A DNA stretch of 43,081 nt from a virus. Taxonomy: Duplodnaviria; Caudoviricetes. The notes under the pieces were generated by a model that saw only the letters and a list, made by a program, of their open reading frames with translations, did no database searches and was not told where the DNA came from. Within the stretch, counting starts at the first letter, position 1. Each line of letters opens with the position of its first letter. The stretch covers positions 1 to 43,081 of the IMG/VR virus record IMGVR_UViG_3300046057_000035; one strand, 5' to 3'. This document shows, piece by piece, positions 1 to 43,081 of this stretch. A program made the position numbers and the translations under genes.

Positions 1-1750
1 ACGGGTCGAGCGTCAGTCCCTTGCGGGTCGCCTCCTCGAGGCGGCGCGTGTTTTCTTGGACCGCCGCCGTGATGCGTGCGAGCTGCTCGGACGCCACCGC
101 TTCTGAGGCCCTCTTGCTCGGCAGCGCCGCACGCTTAGGTCTGGCCTCCCTGGTAAACAGGGTGTTCATGCGGGCAGCCAGTGAGGGCGACTCGTTCACG
201 GCCTGAAGAAGACGGGGCGCTCTTTGCGCCGAGCCCGCGTTCACGACGAACTCTCCATCGGAAAGACGTACAGGGATCGAATCGGACGTGGCCGTTCCGG
301 GCCCATGCACCTGCCCGCCGTGCTGGAGCTGTTTGACAATCGTGCCGGTGCCGGCGATCCCTGCCCCGATGGCCGGATTGGCGACGCCCACCACCGAGCC
401 GACCGTCTGCAAGACGGACCCAAAAATTTGCTGAAACGAGGCGCTTCCCTGCTTGGCCGACTGCACGAGCGTTGCCCCCAGCTGCCCGGCGAGCTGGATG
501 CCCTGAACGAGCTGCTGATTGACGTTTTCGTCGTAGGACTCCCCCACGTCGTCCATCAGCTGGTCGAACGTTCGAAACTGATCGACCAGGCCGGACGCCT
601 GGGCGGCGCCGAGCGCCTTCCTCGCCTGCCCCGCGCGGTCTTGCGTATTCTGGAGCATCGTGCCCCCGACCGTTGGCGCCTGGCCAAGCCCGAAGCGGCC
701 GCCGAGCTGAGAGGGCTGCGGCAGAAGCTGATCTTGCATGCCCCCCTGTCGGAAAAAGCGCTGCACCTCGCGCATATTGCGCGCAAAATCCGCCTGGTCG
801 ACCGTGAGGGCGTTCATCGCCGAGGCGGCGCGCTCGAGCTGATCGGCAGTACTGCTCGTCTCGGACGTAAGGGTGCCCTGCTCATCAACGGCGAGGTTGG
901 TATTGTCCGTAAGCAGCCGCCGCAAGTCGAGCTGCTGCTGGTACGTCTGCCGCTGCTCTTCAAGCTTGTCGATGAAGTTGGACGCCTGCTGGTCTCGTTG
1001 TTTAAGTTGCTGAATTTGCGCCCGGATGTCCGCCGTTTGGCGTTGAAACTGCCGTTGCGCCGCAGCCCCCGAGCCAAATCTCTCTTGAGCGTCCTCAAGC
1101 TGACCTCGGAGGCCCTGCAATCGCAGCTGAATCCGGCGCCGCTCCTCTCGAAGTTGCCGTATGGCCGGGGCCACATCCTGAGGCCCGATTTGTACCCCAG
1201 CGACTTCGAATTGCCCGAAGTCAGTGATTGCCTCAGACAGATCAGAAAACGCTTGCTCAGTCTCTTCAGCAGCTTCTTCGGTTTTGTTAAAAAACTCCAG
1301 GAGCCCTGGCAGGGTCTGAAGTGCAAGCGTTCCGAGGGCCAGCACGCCCGTGGGACTGGTAAAAGCGCCCAGAAGTTTATTGACTGCGCCCCCCGTTGAC
1401 CCGGACTGTTGTTGAAGCCTCTGGAATTGCTCCAACAGTAGCGGCATGGCGTTTGCAGCTCCGCGAATCCCAGCTGCCTGCATGTCCTGGAGCTGGTTCG
1501 TCAGCTCAAACGTAAGATTGGTCGCCGTCCCCGAGGCGCTCGACATCGACTGCATCGAGTCGCGCATCCGGTTTATCTGGGTGCGGGCCTCTGCACTTTC
1601 CTGCACGACGCTTGTAGAGAGCCGCTCGAACCCCTGCCCGGCCTCGATTGCTTCTAGCTCAAGCTCTGAGAGCGATCGCCCTGTCTTTTCGAGCTCTGCA
1701 CGGGCCTCGCCGGCCTTTACGTCCAGTCGTATTACTGCTTCACGAGCCAT
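1..1750 (-). CDS. Tail tape measure protein (3' end outside the window)
   Basis: Absent from the ORF track because there is no stop in the window. Read manually from ATG at 1750: MAREAVIRLDVKAGEARAELEK..., Ala/Gln-rich helical sequence with the common TMP motif GGQVHGPGTATSDSIPVRLSDGEFVV; lies downstream of the tail chaperone. Confidence 0.9.
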   Translation of the reverse strand, partial: MAREAVIRLDVKAGEARAELEKTGRSLSELELEAIEAGQGFERLSTSVVQESAEARTQINRMRDSMQSMSSASGTATNLTFELTNQLQDMQAAGIRGAANAMPLLLEQFQRLQQQSGSTGGAVNKLLGAFTSPTGVLALGTLALQTLPGLLEFFNKTEEAAEETEQAFSDLSEAITDFGQFEVAGVQIGPQDVAPAIRQLREERRRIQLRLQGLRGQLEDAQERFGSGAAAQRQFQRQTADIRAQIQQLKQRDQQASNFIDKLEEQRQTYQQQLDLRRLLTDNTNLAVDEQGTLTSETSSTADQLERAASAMNALTVDQADFARNMREVQRFFRQGGMQDQLLPQPSQLGGRFGLGQAPTVGGTMLQNTQDRAGQARKALGAAQASGLVDQFRTFDQLMDDVGESYDENVNQQLVQGIQLAGQLGATLVQSAKQGSASFQQIFGSVLQTVGSVVGVANPAIGAGIAGTGTIVKQLQHGGQVHGPGTATSDSIPVRLSDGEFVVNAGSAQRAPRLLQAVNESPSLAARMNTLFTREARPKRAALPSKRASEAVASEQLARITAAVQENTRRLEEATRKGLTLDP

Positions 1751-1758
1751 TGTCTATT

Positions 1759-1965
1759 ATGCTCTATTTGCTTCTTTACGTATGTGCTGGATTCCTATTG
1801 TTGGCAGCCGGCCTTTCGGGGATGATTGAGAGCCCGCACATCTCGCAACAGGTGCTGGTTGCGGTGCTTTTGTCCTCGGCATTTGTTTCAGTCATCACTG
1901 CCCGCGTGGTCCACCTCCTCACCGACATCCGCGACCACCTATCCCGCCGTCAGGCGGGGGAGTGA
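1759..1965 (+). CDS. Small two-TM membrane protein (moron-like), 68 aa
   Basis: MLYLLLYVCAGFLLLAAGLSG...QQVLVAVLLSSAFVSVITARVVHLL; two hydrophobic helices; fills the gap between chaperone and TMP on the opposite strand. Confidence 0.55.
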   Translation: MLYLLLYVCAGFLLLAAGLSGMIESPHISQQVLVAVLLSSAFVSVITARVVHLLTDIRDHLSRRQAGE

Positions 1966-1990
1966 GTCAACCGGACGGCGGGAGAGTGAG

Positions 1991-2224
1991 TCAACCTGGC
2001 GGCGCCACCCGCTCGCGGGCCACCCACGCCGCCGCCTCCGAGCGCGGCAGGTCCCGAAGCCGCTGCCACTCGCTCGGGCGCTCGGTGTAGCGTAGGAGGA
2101 GCGCGTCGAAGGGGTGGGTGTTTTCGGCCACCTCCGAACGCAGCTGCGCCAGCTTCTGATGCCAGTCGCTTAGCGCTCGGCTGTACCGGGAGGGGTCGTG
2201 GTCGTCGTAGTCGCTCCGTTTGGG
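1991..2224 (-). CDS. Tail assembly chaperone, -1 frameshifted C-terminal part (gpT-like)
   Basis: The -1 frame opens at the slippery site: PKRSDYDDHDPSRYSRALSDWHQKLAQ...; position just upstream of the TMP. Confidence 0.7.
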   Translation of the reverse strand, partial: PKRSDYDDHDPSRYSRALSDWHQKLAQLRSEVAENTHPFDALLLRYTERPSEWQRLRDLPRSEAAAWVARERVAPPG

Positions 2225-2694
2225 CCGCTGAGGGACTCGGTGATCGCCTGTAGTACCTGCGCTGAGGATGCGTCCGGCCCGCCGCTTCTCCCGTGACACC
2301 CTTCGATAAAATCCGCGCGCGCCTCCTGCACAAGTCCTGGCCGCAGATCCAGCACATCGGAGGAGGAGAGGTCCTCCGCGTCTTCGAAGATGATCTTCGC
2401 GAGCCGCAGGTGGTACTCGCCCCGATCAGTGACCTCACCGGTGATGTAGTCGTCGTAGACGCGCTCTGTGTCCTCTTCGGCCGCCCCGCCCTCAGGACCG
2501 CCCTCGGGGCCGCCCTCAGGGGCGATCTCGTCATACCATCCCCACCTGTCACAGACGCGCTTTTTTACCTGCCGGGCCACGAGCGCATCTGCGCTCTTGC
2601 GAAAAAGCTCGTGGAGCTTCTGCTCCTGGCGGTGCGTGGGGTACTCGATCACCTCGAACTCCCTTTCGGAGCCGGCGAGAATCTGGTACGTCAT
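2170..2694 (-). CDS. Tail assembly chaperone (gpG-like)
   Basis: Acidic 174-aa ORF between tail genes and TMP, overlapping a -1 frame ORF via a slippery heptamer. Confidence 0.75.
   Translation of the reverse strand: MTYQILAGSEREFEVIEYPTHRQEQKLHELFRKSADALVARQVKKRVCDRWGWYDEIAPEGGPEGGPEGGAAEEDTERVYDDYITGEVTDRGEYHLRLAKIIFEDAEDLSSSDVLDLRPGLVQEARADFIEGCHGRSGGPDASSAQVLQAITESLSGPNGATTTTTTPPGTAER
2218..2224 (-). promoter_or_regulatory. Programmed -1 ribosomal frameshift site C-CCA-AAC
   Basis: Minus strand GGC CCA AAC fits X-XXY-YYZ in the correct phase; the -1 frame is open to 1991. Confidence 0.75.
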
Positions 2695-3164
2695 AGCGTG
2701 GGCGTAAGACTGTTTAGGTCATCGATGATGTCTTTGTCTGCTGCGTCCGACGGGTCGAGCCAGCGGGCGCCCTGCACCTCGAAGGCTCGCGTGAGCCGCT
2801 CGGTCGACTCCTCGAGCCGGTAGCTCGCTGGGGGCCGTCGGCTGCGGGTGACGATTTCGACCGATGGGGTCGTGCTGTTCGGGGCGCTCGCCGTCGGGTC
2901 GGGGACAAATTCGACGGTGGTGCCGGCAGCGACCTCTTGCTCGATCTCCTCAAACAGCTCGGCGGCGCTGAGCCCCCCCGCGTTCGCGTTCGCCGCCACC
3001 ATGACCGAGCGCCACCGAATGACCGGAAGCTTGCGGCGGACGTCGGTCACGACCACGCCGTCGACGCGGCGAAAGTCATCGCGATCCTCGACGAAGCGCA
3101 CCTCGACCTGATCGGCCCTATAGTCGTAGTCGGCGCTGCCGATCGTAAAGCGGGACGTGATCAT
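2691..3164 (-). CDS. Putative tail protein
   Basis: Acidic, beta-rich 157-aa ORF, 4-nt overlap with chaperone gene; positional call. Confidence 0.55.
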   Translation of the reverse strand: MITSRFTIGSADYDYRADQVEVRFVEDRDDFRRVDGVVVTDVRRKLPVIRWRSVMVAANANAGGLSAAELFEEIEQEVAAGTTVEFVPDPTASAPNSTTPSVEIVTRSRRPPASYRLEESTERLTRAFEVQGARWLDPSDAADKDIIDDLNSLTPTL

Positions 3165-3192
3165 CTGAACGCAAGATCCCCTGTATGCGAGA

Positions 3193-3909
3193 TCACCTAG
3201 CCACGAACTGGTCGGACCCGTCGACGCGCAAGGCCGGGTCGGCAGGCGTGTCCCCGCTTACGTCTACGCTCAGAAAGTGCGTCCCAGGCGGCGTCGTAAG
3301 ATCCGTGCGGATGCGGCCGCTCGAAGAACTGGTGGTCGAGGCGCTATCGAGCCCCGACCCGGCGTCGTCTTGCGCCTCGATCGTGACAGTGCCCCCGTTG
3401 GCCCCAAACCCTGCAGACAGGGTAAGGGCCGACCCATCGAGCGGGTAGACGAACGTCTCACTTACCCCGCCGCTCGTGTCAAAGGGCGCGAGCACGTTTC
3501 GCGTAAGCAGAACGCCGTGCGAGTCGGCCCCGCCCGCTTCGAGCGTCATCGCATACTCGGCTTTTTGCAGGGCCACCTCCGTCGGGGAGTACCCGCCCGC
3601 CCCCGTGATGCGGGCGGCGCGAGTCCACATGACGACCGCCTCGGGCATCTCAAGGACAGCTTTCACCGGCTGCCTCTCGTCCATCCACGTCGATACGTCG
3701 CTGATCCCGGCCACGTCGAGTGCAGACAGCCTAAGCTCCGACCGGTACGCCGCAAAGACGGTCCGCCCCTCGGGGTCTGTCTCTGTATCCGGCACCTCGC
3801 GGACCGTTGCCTCCGACTCGTCGGACACGTCGTCGACGAAGACGCGGGTGGCTGGACTGGTGCTGTCGTCAATGAGTCCAAACCGCTGGAGCGCACCGAC
3901 GTAGGCCAT
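3193..3909 (-). CDS. Putative tail tube-like protein with C-terminal beta extension
   Basis: N-terminal half resembles 3944..4390 (TDPEGRTVF / TPSGQTIF; WMDERQPV / EMDARNTV); Ser/Thr/Gly-rich C-terminal half. Confidence 0.55.
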   Translation of the reverse strand: MAYVGALQRFGLIDDSTSPATRVFVDDVSDESEATVREVPDTETDPEGRTVFAAYRSELRLSALDVAGISDVSTWMDERQPVKAVLEMPEAVVMWTRAARITGAGGYSPTEVALQKAEYAMTLEAGGADSHGVLLTRNVLAPFDTSGGVSETFVYPLDGSALTLSAGFGANGGTVTIEAQDDAGSGLDSASTTSSSSGRIRTDLTTPPGTHFLSVDVSGDTPADPALRVDGSDQFVAR

Positions 3910-3943
3910 AACACCTCAGCTTTTTGTGAAGGATGGGGAGAAG

Positions 3944-4390
3944 TCAAGCCGGGCGTTGTGTCCCGCCGCTGTCCGGGTGGGTAAACCGCAAGACGCCGGC
4001 CACAAGCGCGTCGTCGGTCGTCGGGTCGTAGCTGACCTCCGTCACCGGGCGAATCTCCAGCCACTTCGAGCCGCCGGAGTCTTGGATGACCCCTCCCTCG
4101 AGGGTCAGCCGCAGAAAGACCGTGTTTCGCGCGTCCATCTCGTCTTCGACCGTGTTGCCGTTGTTGAGGGTATCGACAAAGAGAAAGTCCATGTCGATCA
4201 CCGCGATCTCGCCCTCCAGGCGAGAAACGGTAAAAATGGTCTGTCCGCTCGGCGTCTGCTCGTTGTCCGACACGGTCGAGTCGAGACTCGTGTCCCTCGT
4301 GGAGATGTCGGTCGTCGAGATCGCGCCGGTCGACGACGCCTGGCTGTTGACCTCGGCCTTGTTTAGCTGCGAGTTTTGAAAGGTGGCCAT
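3944..4390 (-). CDS. Putative major tail tube protein
   Basis: 148 aa, S/T/D-rich, follows the terminator-like gene; positional call. Confidence 0.55.
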   Translation of the reverse strand: MATFQNSQLNKAEVNSQASSTGAISTTDISTRDTSLDSTVSDNEQTPSGQTIFTVSRLEGEIAVIDMDFLFVDTLNNGNTVEDEMDARNTVFLRLTLEGGVIQDSGGSKWLEIRPVTEVSYDPTTDDALVAGVLRFTHPDSGGTQRPA

Positions 4391-4399
4391 GGGCTTATG

Positions 4400-4837
4400 C
4401 TATTGAGTAAATATTTGTGTCTGAGCGAAGCGGATGTCGAGCGCGTCGACCATCAAGGTGAGCTCCCCATTGCTAATCTCCGAGCGCGTCCGGCTTCTCT
4501 TCTGGGCGTCCCCGCCGGTCGCCGCCGGCAGCTCGGTCAGGTAGTCGTTGCGAAGGCCATCGAGCTGCGTGCGGGCCGCCGAGCGCGCCGTGGCCCTCTG
4601 GCCGCACTCGACGGCGAGATAGGCCACGTACGTAATGAGGGCCTGGTAATGGCGGCCGCGCGTGTCGTCGGCGCCGTGCTCCTCTTCCTCCTCGCGCGGG
4701 TCGAGCGCCCAGGCCGGCAGGTCCGCCGTCCTGAGCTCGTCGGGAAACGTGCTCGGCCGGATCGCCGCGAACGAGCCGGTCGCCCGCGCCGCATCTTCCA
4801 GCAAGGCGCGGGGATCTGGGGGGCGAAGATCAGCCAT
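4400..4837 (-). CDS. Putative tail terminator/completion protein
   Basis: 145 aa, canonical position after the HK97 gp10-like gene. Confidence 0.5.
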   Translation of the reverse strand: MADLRPPDPRALLEDAARATGSFAAIRPSTFPDELRTADLPAWALDPREEEEEHGADDTRGRHYQALITYVAYLAVECGQRATARSAARTQLDGLRNDYLTELPAATGGDAQKRSRTRSEISNGELTLMVDALDIRFAQTQIFTQ

Positions 4838-4893
4838 CTTGAAATGTCATGGCTTGAGCTCTCGTAGGCGATAGATCTCATGGGAGGTAGATG

Positions 4894-5346
4894 TCAGCCA
4901 AGCTTCTCGGCCACGACCTCTTCGATCCGCTCCGGAAGGGTCTCGCCGAGCTTCCGGGCCGGCCCGGTCAGAAAGTCCTGTGGGGGCGTCCCGAACCGCT
5001 CGATCTTGCGCCAGACCGGGAACCACGCGCTCTCGTCCCCGAGCTTGCGCCGCGCCCACTCCTTGATCGGCGCGAAGGGGGCCCGGTGCGGGCGCGTCCC
5101 GTACTGGACGTAGGGGGCGTGGGCCACGTCCGGCCCCACCTCAAGCACGATTGCCTCGCGCCCTGCGTCTACGCTGCTCGTGACGCTTGCGCGAAGATCC
5201 CCCTGATAGCTTATGCCCTTGTGGTCGATCACCTTGGTCATCAGCGCCTCGCCCCGAAATCCGCTCTGCCGCATCTCTTCGGTTACAGCCTCGAAAAGCC
5301 CGGCGCTAAGCTCACCCTCCCAGCTTTTGCGCAGTGAGGCGCCCAT
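4894..5346 (-). CDS. HK97 gp10-like neck/tail completion protein
   Basis: Motifs GDLRASV, APYVQYGTRPH, GTPPQDFL. Confidence 0.75.
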   Translation of the reverse strand: MGASLRKSWEGELSAGLFEAVTEEMRQSGFRGEALMTKVIDHKGISYQGDLRASVTSSVDAGREAIVLEVGPDVAHAPYVQYGTRPHRAPFAPIKEWARRKLGDESAWFPVWRKIERFGTPPQDFLTGPARKLGETLPERIEEVVAEKLG

Positions 5347-5402
5347 AGCAACTTACTTGCGATAGCAGCTTGTTTGCGTTTTTCAGACCGCCTATGCGTG
5401 TT

Positions 5403-5831
5403 TCAGACCGCCCATACGTGCGAGGCGGCGCCTGCGAGGTCGCCGACAAGGCCCTCCGCTTGCTGTCGGAGGCGCCCCTGGACCTGCTCGACCTGCCCTT
5501 GCCTCAGCAGCTGGCGGATCGTTTGCTGCTGGTTGATCAGACCGAGATCGCGTACCAGGCCCCCTTTTTCGGAGAGGCGAAGGCCGCCGCGATTGCCGAT
5601 GTAGGTGGCAACGGCAAAGAGGGCCTCCGCCTGCGCGAGCCGGTCGTACTCGCTCTCGCCAGCGGACTGATTCGACTCGATCCGATCATACGTGTCGCTC
5701 GTCACCAAGGACCGCGCCTCCCGCTCGGCTTTCCTCTCGTTTAGGTCCGTGCTCACCTCCGCCGCCACGTGCGTGGGCAAGTGGAGCCAGTCTTCGAGAT
5801 TTTGTTGGGTGAAAAGAGCCACGAGAGGCAC
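5403..5831 (-). CDS. Putative head-tail adaptor
   Basis: Helical 142-aa ORF downstream of capsid genes; positional call. Confidence 0.55.
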   Translation of the reverse strand: MPLVALFTQQNLEDWLHLPTHVAAEVSTDLNERKAEREARSLVTSDTYDRIESNQSAGESEYDRLAQAEALFAVATYIGNRGGLRLSEKGGLVRDLGLINQQQTIRQLLRQGQVEQVQGRLRQQAEGLVGDLAGAASHVWAV

Positions 5832-5877
5832 TAGAAAATCGAAGTATCAGGCCGTCGGTACGACGTTTTCGGGCGTT

Positions 5878-6393
5878 TTAGAAGTCTTGGAGGGCCTCGT
5901 ACTTTTTCGGCCCCACGCCCTTGATCTCCTGCACATCCTCCCCAAGCGCCTTCGCGGCGGCGACCGTGCCGTAGCCTTCGCTGCCCAGACGCTCGGCAGC
6001 GCCCTCGCCCACCAGGTCGGCGAGGGCCGGCTCGTAGGAGGTCGCGTCCGGGTCCATCGCCGGAACCACCTCGATGGTCAGCGACTGAGGCACCGCCGAG
6101 TCGCGAGACGCCTTCGCCGCCTCGTACTTCTCGCGCACGACCTGCCAGTCGCGGTGGGCCTGCGGGACTGGTGAGGAGGGGCTGCCCGAGTCCTTCTCAC
6201 TCGAGTGCTCCCCGCTCTCGCGACCCAGCTCGTCGGCGGGCGTGCCGATAATGACGGTCTGAACGCGGCTCCCCTCCTCGCCGGCCTCAACGGCCGGGAC
6301 GCGGGCCTGTCGGAACGCGGCTTCAGGCCCGGCGGCCTCCCGGTGGCGCGGCTCGGGGGACGGGGTGTCGATGTAGACGAGCGTACGGGGCAC
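5878..6393 (-). CDS. Protein with C-terminal helix-hairpin-helix motif
   Basis: ...EDVQEIKGVGPKKYEAL matches the HhH pattern; directly after the capsid gene. Confidence 0.6.
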   Translation of the reverse strand: MPRTLVYIDTPSPEPRHREAAGPEAAFRQARVPAVEAGEEGSRVQTVIIGTPADELGRESGEHSSEKDSGSPSSPVPQAHRDWQVVREKYEAAKASRDSAVPQSLTIEVVPAMDPDATSYEPALADLVGEGAAERLGSEGYGTVAAAKALGEDVQEIKGVGPKKYEALQDF

Positions 6394-6485
6394 AGCGCCT
6401 GTGGAAAAGAGCTTTGGTGGGAAACAGCGTTCGGTCGAAGAGGCAGGAAACTGTCTTTGAGCGCCGCTTTGTCAGGGAGCCCTTT

Positions 6486-7475
6486 TTACGCGTGCTCCAG
6501 CACGACGCCGCCGCGGTCCTTCTTTTCGGAGTGGTCGGTGTCCCAGTTCGAGCCGGTCTTCAGGGCCGAGTCGTTTGGGTTGCGCCCGCCGTTGGCGGTG
6601 TCCCACGTAAAGCCGAGCGCGTCGATCGTGATGGCGCTCTCGCCCTGCGCGCGAAAGGTCACGTTCTCCCCGCCGGTCTCGACCTCGTCGAAGATGCGGA
6701 AGGCGTCGGACTCGGACACCTGAATCGCCCCCTCCGTCAGGCCGAGCGTGTAGTACGAGTCGGTACCGGAGCTCACGCCGTCGGTATTGATCAGGTCTGC
6801 CGAGTCGGTCACGACGACGGGGCGCTGAAACGAGCCGGGCGCCTCGTTGTAGATCGTCGCAAACTCGGTCTGGTCACCGCTGGTGCTGATGTTGTTGCCG
6901 ACCAGATCGTTAAACGCTTTCGAGTGCATCACAAGCGCGATCAGGTCCCCCCGCGCGTCGCCAAACGCCGAGAGCAGGTCGTTCAGCAACTGATGCTCAG
7001 CGGTGTTGCTCGATGAGCCGGACTTGTCGACGTAGTTGGCCGACTGATTCGAGAGGGCCGCCACGAGCACGCCGATCGCGGTATTGAGGTAGTTTTGGGC
7101 GGCGTCCTCGCCGGCCTGCTCGCCGAACTGAAAACTGAACTCCTCCTCGTCGGAGGCGATCGTTTCGAGAGAGTCGATCGTGTTTTCGACCGGCCCGATG
7201 CGGCGCTTCGTCTTGACCGCGACGTGGTCGCTGGTGGTCAGCGCCTCGGACGTGACCGAGCTGGTCGACGTGTCGTCTCGGTACGTCACGAGATTGGACA
7301 TCCGGTCGAAAAACCGCGTCTTCGCGTAGTCGCCCTCCAGGTCCCGCATCTCAAACTGCAGGGCCTGCTGGGAGCTCTCGTTGAACACGTCGAGGTTTTG
7401 CCCGACGCCCTGAAGAAAGCCCGCCTCGAAAAACTCCGGGCGGATCACCTGATTGTTTGCTAGCCCAATGGCCAT
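6486..7475 (-). CDS. Major capsid protein (HK97 fold)
   Basis: 329 aa after the scaffold; motifs FGDARGDLIALVMHSKAFNDL and GFTWDTANGGRNPNDSALKTGSNWD typical of a siphovirus capsid family. Confidence 0.9.
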   Translation of the reverse strand: MAIGLANNQVIRPEFFEAGFLQGVGQNLDVFNESSQQALQFEMRDLEGDYAKTRFFDRMSNLVTYRDDTSTSSVTSEALTTSDHVAVKTKRRIGPVENTIDSLETIASDEEEFSFQFGEQAGEDAAQNYLNTAIGVLVAALSNQSANYVDKSGSSSNTAEHQLLNDLLSAFGDARGDLIALVMHSKAFNDLVGNNISTSGDQTEFATIYNEAPGSFQRPVVVTDSADLINTDGVSSGTDSYYTLGLTEGAIQVSESDAFRIFDEVETGGENVTFRAQGESAITIDALGFTWDTANGGRNPNDSALKTGSNWDTDHSEKKDRGGVVLEHA

Positions 7476-7534
7476 AGCTCAAAAAAGTGTGTGCCGAGAG
7501 AACGTTGAAAAGTAGAAAGCGCTAAAAGGTGCTG

Positions 7535-8257
7535 TCACCCGTCCATGCGCGGATGGTGGCCGTGCTCCTCTACGTAGCTAATTACCTCATCCCGTGACAT
7601 CTCTTCCCAGCCGCTTGGTTGGGGTGAGCCGGGGGCGCTTTCCTCAAACCCGGATCCTCTCGTCGGCTCCGACTCGGCAAACAGAGGCTGAAACTCGTCC
7701 TGCTCCGACAGCTGATCGAGGCCCTCGCTGATCGAGGCGTAGCCGCCGTCCTCCCCCGGAAGGGGCGTGCCGTTTTCATCGGCCATCACAAAGCGCCCGT
7801 CGTCGGTCTCCTGGACCCGATCCTCAAGGGCCTGGAGAAGAAGCGGATCAGCGCCGCCGACGCTCTGAAGCGCCTTCGGGTCGATGTCGCCGCGCTCCCG
7901 AGCAGCGCCCAAGATCTTCTCGCGCTTCGTGCGCTCTTTGTAGCGCTGAAGCTCAGAGCGAAGCGGCTCGACCTTCTCCTCCTCGACCTGCTGGACGACC
8001 TCTTTGCGCTCGTCCTCATCCAAGTCGTACTCGGCGGCCACCTCCTTCCGAAACGCCTCGTCCTCCTTTAGCTCCTGTCGCACGTCGGATCGCATCGACG
8101 AGTCGAAGCGATCTTTGACCCGAGAAATTTCCTTCTCGTGGTACTCGCGGTCGACCACCTCGTCCTCGGATACAATCCTCTGCCCGTCTGGAACGTGCTC
8201 GTCGAGGTTGACGGTCACGGCCTCCCCGTCGTCGGTTTCGACTTCAGCAGTTGGCAT
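7535..8257 (-). CDS. Capsid scaffolding protein
   Basis: Very acidic coiled-coil protein with Gly/Pro-rich C-terminal linker immediately upstream of the capsid gene. Confidence 0.8.
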   Translation of the reverse strand: MPTAEVETDDGEAVTVNLDEHVPDGQRIVSEDEVVDREYHEKEISRVKDRFDSSMRSDVRQELKEDEAFRKEVAAEYDLDEDERKEVVQQVEEEKVEPLRSELQRYKERTKREKILGAARERGDIDPKALQSVGGADPLLLQALEDRVQETDDGRFVMADENGTPLPGEDGGYASISEGLDQLSEQDEFQPLFAESEPTRGSGFEESAPGSPQPSGWEEMSRDEVISYVEEHGHHPRMDG

Positions 8258-8477
8258 GTGTCACGGTGTGTAATGAACGCTCGCTTTTGATTTGCCAGCG
8301 GTGGCGGGCCGCTGGGATCTCTCGGCTCAGGGACCGCTCCCTTCAAGAATCACTTCCTTTAGGGACCACTCCCTTTTCACGCGATGAGCTGCCCTGCCGG
8401 ACGGGCCGCCAGTCGCGGACTGGCGATGATGTTTCGATCGAACGATTCTTCGGCTGGAAGATTTTCCTGCTACCCGA

Positions 8478-8536
8478 ACGCTACGAGACCCCGCCTTGGT
8501 GCGCAACATCTTGTGGCATTTTTAATTCAGCCCACA
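8478..8536 (-). promoter_or_regulatory. Candidate sigma70-like promoter with upstream dyad for scaffold/capsid genes
   Basis: Minus strand TTGCGC-N17-TAGCGT (8506-8478), preceded by TGTGG-N15-CCACA (8512-8536). Confidence 0.35.
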
Positions 8537-8539
8537 GGC

Positions 8540-8743
8540 TCAGCGCTGCCCGTACACGACGCGCCGGACGGTGCCCGGGCTTACGCCGTGGCGCTCGGCG
8601 AGCAGCTCGAAGGCGCGCTGTCGGCCGTGCTCGTCTCGAAGATCCGGGTAGGCGCTCCGGATCCGCAGGTTGCGGTTCACGTGCTCGATCCGGCGGCGGT
8701 CCTGCTCGGAGGCCGTGTCGGGAATGGGCAGCGTGTCGGCCAT
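8540..8743 (-). CDS. Small HTH protein (Mor/C-like C-terminal HTH), 67 aa
   Basis: MADTLPIP...RNLRIRSAY...FELLAERHGVSPGTVRRVVY; internal ATG of the 8540..8995 ORF. Confidence 0.7.
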   Translation of the reverse strand: MADTLPIPDTASEQDRRRIEHVNRNLRIRSAYPDLRDEHGRQRAFELLAERHGVSPGTVRRVVYGQR

Positions 8744-8810
8744 GACAGGCGTTCGGCGCATTTTGTATCCGGGAAGAGGTGGACCGATAGAGCGTGATCC
8801 AAAAACGAAG

Positions 8811-9689
8811 TCAAGGCTGCACCGCTTGAATGCGGGTCCGACAATGCCCGTGGAACGGCGGCAGAAGGACGCCGCGCTCGGCGAGCTCCTCCGCGGAGAG
8901 CGCCCTGATGGAGTCCGCCTCGGGCCACGGGCTGATCTCCTTGATCGCTTTCGGGTCGCCAGATTCGACGAGCCGCTCGCGGTGGGCGACGGCATCGGCG
9001 ACCTTGAACAGCTTTCCGTCCAGGTGGCGGCAAACGTCGGAGGTGCGCCGGTCTAAAATCGCGTCAATGCGGTACTCCTCAATCCCTGCTTGGACCATCC
9101 CCTCCACCCGGCCAAACTCCCTGGACTTGGTGGTCACGTCGTTGGCGAGAAGCTCCCAGTAGCTCTGAGACTTTTGAAACTGGACGGAGAACGTGTTTTG
9201 AAATTCCTGCGCGGCCTTGCGGCGGCCTAATGCGCCGCCTTCGTTTTCGAACACGCGCTTGGCGGCCGCGCGAAGGCGCCCCTGCACCTCTTGGTCGTAG
9301 TGGTTCCCAATCCAGAACGTCGCGTTGTCGCCGAGAAAATTTTGAAGGCGCCGGTCCTTGGCATTTATGCTCGCGGCCGCCCTCGCGGAGATGTTTTCCT
9401 CGCCGATCGCGTAGGCCGCGTCGACCGCCTGCACGACCCCATCGCGCACCGCCGAGCGAAGGCGAGACCGCAGAAAGGGTCGCATCTGCCCGACCGCCTG
9501 CTCGATAACGTCCGGAGAGACCGGCCCGCTTCCCGACTCGATCGTCTCGACGACCGAGCGCAGCCCCTGCTGCGTTTGCGCTTCCCACTCCCCCCGGAGC
9601 AGGCGCTCGAGCAAGGCCGCCACCTCTTCGGTGCGGGCCTGCTCGGTCCCAGCGGCGATGGCGCGAAGCTCGTCGAGAACCTCAGCCAC
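8811..9689 (-). CDS. Minor head protein (Mu gpF / SPP1 gp7 family)
   Basis: AILDRRTSDVCRHLDGK and LPPFHGHCRT motifs; follows portal. Confidence 0.85.
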   Translation of the reverse strand: MAEVLDELRAIAAGTEQARTEEVAALLERLLRGEWEAQTQQGLRSVVETIESGSGPVSPDVIEQAVGQMRPFLRSRLRSAVRDGVVQAVDAAYAIGEENISARAAASINAKDRRLQNFLGDNATFWIGNHYDQEVQGRLRAAAKRVFENEGGALGRRKAAQEFQNTFSVQFQKSQSYWELLANDVTTKSREFGRVEGMVQAGIEEYRIDAILDRRTSDVCRHLDGKLFKVADAVAHRERLVESGDPKAIKEISPWPEADSIRALSAEELAERGVLLPPFHGHCRTRIQAVQP

Positions 9690-9705
9690 GGCTTTTCACC
9701 TGATG

Positions 9706-11304
9706 TCACTGTTCATTTGGAGGCGATGTTTGCGCTTGCTGCACCCGGTTTCGGAGGTTCGCAATGCGCCGGTCCGACGGCCGGCTGCCAGAGGAGGGCC
9801 GCCCGCCGGAGACCGTGATGGCGGCTTCGAGCCCCGCCTCGTCCTCCTCGGGGATGCCTTGGAGCCTTGCAATTTCCATCGCCGCCTCTTTTTTCGTCGC
9901 GTCCGACGCGGGGACCGACCCGGTCGGAAAGTACAGGTCCTTTAGGCTCATCGCCTCCGCGTCGGCGTCGAGCGGCGCGTAATCGGTGCTTCGCTCGACG
10001 CTCGGAACCGGCCACTGCTCGGGGCTGGTCGGGCTGGCGATCTGGGCGAGCCGCCACAGCACGGCGTTCTCAAACTCGTCGGCGCGGTCGGAGAGGTGCA
10101 CCAAAAACGCCTGCCGGCCGCGCTGGTCCTTCTGTTGGATTTCGGTGGCCGTCTTCTCGCGGGCCTCGTCCTCCAGCTGCTGAAAGGCCGTGTCGTACAT
10201 TTCTTGCACCTCGCTCCGGTACTGATCGTAGGCGTGTTCAATCGCCGCGTAGTCCGGCACGAGCCAGCTTGCGGACTCTGCGCGGATCAGGTTTGCGCCC
10301 GCTTGAAGGGCGTTGACCGTATCCTTGTACGCTTGGTCGTCCGCCTGCACGTGCAGCTTCGGGTGCGCCGCGAGGCGAAGCATCATGCGGATGTCGCTCA
10401 GCTGATTGAAAAGATACTCCTGGTCTTCTGCGATATTCTCCGGGATGTCGCGATCGAAGCCGAGGTCGACGTACCCGACCGGAAGGATGCGGCGCTCCCG
10501 AGCGGTGGTCTCGTAGAACGGCGTCTCCCACGACTGCATCCCGCCGATCGGCTCTCCATCGTCGTCGTAGCGGCGGTACCCATCTAAGCTGTAGTGCACG
10601 TATTGGGTCGTCGTCTCGTGGTCGTCTTCGATCGAGTCGCGCGCGTCGACCGCCTCGGTCACGACCACGTCCGTCAGGCGCCCGTCCTGGTGGATCCAGT
10701 TGGTGACGCTCTCAGGATCGAGCAAGATTACGCGCGGCTCCGGCTGCGCCTCCGTCGGCCCATCGACTAAGTACCAGAGCCTCCGGTACAGGAAGATCTG
10801 CTTTAGGGCCTGGGCTTGCAGTGACGACCACGTCGTCTCCTTTCCGTCGGCGTTCGTTTTGAGGTGCGCAGCCGTCGAGCCGGTCTCCTCCGGGTTCCCG
10901 AGCGGCCCCTCGCCGGTCTCCGGGTCGACCCACCGATTTTCTTTGTAGCCGGCAAGCTGCACGGCGCCGACGTGCCGGTCGACGATCTGCGCGAAGTGGG
11001 GGGGAAACTTGCTGATGCGGGCGCGCTCCCCGAAGGCATCGGGGTTTTCGCCCTGGGCCCGGCGGAAAAGATACTTCCCCAGGTCGGGGCGTCGGTGGCG
11101 CCGCTTTGGCTGAAAGCGGCCCTGCTTGCCCCCGAGCTCAAGGCCCTCCTCCCGCGCGATGCGCTGGGCCCGGTCGCGCGCCTTGCGCAGGGCCGCGCCC
11201 GAATACAGATCGCGCACGTACTCGTCGCGAGCGAGGGAGTCGCCCTGCCCCTCGCGGCGCATCGGCTTGTGATCGGGGTGTTTTTGCGTGACCCAGTCGG
11301 GCAT
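9706..11304 (-). CDS. Portal protein
   Basis: 532 aa directly after terL; size, position and KTATEI motif. Confidence 0.85.
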   Translation of the reverse strand: MPDWVTQKHPDHKPMRREGQGDSLARDEYVRDLYSGAALRKARDRAQRIAREEGLELGGKQGRFQPKRRHRRPDLGKYLFRRAQGENPDAFGERARISKFPPHFAQIVDRHVGAVQLAGYKENRWVDPETGEGPLGNPEETGSTAAHLKTNADGKETTWSSLQAQALKQIFLYRRLWYLVDGPTEAQPEPRVILLDPESVTNWIHQDGRLTDVVVTEAVDARDSIEDDHETTTQYVHYSLDGYRRYDDDGEPIGGMQSWETPFYETTARERRILPVGYVDLGFDRDIPENIAEDQEYLFNQLSDIRMMLRLAAHPKLHVQADDQAYKDTVNALQAGANLIRAESASWLVPDYAAIEHAYDQYRSEVQEMYDTAFQQLEDEAREKTATEIQQKDQRGRQAFLVHLSDRADEFENAVLWRLAQIASPTSPEQWPVPSVERSTDYAPLDADAEAMSLKDLYFPTGSVPASDATKKEAAMEIARLQGIPEEDEAGLEAAITVSGGRPSSGSRPSDRRIANLRNRVQQAQTSPPNEQ

Positions 11305-11347
11305 GTTGGCACCGGCGTTGCTGCGAAGAAAGCTGCTAAGCGGTATG

Positions 11348-12514
11348 CTACAAGGGGATGTTCGCCCCGCCGCCCGAGCGCCCCGTCGAGAGCATAAGCT
11401 CAGTCAGGGCCCACACGAGGGCGTCGACGTGGTCAGCGCTCTCGTCGGTCTGTGGGTTCCAAGTCGTCATTTGGTCCTCCAGGGCGGGGTGCGCGCCGAC
11501 GTGCTCGACCTTGCCTTGCTCGTAGAGAGCCGCGACCGGCTCGGCGCGCTGCTGCTTCCCCCGGCTCGCGTTGACCATGGTCACCGGCACGTTCGCATCT
11601 GCCGTGCGCAGCGTCGACTCGACCATCTCGCCGCCGAAGTTTTTCTCGGCCACCACGCGGTCGGCCTCGTGTTGGCGGTAGGCGCTGACCACAGCCTCGG
11701 CCCATGCGTTGGGGCTTCCCTTCATGGAGTGGTCTCCGAGGACGTAGGCGCGCTCGCCCGCCGTGCCCACGGCGACAATTCCGACCTCATCGGGCCCGCC
11801 GCCTGCCGGATCGACGCCCACCGCGACGCGATCCATTTGCGGCGGGTCGCTTGTTCGCTGGATGTCTTGCCACGACCAGAGCGCCCCTTCGGCCTCGATA
11901 AACTCCCCCTCCATCTCTTGCCTGCGAAAGCGCTCGGTGTACTGCTCGCGCAGGCTTTCAACGAAGTCGTCGGGGAGATGCGGATTTTCGGTCGTGCGGG
12001 CCCGGATCGTCTCGTGATCCTCGCCCGCCCTATCGATAAAACGGTCGTAGACCCAGTTGTGGCCTTTCGGCGTCGTGGTGAGCCACGCCCGCCCCGGATC
12101 GAGGCGAAGGCGCCCCAAGAGGATATCCCACGTCTCTTCGGAGACCTGCGCCGCCTCGTCGATCCACGCCCACCCGAGGTTAAGCCCGCGCAGGCGCTCG
12201 GGCTTGTCCGCCGACCGGAAAAGCACGCGGCTGCCGTTCGCCATGTCGGCGTAGAAGTCCGCCTTGTTGAGCGACTCCGTGCCGCCTTGAGCCAGCTCGC
12301 GGAAGGTCGGGAGCACCACGTCCTTGAGCATCGGGTACGTTGGGGCGACTACGCACCCCCGTTTTGCGCGTTGACACGCCACGAGCGATGCGAGGACGCC
12401 GGAGTAGGTTTTGCCGGCGCCGACACCCGCGATAAAGGCGCGGTATCGGACCGTAGACCGCAGGAAACGGTATTGCGGCGCAGTGGCCTGTATATTTAAC
12501 TCAGTCGTCGCCAT
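11348..12514 (-). CDS. terL: Terminase large subunit
   Basis: Walker A AGVGAGKT, Walker B WAWIDEAA, coupling motif TTTP, nuclease GVDPAG...DHVDAL. Confidence 0.95.
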   Translation of the reverse strand: MATTELNIQATAPQYRFLRSTVRYRAFIAGVGAGKTYSGVLASLVACQRAKRGCVVAPTYPMLKDVVLPTFRELAQGGTESLNKADFYADMANGSRVLFRSADKPERLRGLNLGWAWIDEAAQVSEETWDILLGRLRLDPGRAWLTTTPKGHNWVYDRFIDRAGEDHETIRARTTENPHLPDDFVESLREQYTERFRRQEMEGEFIEAEGALWSWQDIQRTSDPPQMDRVAVGVDPAGGGPDEVGIVAVGTAGERAYVLGDHSMKGSPNAWAEAVVSAYRQHEADRVVAEKNFGGEMVESTLRTADANVPVTMVNASRGKQQRAEPVAALYEQGKVEHVGAHPALEDQMTTWNPQTDESADHVDALVWALTELMLSTGRSGGGANIPL

Positions 12515-12860
12515 CGGGCGGTTGGATGTTGACGGTAAAGCCGTCGGTGCTGTGCTCCTGCTCAGTCTTCTTATCGCTCCAGTCGTCCGGGTGGTAGTTG
12601 CGCATCACGTCCATCAGCGCCTTGTAGTGGTCCGCGTGCTCGCGGTCCTCGATGAGGCGAGCGTGGTACGCCTCCGCCTTCACCGCAAGGTTTAAGCGCG
12701 CCTCCTCAAGGGTCGTCTGGACGGTGACGTATTTGTCGGCGTAGCGGTAGATGAGGGCGGGGGAGCAGTCCAGTACGCGGGCCGCCTGTGCCACGACACC
12801 ACCGCTTTGGCGGATCGCGTCTCGCACTTCTTTGGCTGTATACTTTTCAGGGCGTCCCAT
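12501..12860 (-). CDS. terS: Terminase small subunit
   Basis: MGRPEKY start, HTH (VAQAARVLDCSPALIYRY), overlaps terL start. Confidence 0.8.
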   Translation of the reverse strand: MGRPEKYTAKEVRDAIRQSGGVVAQAARVLDCSPALIYRYADKYVTVQTTLEEARLNLAVKAEAYHARLIEDREHADHYKALMDVMRNYHPDDWSDKKTEQEHSTDGFTVNIQPPDGDD

Positions 12861-12869
12861 GTGCGTGCG

Positions 12870-13290
12870 TGTAGGGGCATATCAAAACCATTTCGACTCT
12901 GTTGATATTCGCTTCAAAATAGCTTGTCTCATTTTCTCTCATAAAGCTATATTTTGGTGCTGAGAGCCTCGTCCGGCCCGTAGTATATTGGTATTTGCGT
13001 TTAGAGAACGCCCTTCCGTCGTTTGGTGTCTACAAGGCGGTTCTCCCTTCTAAAAAGCGTTCTCCAAACGCAAGTGGTCACTGAACCGAAGGCATTGATC
13101 ACTCTTCTGAGAGTCTGTCGAGCACCCCAGCCCTCTATAAGCAGGTATTTTTCGCGGTCGCCTACTTTTGCCTTTCCAAGGGGGTACACCCACCCTAAGC
13201 AGCCCTCTAAGACGGAAGGAGGTCGCCGTTGCCTCACGCCTGCAAAATTTGCTTTCGGTTCACTCCCGGCAGTGAAAGCGCCTAAGACGC
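12870..13290 (-). ncRNA. Candidate structured RNA / long leader upstream of terS
   Basis: 22-bp stem 12995-13016/13052-13073 whose four mismatches are all G-U on the minus strand, nested in a further stem (12956-12970/13109-13126), plus several flanking hairpins; ends approximate. Confidence 0.5.
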
Positions 13291-13336
13291 ATGAGTATAA
13301 GTACTGTAATAGACTAAGCACCAATTCTTTCTGCCG

Positions 13337-13774
13337 ATGGACCACGTAGCTTTTATTCGCCCTCGCCCCCTTGACGCCCTCCTCTCCGGAGAAAAGGAGT
13401 GGGAGGTGCGCCTGAGCAAGCGTCAGACCCCAATTCAACAGGTCTCTGCCGGAGATCGCTGTCTCATTAAGCGCTCGGGCCACGGCGTAGAGCGCGCCGG
13501 GCGCGTCGCCGAAGCAGCCACGTTCAGAAACCTCGCCCACGAAGATATTAAGGCCCTTCAGCGAGCGTTTGGCAGCGGCCTCGACTTTGAAACCGAATAT
13601 TGGCAAAAGCACGCTCATGCAAACTGTGTGGTGCTGATTCAATTTGGCGAATTTGTGCCCGCGTCTCTTCCCGACAAGTACACGCCGAAGGGAGTCCAGC
13701 TCGGATGGGTCGCTAGGTTTTCTCATTTCGAGAAGGCTCAGCTCAAGAGCCCAAATGCCTCGGCCTCCTCATAA
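13337..13774 (+). CDS. ASCH/PUA-like domain protein
   Basis: LDALLSGEKEWEVR...VSAGDRCLIK is the ASCH GxKxxExR signature. Confidence 0.8.
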   Translation: MDHVAFIRPRPLDALLSGEKEWEVRLSKRQTPIQQVSAGDRCLIKRSGHGVERAGRVAEAATFRNLAHEDIKALQRAFGSGLDFETEYWQKHAHANCVVLIQFGEFVPASLPDKYTPKGVQLGWVARFSHFEKAQLKSPNASASS

Positions 13775-14844
13775 TTCGGCTCGCCTTTAAATTCAAAACC
13801 GGCTGTGATTCGGCTGGTGGCTTTCGTCTTTTCTAAGTCATGCCCTGAATCACTGGGTTTACTTCTGCTTGGTGGTCTCGTCATATCCCACTTCTTAGAC
13901 TTTGCGAAAGAGTGGACCATCGCAGGGTGTGACGTTGTGATCGAAACCGGCTCCTTTTTTGCTCGAAAGAGAGAACAAACGTATTCGGTGGCGGCATTGC
14001 CGATTCCAATTCCCTGATACGAGGGTCGACACACGACCCGCGATACCCGCCACGACGGCTTATATGGGTGGGGGAAGTACTGCACGGCGACGAGAACGGC
14101 GGGCTCCTCACTTACGAACCCGCAGAAGAAAAAACAAGTCGGGCTCACGGAGTGGCTCAGATAGTGATGCTCGCGGAATAGTCGCCACGCGTCTTTATGT
14201 ACTCGCCGAACCCGGACTTTAACTTCTGGCCGTTGAAGACAATCCCGCGCAAGACGGGCGGTGTGCGGCTCATAGACCCAATCGGGCTCTAGCCAGTCTA
14301 CTACGTCGTAGTGACACGTCACGCCGACAAATTTCTGATCGCGTCGGCGCACCGTCTTTTGCACGGCGTTCGCCCCAATCTTTGCGACGGTCCGGTCAAT
14401 GACGCTGGTGAACTCGTCAATCACGCACAGGTCTTGCTTTTCAGCTAGCGCCCGCGCGATCATGGCTCGGAACTGCTCCCCCATAGAGAGGACGCCATAC
14501 GGGCGCAGCCACGTCGGCGGAGAGCTAAAGCCCACGCTTGATAGGAGCATCGTAATGTCTTTTAAACTCATCACCTCCGGGAACGCATCTACCAAACTCT
14601 TTTCCTCGGGCCAACCGAAGCCATCTACGACCGCATCGCCGAAGATCTCGTGTGCCACGGTCGTTTTTCCCGTGCCCGACGGGCCGACAATTAGCCCCAC
14701 GTTCCACTCTTCGGGAAGGTCTAGCTCTACGTCCCATTCTTCCCGAGAGCCCTGCTCCGGCTGTAGGTCAAACATCCCGCAAAGCTGCTTTACGCGGGGC
14801 GTCTCCTCAATATGTGACTCCCTTACAATATGAGCGCTTCGCAT
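13738..14844 (-). CDS. ABC-type ATPase fused to GNAT (Mom-like) acyltransferase
   Basis: Walker A GPSGTGKT, signature LSMGE, Walker B VIDEF; C-terminal FREHHYL...RVSRVVCRPSYQGIGIG acetyl-CoA motif. Confidence 0.85.
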   Translation of the reverse strand: MRSAHIVRESHIEETPRVKQLCGMFDLQPEQGSREEWDVELDLPEEWNVGLIVGPSGTGKTTVAHEIFGDAVVDGFGWPEEKSLVDAFPEVMSLKDITMLLSSVGFSSPPTWLRPYGVLSMGEQFRAMIARALAEKQDLCVIDEFTSVIDRTVAKIGANAVQKTVRRRDQKFVGVTCHYDVVDWLEPDWVYEPHTARLARDCLQRPEVKVRVRRVHKDAWRLFREHHYLSHSVSPTCFFFCGFVSEEPAVLVAVQYFPHPYKPSWRVSRVVCRPSYQGIGIGNAATEYVCSLFRAKKEPVSITTSHPAMVHSFAKSKKWDMTRPPSRSKPSDSGHDLEKTKATSRITAGFEFKGEPNYEEAEAFGLLS

Positions 14845-15377
14845 TCGTATCCGTTAGATTCAAGCTGCTCTATGAGATCCTGCTGCTGAAACTCGTCCTC
14901 ACACTCTACGATCACCTTAAAGGTAGGCTCTAGCATGTCGCTTTGGTCTTCTGCCCCGACCTCCATTTCAAGATCATCTAACACCTCGTTTAGGTCTTCA
15001 CTAGAATACCCGGTGCCCGCAAACCCGTCCTCCGTCGTCTCCAGGCTTTCGAGAAGGTCCGCCAACGGCTCCGGCTCGCGCTCGGCTTTCTCTGCCGTGC
15101 GGTTGTCTGCCAAAAGGATACGCATTGCCGTTTCGTCGTCACATTCGACGCGCTCTATGGGCACCTCCGTGAGGCCCACGTCTTGGGCCGCGCGCCAGCG
15201 GTGCTCTCCGGCTAAGATCTTGCCGGTTGAGCCCCGCACGACGATCCGGCCGTAGAACCCGTTCTGTCGGATGCTTTCGGCAATCGCCGCCACGTCCCCG
15301 TCATTCGGGTTCGCCGGGTGCGCCTCGATTCGGTCGATGTGCACCCGCTCTTCGGTGTGGTTGATGATCTCAGGCAT
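14823..15377 (-). CDS. ParB/Srx-like domain protein
   Basis: HPANPN, IAESIRQNGF, ILAGEHRWRAA, ADNRTAE. Confidence 0.85.
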   Translation of the reverse strand: MPEIINHTEERVHIDRIEAHPANPNDGDVAAIAESIRQNGFYGRIVVRGSTGKILAGEHRWRAAQDVGLTEVPIERVECDDETAMRILLADNRTAEKAEREPEPLADLLESLETTEDGFAGTGYSSEDLNEVLDDLEMEVGAEDQSDMLEPTFKVIVECEDEFQQQDLIEQLESNGYECEALIL

Positions 15378-15425
15378 GGCAGTTGGAGCAACGCGTTATC
15401 CCTCTCTTAAAGCACCGTATCGGTT

Positions 15426-15833
15426 TTAAAGGACACTCTCGGTCTGATACACCTGAAGCCCCGCGTCTGAGAGCGCAAGCGCCTGCAGGTCCCCGGTGCC
15501 GACCAGAGTCTCCGTCACCTCCGACCCGTTCCAGCCCAGGCGATGGACCGCCCCCTCGCCGTACGGGTCGTCGCAGGCGTAGATGTCGAGCAACGGAGGG
15601 CTTTTCAGCCGGTCCAGCACCAGGTCTACGTCGATGGGCGTGCCGGTGAAGCTTGGATGATCCGCCAAGGTATTTGCCGCCCTATGCGTGATCGTGGCTC
15701 CAGAGTCGGCGCTCAGGGGTTGCCCGGACGAGAAGGTGGTGGAGCCGTCATACGGGTCCCATTGGGCGGCAAAATCGTCTGCGTCTTCTGCGACAGCCGA
15801 GTCTGCAATCACATACAGCCTGGGGTGGGGCAT
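15426..15833 (-). CDS. Hypothetical protein
   Basis: Acidic 135-aa ORF, 1-nt stop/start overlap with upstream gene. Confidence 0.7.
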   Translation of the reverse strand: MPHPRLYVIADSAVAEDADDFAAQWDPYDGSTTFSSGQPLSADSGATITHRAANTLADHPSFTGTPIDVDLVLDRLKSPPLLDIYACDDPYGEGAVHRLGWNGSEVTETLVGTGDLQALALSDAGLQVYQTESVL

Positions 15834-16639
15834 TACAAGGAGTACCAGTCTTGAATATGACTTCGTATCTTCGATCTTTGACTGCTTGACAGTTTTGAAT
15901 CTAAAATAACCCCTCCATTTATCAATCCTTCCCAGTGGTTTCCTCCTCTTTGGCTTCCTATCGTCATATCTTCCAACGTTCCGGTTCCAGCGTTACCTTG
16001 AGCGACCGATGTCCCATCAATGATAATTTCAGAATTTCCGCCATCGAAAACTGCTTCAAATACGTGATCATTTTGGTCGGCTTGACCGTCAGTTAATTTG
16101 TTATAATCCCATATACTCCAATCTGATGATTTAGTTCTTACTATCTGCCTTGTACTGTTTTTATTATTGCTATTTCCGTCTACAATATGTTCTGTAGCTG
16201 GTGATACATTTAGTGATGCGACCCAAAAATGAGTTGCAGGCGTTGTAGTAAAGTTATTGTTGCTTATCATTTGATCACCACTCCCGTCAAAATTCGCTCC
16301 CCACCGCCCCCCAATCGAGTTTTTATCGAGCGTCGGCTGATCGGCGGTTGTGGTTTGAATGGCGTCGTGCTCATTGCCAGAGGCGTCAAATAGCGTCGGA
16401 ATCGAGCCGGAGTTGATCTCGACGGCAGACGCGGACACGAAAAGAACCAGATCCGACAGGCCCACGCCGGAGAAGCCCTTGACCGTGCGCACGATCGGGT
16501 CGTACAGGTCTTCTAAGGAGCCGTCCTCGATAGAGCCGTTTTCGCCCTTCACGCGGTCGCGGAAGGTCTCGGTCTCCTGAAGCAGCCCCCCGGCAAAGCG
16601 CGGCCATCCTCGGGACAGAAAGGAAGAGTGCTCTGGCAT
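15833..16639 (-). CDS. LamG/concanavalin-like jelly-roll protein, putative virion fibre/adhesin
   Basis: DASGNEHDAIQ...QPTL...FDGSGD...IIIDGT...IGSQ...WEGLI...LS pattern. Confidence 0.7.
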   Translation of the reverse strand: MPEHSSFLSRGWPRFAGGLLQETETFRDRVKGENGSIEDGSLEDLYDPIVRTVKGFSGVGLSDLVLFVSASAVEINSGSIPTLFDASGNEHDAIQTTTADQPTLDKNSIGGRWGANFDGSGDQMISNNNFTTTPATHFWVASLNVSPATEHIVDGNSNNKNSTRQIVRTKSSDWSIWDYNKLTDGQADQNDHVFEAVFDGGNSEIIIDGTSVAQGNAGTGTLEDMTIGSQRGGNHWEGLINGGVILDSKLSSSQRSKIRSHIQDWYSL

Positions 16640-16671
16640 ATCCTGAAGCAGGCGTTAGGCGAAGGAGTGAA

Positions 16672-16980
16672 TCACCCTCGCACCGCTCGCACGGCGCCGC
16701 TTTGAAGCTGGATTTTATCTAAAAGCCCCTCGACCCAGTAGTCGCCGACCGCCTCGCCGGCCTGCGGGTCGTCCCCATCGATCGCCTCCGAGCCGCTGTC
16801 AAACGCAGACGTCCCGTCGAGGTCCTTGATCACAACCCAAAAATCCACATCCGGATGGTAGGTGTTGTTCGCATCATCCGTCCCAGACCCGGCGTGATGG
16901 GTCTTCGTGTCGTTGATGTAGTCGGACCCTTTCGATCCGAGAGATATCGATTCTCCGTAGCTTCCGAGTAGCGTGCTCAT
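16672..16980 (-). CDS. Hypothetical protein, possibly virion accessory, 102 aa
   Basis: Internal ATG (MSTLLGSYGE...); acidic, ends KIQLQSGAVRAVRG. Confidence 0.65.
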   Translation of the reverse strand: MSTLLGSYGESISLGSKGSDYINDTKTHHAGSGTDDANNTYHPDVDFWVVIKDLDGTSAFDSGSEAIDGDDPQAGEAVGDYWVEGLLDKIQLQSGAVRAVRG

Positions 16981-16997
16981 GGTTACAGATGCAGTCG

Positions 16998-17627
16998 TCA
17001 AATGAGAAAAAGCGCAATGGCCACCGAGAGGGCCCCGCCGAGGTGCCAGGCGCCATGCGCGGGGTGGTCCGGCTGCCCGCCCCCTACCCACTGGTCTACC
17101 GCGATGCCTGCTGCCACAGGAACGGGAGCGACCAACCCGATCCACCCGGCCTGCCACGCGAGCAAGCCGATCGCCAGCGCGGCCCACACAGGACCGTGGA
17201 CGTGACTATCGATCTGCCACGTCCGGGCCGAGTAGGTCGCCGCGGCGACGGGGACAATGGTCCACACCTGCGCCGTCACGGGCGACAGAATTGCCGCATT
17301 GACGACCACGAGGTACGTCATGACGGCCGCCACGTCGGCCCGCTGCGCCCAGCGCGCGTACGTGGAGTGGTACGCGGCCGAGCACGCCGCGAGGGCCACG
17401 CCCGCCCCCCACACGATGGCAAAAGTCACCATGTCAGGCAGCGCTGCAAAGGCCGCGAGCGGATAAAACGCGTTGGACCACACCACGTCGTCGGTGGCGT
17501 CGCCCGTTCGGCCCGTGATGGCCCACCACACGCGATTCGCGGCCATCGGGAAGAAAAAACTGCTGAGCACGGCCGCCGCCGCAAGCGGCGCAACGAGCGC
17601 CATGAGTAACTTCGGGATCCAGATCAT
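16998..17627 (-). CDS. CREST-superfamily (alkaline ceramidase / hemolysin III-like) membrane hydrolase
   Basis: Multi-TM 209-aa protein with ordered motifs WSNAFY, SAAYH, QRADV, HGAWH matching SN, SxxxH, D, HxxWH. Confidence 0.75.
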   Translation of the reverse strand: MIWIPKLLMALVAPLAAAAVLSSFFFPMAANRVWWAITGRTGDATDDVVWSNAFYPLAAFAALPDMVTFAIVWGAGVALAACSAAYHSTYARWAQRADVAAVMTYLVVVNAAILSPVTAQVWTIVPVAAATYSARTWQIDSHVHGPVWAALAIGLLAWQAGWIGLVAPVPVAAGIAVDQWVGGGQPDHPAHGAWHLGGALSVAIALFLI

Positions 17628-17652
17628 AGCAAAGCTTCGGTTGATGCCTCCT

Positions 17653-18024
17653 TTAAGGTGAGGGCGTGTCCTGGGCGGTCTCGACGGCAAAATCGGTAAA
17701 TTGCTCGGGGTCGAGCGGCTTCATGTCGAGCCGCTCGCGCAATTCGTTGAGCCTCTCGACGAGGCGAGCAATCCGCTGCTTCATTACCTCGGACCGAAGT
17801 TCCTCCCGCCGGCGAGCGTGGCGCTCCTCCGCGAGGGCCTTTTCGTTCTCCTTGATCCGCTTACGCAAGCGCTTGGTCTCCTCTTGCAGCTTGTCAATTT
17901 GGCGGATCAAATCGTCCCGGAAGGCCGCCTGCGCGTCGGTCCTCAGCCCTGCGTAGTCTAAGACCCACTCTAGAACCTTCACCACGGCTCCTCCGGAAAG
18001 GGCAGCGATCACGTAGTTGGTCAC
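17653..18024 (-). CDS. Membrane-anchored coiled-coil lysis protein (holin- or spanin-like)
   Basis: N-terminal hydrophobic segment plus long coiled coil, directly after endolysin. Confidence 0.5.
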   Translation of the reverse strand: MTNYVIAALSGGAVVKVLEWVLDYAGLRTDAQAAFRDDLIRQIDKLQEETKRLRKRIKENEKALAEERHARRREELRSEVMKQRIARLVERLNELRERLDMKPLDPEQFTDFAVETAQDTPSP

Positions 18025-18026
18025 AC

Positions 18027-18602
18027 TCAGCTGAACGTGGTTTCTTCAAAATACGCGGCGATGCCGGCCCGGTAGGCGCGCAGCAGGTCCATCTGCCCTT
18101 TTGTCAGCTTCCACGCGTCTGAGCGATTGGATCCGAACGCCGGCTCGCAGACGACCGCGGGCATCTCGGTGAGATCCAGGAACGGCCACCCGACCTTTTG
18201 CTTTAAGCCGCGGTTTTTCGTCCCGAGTGTTCGGGTTACGGTTTGCAGGAGGCCTCTTGCCAGGCGCTTCCCCTCCGCCGAGTCGGCGCAGTGCAGCATC
18301 TCTGTGCCGTTTGCTGTCGGGTCTTTGAAGGCGTTGAAGTGCAGCTCGATCGCCGCATCGGCCCCAAGCGCGTTGACCCGGTCGGCGAGATCCGCGTCCG
18401 GTTCTGCGTTCGGGCGCTCGACCAAGTGGCCGGTGATGCCCACCGTCTGCAGCGAGCGCACCAACTCCCTTGCAAACGGGCGCCAAAACCCATACTCATG
18501 CGCGGTGTGCTCCCCGACCCTAAGCGCCGCGCCTGGCGCATCCGGGTGGTGGCCGATGACGACCGCAACCGATGGTTCGTCAACCGATGGTTCGCAGGGC
18601 AT
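18027..18602 (-). CDS. Endolysin, N-acetylmuramoyl-L-alanine amidase (Amidase_3)
   Basis: VVIGH, HE, IELHFNA, GTE, PAVVCEPAF zinc-amidase motifs. Confidence 0.9.
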   Translation of the reverse strand: MPCEPSVDEPSVAVVIGHHPDAPGAALRVGEHTAHEYGFWRPFARELVRSLQTVGITGHLVERPNAEPDADLADRVNALGADAAIELHFNAFKDPTANGTEMLHCADSAEGKRLARGLLQTVTRTLGTKNRGLKQKVGWPFLDLTEMPAVVCEPAFGSNRSDAWKLTKGQMDLLRAYRAGIAAYFEETTFS

Positions 18603-18644
18603 ACCTGGGGGACTTTTTGCAAAGCACTCCTTCTGGGGCGCCGA

Positions 18645-19166
18645 TCATTCAGCGTTTGCCGATCCACCGGTCAAGAGGCCGTGCAGCGCCTTGGCGATCA
18701 GTTCCAAGCCGCGGTCAAAGATCATCTCCTCGCCTACCCTCGGCAGGTACGGCACGTCCACGAGCGCGTCGAGCACGGCGGCGGCTGCATCCAGCCACTC
18801 TTGGGTTGTGGCCTTGCCTTGCAGAAGATCGAGGGTCGCCGCGCGGAACTCCGTCTCGGCGGTGGTCAAGAGGAGGCCTTTTAGCGCCGCGCCGATCGCC
18901 TCGAACGCCTGCTGAAAGAGGCCCTCCTCGGTCGCTTCGCTGATGTAGGGAAGGTCCACGACGCGGTTGATCTGCCGCTGCGCGAACCACTCCCACTCCG
19001 GGACGCTGATCTCCCCAGCGAGCAGGGCGGCCGTCGCCTCGCGGAAGGTCTGGTCTTTGGTGACGCCGTCGAGGTCCTCGGGCACGAGCTCGCCGATTTT
19101 GGTGGTGGCGTTGGTTTCGAGGTCGGCGGTTGTCATCTCTGTACTTGAGGCGCTTTGTGAGGTCAT
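18645..19166 (-). CDS. Hypothetical protein with internal two-fold helical repeat
   Basis: FREATAALL..EW..VDLPY..EEGLF..ALKGLL repeated as FRAATLDLL..EW..VDVPY..EEMIF..ALHGLL; start chosen at MTSQ. Confidence 0.7.
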   Translation of the reverse strand: MTSQSASSTEMTTADLETNATTKIGELVPEDLDGVTKDQTFREATAALLAGEISVPEWEWFAQRQINRVVDLPYISEATEEGLFQQAFEAIGAALKGLLLTTAETEFRAATLDLLQGKATTQEWLDAAAAVLDALVDVPYLPRVGEEMIFDRGLELIAKALHGLLTGGSANAE

Positions 19167-19222
19167 AAGAGGGCGAATCATTAGGTGAGAAAGACGTCGT
19201 AGGGGCGCCTTGGTGAGCAAAA

Positions 19223-20083
19223 TCACTCGACGACCAGCCCGGCGAGCTCGTGAAGGGTTCCGTCGCTGTAGAGCCCGTCGCCGCACAGGTCGAGATCATC
19301 TTCGGTGCACCCGATCCAGGTCGCCTGCGTGCGGTAGGCCACCTCGCGGCTCGTGTCCTGCACCTCGATACGGATCCTCTCCCCTTCGGAGTAGCCAAAG
19401 CTCGTAAGCGAATCGGTGCCGGCGACGGCGAAGATGATGCCCTCCTCGGTCCACGCGCCGTAGCCTACGCACTCTCCGCCCGCGTAGGCGGCAAGCGTGT
19501 CGCCGGGCTCGGCGTAGCCGACCGGAGAGATCGGCAGCGAGTCGCGGGCTGCCGTGACCGTGGCATTGAAGGCGTTCGATTTGCACTCCTTCGCGTACGT
19601 CCACGTCGGCTCCTGCCCCTCCGGTAGCGGACGTTTTTCTGTCAAAAGCGTATCGAGGTGCATCCACATCGCCCGCACGCATTCGAGCTTCTCGGTGACG
19701 CCAGGCGGCAGAAAAACGTTTTTTTCGTCGGTGATCAGCGCCCCAGTCACCTCTTTGGCGGACTCTAAGTCATCCATCGTCTCGGACAGGGACCACGACG
19801 TGTCTTGCACCATGCCGGGGCAGTGGTAGCGCCAGTCCGTCCCCGACTCCGTCGATACTTTCGCTCGGCCGAATACGCCGCTTTGCCGCGGCGCCTGGTA
19901 CACCCAGGCGGAGTCGCCATTCGGGCGCACCCACACCTCAACTGGGTCCTCTTCTGTGGCCCAATCGCCCTCGGGGAGCCATGAAGGGACCCCTGTAGAC
20001 TGAGCTGCCACCGGGCCCGCAGCAGCCGAAATGAGAGCAGCCAATAGGAGCGTAAGCGTCAGTCCTCGCAGTAGCGTTTGCAT
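19223..20083 (-). CDS. Secreted protein with signal peptide
   Basis: MQTLLRGLTLTLLLAALISAAAGPVAA-Q signal peptide; several Cys; beta-rich C-terminal domain. Confidence 0.75.
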   Translation of the reverse strand: MQTLLRGLTLTLLLAALISAAAGPVAAQSTGVPSWLPEGDWATEEDPVEVWVRPNGDSAWVYQAPRQSGVFGRAKVSTESGTDWRYHCPGMVQDTSWSLSETMDDLESAKEVTGALITDEKNVFLPPGVTEKLECVRAMWMHLDTLLTEKRPLPEGQEPTWTYAKECKSNAFNATVTAARDSLPISPVGYAEPGDTLAAYAGGECVGYGAWTEEGIIFAVAGTDSLTSFGYSEGERIRIEVQDTSREVAYRTQATWIGCTEDDLDLCGDGLYSDGTLHELAGLVVE

Positions 20084-20120
20084 CGGTACGTGAGTAGGTT
20101 AGATACATTTAGCGGTGCGC

Positions 20121-20194
20121 GAAAAGAAAACGTGCCGAGCGAGCATCGCAGCAAGCGTGTACTTACAGTGAAGGTTTGATGCCCGCTCGGCACG
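20121..20194 (-). terminator. Terminator-like hairpin with 30-nt loop
   Basis: 17-bp stem 20131-20147/20178-20194 (one G-U on minus strand) followed by TTTTCTTTTC. Confidence 0.55.
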
Positions 20195-20197
20195 GGA

Positions 20198-20271
20198 CTC
20201 GTCAGATTACGGTGCTCGTCAAAAGGGTCTCTCGTCAGAACAATCTTTCGTCAGAACGATTTTTCGTCAGA
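20198..20271. repeat. Five direct repeats YTCGTCARA, 16-17 bp period
   Basis: Copies start at 20198, 20215, 20231, 20247, 20263. Confidence 0.85.
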
Positions 20272-20500
20272 TCCCGGCGCCAACTTTCCAGTGCCACTGC
20301 CGGACCCACACGTGATCGCCGCGAGCGTCGGCGTAGGCGTCGTAGTCGTCGTAGCCCTCAGCCTGGGCAAACACGTCGCGCACCTCCTTTGCGTCGCGGC
20401 CCCAGTAGATGCCGTGATCCGTTCCGCCGGAGAAGATGCGGTACGGCCACTCGTCGCTGGGGCTATCGCTATTGGACCGATCGCTTGAGCGGTCATTCAT
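20267..20500 (-). CDS. Hypothetical protein
   Basis: Acidic 77-aa ORF coupled to the upstream HTH gene. Confidence 0.65.
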   Translation of the reverse strand: MNDRSSDRSNSDSPSDEWPYRIFSGGTDHGIYWGRDAKEVRDVFAQAEGYDDYDAYADARGDHVWVRQWHWKVGAGI

Positions 20501-20891
20501 CCTCGACCAGGCGCTCGGCGAGGCGCTCGACGCGCTTTTTCGCCAACTGCCACCGGGTGTCCACTGCTTGAAGCTGCTCGGGCGTGAGAATCTTTTCCTC
20601 GATCACGGAGATTACCTGAAGTAATGTAATGGCCGCCTCGCCTGCGACTTGCGGCATGCGCTTCATGCGGGTGTGCAGGTCCAAAATCTTTTTCTTTCGC
20701 TTCTCGACTGGCTCCTTCTCGCCAGCGAGGTACAGTCCGATTGCGTTTTTCGTCGTGCCCAGCTCCTCGGCGAGGGCCTCGTGGCTCTCGTGCCACGCCA
20801 CGAGGCGCTCCAGGGCCGCGCTCCACTCGCGCTTCTGCCGGCGCGCCTCGCTTAAGTCTTCGGTCTTTTTGTACCGGTCTGTGTCGGGCAT
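20493..20891 (-). CDS. XRE-like HTH protein
   Basis: SHEALAEELGTTKNAIGLYLAGEKEP. Confidence 0.7.
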   Translation of the reverse strand: MPDTDRYKKTEDLSEARRQKREWSAALERLVAWHESHEALAEELGTTKNAIGLYLAGEKEPVEKRKKKILDLHTRMKRMPQVAGEAAITLLQVISVIEEKILTPEQLQAVDTRWQLAKKRVERLAERLVEDE

Positions 20892-20960
20892 CGAGGATAT
20901 GTCCTCGTTGGGAAAGCGATATCAAGGGTCTCCTCAAGAGCCCCCTCAAGGATCTCCTGC

Positions 20961-21030
20961 AAAAGCAAAAGGGCGGCCCTCCTCGCCGTAGCATCCAGGA
21001 GTTCTGGTGCTGCGGCAAAGAAAGCCGCCC
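20961..21030 (-). terminator. Long-stem intrinsic terminator
   Basis: Minus strand GGGCGGC-TTTCTTT-GCCGCAGCA.../...TGCTACGGC-GAGGAGG-GCCGCCC then TTTTGCTTTT; middle segment pairs through G-U only on the minus strand. Confidence 0.65.
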
Positions 21031-21059
21031 TCATCAAGGGCTACCGATAAAATGGATTC

Positions 21060-21251
21060 CTAACGGCGGTGGGCTTGCTCGTAGTAGTCGGCCCCTGGAT
21101 AGACGCGCACATGATCGTCTTCCCCAGCGTCAGCAACCTCCAGCTTCGCGCCTGGAGTGTCTTGTCGCACGTATTCGGGGAGGGCACGGAGGACCTTCTG
21201 CAGCAGGTCCTGGGGCACTTCGGCGAGGTCGTCCGGTAGGTCGATGCTCAT
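21060..21251 (-). CDS. Hypothetical protein
   Basis: Acidic 63-aa ORF followed by a terminator. Confidence 0.6.
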   Translation of the reverse strand: MSIDLPDDLAEVPQDLLQKVLRALPEYVRQDTPGAKLEVADAGEDDHVRVYPGADYYEQAHRR

Positions 21252-21553
21252 GCAGGTGGGCAGGGGCTGGTGGGGACCCGAGTGGTGGAGACTCAGTCTG
21301 GTGGGGGGCCCTGGAGTCGTTTTAAAGTATGGGCTGGAGCGGGAGGTTTCAAGAGATCAAACTTTGTGCCTGGGGAGCGTCCGCTGCGCGCGTGTAGGGG
21401 TGTATTAAGTCGGGCCCGTGCGAAGCGTTAGCGTGATCATATTTTTTGTGTCTGAGACACTATTTTCTCTGAGACACTATTTCGCAGCTGCCACTTGGTC
21501 TTCAGCTCGCGGACGGAGGCCATCGGATATGATCGGTTGTCGAAGGGGAGAAG

Positions 21554-22051
21554 TCAATTTGCAATTCCTCGAATCTGCTTTAATCGAAGCAGCTCCTCCT
21601 GCTCCATCCCAAGCCGCTTGGCAATATCCGGGTCGCTTACACCTTGGTGGGCGAGGCTTTCAACAAGGGCTCCCATGAGCTCCGTCTGGTGCTCTCCTCG
21701 CGCTTGATTGTGGCGGACCGTCGCCGCCTTGCGCTCGGACGTACCCCGGCCGATCGTCGTCACAGGGATCTCGGCAAGCCCGAGTCGCTCTTTCATCACG
21801 AGGTAGCGATGGAAGCCATCGACCACGACATACTGATCTGCCTCCGCGTCGCGGCTCGTGACGACAGGCTGGGTGACTCCGTCCTTTCGAATTGAGCGCT
21901 CCAGAAGGTCGAGCTCGGGGACCGCGACGCGGTTTGGGTTGTAGTCGTTTGCCACCACCCTCGTGGCCAGCACGAGACGTGCGCGAGCGCAGGGAAATGA
22001 TATGGCCTTGTCCGATGAAAAGTCCTCGGGCGTTACAGAATCTCTTTCCAT
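21554..22051 (-). CDS. IbrB-like ParB/Srx domain protein
   Basis: ANDYNPN, SIRKDGVTQPVV, VVDGFHR, TVRHNQARGEH, C-terminal HTH IAKRLGM..EELLRL. Confidence 0.85.
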   Translation of the reverse strand: MERDSVTPEDFSSDKAISFPCARARLVLATRVVANDYNPNRVAVPELDLLERSIRKDGVTQPVVTSRDAEADQYVVVDGFHRYLVMKERLGLAEIPVTTIGRGTSERKAATVRHNQARGEHQTELMGALVESLAHQGVSDPDIAKRLGMEQEELLRLKQIRGIAN

Positions 22052-23646
22052 TTTTCCTTCCAGTCTTGTGAGTCGGAGCGCAATTGCGATTGGACGGGCA
22101 GGTTGTTTTCCCAGTCGTTCAGCAGCAACTGTCGCACCTGCTGCCGGTAGGTGTGCTCATTGTCGTGGTGGTTCTCGAAGCGGCTGAGGAAGCGCTCCTT
22201 CCGCTCGATCGGTGCCGTTTCCAAGAGGTGGTCGCGGTACGCCTTCCACGAGTCGAAGCGCTCTGGAAGCTGACGAGCGTTGTAGACGCTCGGGTCATCG
22301 GCGTAGCGGGCCGCGGCCGTGATGCCCTCCAAGCGTTTGATGAGAGCGTCATAGGTCTCGTGCTCGAACTCTTGCAGCTCGGTGAGAGACGTATACGCCT
22401 TCTCGTGGATCAGATTAGAGACGCGGTACTGCGTGACGTTGTGGCCCTCGTCCTTGGCGTGCATGTAGTCGTAAACCCGGTTGTAGTCCACGTCGTGGTC
22501 GTAGAAGTACTGAAAAATGTCGCTGAACGACCAGTCGTAGAGCGGGTAGAGCTTGAGGACCTCCTCGCCAGCCGTGCTCCAGAGAACGTCGTCAACGCCG
22601 GGGTTTTTGATGACCGCTCGAAGGCGGTTCAGACTCTCCTCCGCCCGCAGGCCCACGAGAAAACACGTGCCCTCGTCCCACTGGCCTTCGAACCAGTCGA
22701 TGAAGGGGTAGAAGCGCTGCGGGTAATCGGCGTCGAGGTTGTGGATTGCAAGCGGGTGCTTGTCTCGCATCCAGTCCTCCCCCGCGCCCCAGGCGTACAG
22801 GAACTCCTGCTCGTAAGAGGTTGCGTTCGTCATGTAAATCGGCACCTGGTACCAGTGGGGGACGACCATGTCTCGACTCATGATGCCGTCGATGACCTCA
22901 ATAGTAGAGGCATACTCTGCCTCCTGGTCGAGAAAGAAGGCATGAACGTCCCGGCCCCGCCGCTCGGCTTCCTCATAGGCGAGCTCGAACATGACCTGCG
23001 AGTCTTTTCCGCCGGAGACTGACATCACGATCGTCTCGAACTCATCGAAAGCGAAGGCGACTCGCTCCCGGGCCGCCTCTAAAACGGTCTTGTTCATATA
23101 CAGCCGGTCGCCTTTCCCACCAACGGGCTCCCCCTCACGGGTACGCCAACGCCACGCCTTGGAGTGGCTGCGGTGAGCATAAAACTCTGCGATCCCTTTT
23201 TCCTGCTGGAGCCGAAGCACTTCTTCGGCTCGCATGCCCAAGTGCTTCGCGATGCGCTCGTTGCTCCAGCCGGCCTCTGCTAGATCGCTGACGAGCTGCT
23301 CCGTGAGGTCGACTTGGTGCTTGCCTCGGGCTCGGTTGTGCCGCACGGTCGACGCCATTCGCTCGTCGAGGGGCTTGTCAAGAACGACCAGCGGGACGTG
23401 CGAGCACCCGAAGCGGTCGCGGAGAATAACGAAGCGGTGAAAGCCGTCGACGACAATGTACTCGCCTGCCGCGTCGTCGTGATAGGCCACGAGGGGCTGG
23501 GTAAAGCCGTCCTTCTCGATGCTTTTTTCGAGAAGGTCCATCTCTTCGCGTGCCACCTCGTTCGGGTTGTACTCGTTGGCGACGACCTTTTCCGTGGGGG
23601 CGAAGGTGACGTCGAGGCACGGCAAGTCAATCGCATTCGCATCCAT
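22033..23646 (-). CDS. Fusion of IbrB-like ParB/Srx domain and IbrA-like PAPS-reductase (PP-loop) domain
   Basis: N-terminal ANEYNPN/VDGFHR/TVRHNRARGKH; C-terminal SVSGGKDS, FLDQEAEY, VGLRAEESLNR, YPLYDW; start at MDANA. Confidence 0.88.
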   Translation of the reverse strand: MDANAIDLPCLDVTFAPTEKVVANEYNPNEVAREEMDLLEKSIEKDGFTQPLVAYHDDAAGEYIVVDGFHRFVILRDRFGCSHVPLVVLDKPLDERMASTVRHNRARGKHQVDLTEQLVSDLAEAGWSNERIAKHLGMRAEEVLRLQQEKGIAEFYAHRSHSKAWRWRTREGEPVGGKGDRLYMNKTVLEAARERVAFAFDEFETIVMSVSGGKDSQVMFELAYEEAERRGRDVHAFFLDQEAEYASTIEVIDGIMSRDMVVPHWYQVPIYMTNATSYEQEFLYAWGAGEDWMRDKHPLAIHNLDADYPQRFYPFIDWFEGQWDEGTCFLVGLRAEESLNRLRAVIKNPGVDDVLWSTAGEEVLKLYPLYDWSFSDIFQYFYDHDVDYNRVYDYMHAKDEGHNVTQYRVSNLIHEKAYTSLTELQEFEHETYDALIKRLEGITAAARYADDPSVYNARQLPERFDSWKAYRDHLLETAPIERKERFLSRFENHHDNEHTYRQQVRQLLLNDWENNLPVQSQLRSDSQDWKEKWKEIL

Positions 23647-24790
23647 AGCATCGGGCTTGCTCGGTGGAAAGGGCACGAGTGAGGGTGTCGATGGCCTGCC
23701 ACTCCGACCACGCCTCGTCGTAGACGAAGCCATCGACGTTCGTGTCGCTGCGAAAATAGTACAGGGTCGCCTCCGGATCAATGCTTCCGATCACGTCGAG
23801 GGCGCCGGTCTGATTTTGGTTGATGGGCGTCTCGAAAAAAATTACTGAGTTGGCCCGAATGGGGCGGTTATCGTGGGTCGTGTACGTGCGATAGTCACAC
23901 CGGACGTCCGCGCCTCGCTTGCGAAGTGCCGACCGAATTTTTCGGTTTTGGCTTTTGAGGTTGGTGAAAAGTACGGGCTCGGCCCCCTTTGCCGCGAGTC
24001 GTCGAAGAAGGTCGGTGAGCGCGTCGTACCGGCTGCCGAGCGCGTTCGAAAAGTCGGCGAGGCGCGTTACAATCTTGCGCGGGCTGTCCCACTCCTCAAA
24101 GAGCTCTTCCTTCCGCTCAGCGTAGGATGCAGCCTCTTGGTCGGACACCTCAGTGTCGACGTGTTCGACAGAAGGGAGGAAGGCGTCGTACGCGATGTGA
24201 CACCAAGGCGCCATTTTCTCAGCTAGGTGCTCGGGATCGTGAGCACGACGCTGGCGGCCTTGATCGTCTTCCTCAAGATAGTCGTGCTCGAACGTATATC
24301 CGTTCGGATAGCCCAGGATGTCACGGGTCAGGTAGGAGAGAGGCAGGTAAAGCTTGCTCACCTCATCGGTGAACGGCACGATGTCGATCCAGTAGCGGTG
24401 CGGCGTCTTTTTCCGGAGTCGGTGCAGGTACCGAAACTTGTCGGAGTCGAGCCGCGAGTAGCGGGCCACATTCTCCATCAAGAGAACTGCGCTCGGGCCC
24501 GCGTAGTCGTGCAGTCGCAAAAACTTGTCTCGCTTTGTGAACTGCTCGATCGGCACCACAAGCATCTCCGGATAGGTCTCTTCGGCGTACTCTTGGATGG
24601 CTTTGGGACAGAGGTAGAGAAACGTCGCCTCGGGATGCTTCTTCTGCAGGAGGCGGATAAAGCCATCCTTCACAGAACGCTGCTTCGCCAGGAGGCCAAA
24701 GACATCCTGCTGCCGAAGGCGCTCTCGGAGGTGAGAAAGCTCCGCCTCAATGCTGTCATCGACGGAAAAGTCAAAGGCGAGCTGCTCCAT
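23627..24790 (-). CDS. Degenerate (probably inactive) SNF2-like protein
   Basis: Segment LLMENVARY...RYWIDIVPF...LYLPLSYLTRDILGYPNGYTFEHDYLE aligns by eye with the neighbouring SNF2, but Walker A, DExx and motif VI are missing. Confidence 0.7.
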   Translation of the reverse strand: MEQLAFDFSVDDSIEAELSHLRERLRQQDVFGLLAKQRSVKDGFIRLLQKKHPEATFLYLCPKAIQEYAEETYPEMLVVPIEQFTKRDKFLRLHDYAGPSAVLLMENVARYSRLDSDKFRYLHRLRKKTPHRYWIDIVPFTDEVSKLYLPLSYLTRDILGYPNGYTFEHDYLEEDDQGRQRRAHDPEHLAEKMAPWCHIAYDAFLPSVEHVDTEVSDQEAASYAERKEELFEEWDSPRKIVTRLADFSNALGSRYDALTDLLRRLAAKGAEPVLFTNLKSQNRKIRSALRKRGADVRCDYRTYTTHDNRPIRANSVIFFETPINQNQTGALDVIGSIDPEATLYYFRSDTNVDGFVYDEAWSEWQAIDTLTRALSTEQARCYGCECD

Positions 24791-24805
24791 TGTCCGGGGG
24801 AGAAG

Positions 24806-25216
24806 TCAATCGTCGAGGGTCAGTTCCAAGACGCTATACTGGCCTCGCTCGCGTTTCTTCTCGAAGCCGCGGTCCTCGATCACGTGCAGGGCCGGCTCGC
24901 TCGTTGTCGTCCGGAAGCGGCTGTGGCCGTCCTTTTTGAGGTCTGCGAGGCGACGATCAAAAAGGGCCGTGTAGACCCCTTCCTCCCGCCAGTCTGGCCG
25001 TGTCCAGGCGTGCCGGAGAAGCACAACGCCGTTTTTTTGCCGCTCGGCCGCGTTGAATCCGAGCACAGTTCCGCTCTCCTCGGCGAGCCACCAGGTAAAC
25101 GACTCGCCGGAGCGCATGGGGAGACCGAGCTCACGTTGCACCTGCATCGACGCAAAGAAGGGCCCCAGGCGCTGCCAGAAATCACCTTCACCATGCTCGT
25201 ACCTTAGGATGTCCAT
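24806..25216 (-). CDS. GNAT-family acetyltransferase
   Basis: LRHAWTRPDWREEGVYTAL and DRGF motifs; start at MDILR. Confidence 0.8.
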   Translation of the reverse strand: MDILRYEHGEGDFWQRLGPFFASMQVQRELGLPMRSGESFTWWLAEESGTVLGFNAAERQKNGVVLLRHAWTRPDWREEGVYTALFDRRLADLKKDGHSRFRTTTSEPALHVIEDRGFEKKRERGQYSVLELTLDD

Positions 25217-25220
25217 CGGT

Positions 25221-26753
25221 CTACAGCGACTGCGTGAGGTCATCGAACGCGTCCCCATCCTCTTCTTTTACCTCCTCGACCTCTCGCTGAAAAGCAGTGA
25301 GCACGTCTTCCTTGTCCTCCAGCGCCTCCATGATCCGCTCGTCGATCGTGCCGGAGCAGACGATGTCGATGTAGGTCGGCCGCTTGTCCTGACCGAGGCG
25401 GTGAATGCGGTCCTCCGCCTGCAGGCGCGTGGCGTAATTGAAGCTGTTGTTGTAGAAGACGGCGTAGCGGGCCTGCTCCAGGTTGAGCCCATGAGCCCCC
25501 GTCTCGGGCGTGGCCACGAGGAACCGCGGCCCGTCCTCGGCCTTCCACCGACCGATCGCCTCGACGCGCTCGTCTTCGCCCTTTTCGCCGTGCAACGTCT
25601 CGAAAGAGCGGGGTCCGTATCGCTCGCCAAGGCGACATACGATCTGCCGGATGCAGTAGTGGTAGCGGGCCCAGATGATGACCCGAGCCTCCCCGTCGCG
25701 CTCATCAATGTCTTTAACCGCGCGCTGCAAAGTCTTGAGGCGGTTGTGCTTCGCGCGCAAATGTTCTCGGGGGAGGTCCTGCAAATTTCGGGGCCACTCG
25801 ATCCACCGGATGTGCTCTTCCTCTTCGCCCCAGTAGGTGATGATGTCATCGGTCGGCACGCGCCGGTTCCAAAAGCCATTTGTGACCTGCTGAAGAGCGG
25901 TGAACAGGCGAAAGAGGTCGTGGCTGTTGATCGTAAGCGGGTCGAGATATTCGAGTAGCTCCCGTTTCGCCTGTTTGTACAGAGCGTCCTGCTCCACCGT
26001 CATGCTGCAATAGCGCTTCTCGTAGATCTTGTCCGGCAAGTCGAGCGCCTCCCCCTTCGTCACCTGAAAAACGTAGGGTCGCATCTTGGCCGCAAGGACG
26101 TCTTCGCGGTGCGTCTCGACGATGAGACCGGGGTAGTCGGGGTGATACTCCAGGTGCTCGTTCGCGAAGCTGTAGAACGAGCGGTAGCCCAAAATCTTGG
26201 GGCTGAGAAACTTCATCTGCGCGAACAGATCCTCGACGCCGTTCGAGATGGGGGTGCCAGTTAGGATCAGGCGGTACCGGGCGCGCTTGCCGACGTGGAT
26301 CAGGCGCTGGGTGCGGAGGGCGCGGTGGTTTTTGATGTAGCCCGACTCGTCGACGATGAGGAACGTGCTTTCGCTCACGAGCTCGTTTAAAGCGAAGGTC
26401 TGTCGGTCCGACTGGCTAATCGATTCGATGCCGACTAGGTGCCAGTCGGCCTCCGGAAGCGTGTCGGACCGCGTGCCCGTGCCAAACACGTGCACGTCTG
26501 CAGAGGCGAGGTGCTTGTGCAGCTCGCGGCGCCAGGTCTCCTTGAGCGAAACGGGGCAACACACAACCACGTGGTCAACCTGCTCCCAGCGCAGCGCCGC
26601 CAGCTCGATCGATGTGCGCGTCTTTCCAGTGCCCATTTCCATGTACAGAGCCCCGACGCGCGTCTGTCGGAGCTTCTCGACGGCCGCTTGCTGATAGCCG
26701 TACAGGTCGGTCGTGCGCTCCGGAACGGCCTTCGTTTTCGATTCAACCATCAT
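25221..26753 (-). CDS. SNF2-family helicase/translocase
   Basis: LYGYQ, MEMGTGKT, IVDES, LTGTP, GLNL, QAEDRIHRLGQ; start at MMVESK. Confidence 0.93.
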   Translation of the reverse strand: MMVESKTKAVPERTTDLYGYQQAAVEKLRQTRVGALYMEMGTGKTRTSIELAALRWEQVDHVVVCCPVSLKETWRRELHKHLASADVHVFGTGTRSDTLPEADWHLVGIESISQSDRQTFALNELVSESTFLIVDESGYIKNHRALRTQRLIHVGKRARYRLILTGTPISNGVEDLFAQMKFLSPKILGYRSFYSFANEHLEYHPDYPGLIVETHREDVLAAKMRPYVFQVTKGEALDLPDKIYEKRYCSMTVEQDALYKQAKRELLEYLDPLTINSHDLFRLFTALQQVTNGFWNRRVPTDDIITYWGEEEEHIRWIEWPRNLQDLPREHLRAKHNRLKTLQRAVKDIDERDGEARVIIWARYHYCIRQIVCRLGERYGPRSFETLHGEKGEDERVEAIGRWKAEDGPRFLVATPETGAHGLNLEQARYAVFYNNSFNYATRLQAEDRIHRLGQDKRPTYIDIVCSGTIDERIMEALEDKEDVLTAFQREVEEVKEEDGDAFDDLTQSL

Positions 26754-27555
26754 CGCGGAGAGCGGGGTCGATGTCAGGGTCGACGTCAGCGGCCGTCTCG
26801 GGCGCATCCTCGCCTGGCGCGGCCTCCTTCTCCGGAGCCTCGGGGTCGGCGATGAGGTCGGCCGCCTCGGCCTCGCGCGCGGACTGGGCGAGCTGCCCGG
26901 CCTTGTCCGACAGGCGAAAATCGAAGCGTTCAGCGAAGTCGAGCACGGCCTCGTACGCTTCCGCAGGCACGACGACGTTCGGTTTGTCGTATCGACTGCC
27001 CGGCAGCTCGCGGGCCTCGTCGTAGAGGTCGTCCACGTCCCGGTCCCACCGAACCACAAACCAGCCCTCGTAGTCTCCGCTCGTTCGGGCGAGGACCCAC
27101 CGCGTGTGCTCCGGCTCGTACTCTTCGTCGCGCACCGCCTCGGCGAGGTCCTCGTGAGGCAGTTTACACGCAAAACCAGCTGCCAAAATCTCGCAGCAGA
27201 GCTCGACGCACCGATCTCGCATCGAGCCGTGCCAGTGGCGAAGCGCTCGCTCCCAGCGCTTCTCGCCGCGGTTCCAGCTCATGTTTTGCCGGTGCATCGC
27301 ATCGCGAAAGGCGTCGCTGTACTCCGGCAGACGGGCGTAGAGGGTCGACTCCCCGACCCACACCTCGGCGGGTACGTCGATCTGCTCCTCGCTCTCGGGA
27401 CGCAGAGTCGTACCCTCGCCCATCAGGTCGAAGGGGCGGAGGGTGTGCTCGATCTTCTGGCAGATGGCGTCGCTGCGAGCGATCGCCTGCAGGAGCGTCT
27501 CCGGCTGCATGCCTAGCTCATCGGCCAGATCGGCAAGGCGGTCGGGAAGCGTCAT
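26743..27555 (-). CDS. SNF2-associated protein with HARP-like segments
   Basis: LPEYSDAFRDAM..MSWNRGEKRW and LYDEARELPGSRY segments; overlaps the SNF2 start. Confidence 0.55.
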   Translation of the reverse strand: MTLPDRLADLADELGMQPETLLQAIARSDAICQKIEHTLRPFDLMGEGTTLRPESEEQIDVPAEVWVGESTLYARLPEYSDAFRDAMHRQNMSWNRGEKRWERALRHWHGSMRDRCVELCCEILAAGFACKLPHEDLAEAVRDEEYEPEHTRWVLARTSGDYEGWFVVRWDRDVDDLYDEARELPGSRYDKPNVVVPAEAYEAVLDFAERFDFRLSDKAGQLAQSAREAEAADLIADPEAPEKEAAPGEDAPETAADVDPDIDPALRDDG

Positions 27556-27614
27556 TGAGCCTGTTTAAACGTGTGCTCCGTGTAGTGTACAAAACGCCTT
27601 TTCCTGAGCGGACG

Positions 27615-28271
27615 TCACCCGTCCGGGGTCGGCTCGAAGAGGGCCTCCTCGATGTCCTGGCGCCCCCGCTCCATGTCGTCGTAGCCCGCCTCTGCAGACC
27701 ACTCCAGCGAGAGCATAAACAGCTGGTCGGAGCCCAGAGCTGAGGGGTCCTCTACGCCGTCCGCCTCCATCCACTCGCGGGCGAACGCTTTCACGTCAGA
27801 GGTCGGCTTTTCGCCCGCCTCGAACCGCTTGCGCGCCCGCTTTCGCACCAGCCGCTTTAGCGACCGGTCGCGGTGGTCAATCCACCACCCGGCATCGGTC
27901 TCCGTGCGGGCCTTCTCAAGCTCCTCCAGAAGCAGGCCTTTCACGACGCGCCGGTCTTCCTCGTCTGGGTCTATGCCGCGGAGCTCTTCTTCGAGTTCGT
28001 CCAGGTCTTCAATCTTCTCATCCCGGATCGACTCGGCCCAGCCGATCTGCTTCTCTGAGCCCTCCAAGTCAGGAAGACCCCGCTCCGCGTTGCGCTCCGC
28101 CGCGGCCGCATTTTTCTGCTCGCGCTCGGCCTCCTTGCAGGTGTCGCACATCCAGTCGTAGTTTTCGAGCTTCCACTCGCGTGTGTCGTGCGAGCCGTAC
28201 AGCTGGACGCGAAAAGTGCCTTCGCAGTCATCAGAGATGCCGGAAGTGCATTCGACTTCGTATTTGGCCAT
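27615..28271 (-). CDS. Conserved phage protein with Zn-ribbon-like N-terminus and LPxLxGSEKQIxWA motif
   Basis: C..C..CDTC N-terminus; GLPDLEGSEKQIGWAESIR. Confidence 0.7.
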   Translation of the reverse strand: MAKYEVECTSGISDDCEGTFRVQLYGSHDTREWKLENYDWMCDTCKEAEREQKNAAAAERNAERGLPDLEGSEKQIGWAESIRDEKIEDLDELEEELRGIDPDEEDRRVVKGLLLEELEKARTETDAGWWIDHRDRSLKRLVRKRARKRFEAGEKPTSDVKAFAREWMEADGVEDPSALGSDQLFMLSLEWSAEAGYDDMERGRQDIEEALFEPTPDG

Positions 28272-28298
28272 GGGGCTGAGCTGTTACTTGTCGGGAAG

Positions 28299-29303
28299 TT
28301 ACTGGGAGGCAGTTTTGAAGAAAAGGGCGCGGAGGTCCTCCACGTTCGTGACGGGGAGCTCATCGCCAACCTGAACCGCGTAGCCCAGGTCGAGAGCAGC
28401 TTCCAGAGCGTCAACCGAGTAGCGCCACCCACCGTTGCTCCAAAACATGTCCATCTGCTCTAAGTCCTCGTTCGACCAGTACCACGCGCCTGCGTCTTTC
28501 AGCTCATTCCACTCGTCTTTTGGGATGCGGCGGTGCATCAGAAACGCGCCGCCCTGCGGGGCTGCCCGGTTGAGCACAACGTCCGAAAGATCTTTGTCGT
28601 GCGGTCGCAGCTCGCAGTGAAAGCGGAGAATCTCCCGCCCGTCGGCGGCTTCCTGCTCAGCCTCTCGGCGCTTCCGTTCCTCGCGCTCTTTTCTTTCTTG
28701 CTCTTTGCGCTCCCGCTCTTTTTTCTCATCGGCGCGGCGAAGGATTTCGCCTGCCGTGGTTTCGCAGTATCCGCCGCCGTCCCACTCGGGCTCATACTCG
28801 AACTCTTCTCCGACCCCAACGCCGTCATCGAGGGTTGAAAGAAGGTGGTTCAGGCACTCTCGCACATCTTCATCTTCAACGCTTCGGGCGTGGTAGTAGG
28901 TACCTCGACCAAAGGAGCGGTCGATCTTCACTTCAGCGTCGGAATGCTCCTGGATCTTAGCCCGTGCAGACTCGAACTTTTCTCGTTGCGCGGCCTCCTT
29001 GTACTCCTCAAACTCTTCCTTCCACTCACGGTCGAGCTTGATGGCCACATCGTCCATGTCGAGGCCAAACACCTGCTCGACGTAGGAGCTGGTAAGTCGG
29101 AGAACAGGCGTGGGGTCGCTCACCTCGCTCACGACATCGAGGTAAGCGCGGCCCGGTCTCTCCAGGTCGATCTTTTCTCCATCTCGTCGGAGCTCAATGT
29201 CTGGTTTTTTCACGGTGCTGACTTTCTTCAATCCAATGACGCGCACTTCAATTGAGTCGAGGTCGTCGGACTCTGGGGTGGCGGTGTAGACAAGATCATC
29301 CAT
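28299..29303 (-). CDS. Hypothetical protein
   Basis: 334-aa acidic ORF with central charged coiled coil. Confidence 0.75.
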   Translation of the reverse strand: MDDLVYTATPESDDLDSIEVRVIGLKKVSTVKKPDIELRRDGEKIDLERPGRAYLDVVSEVSDPTPVLRLTSSYVEQVFGLDMDDVAIKLDREWKEEFEEYKEAAQREKFESARAKIQEHSDAEVKIDRSFGRGTYYHARSVEDEDVRECLNHLLSTLDDGVGVGEEFEYEPEWDGGGYCETTAGEILRRADEKKERERKEQERKEREERKRREAEQEAADGREILRFHCELRPHDKDLSDVVLNRAAPQGGAFLMHRRIPKDEWNELKDAGAWYWSNEDLEQMDMFWSNGGWRYSVDALEAALDLGYAVQVGDELPVTNVEDLRALFFKTASQ

Positions 29304-29354
29304 GGGGCTGTAGGTTTTGTGAGCGTGCTTTCCAGGTGAGGTGGGGCAGGCGTC

Positions 29355-30059
29355 TTACAAGAGATCATCTTCGATGCACACGAGCGCCGAGCCCCACACC
29401 TCCGCAAAACGCTCGTCCGGGTTTCCGTAAAACGGCGCGCAGCGCTCAAAGTCGCGGATAAACGCCCAGATGTGATCAGGGCCGTGCATCTCGCGGAAGG
29501 AGTAGAAGTGGTGCTCGACGCGCTCCTCACCGCGACTTTGCGGGAGGTCCATCTCAAGGATGCCGATGTGCCACCTCGTGCGCCCCTCATTACGAGCGTT
29601 CACGACGCGCTTCAGAGCGATGCGGCCGGTGTGAGCCCCGTGACCATATGAGTACGTCCCGACCTCGCCGTTATCGACGTAAAGCTCCGTGCGCTCCATC
29701 TCATCCGGATCGGCTTCTCCGTGAAACAGCACGTTCGGCCCGCGGTGAGTCACACGCTTCTCGATGCGGGCCATCGAGAGCCCAAGGGAAGGGCGCTCCG
29801 GCTGGGTGTGCGATGCCAAGTACTCATCCGGGTCGAGGCCTACCGCTTCCAGCTCGCGGATGAGGTTTTCGCGACTCGCCTCATGGGCCTCTCCGTTCTT
29901 CTCGTAGCGGTAATATTTGCTGTGCTCTTGGATGCCGATCTCAATGCGACCGGCGTCTTTCAGGGCGTCGAACGCGGCTTCAATTTCGCCGAATGTGAGT
30001 GGGCGCTCGTCGGTGTCGGGTGCTGTAGTAGCTGGCATGGGTAGGTACTGCTCTGTCAT
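29355..30059 (-). CDS. Hypothetical protein
   Basis: Acidic ORF; start placed at MTEQ (alternative 30038) to avoid overlap with the upstream gene. Confidence 0.7.
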   Translation of the reverse strand: MTEQYLPMPATTAPDTDERPLTFGEIEAAFDALKDAGRIEIGIQEHSKYYRYEKNGEAHEASRENLIRELEAVGLDPDEYLASHTQPERPSLGLSMARIEKRVTHRGPNVLFHGEADPDEMERTELYVDNGEVGTYSYGHGAHTGRIALKRVVNARNEGRTRWHIGILEMDLPQSRGEERVEHHFYSFREMHGPDHIWAFIRDFERCAPFYGNPDERFAEVWGSALVCIEDDLL

Positions 30060-30078
30060 GAGAGAGTGAGAAGCGAAT

Positions 30079-30543
30079 CTAAGCAAGAGCCTGCTTAAAG
30101 GCCTCTGCGACGGCGCGCTTCTTCTTACGGACATCGTCCCGGACTCTGGGATCGACGCCCTTGTACACGTCGAGTCGGCTGTGTACCTCTCCGTCGGCAT
30201 CGGCCCATACGTCAAACTGTGCGGACTCTTTTACCTCATACCGCTGGCCAGTCCACACCGCTTTGTAATCCTCACTGTTGGCTTCGAAGGTAATTGGCTC
30301 TCGCGCGTCTTCGGCTCGGTCGGTGATCGACACGATCTCATCGCGCTTGAAGCGCATTGTGCCCTTCTTCGCCGTATCGACCATTACGCCGCTCTCCTTG
30401 ATCTCCACGACCTCACCTTCAAAGTCGTGGCTGGTGGTAGTGGTGACGGACGGATTTTCGGGGTGCGGGTCGCTGGGTGCCGGACCGGTCGCGTTGATCG
30501 TGCACTTTACCGTGTCTCCAACGTTGACATCGAGCGTGTCCAT
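30079..30543 (-). CDS. Hypothetical protein (SH3/Sm-like beta N-terminus)
   Basis: VNVGDTVK...FEGEVVEIKESGVMV; first gene after a promoter-like gap. Confidence 0.7.
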   Translation of the reverse strand: MDTLDVNVGDTVKCTINATGPAPSDPHPENPSVTTTTSHDFEGEVVEIKESGVMVDTAKKGTMRFKRDEIVSITDRAEDAREPITFEANSEDYKAVWTGQRYEVKESAQFDVWADADGEVHSRLDVYKGVDPRVRDDVRKKKRAVAEAFKQALA

Positions 30544-30599
30544 CGGTCTGTGTTGTTTGGTGAGCAGTTCGTCTCGTCCCCTCCCCGATTCTTCACCCT

Positions 30600-30620
30600 A
30601 TCATATAGCGCTGCGCTATA
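30600..30620 (-). promoter_or_regulatory. Palindromic operator overlapping a -10-like box
   Basis: TATAGCG-ctg-CGCTATA (30604-30620) abutting minus-strand TATGAT (30605-30600), next to an XRE gene. Confidence 0.5.
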
Positions 30621-30662
30621 CATGATCCCGAGAAGAGGCGATAGATCGGATCTTTATACAGT

Positions 30663-30887
30663 CTACACTTTCTTGGCCTCCATGCGCTCTAGGGTGCGGA
30701 TAACCGCCTGCGTGGGCTCCCAGTGCCCATTCTCCAAGCGAGAAACGCGAACTTGCGCATCCGACTCGCCGCACGCGTACAGGTCCAGTCCGAACTCCGT
30801 CTGAGTCTGTCCGCGCTTCTTGCGGAGCCTGCGAATTCGATCAGGGGTCCACTTTCCATTCTGGCTCATCGTAGAAAGATCGCTCAT
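30663..30887 (-). CDS. XRE-family HTH regulator
   Basis: IRRLRKKRGQTQTEFG...VSRLENGHWEP. Confidence 0.85.
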   Translation of the reverse strand: MSDLSTMSQNGKWTPDRIRRLRKKRGQTQTEFGLDLYACGESDAQVRVSRLENGHWEPTQAVIRTLERMEAKKV

Positions 30888-31414
30888 CGTTGAAAGACCT
30901 GTTTGTGCTCGGCAATGCGCATCAGCTCGTCCGGAGTTTCGAAGTCTTGGTAGACCTGCCCGACCGCGCGGTTTACCTCAGCCTCGTCGTCATACGTTTC
31001 CAGACATTCAGCATAGGCCTTTCGGAGAAAGGGGTACATCTCGTCGTCGAGACCGAGCGCTCGGTTGTGTCGCACAGTACGACGACGGCCTTCGACGACG
31101 CAAAGCTGCAGCAGGTTTCCCTCCCCCTCGATGAAGCGTTGGCGGTACTTTCCGTCATACTGGTACGGGTTCAGCGAGCCGTCTAAACAGCCCCACTTCT
31201 CCCAGCACACAAGCACGAAAGGAACGGACCGGACAGAGACGACACCCACCTGGAGGTTGCGTCTTTGAAACGTGCGAAGGTCCGCGTCACGAAGCTCTGA
31301 CAGGACGATGGGGACAAGCAGTGTCCGGTCGGCCAAAAGCGGGAAAAGTCCCTCCTGGCCGCGGGGGAGGCGCTGAGGAAAAGGCTCTCCGACCTCGATT
31401 TGGACAGGCTCCAT
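30884..31414 (-). CDS. Hypothetical protein
   Basis: 176 aa, 4-nt overlap with the XRE gene. Confidence 0.7.
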   Translation of the reverse strand: MEPVQIEVGEPFPQRLPRGQEGLFPLLADRTLLVPIVLSELRDADLRTFQRRNLQVGVVSVRSVPFVLVCWEKWGCLDGSLNPYQYDGKYRQRFIEGEGNLLQLCVVEGRRRTVRHNRALGLDDEMYPFLRKAYAECLETYDDEAEVNRAVGQVYQDFETPDELMRIAEHKQVFQR

Positions 31415-31569
31415 TGCATTTGCTCTTTTTAGAGGTGCGCTCGTGTATATATAGGAACGCTATAGCACAGTTTCAAGTACCTTGCTTCGAATTGGAAAAA
31501 ACGCGGCCCCCGGCCCTCCAGTCGGAAAGTTGCCCGTGTCAGGTTGCATCTCGTTGAGGAAGATTTTCC

Positions 31570-32199
31570 CTACTGTGAACGATTTTGCCCAATCATATTC
31601 TCGGTTGCCATTACGATCTTCTCCCCCAGCTTCCAGCTCTCAAGAAGCTCGATAGGTGTAGGATCGACAGTCAACTCGTCAGCGATCTTATCGAATAGAG
31701 CGTTGAGCGTAGATGCGTTCAACCCATATGTCCCCATGCCAAAGCCCGCGGCGAAACCCGCCGCCGCGCCACCGACCTGAGCGAGCTGCTTGAGTGATTG
31801 ATAGGAGGGCTCTTTCACGTTCCATGCCTGGAGACTATCCCGGACGTATCGCTGTGCCTTTTCTTGGTCATATTTGAGAGTCACCCGCTGGCGGTCGATC
31901 GGCTTGCCACTGGTCAGCATCGCTGGGGCACGCAGATACACATCGATTCTCACGACCATAGAGTCCCCAGATATGTGCCGCTGCTCATTCGTCAACCACA
32001 GGGAATAATGTTCCCCAACCTCCATCTCGCTAAGCTGAGGATGCCTCTGAACATGCTGTAAGACACCGTGCTTGATAGCCGCAAGCTCTCTTTTTTCTTC
32101 AACCTGCGTTTTCACATCCAACTTGTACTGTGCCTCCGAGGGCACTGGAAGCAGTAGCAGGACACATGAAATTAGCCAGCTCCAGAAAAATCGGTACAT
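31570..32199 (-). CDS. Exported protein with signal peptide
   Basis: MYRFFWSWLISCVLLLLPVPSEA-Q; Gly/Ala-rich hydrophobic stretch near the C-terminus. Confidence 0.7.
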   Translation of the reverse strand: MYRFFWSWLISCVLLLLPVPSEAQYKLDVKTQVEEKRELAAIKHGVLQHVQRHPQLSEMEVGEHYSLWLTNEQRHISGDSMVVRIDVYLRAPAMLTSGKPIDRQRVTLKYDQEKAQRYVRDSLQAWNVKEPSYQSLKQLAQVGGAAAGFAAGFGMGTYGLNASTLNALFDKIADELTVDPTPIELLESWKLGEKIVMATENMIGQNRSQ

Positions 32200-32301
32200 G
32201 GAAGCCTTGAATTTCTAAATTGTCGATTCAAAGGCACATCCGCTCTCCGTTTTCCCAATTGCGCTGGACAACTTCGCTTCATCATCAAAGGCTCTCGCAC
32301 A

Positions 32302-32514
32302 TTAAAGGCTCTCGCAGGCAATCCCGTCATTGTCCCCGTCTAATCGATGCGGATCACCCGGCTGGTGACGCTCAAAGAACTGCTGGGCTGCCTCGTGAGA
32401 ACTGAAGTCCGAGCAGTTTCTATCAGGCACGCTTTGAGTGGCAGAATTCGAGGAACTCGTGGACACGCAGCCAACGAGCACGAATGCCGATGACAGAATT
32501 AAAAGATGTCGCAT
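32302..32514 (-). CDS. Lipoprotein with Excalibur Ca-binding domain
   Basis: Lipobox LVGC; DRNCSDF...[11 protein letters not shown]. Confidence 0.8.
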
Positions 32515-33199
32515 CTCTTATTTGACTGTCTTGAGAGGTAGTGTTCGACGTACTGCCACCACCCGGCAAACTTTCACACGCTACCCCATCGCCATCCCCG
32601 TCCAGTCCATGGGAATCACCAAGTTGATTTTGGAAGAAGCGCTGAGCTTCCGACTGCGTCGAGAAGTCGCTACAATTCCGGTCCTGGGTTGAGGTCTTCT
32701 TTTGCTCCGACGTTTCGTCCCGCCACTCCCACGGCGACACCGGTACCACTCGGGACCAGAGCCCACGCTCGGCATTCCGCGCCTGTCGCTCAAGGCGAGC
32801 GTATTCAGTGGCATTAGGGGCGTACTGTTCATAATGCCACGCTAAGCCCTCCTCAATCAGCATGGCCCCGAGGTCCCCGCCTCTTACCTCAATCTGGGCC
32901 ACAGCCCGCCCGTAGCGGCCCATCTCCTCCACAGAAACGCGAACGGTAGAGCCTTGGGCGAGCTGGCGCACCCGGTTCGTGGCGTCGTTCCCATACGGCT
33001 GAAGATGTTCAGGCGCGTCGGTGCCCCAGAGGCGAACGGTGAACGTTTGGCCCTTCGAGACGCGAACGTCATAGGTGTCTCCATCCGTGACGGTCTGGAC
33101 GCGTGCCGTATACGTCTGGCCGGGCTGCTGGGCTGAAGCTGGTAGCGTGAGCGCGCAGAGCAGAGCAGTGAAGAGACTAGCACGTAGAAGCTTCACCAT
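32423..33199 (-). CDS. Secreted thermonuclease (SNase-like) with Excalibur domain
   Basis: Signal peptide; [28 protein letters not shown]; DRNCSDF...[11 protein letters not shown]. Confidence 0.9.
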
Positions 33200-33277
33200 C
33201 GGATAATGCACCTCATAGCGGCCATGTAAGCTGTGAGAGTCATACGAGCACGCGCCCTTGAGATAATCCCTGCAGGT

Positions 33278-33862
33278 TTAGATTTCCTCCTGCACTCCTT
33301 CAACAATCACGCGCTCTGCCTCATGCGTTGGCACACATGTGCGAGTCTGCGTTGCCCCAAAGTTGTTGGCCTTGATTTGCTGGGTATCAGAGCCGCCAGT
33401 ATTGAACCTCCACTGAGCCATCTGAACACCGCTTGTCCCAGTGGCCGTGACTACATACCGAACGTTGACCTGTACCTCCGTCTCTTGTTCTCTCACCTCT
33501 TGAACGGTCAGATTCATCCGGCCCTCTAGGTCCAAAGTCGCCCGGCGCTCGTCATACCATCCCACATAGTTCCCCTCATAGGACGGCGGACCATCTGTTG
33601 AAATCTCACCACATTCAATAAAGCGTCCCGGGTCCGAGGAAAATGACAGCGTCATGAGGCCCGACTCTTTTTCGTAGTTATCGATGGCGAAAAAGCGCTG
33701 GGATGTGAAGCTAATCAGTCCCTCCCACACGTCATCATACTCCTGATCGACCGCTACAGAGGTTTGACCAGCAGGCTCTGGGTCTGGTGCCGTATATTCC
33801 GGGGTGGTTACACCACACCCAAGAAAAAACACTGCTATGCCCAAGATTGTGGCGTAGCGCAT
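33278..33862 (-). CDS. Lipoprotein
   Basis: MRYATILGIAVFFLGC lipobox. Confidence 0.75.
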   Translation of the reverse strand: MRYATILGIAVFFLGCGVTTPEYTAPDPEPAGQTSVAVDQEYDDVWEGLISFTSQRFFAIDNYEKESGLMTLSFSSDPGRFIECGEISTDGPPSYEGNYVGWYDERRATLDLEGRMNLTVQEVREQETEVQVNVRYVVTATGTSGVQMAQWRFNTGGSDTQQIKANNFGATQTRTCVPTHEAERVIVEGVQEEI

Positions 33863-34037
33863 AAAGACGATGAGCGTTTGTCAACAGTCAAACCAGCACC
33901 CGCCCGATGATTGCAAAATCTGCACCCTCGTCTATGGCAATTTCAAAATCTTCGTACGCGTTGTTGTCGCTCACGACGCGAATGCGCCCGCCGAGGTGAG
34001 ACTGGAGGCGCTTAGCTGCGAGTGGGAGACCAGAGCT

Positions 34038-34415
34038 CTACGTCAGAATATGCCGCGCAAGAATGCGGCTCACTTTGGTGGGATCTACCTTTAGGCTGAG
34101 TTCCTGGTAGAAGGGCTCACTTCGGCCTTTTATCCAGAGCGTGAGCTCAGCGTCAGCGTCAAACGTGCCTGCGTTCTCCACCTCGAACCGCTCGACGCTG
34201 TCGTAGGGCACCGACTCGTAAGAGACCTTGCTCCCTATCATGCCCTGCTTGTCGACCAAGATCAGTCGTAGGTTTGTGAACACCATCAGATCGCGGTAGA
34301 TCACGAAGGCGGCGCTGATCAACTCTTCCTCTACAAGAATCGGCCCGAGGTCGTCACGAGCCTTTTCAGGCTTGATCTCAGAGACGCGACCTGTGATTGC
34401 ATCAAGAAGACCCAT
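34038..34415 (-). CDS. Bacterial PH domain protein
   Basis: MGLLDAITG...RDLMVFTNLRLILVDKQG..GSKVSYESVPY...FEVENAGTFDADAEL. Confidence 0.85.
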   Translation of the reverse strand: MGLLDAITGRVSEIKPEKARDDLGPILVEEELISAAFVIYRDLMVFTNLRLILVDKQGMIGSKVSYESVPYDSVERFEVENAGTFDADAELTLWIKGRSEPFYQELSLKVDPTKVSRILARHILT

Positions 34416-34521
34416 GGTGGCGCAGGGTTTTACGTGCAAACGTCAGTTCACGGTGGTCAGCTGCCCGTACTCCGCCCAAATCTCCGCGCTGTTTTGCCTG
34501 CAAGACGCACGCCATCGTGCT

Positions 34522-34962
34522 TCAAATGCCACTGAGCACCTGCGTTACGCGCGCGATGCACGTCCACTCCCATTCGTCGCGGTCGCCCTCCAGCTCGATC
34601 GTCGGGTAATCTTCATTGTCAGGGACAAGCCGTACCGTTTGAGCATCGACCCAATGCGCTCGCATGATGATCACGCCGCCGCGGCCGTTTGCCCACATAT
34701 AGACGGCCCCCTGCACAATTTGCCCTCCCTCCTCAATCTCAATCACGACGCGATCCTCGGCGTTAATCGTCCCAGCCATCGAGTCACCAGGCACCCGGGC
34801 AATCGCCTGCTCGCGGCTTTCGTCGACCGTCTTAATGAGCTTGTTGTCGACCGAGATCTGCTCGTCTACGTCTTCGGAGAGCGGCTTGTCGCCCTCCGCG
34901 ACTTTGGTAAGCTCATTTTCATCAAGAAGAGGAAGCTCCTCTGTGGCACTTGTTTCCATCAT
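34522..34962 (-). CDS. Stand-alone S24 peptidase-like domain, no HTH, catalytic Lys replaced
   Basis: VPGDSM retained; IIMR where the upstream paralog has LVKR; PDNEDYP. Confidence 0.75.
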   Translation of the reverse strand: MMETSATEELPLLDENELTKVAEGDKPLSEDVDEQISVDNKLIKTVDESREQAIARVPGDSMAGTINAEDRVVIEIEEGGQIVQGAVYMWANGRGGVIIMRAHWVDAQTVRLVPDNEDYPTIELEGDRDEWEWTCIARVTQVLSGI

Positions 34963-35633
34963 ATTGCTCTCATCACTCTAAATACGCGACCGATGGGTCT
35001 CCAGCTTGGGGCCTCAATGTCGCTTATGTGGATTTCTGGGCACTCGTCGTTGTCTGGCCGAAGAAGCAGGCTCCCATCATCTTGCCAGATCGCCCGCTTC
35101 ACAAGCACCCCGCGCTGGGCGTTTAGCCAGACGTAGACGCTTCCCTGCAGTATGCGATCTCCTTCTTGGTGGCGAACAATGATGATCTGATCTCCTGGAT
35201 TGATGGTGTCCGCCATGCTGTTTCCAGTGACCGTCATGATCGCCATCTGATCTGGATTCCCGCCGGACTGGGACCGTAAGATATCACGGTCTACGCCCAT
35301 GTAGCTCTCCACCTCAATTTTCCACGCCGCACCAGTCTCTGAAGCGTGGGCGTCTGCGTTCAGCAGCGGGAGCGACTGTTGAGCGCTGTCATTTTCCGGC
35401 TCGCTTGCCTCCCCCCTGTTTTGATCGTCAACGCGCTCGGGGAGGTCGTATAGCCCCTCCACCTCTTCTCCATTTCTAACTACCCGCTTCAACCGAGGGG
35501 GGTGCTCATCAGCCAGCTCAGAAAGCAGTGTACCGGCGTAGTTGGCCTTAATCGGTAGTTTCTCGGCTATATCATTTCGCCGGACCGGACCGTCCTCTCG
35601 CACGATCTCTACGATCTGCTCTTTCCTTGCCAT
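34959..35633 (-). CDS. CI/LexA-like repressor (wHTH + S24)
   Basis: N-terminal wHTH (RRNDIAEKL..KANYAGTLLSEL); VTGNSM and VKR catalytic motifs; divergent from a small regulator. Confidence 0.85.
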   Translation of the reverse strand: MARKEQIVEIVREDGPVRRNDIAEKLPIKANYAGTLLSELADEHPPRLKRVVRNGEEVEGLYDLPERVDDQNRGEASEPENDSAQQSLPLLNADAHASETGAAWKIEVESYMGVDRDILRSQSGGNPDQMAIMTVTGNSMADTINPGDQIIIVRHQEGDRILQGSVYVWLNAQRGVLVKRAIWQDDGSLLLRPDNDECPEIHISDIEAPSWRPIGRVFRVMRAI

Positions 35634-35749
35634 GGTACGTATCAGTACGATTCACGTAATCTATACTTTAAGTACTAGGTACGCAGGAACGTACGTACTG
35701 GTATACTGTCTAAGGTACCGCAAACGACGCAAACAGAATAAACACCACG
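35634..35749. promoter_or_regulatory. Divergent immunity/switch region with GTAC-rich operators
   Basis: AT-rich; seven GTAC tetramers in 35635-35718; TATACT at 35662 and 35702. Confidence 0.65.
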
Positions 35750-35923
35750 ATGGGAAACTCCAAGCCAACGCTTGCCACCCGGGTTTCGGAATGGGTATAT
35801 GAGTGGATTGAGACTGAGGCAGAACGCCGCGATCGGAAGAAGGCGTACATCGTGCGCGAGCTGCTAGAGGAGGGTATTGAGCGCCGCGAGCAGGAGCATG
35901 AGGACGATGCCGTCCCCGCGTAG
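35750..35923 (+). CDS. Ribbon-helix-helix regulator in the Cro position, 57 aa
   Basis: Too short for the ORF track; MGNSKPTLATRVSEWVYEWIETEAERRDRKKAYIVRELLEEGI fits the beta-alpha-alpha RHH pattern. Confidence 0.75.
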   Translation: MGNSKPTLATRVSEWVYEWIETEAERRDRKKAYIVRELLEEGIERREQEHEDDAVPA

Positions 35924-36041
35924 CGCGCCCGCGGTAAGATACCGGCAAAGCACTTCCGAACCTCATCCTTCGGATTGTGACACCCGGTAGGAGCAACTCC
36001 AAAGGAGCCATCCTGCACCACCAGCACGCGCCTAACTCGCC

Positions 36042-36353
36042 ATGCAAGATCACTCCGCACAGGACATAGCCACAAAGGACGTTTTTACCGAGGACGGAGC
36101 CGACGTAAAGGCCCGCGTCGAGCGACTTGAGCGGCGCTTAGGTTACGTCGAGGACCGCCTTCAGCAGGAGACCTTGCGCCCGGTCCGCGCCTTGGCGGAG
36201 GAGGACAATCGGTGGCCCAGCAGCTACAGCGGCTTTATCGACCTGATGGAGCGCTCTGGGGTGCCGAAGCGGACGCGCGGTGGAGGACGCAAAGAGGAGG
36301 GGAGCCGCCGGACCACCTACGTGTCAATGTTCGACCTTGAGGAGAAGTGCTGA
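36042..36353 (+). CDS. Hypothetical protein (short coiled coil, possibly DNA-binding)
   Basis: 103-aa ORF in early operon. Confidence 0.65.
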   Translation: MQDHSAQDIATKDVFTEDGADVKARVERLERRLGYVEDRLQQETLRPVRALAEEDNRWPSSYSGFIDLMERSGVPKRTRGGGRKEEGSRRTTYVSMFDLEEKC

Positions 36354-36363
36354 CCAGAGACAA

Positions 36364-36445
36364 GCGGACCTAGCTCAGCGGTAGAGCGCTGCACTGCTTG
36401 TACCCTCCAGTGCAGAGGTGGGCCGTTCGAATCGGCCGGTCCGCA
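36364..36445 (+). ncRNA. tRNA-like RNA with expanded anticodon arm
   Basis: Acceptor GCGGACC/GGTCCGC, D-arm GCTC-AGCGGTA-GAGC, T-arm GGCCG-TTCGAAT-CGGCC all perfect; anticodon arm is 8 bp (CTGCACTG/CAGTGCAG) with 11-nt loop CTTGTACCCTC; no encoded CCA. Confidence 0.85.
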
Positions 36446-36486
36446 CGACACTCATTAGAGCTGATCACCGACCAGCGCCCAGGGGC

Positions 36487-36522
36487 AAAAAAAATGCCCC
36501 CTCCGCTACAGACGGAGGAGGC
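36487..36522 (-). terminator. Minus-strand terminator-like hairpin
   Basis: GCCTCCTCCG...CGGAGGGGGC followed by A and eight Ts on the minus strand. Confidence 0.5.
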
Positions 36523-36547
36523 GCTGTCTCAAAACTTCGATATAGAC

Positions 36548-37030
36548 ATGACTACAATCCACCTGACCGGACAGCGTTCCGGTGCCACCATCGACGATAA
36601 GCCCATGGACCCACCGCTGCCCACCGGCGGGGGCCGCGTGATCGTTTGGATCGGAAAGCGCCCCGCCGTCGTCGTGCGCCACGACCAGCGGGGTACGGCC
36701 CTGTACAACGTCCACGACCCCGAGGGCTGCCGGATCTACACGCGGGCCCGAATTCGCCGCTGGTGGCCTGCCGCCCAGGCGTTTGACGCCCCTGATAGCG
36801 TCGGGGAGATGGTGGCCCGCGCTGTCGACGGGGCGTACGACGAAGAGGCGTCGGCTGCAGGCTACGACAGCCCTCTCAGCTACGTGATGGGCCTCGTCGC
36901 CGCGATCGGGACCGCCTCGTTCGAGGAGCTGGACGCCGCACGGAAGACCTCGCTTGAGAAAACCTCGCTTGAGAAAACCTCGCTTGAGAAGGCCTCTCGG
37001 CAACCGCCTGAGGAGGTGATGAGCCGATGA
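36548..37030 (+). CDS. Hypothetical protein with C-terminal KTSLE repeats
   Basis: Start at MTTIHL; 15-bp tandem repeats near the end. Confidence 0.65.
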   Translation: MTTIHLTGQRSGATIDDKPMDPPLPTGGGRVIVWIGKRPAVVVRHDQRGTALYNVHDPEGCRIYTRARIRRWWPAAQAFDAPDSVGEMVARAVDGAYDEEASAAGYDSPLSYVMGLVAAIGTASFEELDAARKTSLEKTSLEKTSLEKASRQPPEEVMSR

Positions 37031-37332
37031 CCACCCCGCCCGCCGAAAGGAGTTCTTGTAGGACCTTCTCTAGCCGACAAGTGGAAGATGTTTGGATTGT
37101 CCATTCGAGCCTCACGACACGACTGGACACCGAGATCGCCGCCTGCGCCTACGACGCGTTCAGCAAGTGGGCCGCCCGGCGCGGACTGGCCGGCCGCGTT
37201 TTGGCTGGACAGCGTATTGACGAGCCGGTCCGGCACCTCGACTTAGCGGTCGAGACTGAAGCGGGGCTCGCAGGCGCCGGCTCAGAACTGCACCGAGTGC
37301 ACATTGTCCGCGAACGGCTTCTTGAGAGCTGA
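37027..37332 (+). CDS. Hypothetical protein
   Basis: ATGA-coupled to upstream gene. Confidence 0.55.
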   Translation: MTTPPAERSSCRTFSSRQVEDVWIVHSSLTTRLDTEIAACAYDAFSKWAARRGLAGRVLAGQRIDEPVRHLDLAVETEAGLAGAGSELHRVHIVRERLLES

Positions 37333-37571
37333 TGAGCGTCCTAAAAGTGCTGACCGGCCTCGCCTTCGGAATCGCCGGCGCCGTGTGTTCGATCACGGCT
37401 TACCGGCGCCATCGGCGCATCCAGCGCGCCTGGGAGCGCTGCCGTGGAACGCGCCCAAACACCCAGGAGGAGGCCGAAGCGCTTGCGCGACAGACCGACA
37501 TTACATTCGACTACGACCGCCGCACGTGCGCCTTTGAGGGCCACGCGCGCTCGATTGCCTACACCAACTGA
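37332..37571 (+). CDS. Small protein with N-terminal TM segment
   Basis: VLTGLAFGIAGAVCSITAY followed by RRHRR; TGATG coupling. Confidence 0.6.
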   Translation: MSVLKVLTGLAFGIAGAVCSITAYRRHRRIQRAWERCRGTRPNTQEEAEALARQTDITFDYDRRTCAFEGHARSIAYTN

Positions 37572-37599
37572 CAGCACGCACCGCACTCGGAAACATGAA

Positions 37600-37719
37600 G
37601 TGAGCCCTGATTGAGTGAGCCCTGACGAGCGGCGAGAGAGACCGCGAAACGCCTGCGAGAGGACCGCCAGGTCCACCCAACCATGGGTGCAGGCGTCGGC
37701 TGTTTTCGACTACGCTCAC
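37600..37719 (+). ncRNA. Type I hammerhead ribozyme
   Basis: CTGACGA (37622-28), stem II GCGG/CCGC, GAAAC (37646-50), stem III GCCTGC/GCAGGC, GTC triplet (37695-97), stem I AGCC/GGCT plus distal GTGAGC/GCTCAC. Confidence 0.88.
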
Positions 37720-37736
37720 AGACACTACCGAACGCC

Positions 37737-38774
37737 ATGAGTGATCCAACACAGAGTGATTTAACACAAGAAACGAACGCGCTGCTTCGCCGCCTCGTGT
37801 CGGCGGTGGAGCGGAAGGAGCTCGGCCTCACGGCCGGTCCGCCCGGCAGCGTCACGCTCTACGCCAACCGCGTGAAGGCGCCGGACGGCGGGGTGTGGTA
37901 CCGGTGGGACCGGCAGGCCGAAGAGCCGATCGCCGTGACCGACCGGTACGTCCGGGGGCGCCTGACCGACGTCGTCTGCTACGAGAAGTCCTCCGAGCAG
38001 GGCACCACGACGAAGGTGCGCGCGGCGCTCTCTGCGGGCCGCACGCGGTACGAGATCGAGACGACGCTCACCGCGACCAGTGGCCGGGGGCTGGTCGCTG
38101 GGCTTCTTGAGGCGGCCGAGAGCGCTTTAGCGAACGCGCCAAAGCGCCCCATCACGATCGGCGCCGAGCCGGCCGACAAAGATCAGGTCCTCTTCATGAA
38201 CGTCTTTACCGACGAGGGCGGGAAGCAATATCCCGACTCGATGCCGAAGGGCGAGGAGGCGCTCGTGAGCGGCTTGGAGACGGTCCGCTCTTGGATGGGA
38301 CTAAAGCCAAACCCGTGGACCGATCGCTTCCAGAGCACAGCTTCGCATAAGAGCACAGCTTCTTCGAGTGGCGACTCGCCTCGCTCGACCCGCCAGAATA
38401 GCTCGACCCGCCAGAATGGCCAAAGCCGCGAGCCCCGCGAGTCGGAGGAAATATACGACCAGTCCAAAAAAAGGGGACCGAGCCCCGAAGAGGCGGCGCG
38501 CAAGCTTGTCCAGAAGGCGCGGGAGCACGACGCGGGGCAGCTCGCTGGGGAGGTGACCGTCAGCGGCGCGCCGCTGAGCCAGAAGCTGCGCGGGCTCGCC
38601 GAGTACGCCGGCCGGGACAAGGGCTACGTCGCTCGCGTCTGCGACGCGCTCTCCATCGGGGGCTTCGACGAGGTGGCCGTGGGGCAGGCCCAGGACGTCG
38701 CGCAGATGCTTCTCGACGAGGACATGCTGCGGGAAAACAAGAGCTTTGAGCCGGATGGCGAGATGCCGTTTTAG
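37737..38774 (+). CDS. Putative ssDNA-binding/recombination protein
   Basis: Beta-rich N-terminal domain, disordered linker, SSB-like acidic tail EPDGEMPF; start at MSDPTQ. Confidence 0.5.
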   Translation: MSDPTQSDLTQETNALLRRLVSAVERKELGLTAGPPGSVTLYANRVKAPDGGVWYRWDRQAEEPIAVTDRYVRGRLTDVVCYEKSSEQGTTTKVRAALSAGRTRYEIETTLTATSGRGLVAGLLEAAESALANAPKRPITIGAEPADKDQVLFMNVFTDEGGKQYPDSMPKGEEALVSGLETVRSWMGLKPNPWTDRFQSTASHKSTASSSGDSPRSTRQNSSTRQNGQSREPRESEEIYDQSKKRGPSPEEAARKLVQKAREHDAGQLAGEVTVSGAPLSQKLRGLAEYAGRDKGYVARVCDALSIGGFDEVAVGQAQDVAQMLLDEDMLRENKSFEPDGEMPF

Positions 38775-38840
38775 GTGCCGTCGTTTAGCGGGTCGCCCGT
38801 TGTTTCAAGTTCATGAGATTGTATTCCACGGAGAGTCAAG

Positions 38841-39809
38841 ATGAGCATTTTTGCGGACGAGACCCTCACTCAAGGCGAGCGACTCGTATGGTTTGCCATT
38901 CGTGAGTTGGCCACTGGGGGGCTGTGTCGCGTCGGCGCATCCGAGGTTGCCGATCACATGGGAAGCGCTCGCGCGCATGTAAGCCGCTCTATTCGGTCAC
39001 TTGCCGATCAGGGGTGGATAGAACGCACTGAGAGCGGCGCGCTAGTGCCAGTGGACGACCCAGGCGCTTCCAGCAAAGAATCCCAGCGTGACTCTGAGTC
39101 ACGAAATCGTGACTCTCAGTCACGTGACTCTCAGTCACGCAAGGGTTTCCCCGCTCCTCCCTTCGTTTCCCCCCAAGAAAGTACACTCAACCCCCCTTTG
39201 CCTTCCCACCTCACCCCTTCCCAAAAAGTGGTGGTCGGCTCCGCTGACGCGGACCGACCGCCCTGGTTGCAGCGGCTTTTGGATGAAATCTCATGGCAGG
39301 CCGAGCCCCTCCCGGACGGTCACCCCGCTTGCTGGGAATACCACCCCGGCGAGTGGCAGTGGGAAGCGGCGATTTACCTGCTGCGAGGGCTTCAGGAGCA
39401 CCAAGTTCTGCACAGCGGGATCGACGACAGCAAGCCTGAAGGGCAGATTGCCTCGGAATGGGCCGATGCCTTTCGGCTCCTTCACGAGGAGGATGGATAC
39501 GGACTGCCAGCCATCCGAGGGACGCTTTGGTGGCTGATAAACACCGAAAATTGGTGGATTCAGAACGTCATCCAGAGCGGCAGCAATTACGCCCTGCGGA
39601 GCCGCGACGGCGACGGAGCCCACAAATTCGACAAACTCGTTCAGCGAGCCCGACGCTACTATGAGCAGAGGCAGAAGCAGCGTGCCGACCCAGACACAAT
39701 CCGCGAAGGATTCGCCCCCGAAAGCGAACAGGAGCCTGAGCCTGCCGGGTCTTCCGGAGACGCCATCCCTCACGAGCGAGGAGTGGAAGTCTCCGGTTTC
39801 CAGTGGTGA
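38841..39809 (+). CDS. Replication initiator (N-terminal wHTH)
   Basis: LTQGERLVW...SEVADHMGSARAHVSRSIRSLADQGWIER; internal repeats; C-terminal WWIQNVIQS..LR..KFDKL. Confidence 0.75.
   Translation: MSIFADETLTQGERLVWFAIRELATGGLCRVGASEVADHMGSARAHVSRSIRSLADQGWIERTESGALVPVDDPGASSKESQRDSESRNRDSQSRDSQSRKGFPAPPFVSPQESTLNPPLPSHLTPSQKVVVGSADADRPPWLQRLLDEISWQAEPLPDGHPACWEYHPGEWQWEAAIYLLRGLQEHQVLHSGIDDSKPEGQIASEWADAFRLLHEEDGYGLPAIRGTLWWLINTENWWIQNVIQSGSNYALRSRDGDGAHKFDKLVQRARRYYEQRQKQRADPDTIREGFAPESEQEPEPAGSSGDAIPHERGVEVSGFQW
39087..39139. repeat. Three palindromic iteron-like repeats CGTGACT-N3-AGTCACG (candidate origin)
   Basis: Copies 39087-39103, 39108-39124, 39123-39139 inside the initiator linker. 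Confidence 0.7.
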
Positions 39810-40218
39810 ACTGACGGATGCCCTGACGCGCCTGGCACTGGAAGTGCAGCCTGACATTCGCGATCAGCCGCTCAGGCAAAAAGCGCTACGCAGGCGACTG
39901 GAGCAGCGAGGCTACACGAAGGGCGAGATCCTTTACGCCGTCGATGAGCTCGCCGACGAACCCGAATTGGATGACAAACTGCGGTACGGGGGCGACCTGT
40001 CGGCGGCAGACTTTCGGCGCGTAATCGAACCGATTCGAAAAACTCGCAGCCGTCTGCGGCAGGGAAAGGTGCTTACGGAAGAGGAGGTCTGGTGTGCGGT
40101 CGACGCTGTACCTCAGCTAGAGCGAGGAGACTTCGGAGCTTGCCGATCGGAGGAGAGCGATCGGCGGTTTATTCTCAAGAAACAGGCCCGCCAGCGCTTG
40201 GAGGCCACGCATGCCTGA
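39661..40218 (+). CDS. Putative helicase-loader-like replication protein
   Basis: Helical ORF overlapping the initiator 3' end; positional call, start uncertain. Confidence 0.45.
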   Translation: MSRGRSSVPTQTQSAKDSPPKANRSLSLPGLPETPSLTSEEWKSPVSSGELTDALTRLALEVQPDIRDQPLRQKALRRRLEQRGYTKGEILYAVDELADEPELDDKLRYGGDLSAADFRRVIEPIRKTRSRLRQGKVLTEEEVWCAVDAVPQLERGDFGACRSEESDRRFILKKQARQRLEATHA

Positions 40219-40498
40219 GACGCAAACCGCCGAGGCTTCGGAAGCGAAAGCTGAGGCGCCCGACCGGATTGGAGACCACATTGAGGAGGTCTCCGCGGGC
40301 CTCTTCGGGGAAAAGCTTTCCGACCCGATGCTCACCCTCAAGTGCCGCTATCTCTACGTGTCGGCGAAGATCGAGGCGAAGCAACGCCAGAACGAGGACC
40401 CCAGCCAACGGCTGCTCGACAAGCACGACGAGCTCGAACAGAGGCTGAAGGCCAAGGGTGTGACCCCATCGTTTCTCCTCAAAACTGCAAAAAAGTGA
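40211..40498 (+). CDS. Hypothetical protein
   Basis: ATGCCTGA overlap with upstream gene. Confidence 0.65.
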   Translation: MPETQTAEASEAKAEAPDRIGDHIEEVSAGLFGEKLSDPMLTLKCRYLYVSAKIEAKQRQNEDPSQRLLDKHDELEQRLKAKGVTPSFLLKTAKK

Positions 40499-40515
40499 TC
40501 ACTATAAGCGATTCG

Positions 40516-40887
40516 ATGAGTACAGTCCAACACACGGTTTGGCGTCCCGGTGGGAGCTGCGCGGCGTGCGGTTCGCTGATCGTTACCAGCGGGCGCTCGA
40601 CGTGGTGCACGCAGGCCGGTTGCGGCTGGGCCGATCCACACGACAACGATTCGATAGCGACAGCTTCAGCACGGAACGACAGCCCGATGCCCCTGACCTC
40701 CAACCAACGCGCTTATGCTGCCGCTTATCAGACTGCGCTCGCCCACGATGAGGACGAGCCAAACCCCACAGCCTTCGGCATTACCGAAGGCCACGCCGAG
40801 ATGCTGCAGATTCGCGTCGAGAAGGGCACCGTCGACTACGACGAGCTGCCCGAAATGCTGCGACCTCCCGAACTCGACACCGAGTAG
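40516..40887 (+). CDS. Hypothetical protein with Zn-ribbon-like N-terminus
   Basis: CAACG...WCTQAGC; acidic C-terminal half; start uncertain. Confidence 0.55.
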   Translation: MSTVQHTVWRPGGSCAACGSLIVTSGRSTWCTQAGCGWADPHDNDSIATASARNDSPMPLTSNQRAYAAAYQTALAHDEDEPNPTAFGITEGHAEMLQIRVEKGTVDYDELPEMLRPPELDTE

Positions 40888-40889
40888 CC

Positions 40890-41591
40890 ATGCCAAAGAC
40901 TAAAGAGCAGACCGACGAGCACCCCATCATCTTTAGCGGGTGGTCGATCCGTCGCATCTTTGCAGGCGAGAAGACACAGACGCGGCGGATCGTGAAAGGG
41001 TACGATCAGATGCTTGAACTGTCCGGAGGGAATTGGCCGTGGGCAGAAACGCCCGATGGGGAGGGCTACATGCTGGACTTTCCTTATGGCGCGACTGGCG
41101 ATGTGCTGTGGGTGCGAGAGGCGTTTCGGTTGCCTGCTAAGTTTGATGATGACTCGCCTACGGAAGCGATGCTGCACGGTCGTCCATCGCCTGCGCTGTA
41201 CTGTGCTGATGGCACTAGCAATCATTGTGGAAAGTGGAACCCTGTACGTCAAGACCCACCATCAGCAGATTCGAATTTCTGGGGCCGCAAGCGCCCAAGC
41301 ATCCACATGCCCTGCGAGCTGTGCCGCCTGCGGCTGCGCGTCGAGGACGTGCGGGTGGAGCCCTTGCAGGCAATAACCGAGGCGGATGCCGTCGCAGAAG
41401 GAATACCCAAAACCCTAGACTTGAACGCACTAAAATTTGAGGTAGCAAAACATGCTGTTGAAGATCTAGAGGCACGGGTAACTCCAAGACTTGCGTTCAG
41501 ATCACTTTGGGAAAGCATCCACGGCACCGGCGCGTGGGAAGAGAACCCCTGGGTCTGGATCGTAGCATTTTCCAGAATCGATACTGAGTAG
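40890..41591 (+). CDS. ASCH/PUA-like phage protein
   Basis: PIIFS...IFAGEKTQTRR, PYG..GDVLWVRE, RPSIHMP, LQAITEADAVAEG, WEENPWVW. Confidence 0.85.
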   Translation: MPKTKEQTDEHPIIFSGWSIRRIFAGEKTQTRRIVKGYDQMLELSGGNWPWAETPDGEGYMLDFPYGATGDVLWVREAFRLPAKFDDDSPTEAMLHGRPSPALYCADGTSNHCGKWNPVRQDPPSADSNFWGRKRPSIHMPCELCRLRLRVEDVRVEPLQAITEADAVAEGIPKTLDLNALKFEVAKHAVEDLEARVTPRLAFRSLWESIHGTGAWEENPWVWIVAFSRIDTE

Positions 41592-41593
41592 CC

Positions 41594-42247
41594 ATGACTG
41601 ACCCGTATGCGCAAATCGGTGCCGTGACGCTCTACTGCGCCGACTGCCGCGAAATCCTCGCGCAGCTACGTGCTGACACAGTGATCACCGACCCGGTGTG
41701 GCCGGGCGCTAACGTGCCGCTTGCAGGTCGTGAAAGCCCAACTATGCTCTTGTCGGAGGCATTAGCAAAGATCACCGATGCAACCCGTCTCGCCCTTCAC
41801 CTCGGATGTGACACCGATCCGCGCTTTCACATGGCGGTGCCTGACTGCTTCAACTTCTTTCGCGCGGCGTGGCTGAGCTACGCAAAACCTGCATACAAGG
41901 GCCGCCTCCTCCAGGGTGCAGACGTGGCCTATCTCTTTGGGGAGCCCCCTCCCTCCAGAGGAGGGCAGCATCTTATTTCAGGAGAAGTCAAAGAAAACGG
42001 TGCCCAGGGGAAAGAGCGCGACCACCCAACCCCTCGCAAGCTGCATCATGTCGAGTGGCTCGTCAAGTGGTGGAGTGCCCCAGCAGACGTGATCGTCGAC
42101 CCCTTCGCGGGGAGCGGCACCACGGGACTCGCCGCGATGCGCTGGGATCGGGAGTGCGCTCTGATAGAGATCAAAGAGGAGCACTGTGAGACGGCCGCCC
42201 GCGCGCTGGAGCAAGAGGCGAAACAGCCAACATTTGCCTATGCCTGA
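41594..42247 (+). CDS. N6-adenine/N4-cytosine DNA methyltransferase (beta class)
   Basis: LYCADC, ITDPVW (motif IV variant), HPTPRK, DPFAGSGTT (motif I). Confidence 0.85.
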   Translation: MTDPYAQIGAVTLYCADCREILAQLRADTVITDPVWPGANVPLAGRESPTMLLSEALAKITDATRLALHLGCDTDPRFHMAVPDCFNFFRAAWLSYAKPAYKGRLLQGADVAYLFGEPPPSRGGQHLISGEVKENGAQGKERDHPTPRKLHHVEWLVKWWSAPADVIVDPFAGSGTTGLAAMRWDRECALIEIKEEHCETAARALEQEAKQPTFAYA

Positions 42248-42500
42248 CAAAGCGGACGATCCTGCACATGCGAGCGAGGCTGCGGGCGCCGCGGGTCCTT
42301 GGCAGGAGGGGGAGCCGGAGAAGCGCGGGCGCTACCTTGTCGAGTACGAGGAGTACGACCAGCGGCGCGTCTTCGTGGCGGACTATCGCCCGCGGAGGAT
42401 CGGCGATGACATGGAGCTGCAGTGGGCAGGCATTATGGACACTGCGACGGTGCTGCGCTACGCTCCAATCCACTCTCCGTATGTTCAATACCCCGAGTAG
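42240..42500 (+). CDS. Hypothetical protein
   Basis: Start at MPDKAD with ATGCCTGA overlap; W...PEKRGRYLV motif common in small phage proteins. Confidence 0.65.
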   Translation: MPDKADDPAHASEAAGAAGPWQEGEPEKRGRYLVEYEEYDQRRVFVADYRPRRIGDDMELQWAGIMDTATVLRYAPIHSPYVQYPE

Positions 42501-42502
42501 CC

Positions 42503-42775
42503 ATGCCTGACGACACATGCCACCTGTGCGACCGAAAAGCCGTGAAGCTGTGTGATGGGGTTCGCGCCATTCCTTCGGATGGCGAGGGAAATATCGACAT
42601 GGATCATCTGGGCAAAACAGTGACGTGTGACCGGTTGCTTTGTAGAGAACACGCGACCGTCATTGGCAGAACGTGTGACCGAAATGGATCTGATACGATT
42701 GACCATTGCCCACGGTGCGCTGACAACTGGATTTCCGACCACGAACCGCCGCTTGTTGAATCTGAGCTGCTTTAA
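42503..42775 (+). CDS. Cys-rich putative zinc-finger protein
   Basis: CHLC..A..LCD...TCDRLLCREH...DHCPRC. Confidence 0.7.
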   Translation: MPDDTCHLCDRKAVKLCDGVRAIPSDGEGNIDMDHLGKTVTCDRLLCREHATVIGRTCDRNGSDTIDHCPRCADNWISDHEPPLVESELL

Positions 42776-42778
42776 TCG

Positions 42779-43006
42779 ATGCCTGACCCATCTGAACACG
42801 TCACTGCCGTGTCCCCGAGCGGCACCGTCCACGCCCTAAAAGAAGACGAGCCGAAAACGCTCTGCGGACGCACGGCGCGCTTATCTCAAGGGTGGGCGTA
42901 CACTGGCTCACTCAAAGGGTCTTGGGATGAAGACTTTCCGCCGCCCTACGAGCACGAGGCCGCCTGCACCATTTGTTCTCACAACTACGAGCGGAAACAT
43001 GCCTGA
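42779..43006 (+). CDS. Small putative zinc-binding protein
   Basis: VH...TLCG...CTIC. Confidence 0.65.
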   Translation: MPDPSEHVTAVSPSGTVHALKEDEPKTLCGRTARLSQGWAYTGSLKGSWDEDFPPPYEHEAACTICSHNYERKHA

Positions 43007-43081
43007 ACAGCAAGCCGACTACGACACTGACGACACGCAACCGACACCGGGGCCACTACGCACTAAAGGACTTGAGGTGGT
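42999..43081 (+). CDS. Hypothetical protein, 5' fragment
   Basis: ATGCCTGA overlap; MPEQQADYDTDDTQPTPGP... open to the window end. Confidence 0.5.
   Translation, partial: MPEQQADYDTDDTQPTPGPLRTKGLEV

What the first reader, a model, noticed from the sequence alone, without database searches (positions are those of the whole stretch)
36364..36445. tRNA-shaped RNA with a rebuilt anticodon arm and a possible antisense target in the cro-like mRNA
Seen: acceptor, D and T arms are perfectly paired, so this is not a decayed pseudo-tRNA, but the anticodon arm has 8 bp and an 11-nt loop (CTTGTACCCTC; CTTGTA resembles a Thr-UGU loop). The segment GCUUGUACCCUCC can pair with GGAGGGUAUUGAGC at 35869-35882 in the upstream RHH gene (13 pairs including two G-U, one bulge), and CCUCC is also anti-SD-like. 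Established: P1 C4 and P4 CI immunity RNAs are RNase P-processed from early transcripts and act on sites in the same transcript. Inference: a tRNA scaffold repurposed as an immunity/antisense RNA, a decoy for anticodon nucleases, or an RNase P/Z processing signal.
Basis: partly seen in the sequence, partly recalled or inferred. Interest (0 to 1): 0.8.

Follow-up and report, generated by a model that had tools for sequence, protein, structure and literature searches.

The report
Swappable anticodon-less phage tRNA scaffold
A salt-crust phage carries, just after its cro-type switch gene, a tRNA-shaped gene with no normal anticodon loop, and related phages keep the top half of the tRNA shape at this spot while swapping the rest, so it is likely a host-enzyme cutting signal and RNA carrier rather than an antisense RNA against cro.

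Summary
The tRNA-shaped element at 36364-36445 is real (Rfam tRNA 55.1 bits). All arms pair fully; the anticodon arm has 8 bp and an 11-nt loop; there is no CCA and no Ala G3·U70. It is not a lesion. Sister contigs keep the body but carry at least three other loops. Cultured Salinibacter phages fill the same post-cro slot with a 128-nt allele (35 of 186 records) or a 70-nt allele (151 of 186), exchanged exactly at the RNA ends inside a 99.5%-identical block. Six modules in five genomes share the acceptor stem, T arm and G1-C72, the RNase P substrate; the anticodon part is free or absent. The proposed antisense target can pair (-19.8 kcal/mol) but is marginal (9 of 150 loop shuffles do as well) and does not co-vary with the loop. 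Best reading, inferred: an RNase P processing site that punctuates the early transcript and releases a stable non-decoding RNA with an exchangeable insert. Expression was not tested. Closest known: T5 RNA1, T4 rnaC, P1 C4. This scan has noted anticodon-less phage tRNA scaffolds before on other DNA; the precise allele swap in culturable phages is what this case adds.

The parts
36364..36445 (+). tRNA-shaped RNA gene without a canonical anticodon loop (acceptor 7 bp, D arm 4 bp, anticodon arm 8 bp + 11-nt loop, 5-nt variable region, T arm 5 bp, discriminator A, no CCA)
36397..36407 (+). Variable insert in place of the anticodon loop; other and longer in sister phages
   Evidence: tables 3, 4, 7; table 7
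35750..35923 (+). 57-aa cro-position gene, ribbon-helix-helix type
   Evidence: no Pfam or PHROG hit; atlas feature score 0.92 to a cluster with 54% RHH_1; the syntenic gene of phage 13_1 is RHH_1 by Pfam
35869..35882 (+).
36042..36353 (+). 103-aa ORF, possibly an excisionase/AlpA-like HTH protein (weak); optional between RHH and the RNA
   Evidence: 12 homologues; atlas structure rows TM up to 0.55, under the naming bar; skipped in one X4 contig and one X3 contig (table 5)
34959..35633 (-). CI-type repressor with S24 peptidase domain, divergent from the RHH gene
   Evidence: Pfam PF00717 E 2e-12; phrog_4; best GenBank hits are 186 Salinibacter phage records at about 32% identity
35634..35749 (.). 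Repressor/cro intergenic region with repeated GTAC-centred boxes (likely operators and promoters)
   Evidence: read from the sequence; no sigma-70 consensus found; role inferred
36487..36522 (-). A-run plus 11-bp GC-rich hairpin: terminator-like on the minus strand, and leader hairpin of the next early gene; similar hairpins precede the next gene in the relatives, also where no tRNA module is adjacent
36548..37030 (+). First early gene downstream of the RNA (160 aa, no family)

Best explanation
The element is a tRNA-derived cassette in the phage's post-cro early operon that keeps the acceptor stem and T arm, has lost its anticodon loop, and likely serves as a cutting site for the host's tRNA-maturation enzymes, which would split the early transcript and release a stable, non-decoding small RNA carrying an exchangeable insert. 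Shown: the anatomy; the fixed slot; conservation of the 7+5-bp top half, G1-C72 and a T-loop across six modules with different stem sequences; freedom of the D and anticodon arms; exact exchange of the whole RNA between two close cultured phages. Inferred: co-transcription from the cro-side promoter; RNase P cleavage 5' of G36364; 3' trimming and possible CCA addition; that the selected job is the cut itself, separating the cro/RHH message from the downstream early genes, with the insert as a secondary, freely evolving passenger.
For: Six modules in five genomes (window, 13_1, 4_13, G001 twice, G002), all sense-strand between the cro-type gene and the next early genes. Acceptor 7 of 7 pairs in four, 6 of 7 and 5 of 7 in two; T stem 5 of 5 in all six; G1-C72 in all six; five different T stems and acceptor 5' strands that all differ. 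The part between acceptor and T arm is 50, 96, 38, 35, 10 and 12 nt long, so two modules have no insert at all. Acceptor + T stem + T loop is a sufficient RNase P substrate, measured as 12 bp, and RNase P cuts C4 RNA and mRNAs (PMC11143913, passages). 13_1 and 4_13 are 99.5% identical over 10.56 kb upstream and 95% downstream, with the break at the RNA ends; 35 + 151 of 186 records hold one or the other allele. Sister contigs keep the body and change loop and flanks. An engineered tRNA with its anticodon stem-loop turned into an insertion site is processed and protected in E. coli (PMC3753655, passages).
Against: No expression or cleavage data. The stem differences could partly reflect capture of different host tRNA genes rather than step-wise covariation; the host tRNA set could not be reached. 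In 150-nt context the acceptor helix has equilibrium probability 0.01-0.03 in three of six modules under global folding; under local folding it is 0.61-1.0 in four but 0.15 and 0.02 in two. G003, a close relative by repressor (61% identity), and M8CC-19 (first 50 of 53.8 kb) have no module, so it is dispensable. A bare cutting signal does not explain why some inserts are large and folded (57 nt in 13_1). Among 139 ORFs near other enlarged-arm tRNA bodies in IMG/VR, contexts are mixed: repressor at 4 loci, anti-repressor or Rha at 2, also terminases and lytic tRNA clusters.
Confidence: 0.45

Rival explanations
1. The released RNA acts in trans on host proteins: a decoy or inhibitor of a defence or tRNA-sensing factor, with the insert under diversifying selection and the tRNA top half only a chassis for processing and stability.
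For: Precise whole-RNA exchange between two phages of one host; at least three other loops among sister contigs of one study; folded inserts; place among early genes.
Against: Two of six modules have no insert and one has a 3-bp stub. No 7-nt anticodon loop is kept, so it is a poor mimic for anticodon nucleases (inference). Inserts share no run longer than 5 nt. No partner is known.
Confidence: 0.25
2. A C4/CI-type antisense RNA: the processed RNA pairs through its loop with the RHH mRNA or, through C-rich tracts, with G-rich sites of host or rival-phage mRNAs.
For: The 13-nt duplex is third best in the genome and lies in the same operon; p about 0.06-0.07 in two controls. C-rich tracts occur in the window, in X2 and X3 loops and in allele B. 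C4 is an RNase P product.
Against: Target unchanged at 35871-35882 in the linked X4 contig whose loop differs (the contig ends before the 3' part of that loop). Alleles A and B share one RHH gene but no guide sequence. No Rfam C4 or IsrK hit. Target predicted paired in naked mRNA. SD motifs at 5 of 40 starts. Host mRNAs were not tested.
Confidence: 0.15
3. A neutral or DNA-level relic: a captured host tRNA gene or attachment site that drifts.
For: Absent from G003; degenerate in G002; no integrase among the window proteins scanned, so an att role cannot be checked locally.
Against: Both acceptor strands are kept and paired; the body is conserved where flanks break. In 13_1 and 4_13 a separate T-arm-only half tRNA sits right after the integrase, which is the likely attP. 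The slot is filled in all 186 records.
Confidence: 0.1
4. An intron-containing tRNA that is spliced to a decoding tRNA.
For: 10 extra nt in the anticodon loop is intron-sized; 33 of 120 enlarged-arm hits in IMG/VR look like intron tRNAs.
Against: Removing 10 nt at 37/38 would leave GCU followed by U37 on a short-arm body (read from sequence; purine 37 rule recalled). No bulge-helix-bulge seen. Allele A lacks U33; other modules lack the arm. The host is likely bacterial.
Confidence: 0.03

Closest known systems
Phage T5 RNA1 (NC_005859 30501-30644) and T4 rnaC/rnaD (species 1 and 2 RNA)
   Same: Phage RNAs annotated as tRNA-like or stable RNAs of unknown function (PMC9697503 passage). T5 RNA1 and T4 rnaC have a T arm near the 3' end and folded inserts in place of the anticodon arm.
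   Different: They lie in tRNA clusters of lytic phages and T4's are late RNAs. This one is a lone module behind the cro-type gene of a repressor-bearing phage, on a short-arm Val/Ala/Thr-like body, and is exchanged as a unit. No sequence homology was shown.
P1/P7 C4 antisense RNA (Rfam RF01695) and P4 CI RNA
   Same: Small structured RNA inside an early operon; C4 is cut out by RNase P (PMC11143913).
   Different: No Rfam match; true tRNA D/T arms here; no paired upstream and downstream targets and no loop/target covariation. C4/CI target layout is recalled, not read.
Engineered tRNA scaffold for recombinant RNA (PMC3753655)
   Same: Acceptor, D and T arms kept; anticodon stem-loop used as an insertion site; processed and protected by the host.
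   Different: Artificial. Here natural, without encoded CCA, and the insert's job is unknown.
Ordinary tRNA-Ala/Val/Thr genes
   Same: D arm, anticodon stem CTGCA-CT and variable region match ordinary Val, Ala and Thr tRNAs.
   Different: No 7-nt loop, no G3·U70. The GenBank label 'tRNA-Ala' on allele A and ARAGORN's call here are positional artefacts.

Membership tests
Decoding tRNA (Ala/Thr/Val) | Cloverleaf with paired acceptor, D and T arms | tested here: met
Decoding tRNA (Ala/Thr/Val) | 5-bp anticodon stem with 7-nt loop, conserved among homologues | tested here: not met
   8 bp + 11 nt; loop differs in sisters
tRNA-Ala | G3·U70 pair (identity rule recalled) | tested here: not met
   G3-C70
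C4/CI antisense RNA | Match to Rfam C4-type models | tested here: not met
   no hit at E<=5 in window 33000-40000 or at E<=1 in 5 related loci
C4/CI antisense RNA | Loop-complementary targets in the same transcript that co-vary with the loops | tested here: not met
C4/CI antisense RNA | Processed by RNase P from an early transcript | not testable with these tools
   substrate shape present; no RNA data
T5 RNA1 / T4 rnaC-type tRNA-like stable RNAs | tRNA top half with the anticodon arm replaced by an insert | tested here: met
T5 RNA1 / T4 rnaC-type tRNA-like stable RNAs | Accumulates as a stable RNA | not testable with these tools
   no RNA run listed
T5 RNA1 / T4 rnaC-type tRNA-like stable RNAs | Sequence homology and place in a tRNA cluster | tested here: not met
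   blastn of 35600-36700 finds no phage record; only tRNA-like gene in the window
Intron-containing tRNA | Splice motif and a valid conserved anticodon after removal | tested here: not met
   read from sequences
tRNA-derived attP | 3' half of a tRNA gene next to an integrase | tested here: not met
   both halves present; in 13_1 and 4_13 a separate half tRNA follows the integrase

The most novel reading that the evidence does not exclude
Temperate phages use tRNA top halves as natural expression scaffolds: a fixed early-operon slot from which host RNase P releases interchangeable payload RNAs that act against host defence or rival phages, an RNA counterpart of variable anti-defence gene slots.
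Probability: 0.25. Interest if true: 0.8.

Novelty: new variant of a known kind. Interest (0 to 1): 0.5.

Why it matters
The job of tRNA-like stable phage RNAs such as T4 rnaC and T5 RNA1 is still listed as unknown. Here two cultured phages of Salinibacter ruber M8, nearly identical around the slot, carry two unrelated alleles, so expression, cleavage and allele effects can be tested directly. Such genes are also mislabelled as tRNA-Ala or missed altogether, which distorts counts of phage tRNAs.

Tried and rejected
No close DNA relative of the element in GenBank phages, plasmids or IMG/VR by exact 25-nt pattern. The one metagenome scan returned 7 ordinary tRNAs. A T-arm pattern in IMG/VR gave 23 unrelated hits. 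The 103-aa protein and the repressor found no locus in GTDB genomes, so the host genome, its tRNA set and host mRNA targets stay untested. No RNA holder listed. Pairing of the loop with the downstream hairpin: predicted probability 0. A 12-nt perfect complement of the allele-B insert in a late gene is about what a GC-rich 46-kb genome gives by chance (my rough estimate, 0.4 expected). Pairing of inserts with the upstream leader hairpin and likeness of loops to operator boxes were seen by eye, are inconsistent across modules, and were dropped. sRNA-17 (PMC7719688, passages) has no mention of tRNA; AcrIIIA1 (PMC11662646, passages) binds host tRNA fragments and is not a precedent. No covariance model was built: six modules with unalignable middles were too few.

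Full report
Setting. The window is a whole 43,081-base virus record held in halite metagenomes (6 runs, 3 studies; X1 is probably the source). It encodes a terminase, major head protein, helicase and a CI-type repressor. The repressor's GenBank hits are 186 Salinibacter ruber M8 phage records and 2 Rhizobium records, at about 32% identity for the best. A Salinibacter-like host is therefore inferred, not shown. No integrase was found among the window proteins I scanned (not every ORF), and the contig has no terminal repeat. The element lies on the plus strand after the divergent repressor/RHH switch and a 103-aa ORF. The scan found no plus-strand terminator between the RHH gene and the element.

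Observation. Rfam tRNA scores 55.1 bits. ARAGORN says Ala(TGC), but pair 3-70 is G-C and CCA is not encoded. The D arm and anticodon stem resemble ordinary Val, Ala and Thr tRNAs found by the pattern scans. Nearest-neighbour folding does not single out the cloverleaf: -40.3 against -40.5 kcal/mol for another fold.

Sister phages. Contigs of three other samples of the same study keep the body and change the loop. X2 record 13 spans 36360-36734 with 4 substitutions (two in the loop, one at 36494, one not listed) and 19 inserted bases, all in the loop, forming an inner hairpin. X4 record 23 starts its loop the same way. X2 record 12 and X3 record 21 have two further loops. These are single contigs of depth 2.8-5.8. 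Upstream flanks break at the first base of the element in X1, X2 and X4, and in two contigs of X5, a separate study, which hold the 5' half with 0 and 1 differences. The 103-aa gene is skipped in one X4 and one X3 contig. The 11-nt loop is thus one short allele of a variable insert, not a lesion of a 7-nt loop.

Cultured relatives. Phage 13_1 has the same gene order and a 128-nt 'tRNA-Ala' in the slot: a tRNA body (43.2 bits) with a 57-nt folded loop. 35 of 186 records hold it. 151 hold, at 99% or more, a 70-nt unannotated RNA with an acceptor stem, a D-like hairpin, a C-rich linker and a T arm. I did not list the two sets, but the counts sum to 186. These records are close isolates from one experiment, so they count as two alleles, not 186 events. 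The allele-B fold alone is no more stable than shuffles (z -0.98). 13_1 and 4_13 align at 99.47% over 10,560 bases upstream and 95.2% over 867 downstream; the gap is 35974-36103 in 13_1, the annotated RNA being 35975-36102. The paper on these phages says only that tRNA genes were found in one species (PMC11631230, main-text passages and one supplement passage). Three IMG/VR relatives were found through the repressor. G001 has two modules and G002 one degenerate module behind the cro-type gene; G003 has none, nor has M8CC-19 in its first 50 kb (the strict descriptor missed G002 and gave one opposite-strand hit in G003; Markov controls gave 0-3 hits per genome).

What is kept. Across the six modules the T stem is fully paired, G1-C72 is constant, the acceptor has 7, 7, 7, 7, 6 and 5 pairs, and CCA is never encoded. 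Two modules swap T-loop positions 54 and 58 together (A54/U58). The middle is 10 to 96 nt. Acceptor sequences and discriminator bases differ, so no synthetase identity is kept. The conserved part is the acceptor + T stem + T loop unit that RNase P cleaves and measures as 12 bp (PMC11143913, passages). Against this, the acceptor helix competes with other folds in context: 0.01-0.03 in three modules under global folding, 0.15 and 0.02 in two under local folding.

Antisense test. Testing all 13-mers of the arm against 35700-36360, 9 of 150 loop shuffles and 9 of 121 other stretches did as well. That is marginal before allowing for the choice of region. In X4's linked contig no change is listed at 35871-35882 while the loop begins differently; the first two target bases are too near the piece's end to be listed, and the contig stops before the loop's 3' part. 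X2's RHH contig also lists no change there, but it is not linked to a loop and is 97% identical over that part of the gene, so this says little. By eye, the X2 and X3 loops could pair with the same site only through several G-U pairs and a mismatch; I did not compute this. Alleles A and B sit behind the same RHH gene and share at most 5 nt. No flank test on the window, 13_1, 4_13 or G001 beat shuffled inserts (0 of 8). SD-like motifs precede 5 of 40 starts that I picked from the ORF list.

Mechanism. Most likely (0.45) the module is a host RNase P site in the early transcript. The cut would separate the RHH and 103-aa message from the downstream early genes, whose leader carries its own hairpin, and would release a stable non-decoding RNA whose anticodon position tolerates any insert. 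Every step after the anatomy is inferred. Rivals: a trans-acting payload against host proteins (0.25), antisense action (0.15, of which the RHH site about a third), a relic or att site (0.10), an intron tRNA (0.03). In 13_1 and 4_13 a T-arm-only half tRNA follows the integrase, so the module is not their attachment site.

Breadth. One D-arm/T-arm pattern with a long gap matches about 710 IMG/VR stretches (estimate). Of 120 returned, my rough classifier put 40 as enlarged anticodon arm, 35 other, 33 intron-like and 12 canonical with a long variable arm. Neighbouring genes were mixed (139 of 188 ORFs scanned). tRNA bodies without an anticodon are therefore common in phages and not tied to one context.

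Known and new. T5 RNA1 is annotated 'tRNA-like stable RNA with unknown functions' and T4 rnaC/rnaD as small stable RNAs; a 2022 paper still calls the T4 RNAs of unknown function (PMC9697503, passage). C4 is an RNase P substrate and an Rfam family (PMC2864571, table passage); no C4-type model matches here. The engineered tRNA scaffold uses the same design (PMC3753655, passages). Searches listed no paper on anticodon-less tRNA cassettes in early operons; I saw listings and abstract starts only, except for the papers named, and most subscription journals are not held. PMC5776456 (passages) describes only ordinary tRNAs in other Salinibacter phages. Earlier notes of this scan report the same class on other DNA; they gave me the T5 RNA1 lead, which I checked.

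Verdict. Real, conserved in shape, not a decoding tRNA, and probably not an antisense RNA to the cro-type gene. It is a new variant of the phage tRNA-like RNAs of unknown function. Interest 0.5: the class is not unique, but the exact allele swap in culturable phages makes its function testable.

Noticed in passing
window 35840-35873 and 36441-36480 (run X6): Two contigs match the RHH gene for 32 nt only, and one runs on into a palindromic repeat that looks like a type I-E CRISPR repeat (type recalled): likely host spacers. Two more 35-nt pieces match just behind the element.
   Followed up: partly
window 34522-34962 (-): A second, stand-alone S24 peptidase-domain gene lies directly behind the repressor.
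   Followed up: no
window 21554-23781 (-): ParB-like and PAPS-reductase/DUF3440 genes in tandem, possibly a DNA-modification module.
   Followed up: no
window 36943-36996: Three copies of a 15-nt unit inside the gene downstream of the element, coding KTSLE repeats.
   Followed up: no
L188 3330-3960 and L187 3730-4450 (-): Long non-coding early leaders with repeated hairpin modules and recurring CTCACAGAC and AGGAGCC motifs around the tRNA-like modules; AGGAGCC also occurs in the window near 36005 and upstream of the 13_1 and 4_13 RNAs.
   Followed up: no
L181 7405-7440: T-arm-only half tRNA right after the integrase of phage 13_1, the likely attP; not annotated in the record.
   Followed up: partly
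L009, L014, L027, L044, L048, L049, L053, L074, L086, L088, L096, L107: A recurring phage family of tRNA bodies with a long inner hairpin in the anticodon arm, next to a CI-like repressor in L009, L014 and L044.
   Followed up: partly
window 32302-33211 (-): Secreted-looking staphylococcal-nuclease plus Excalibur domain gene, followed by a short ORF with a similar C-terminal motif.
   Followed up: no
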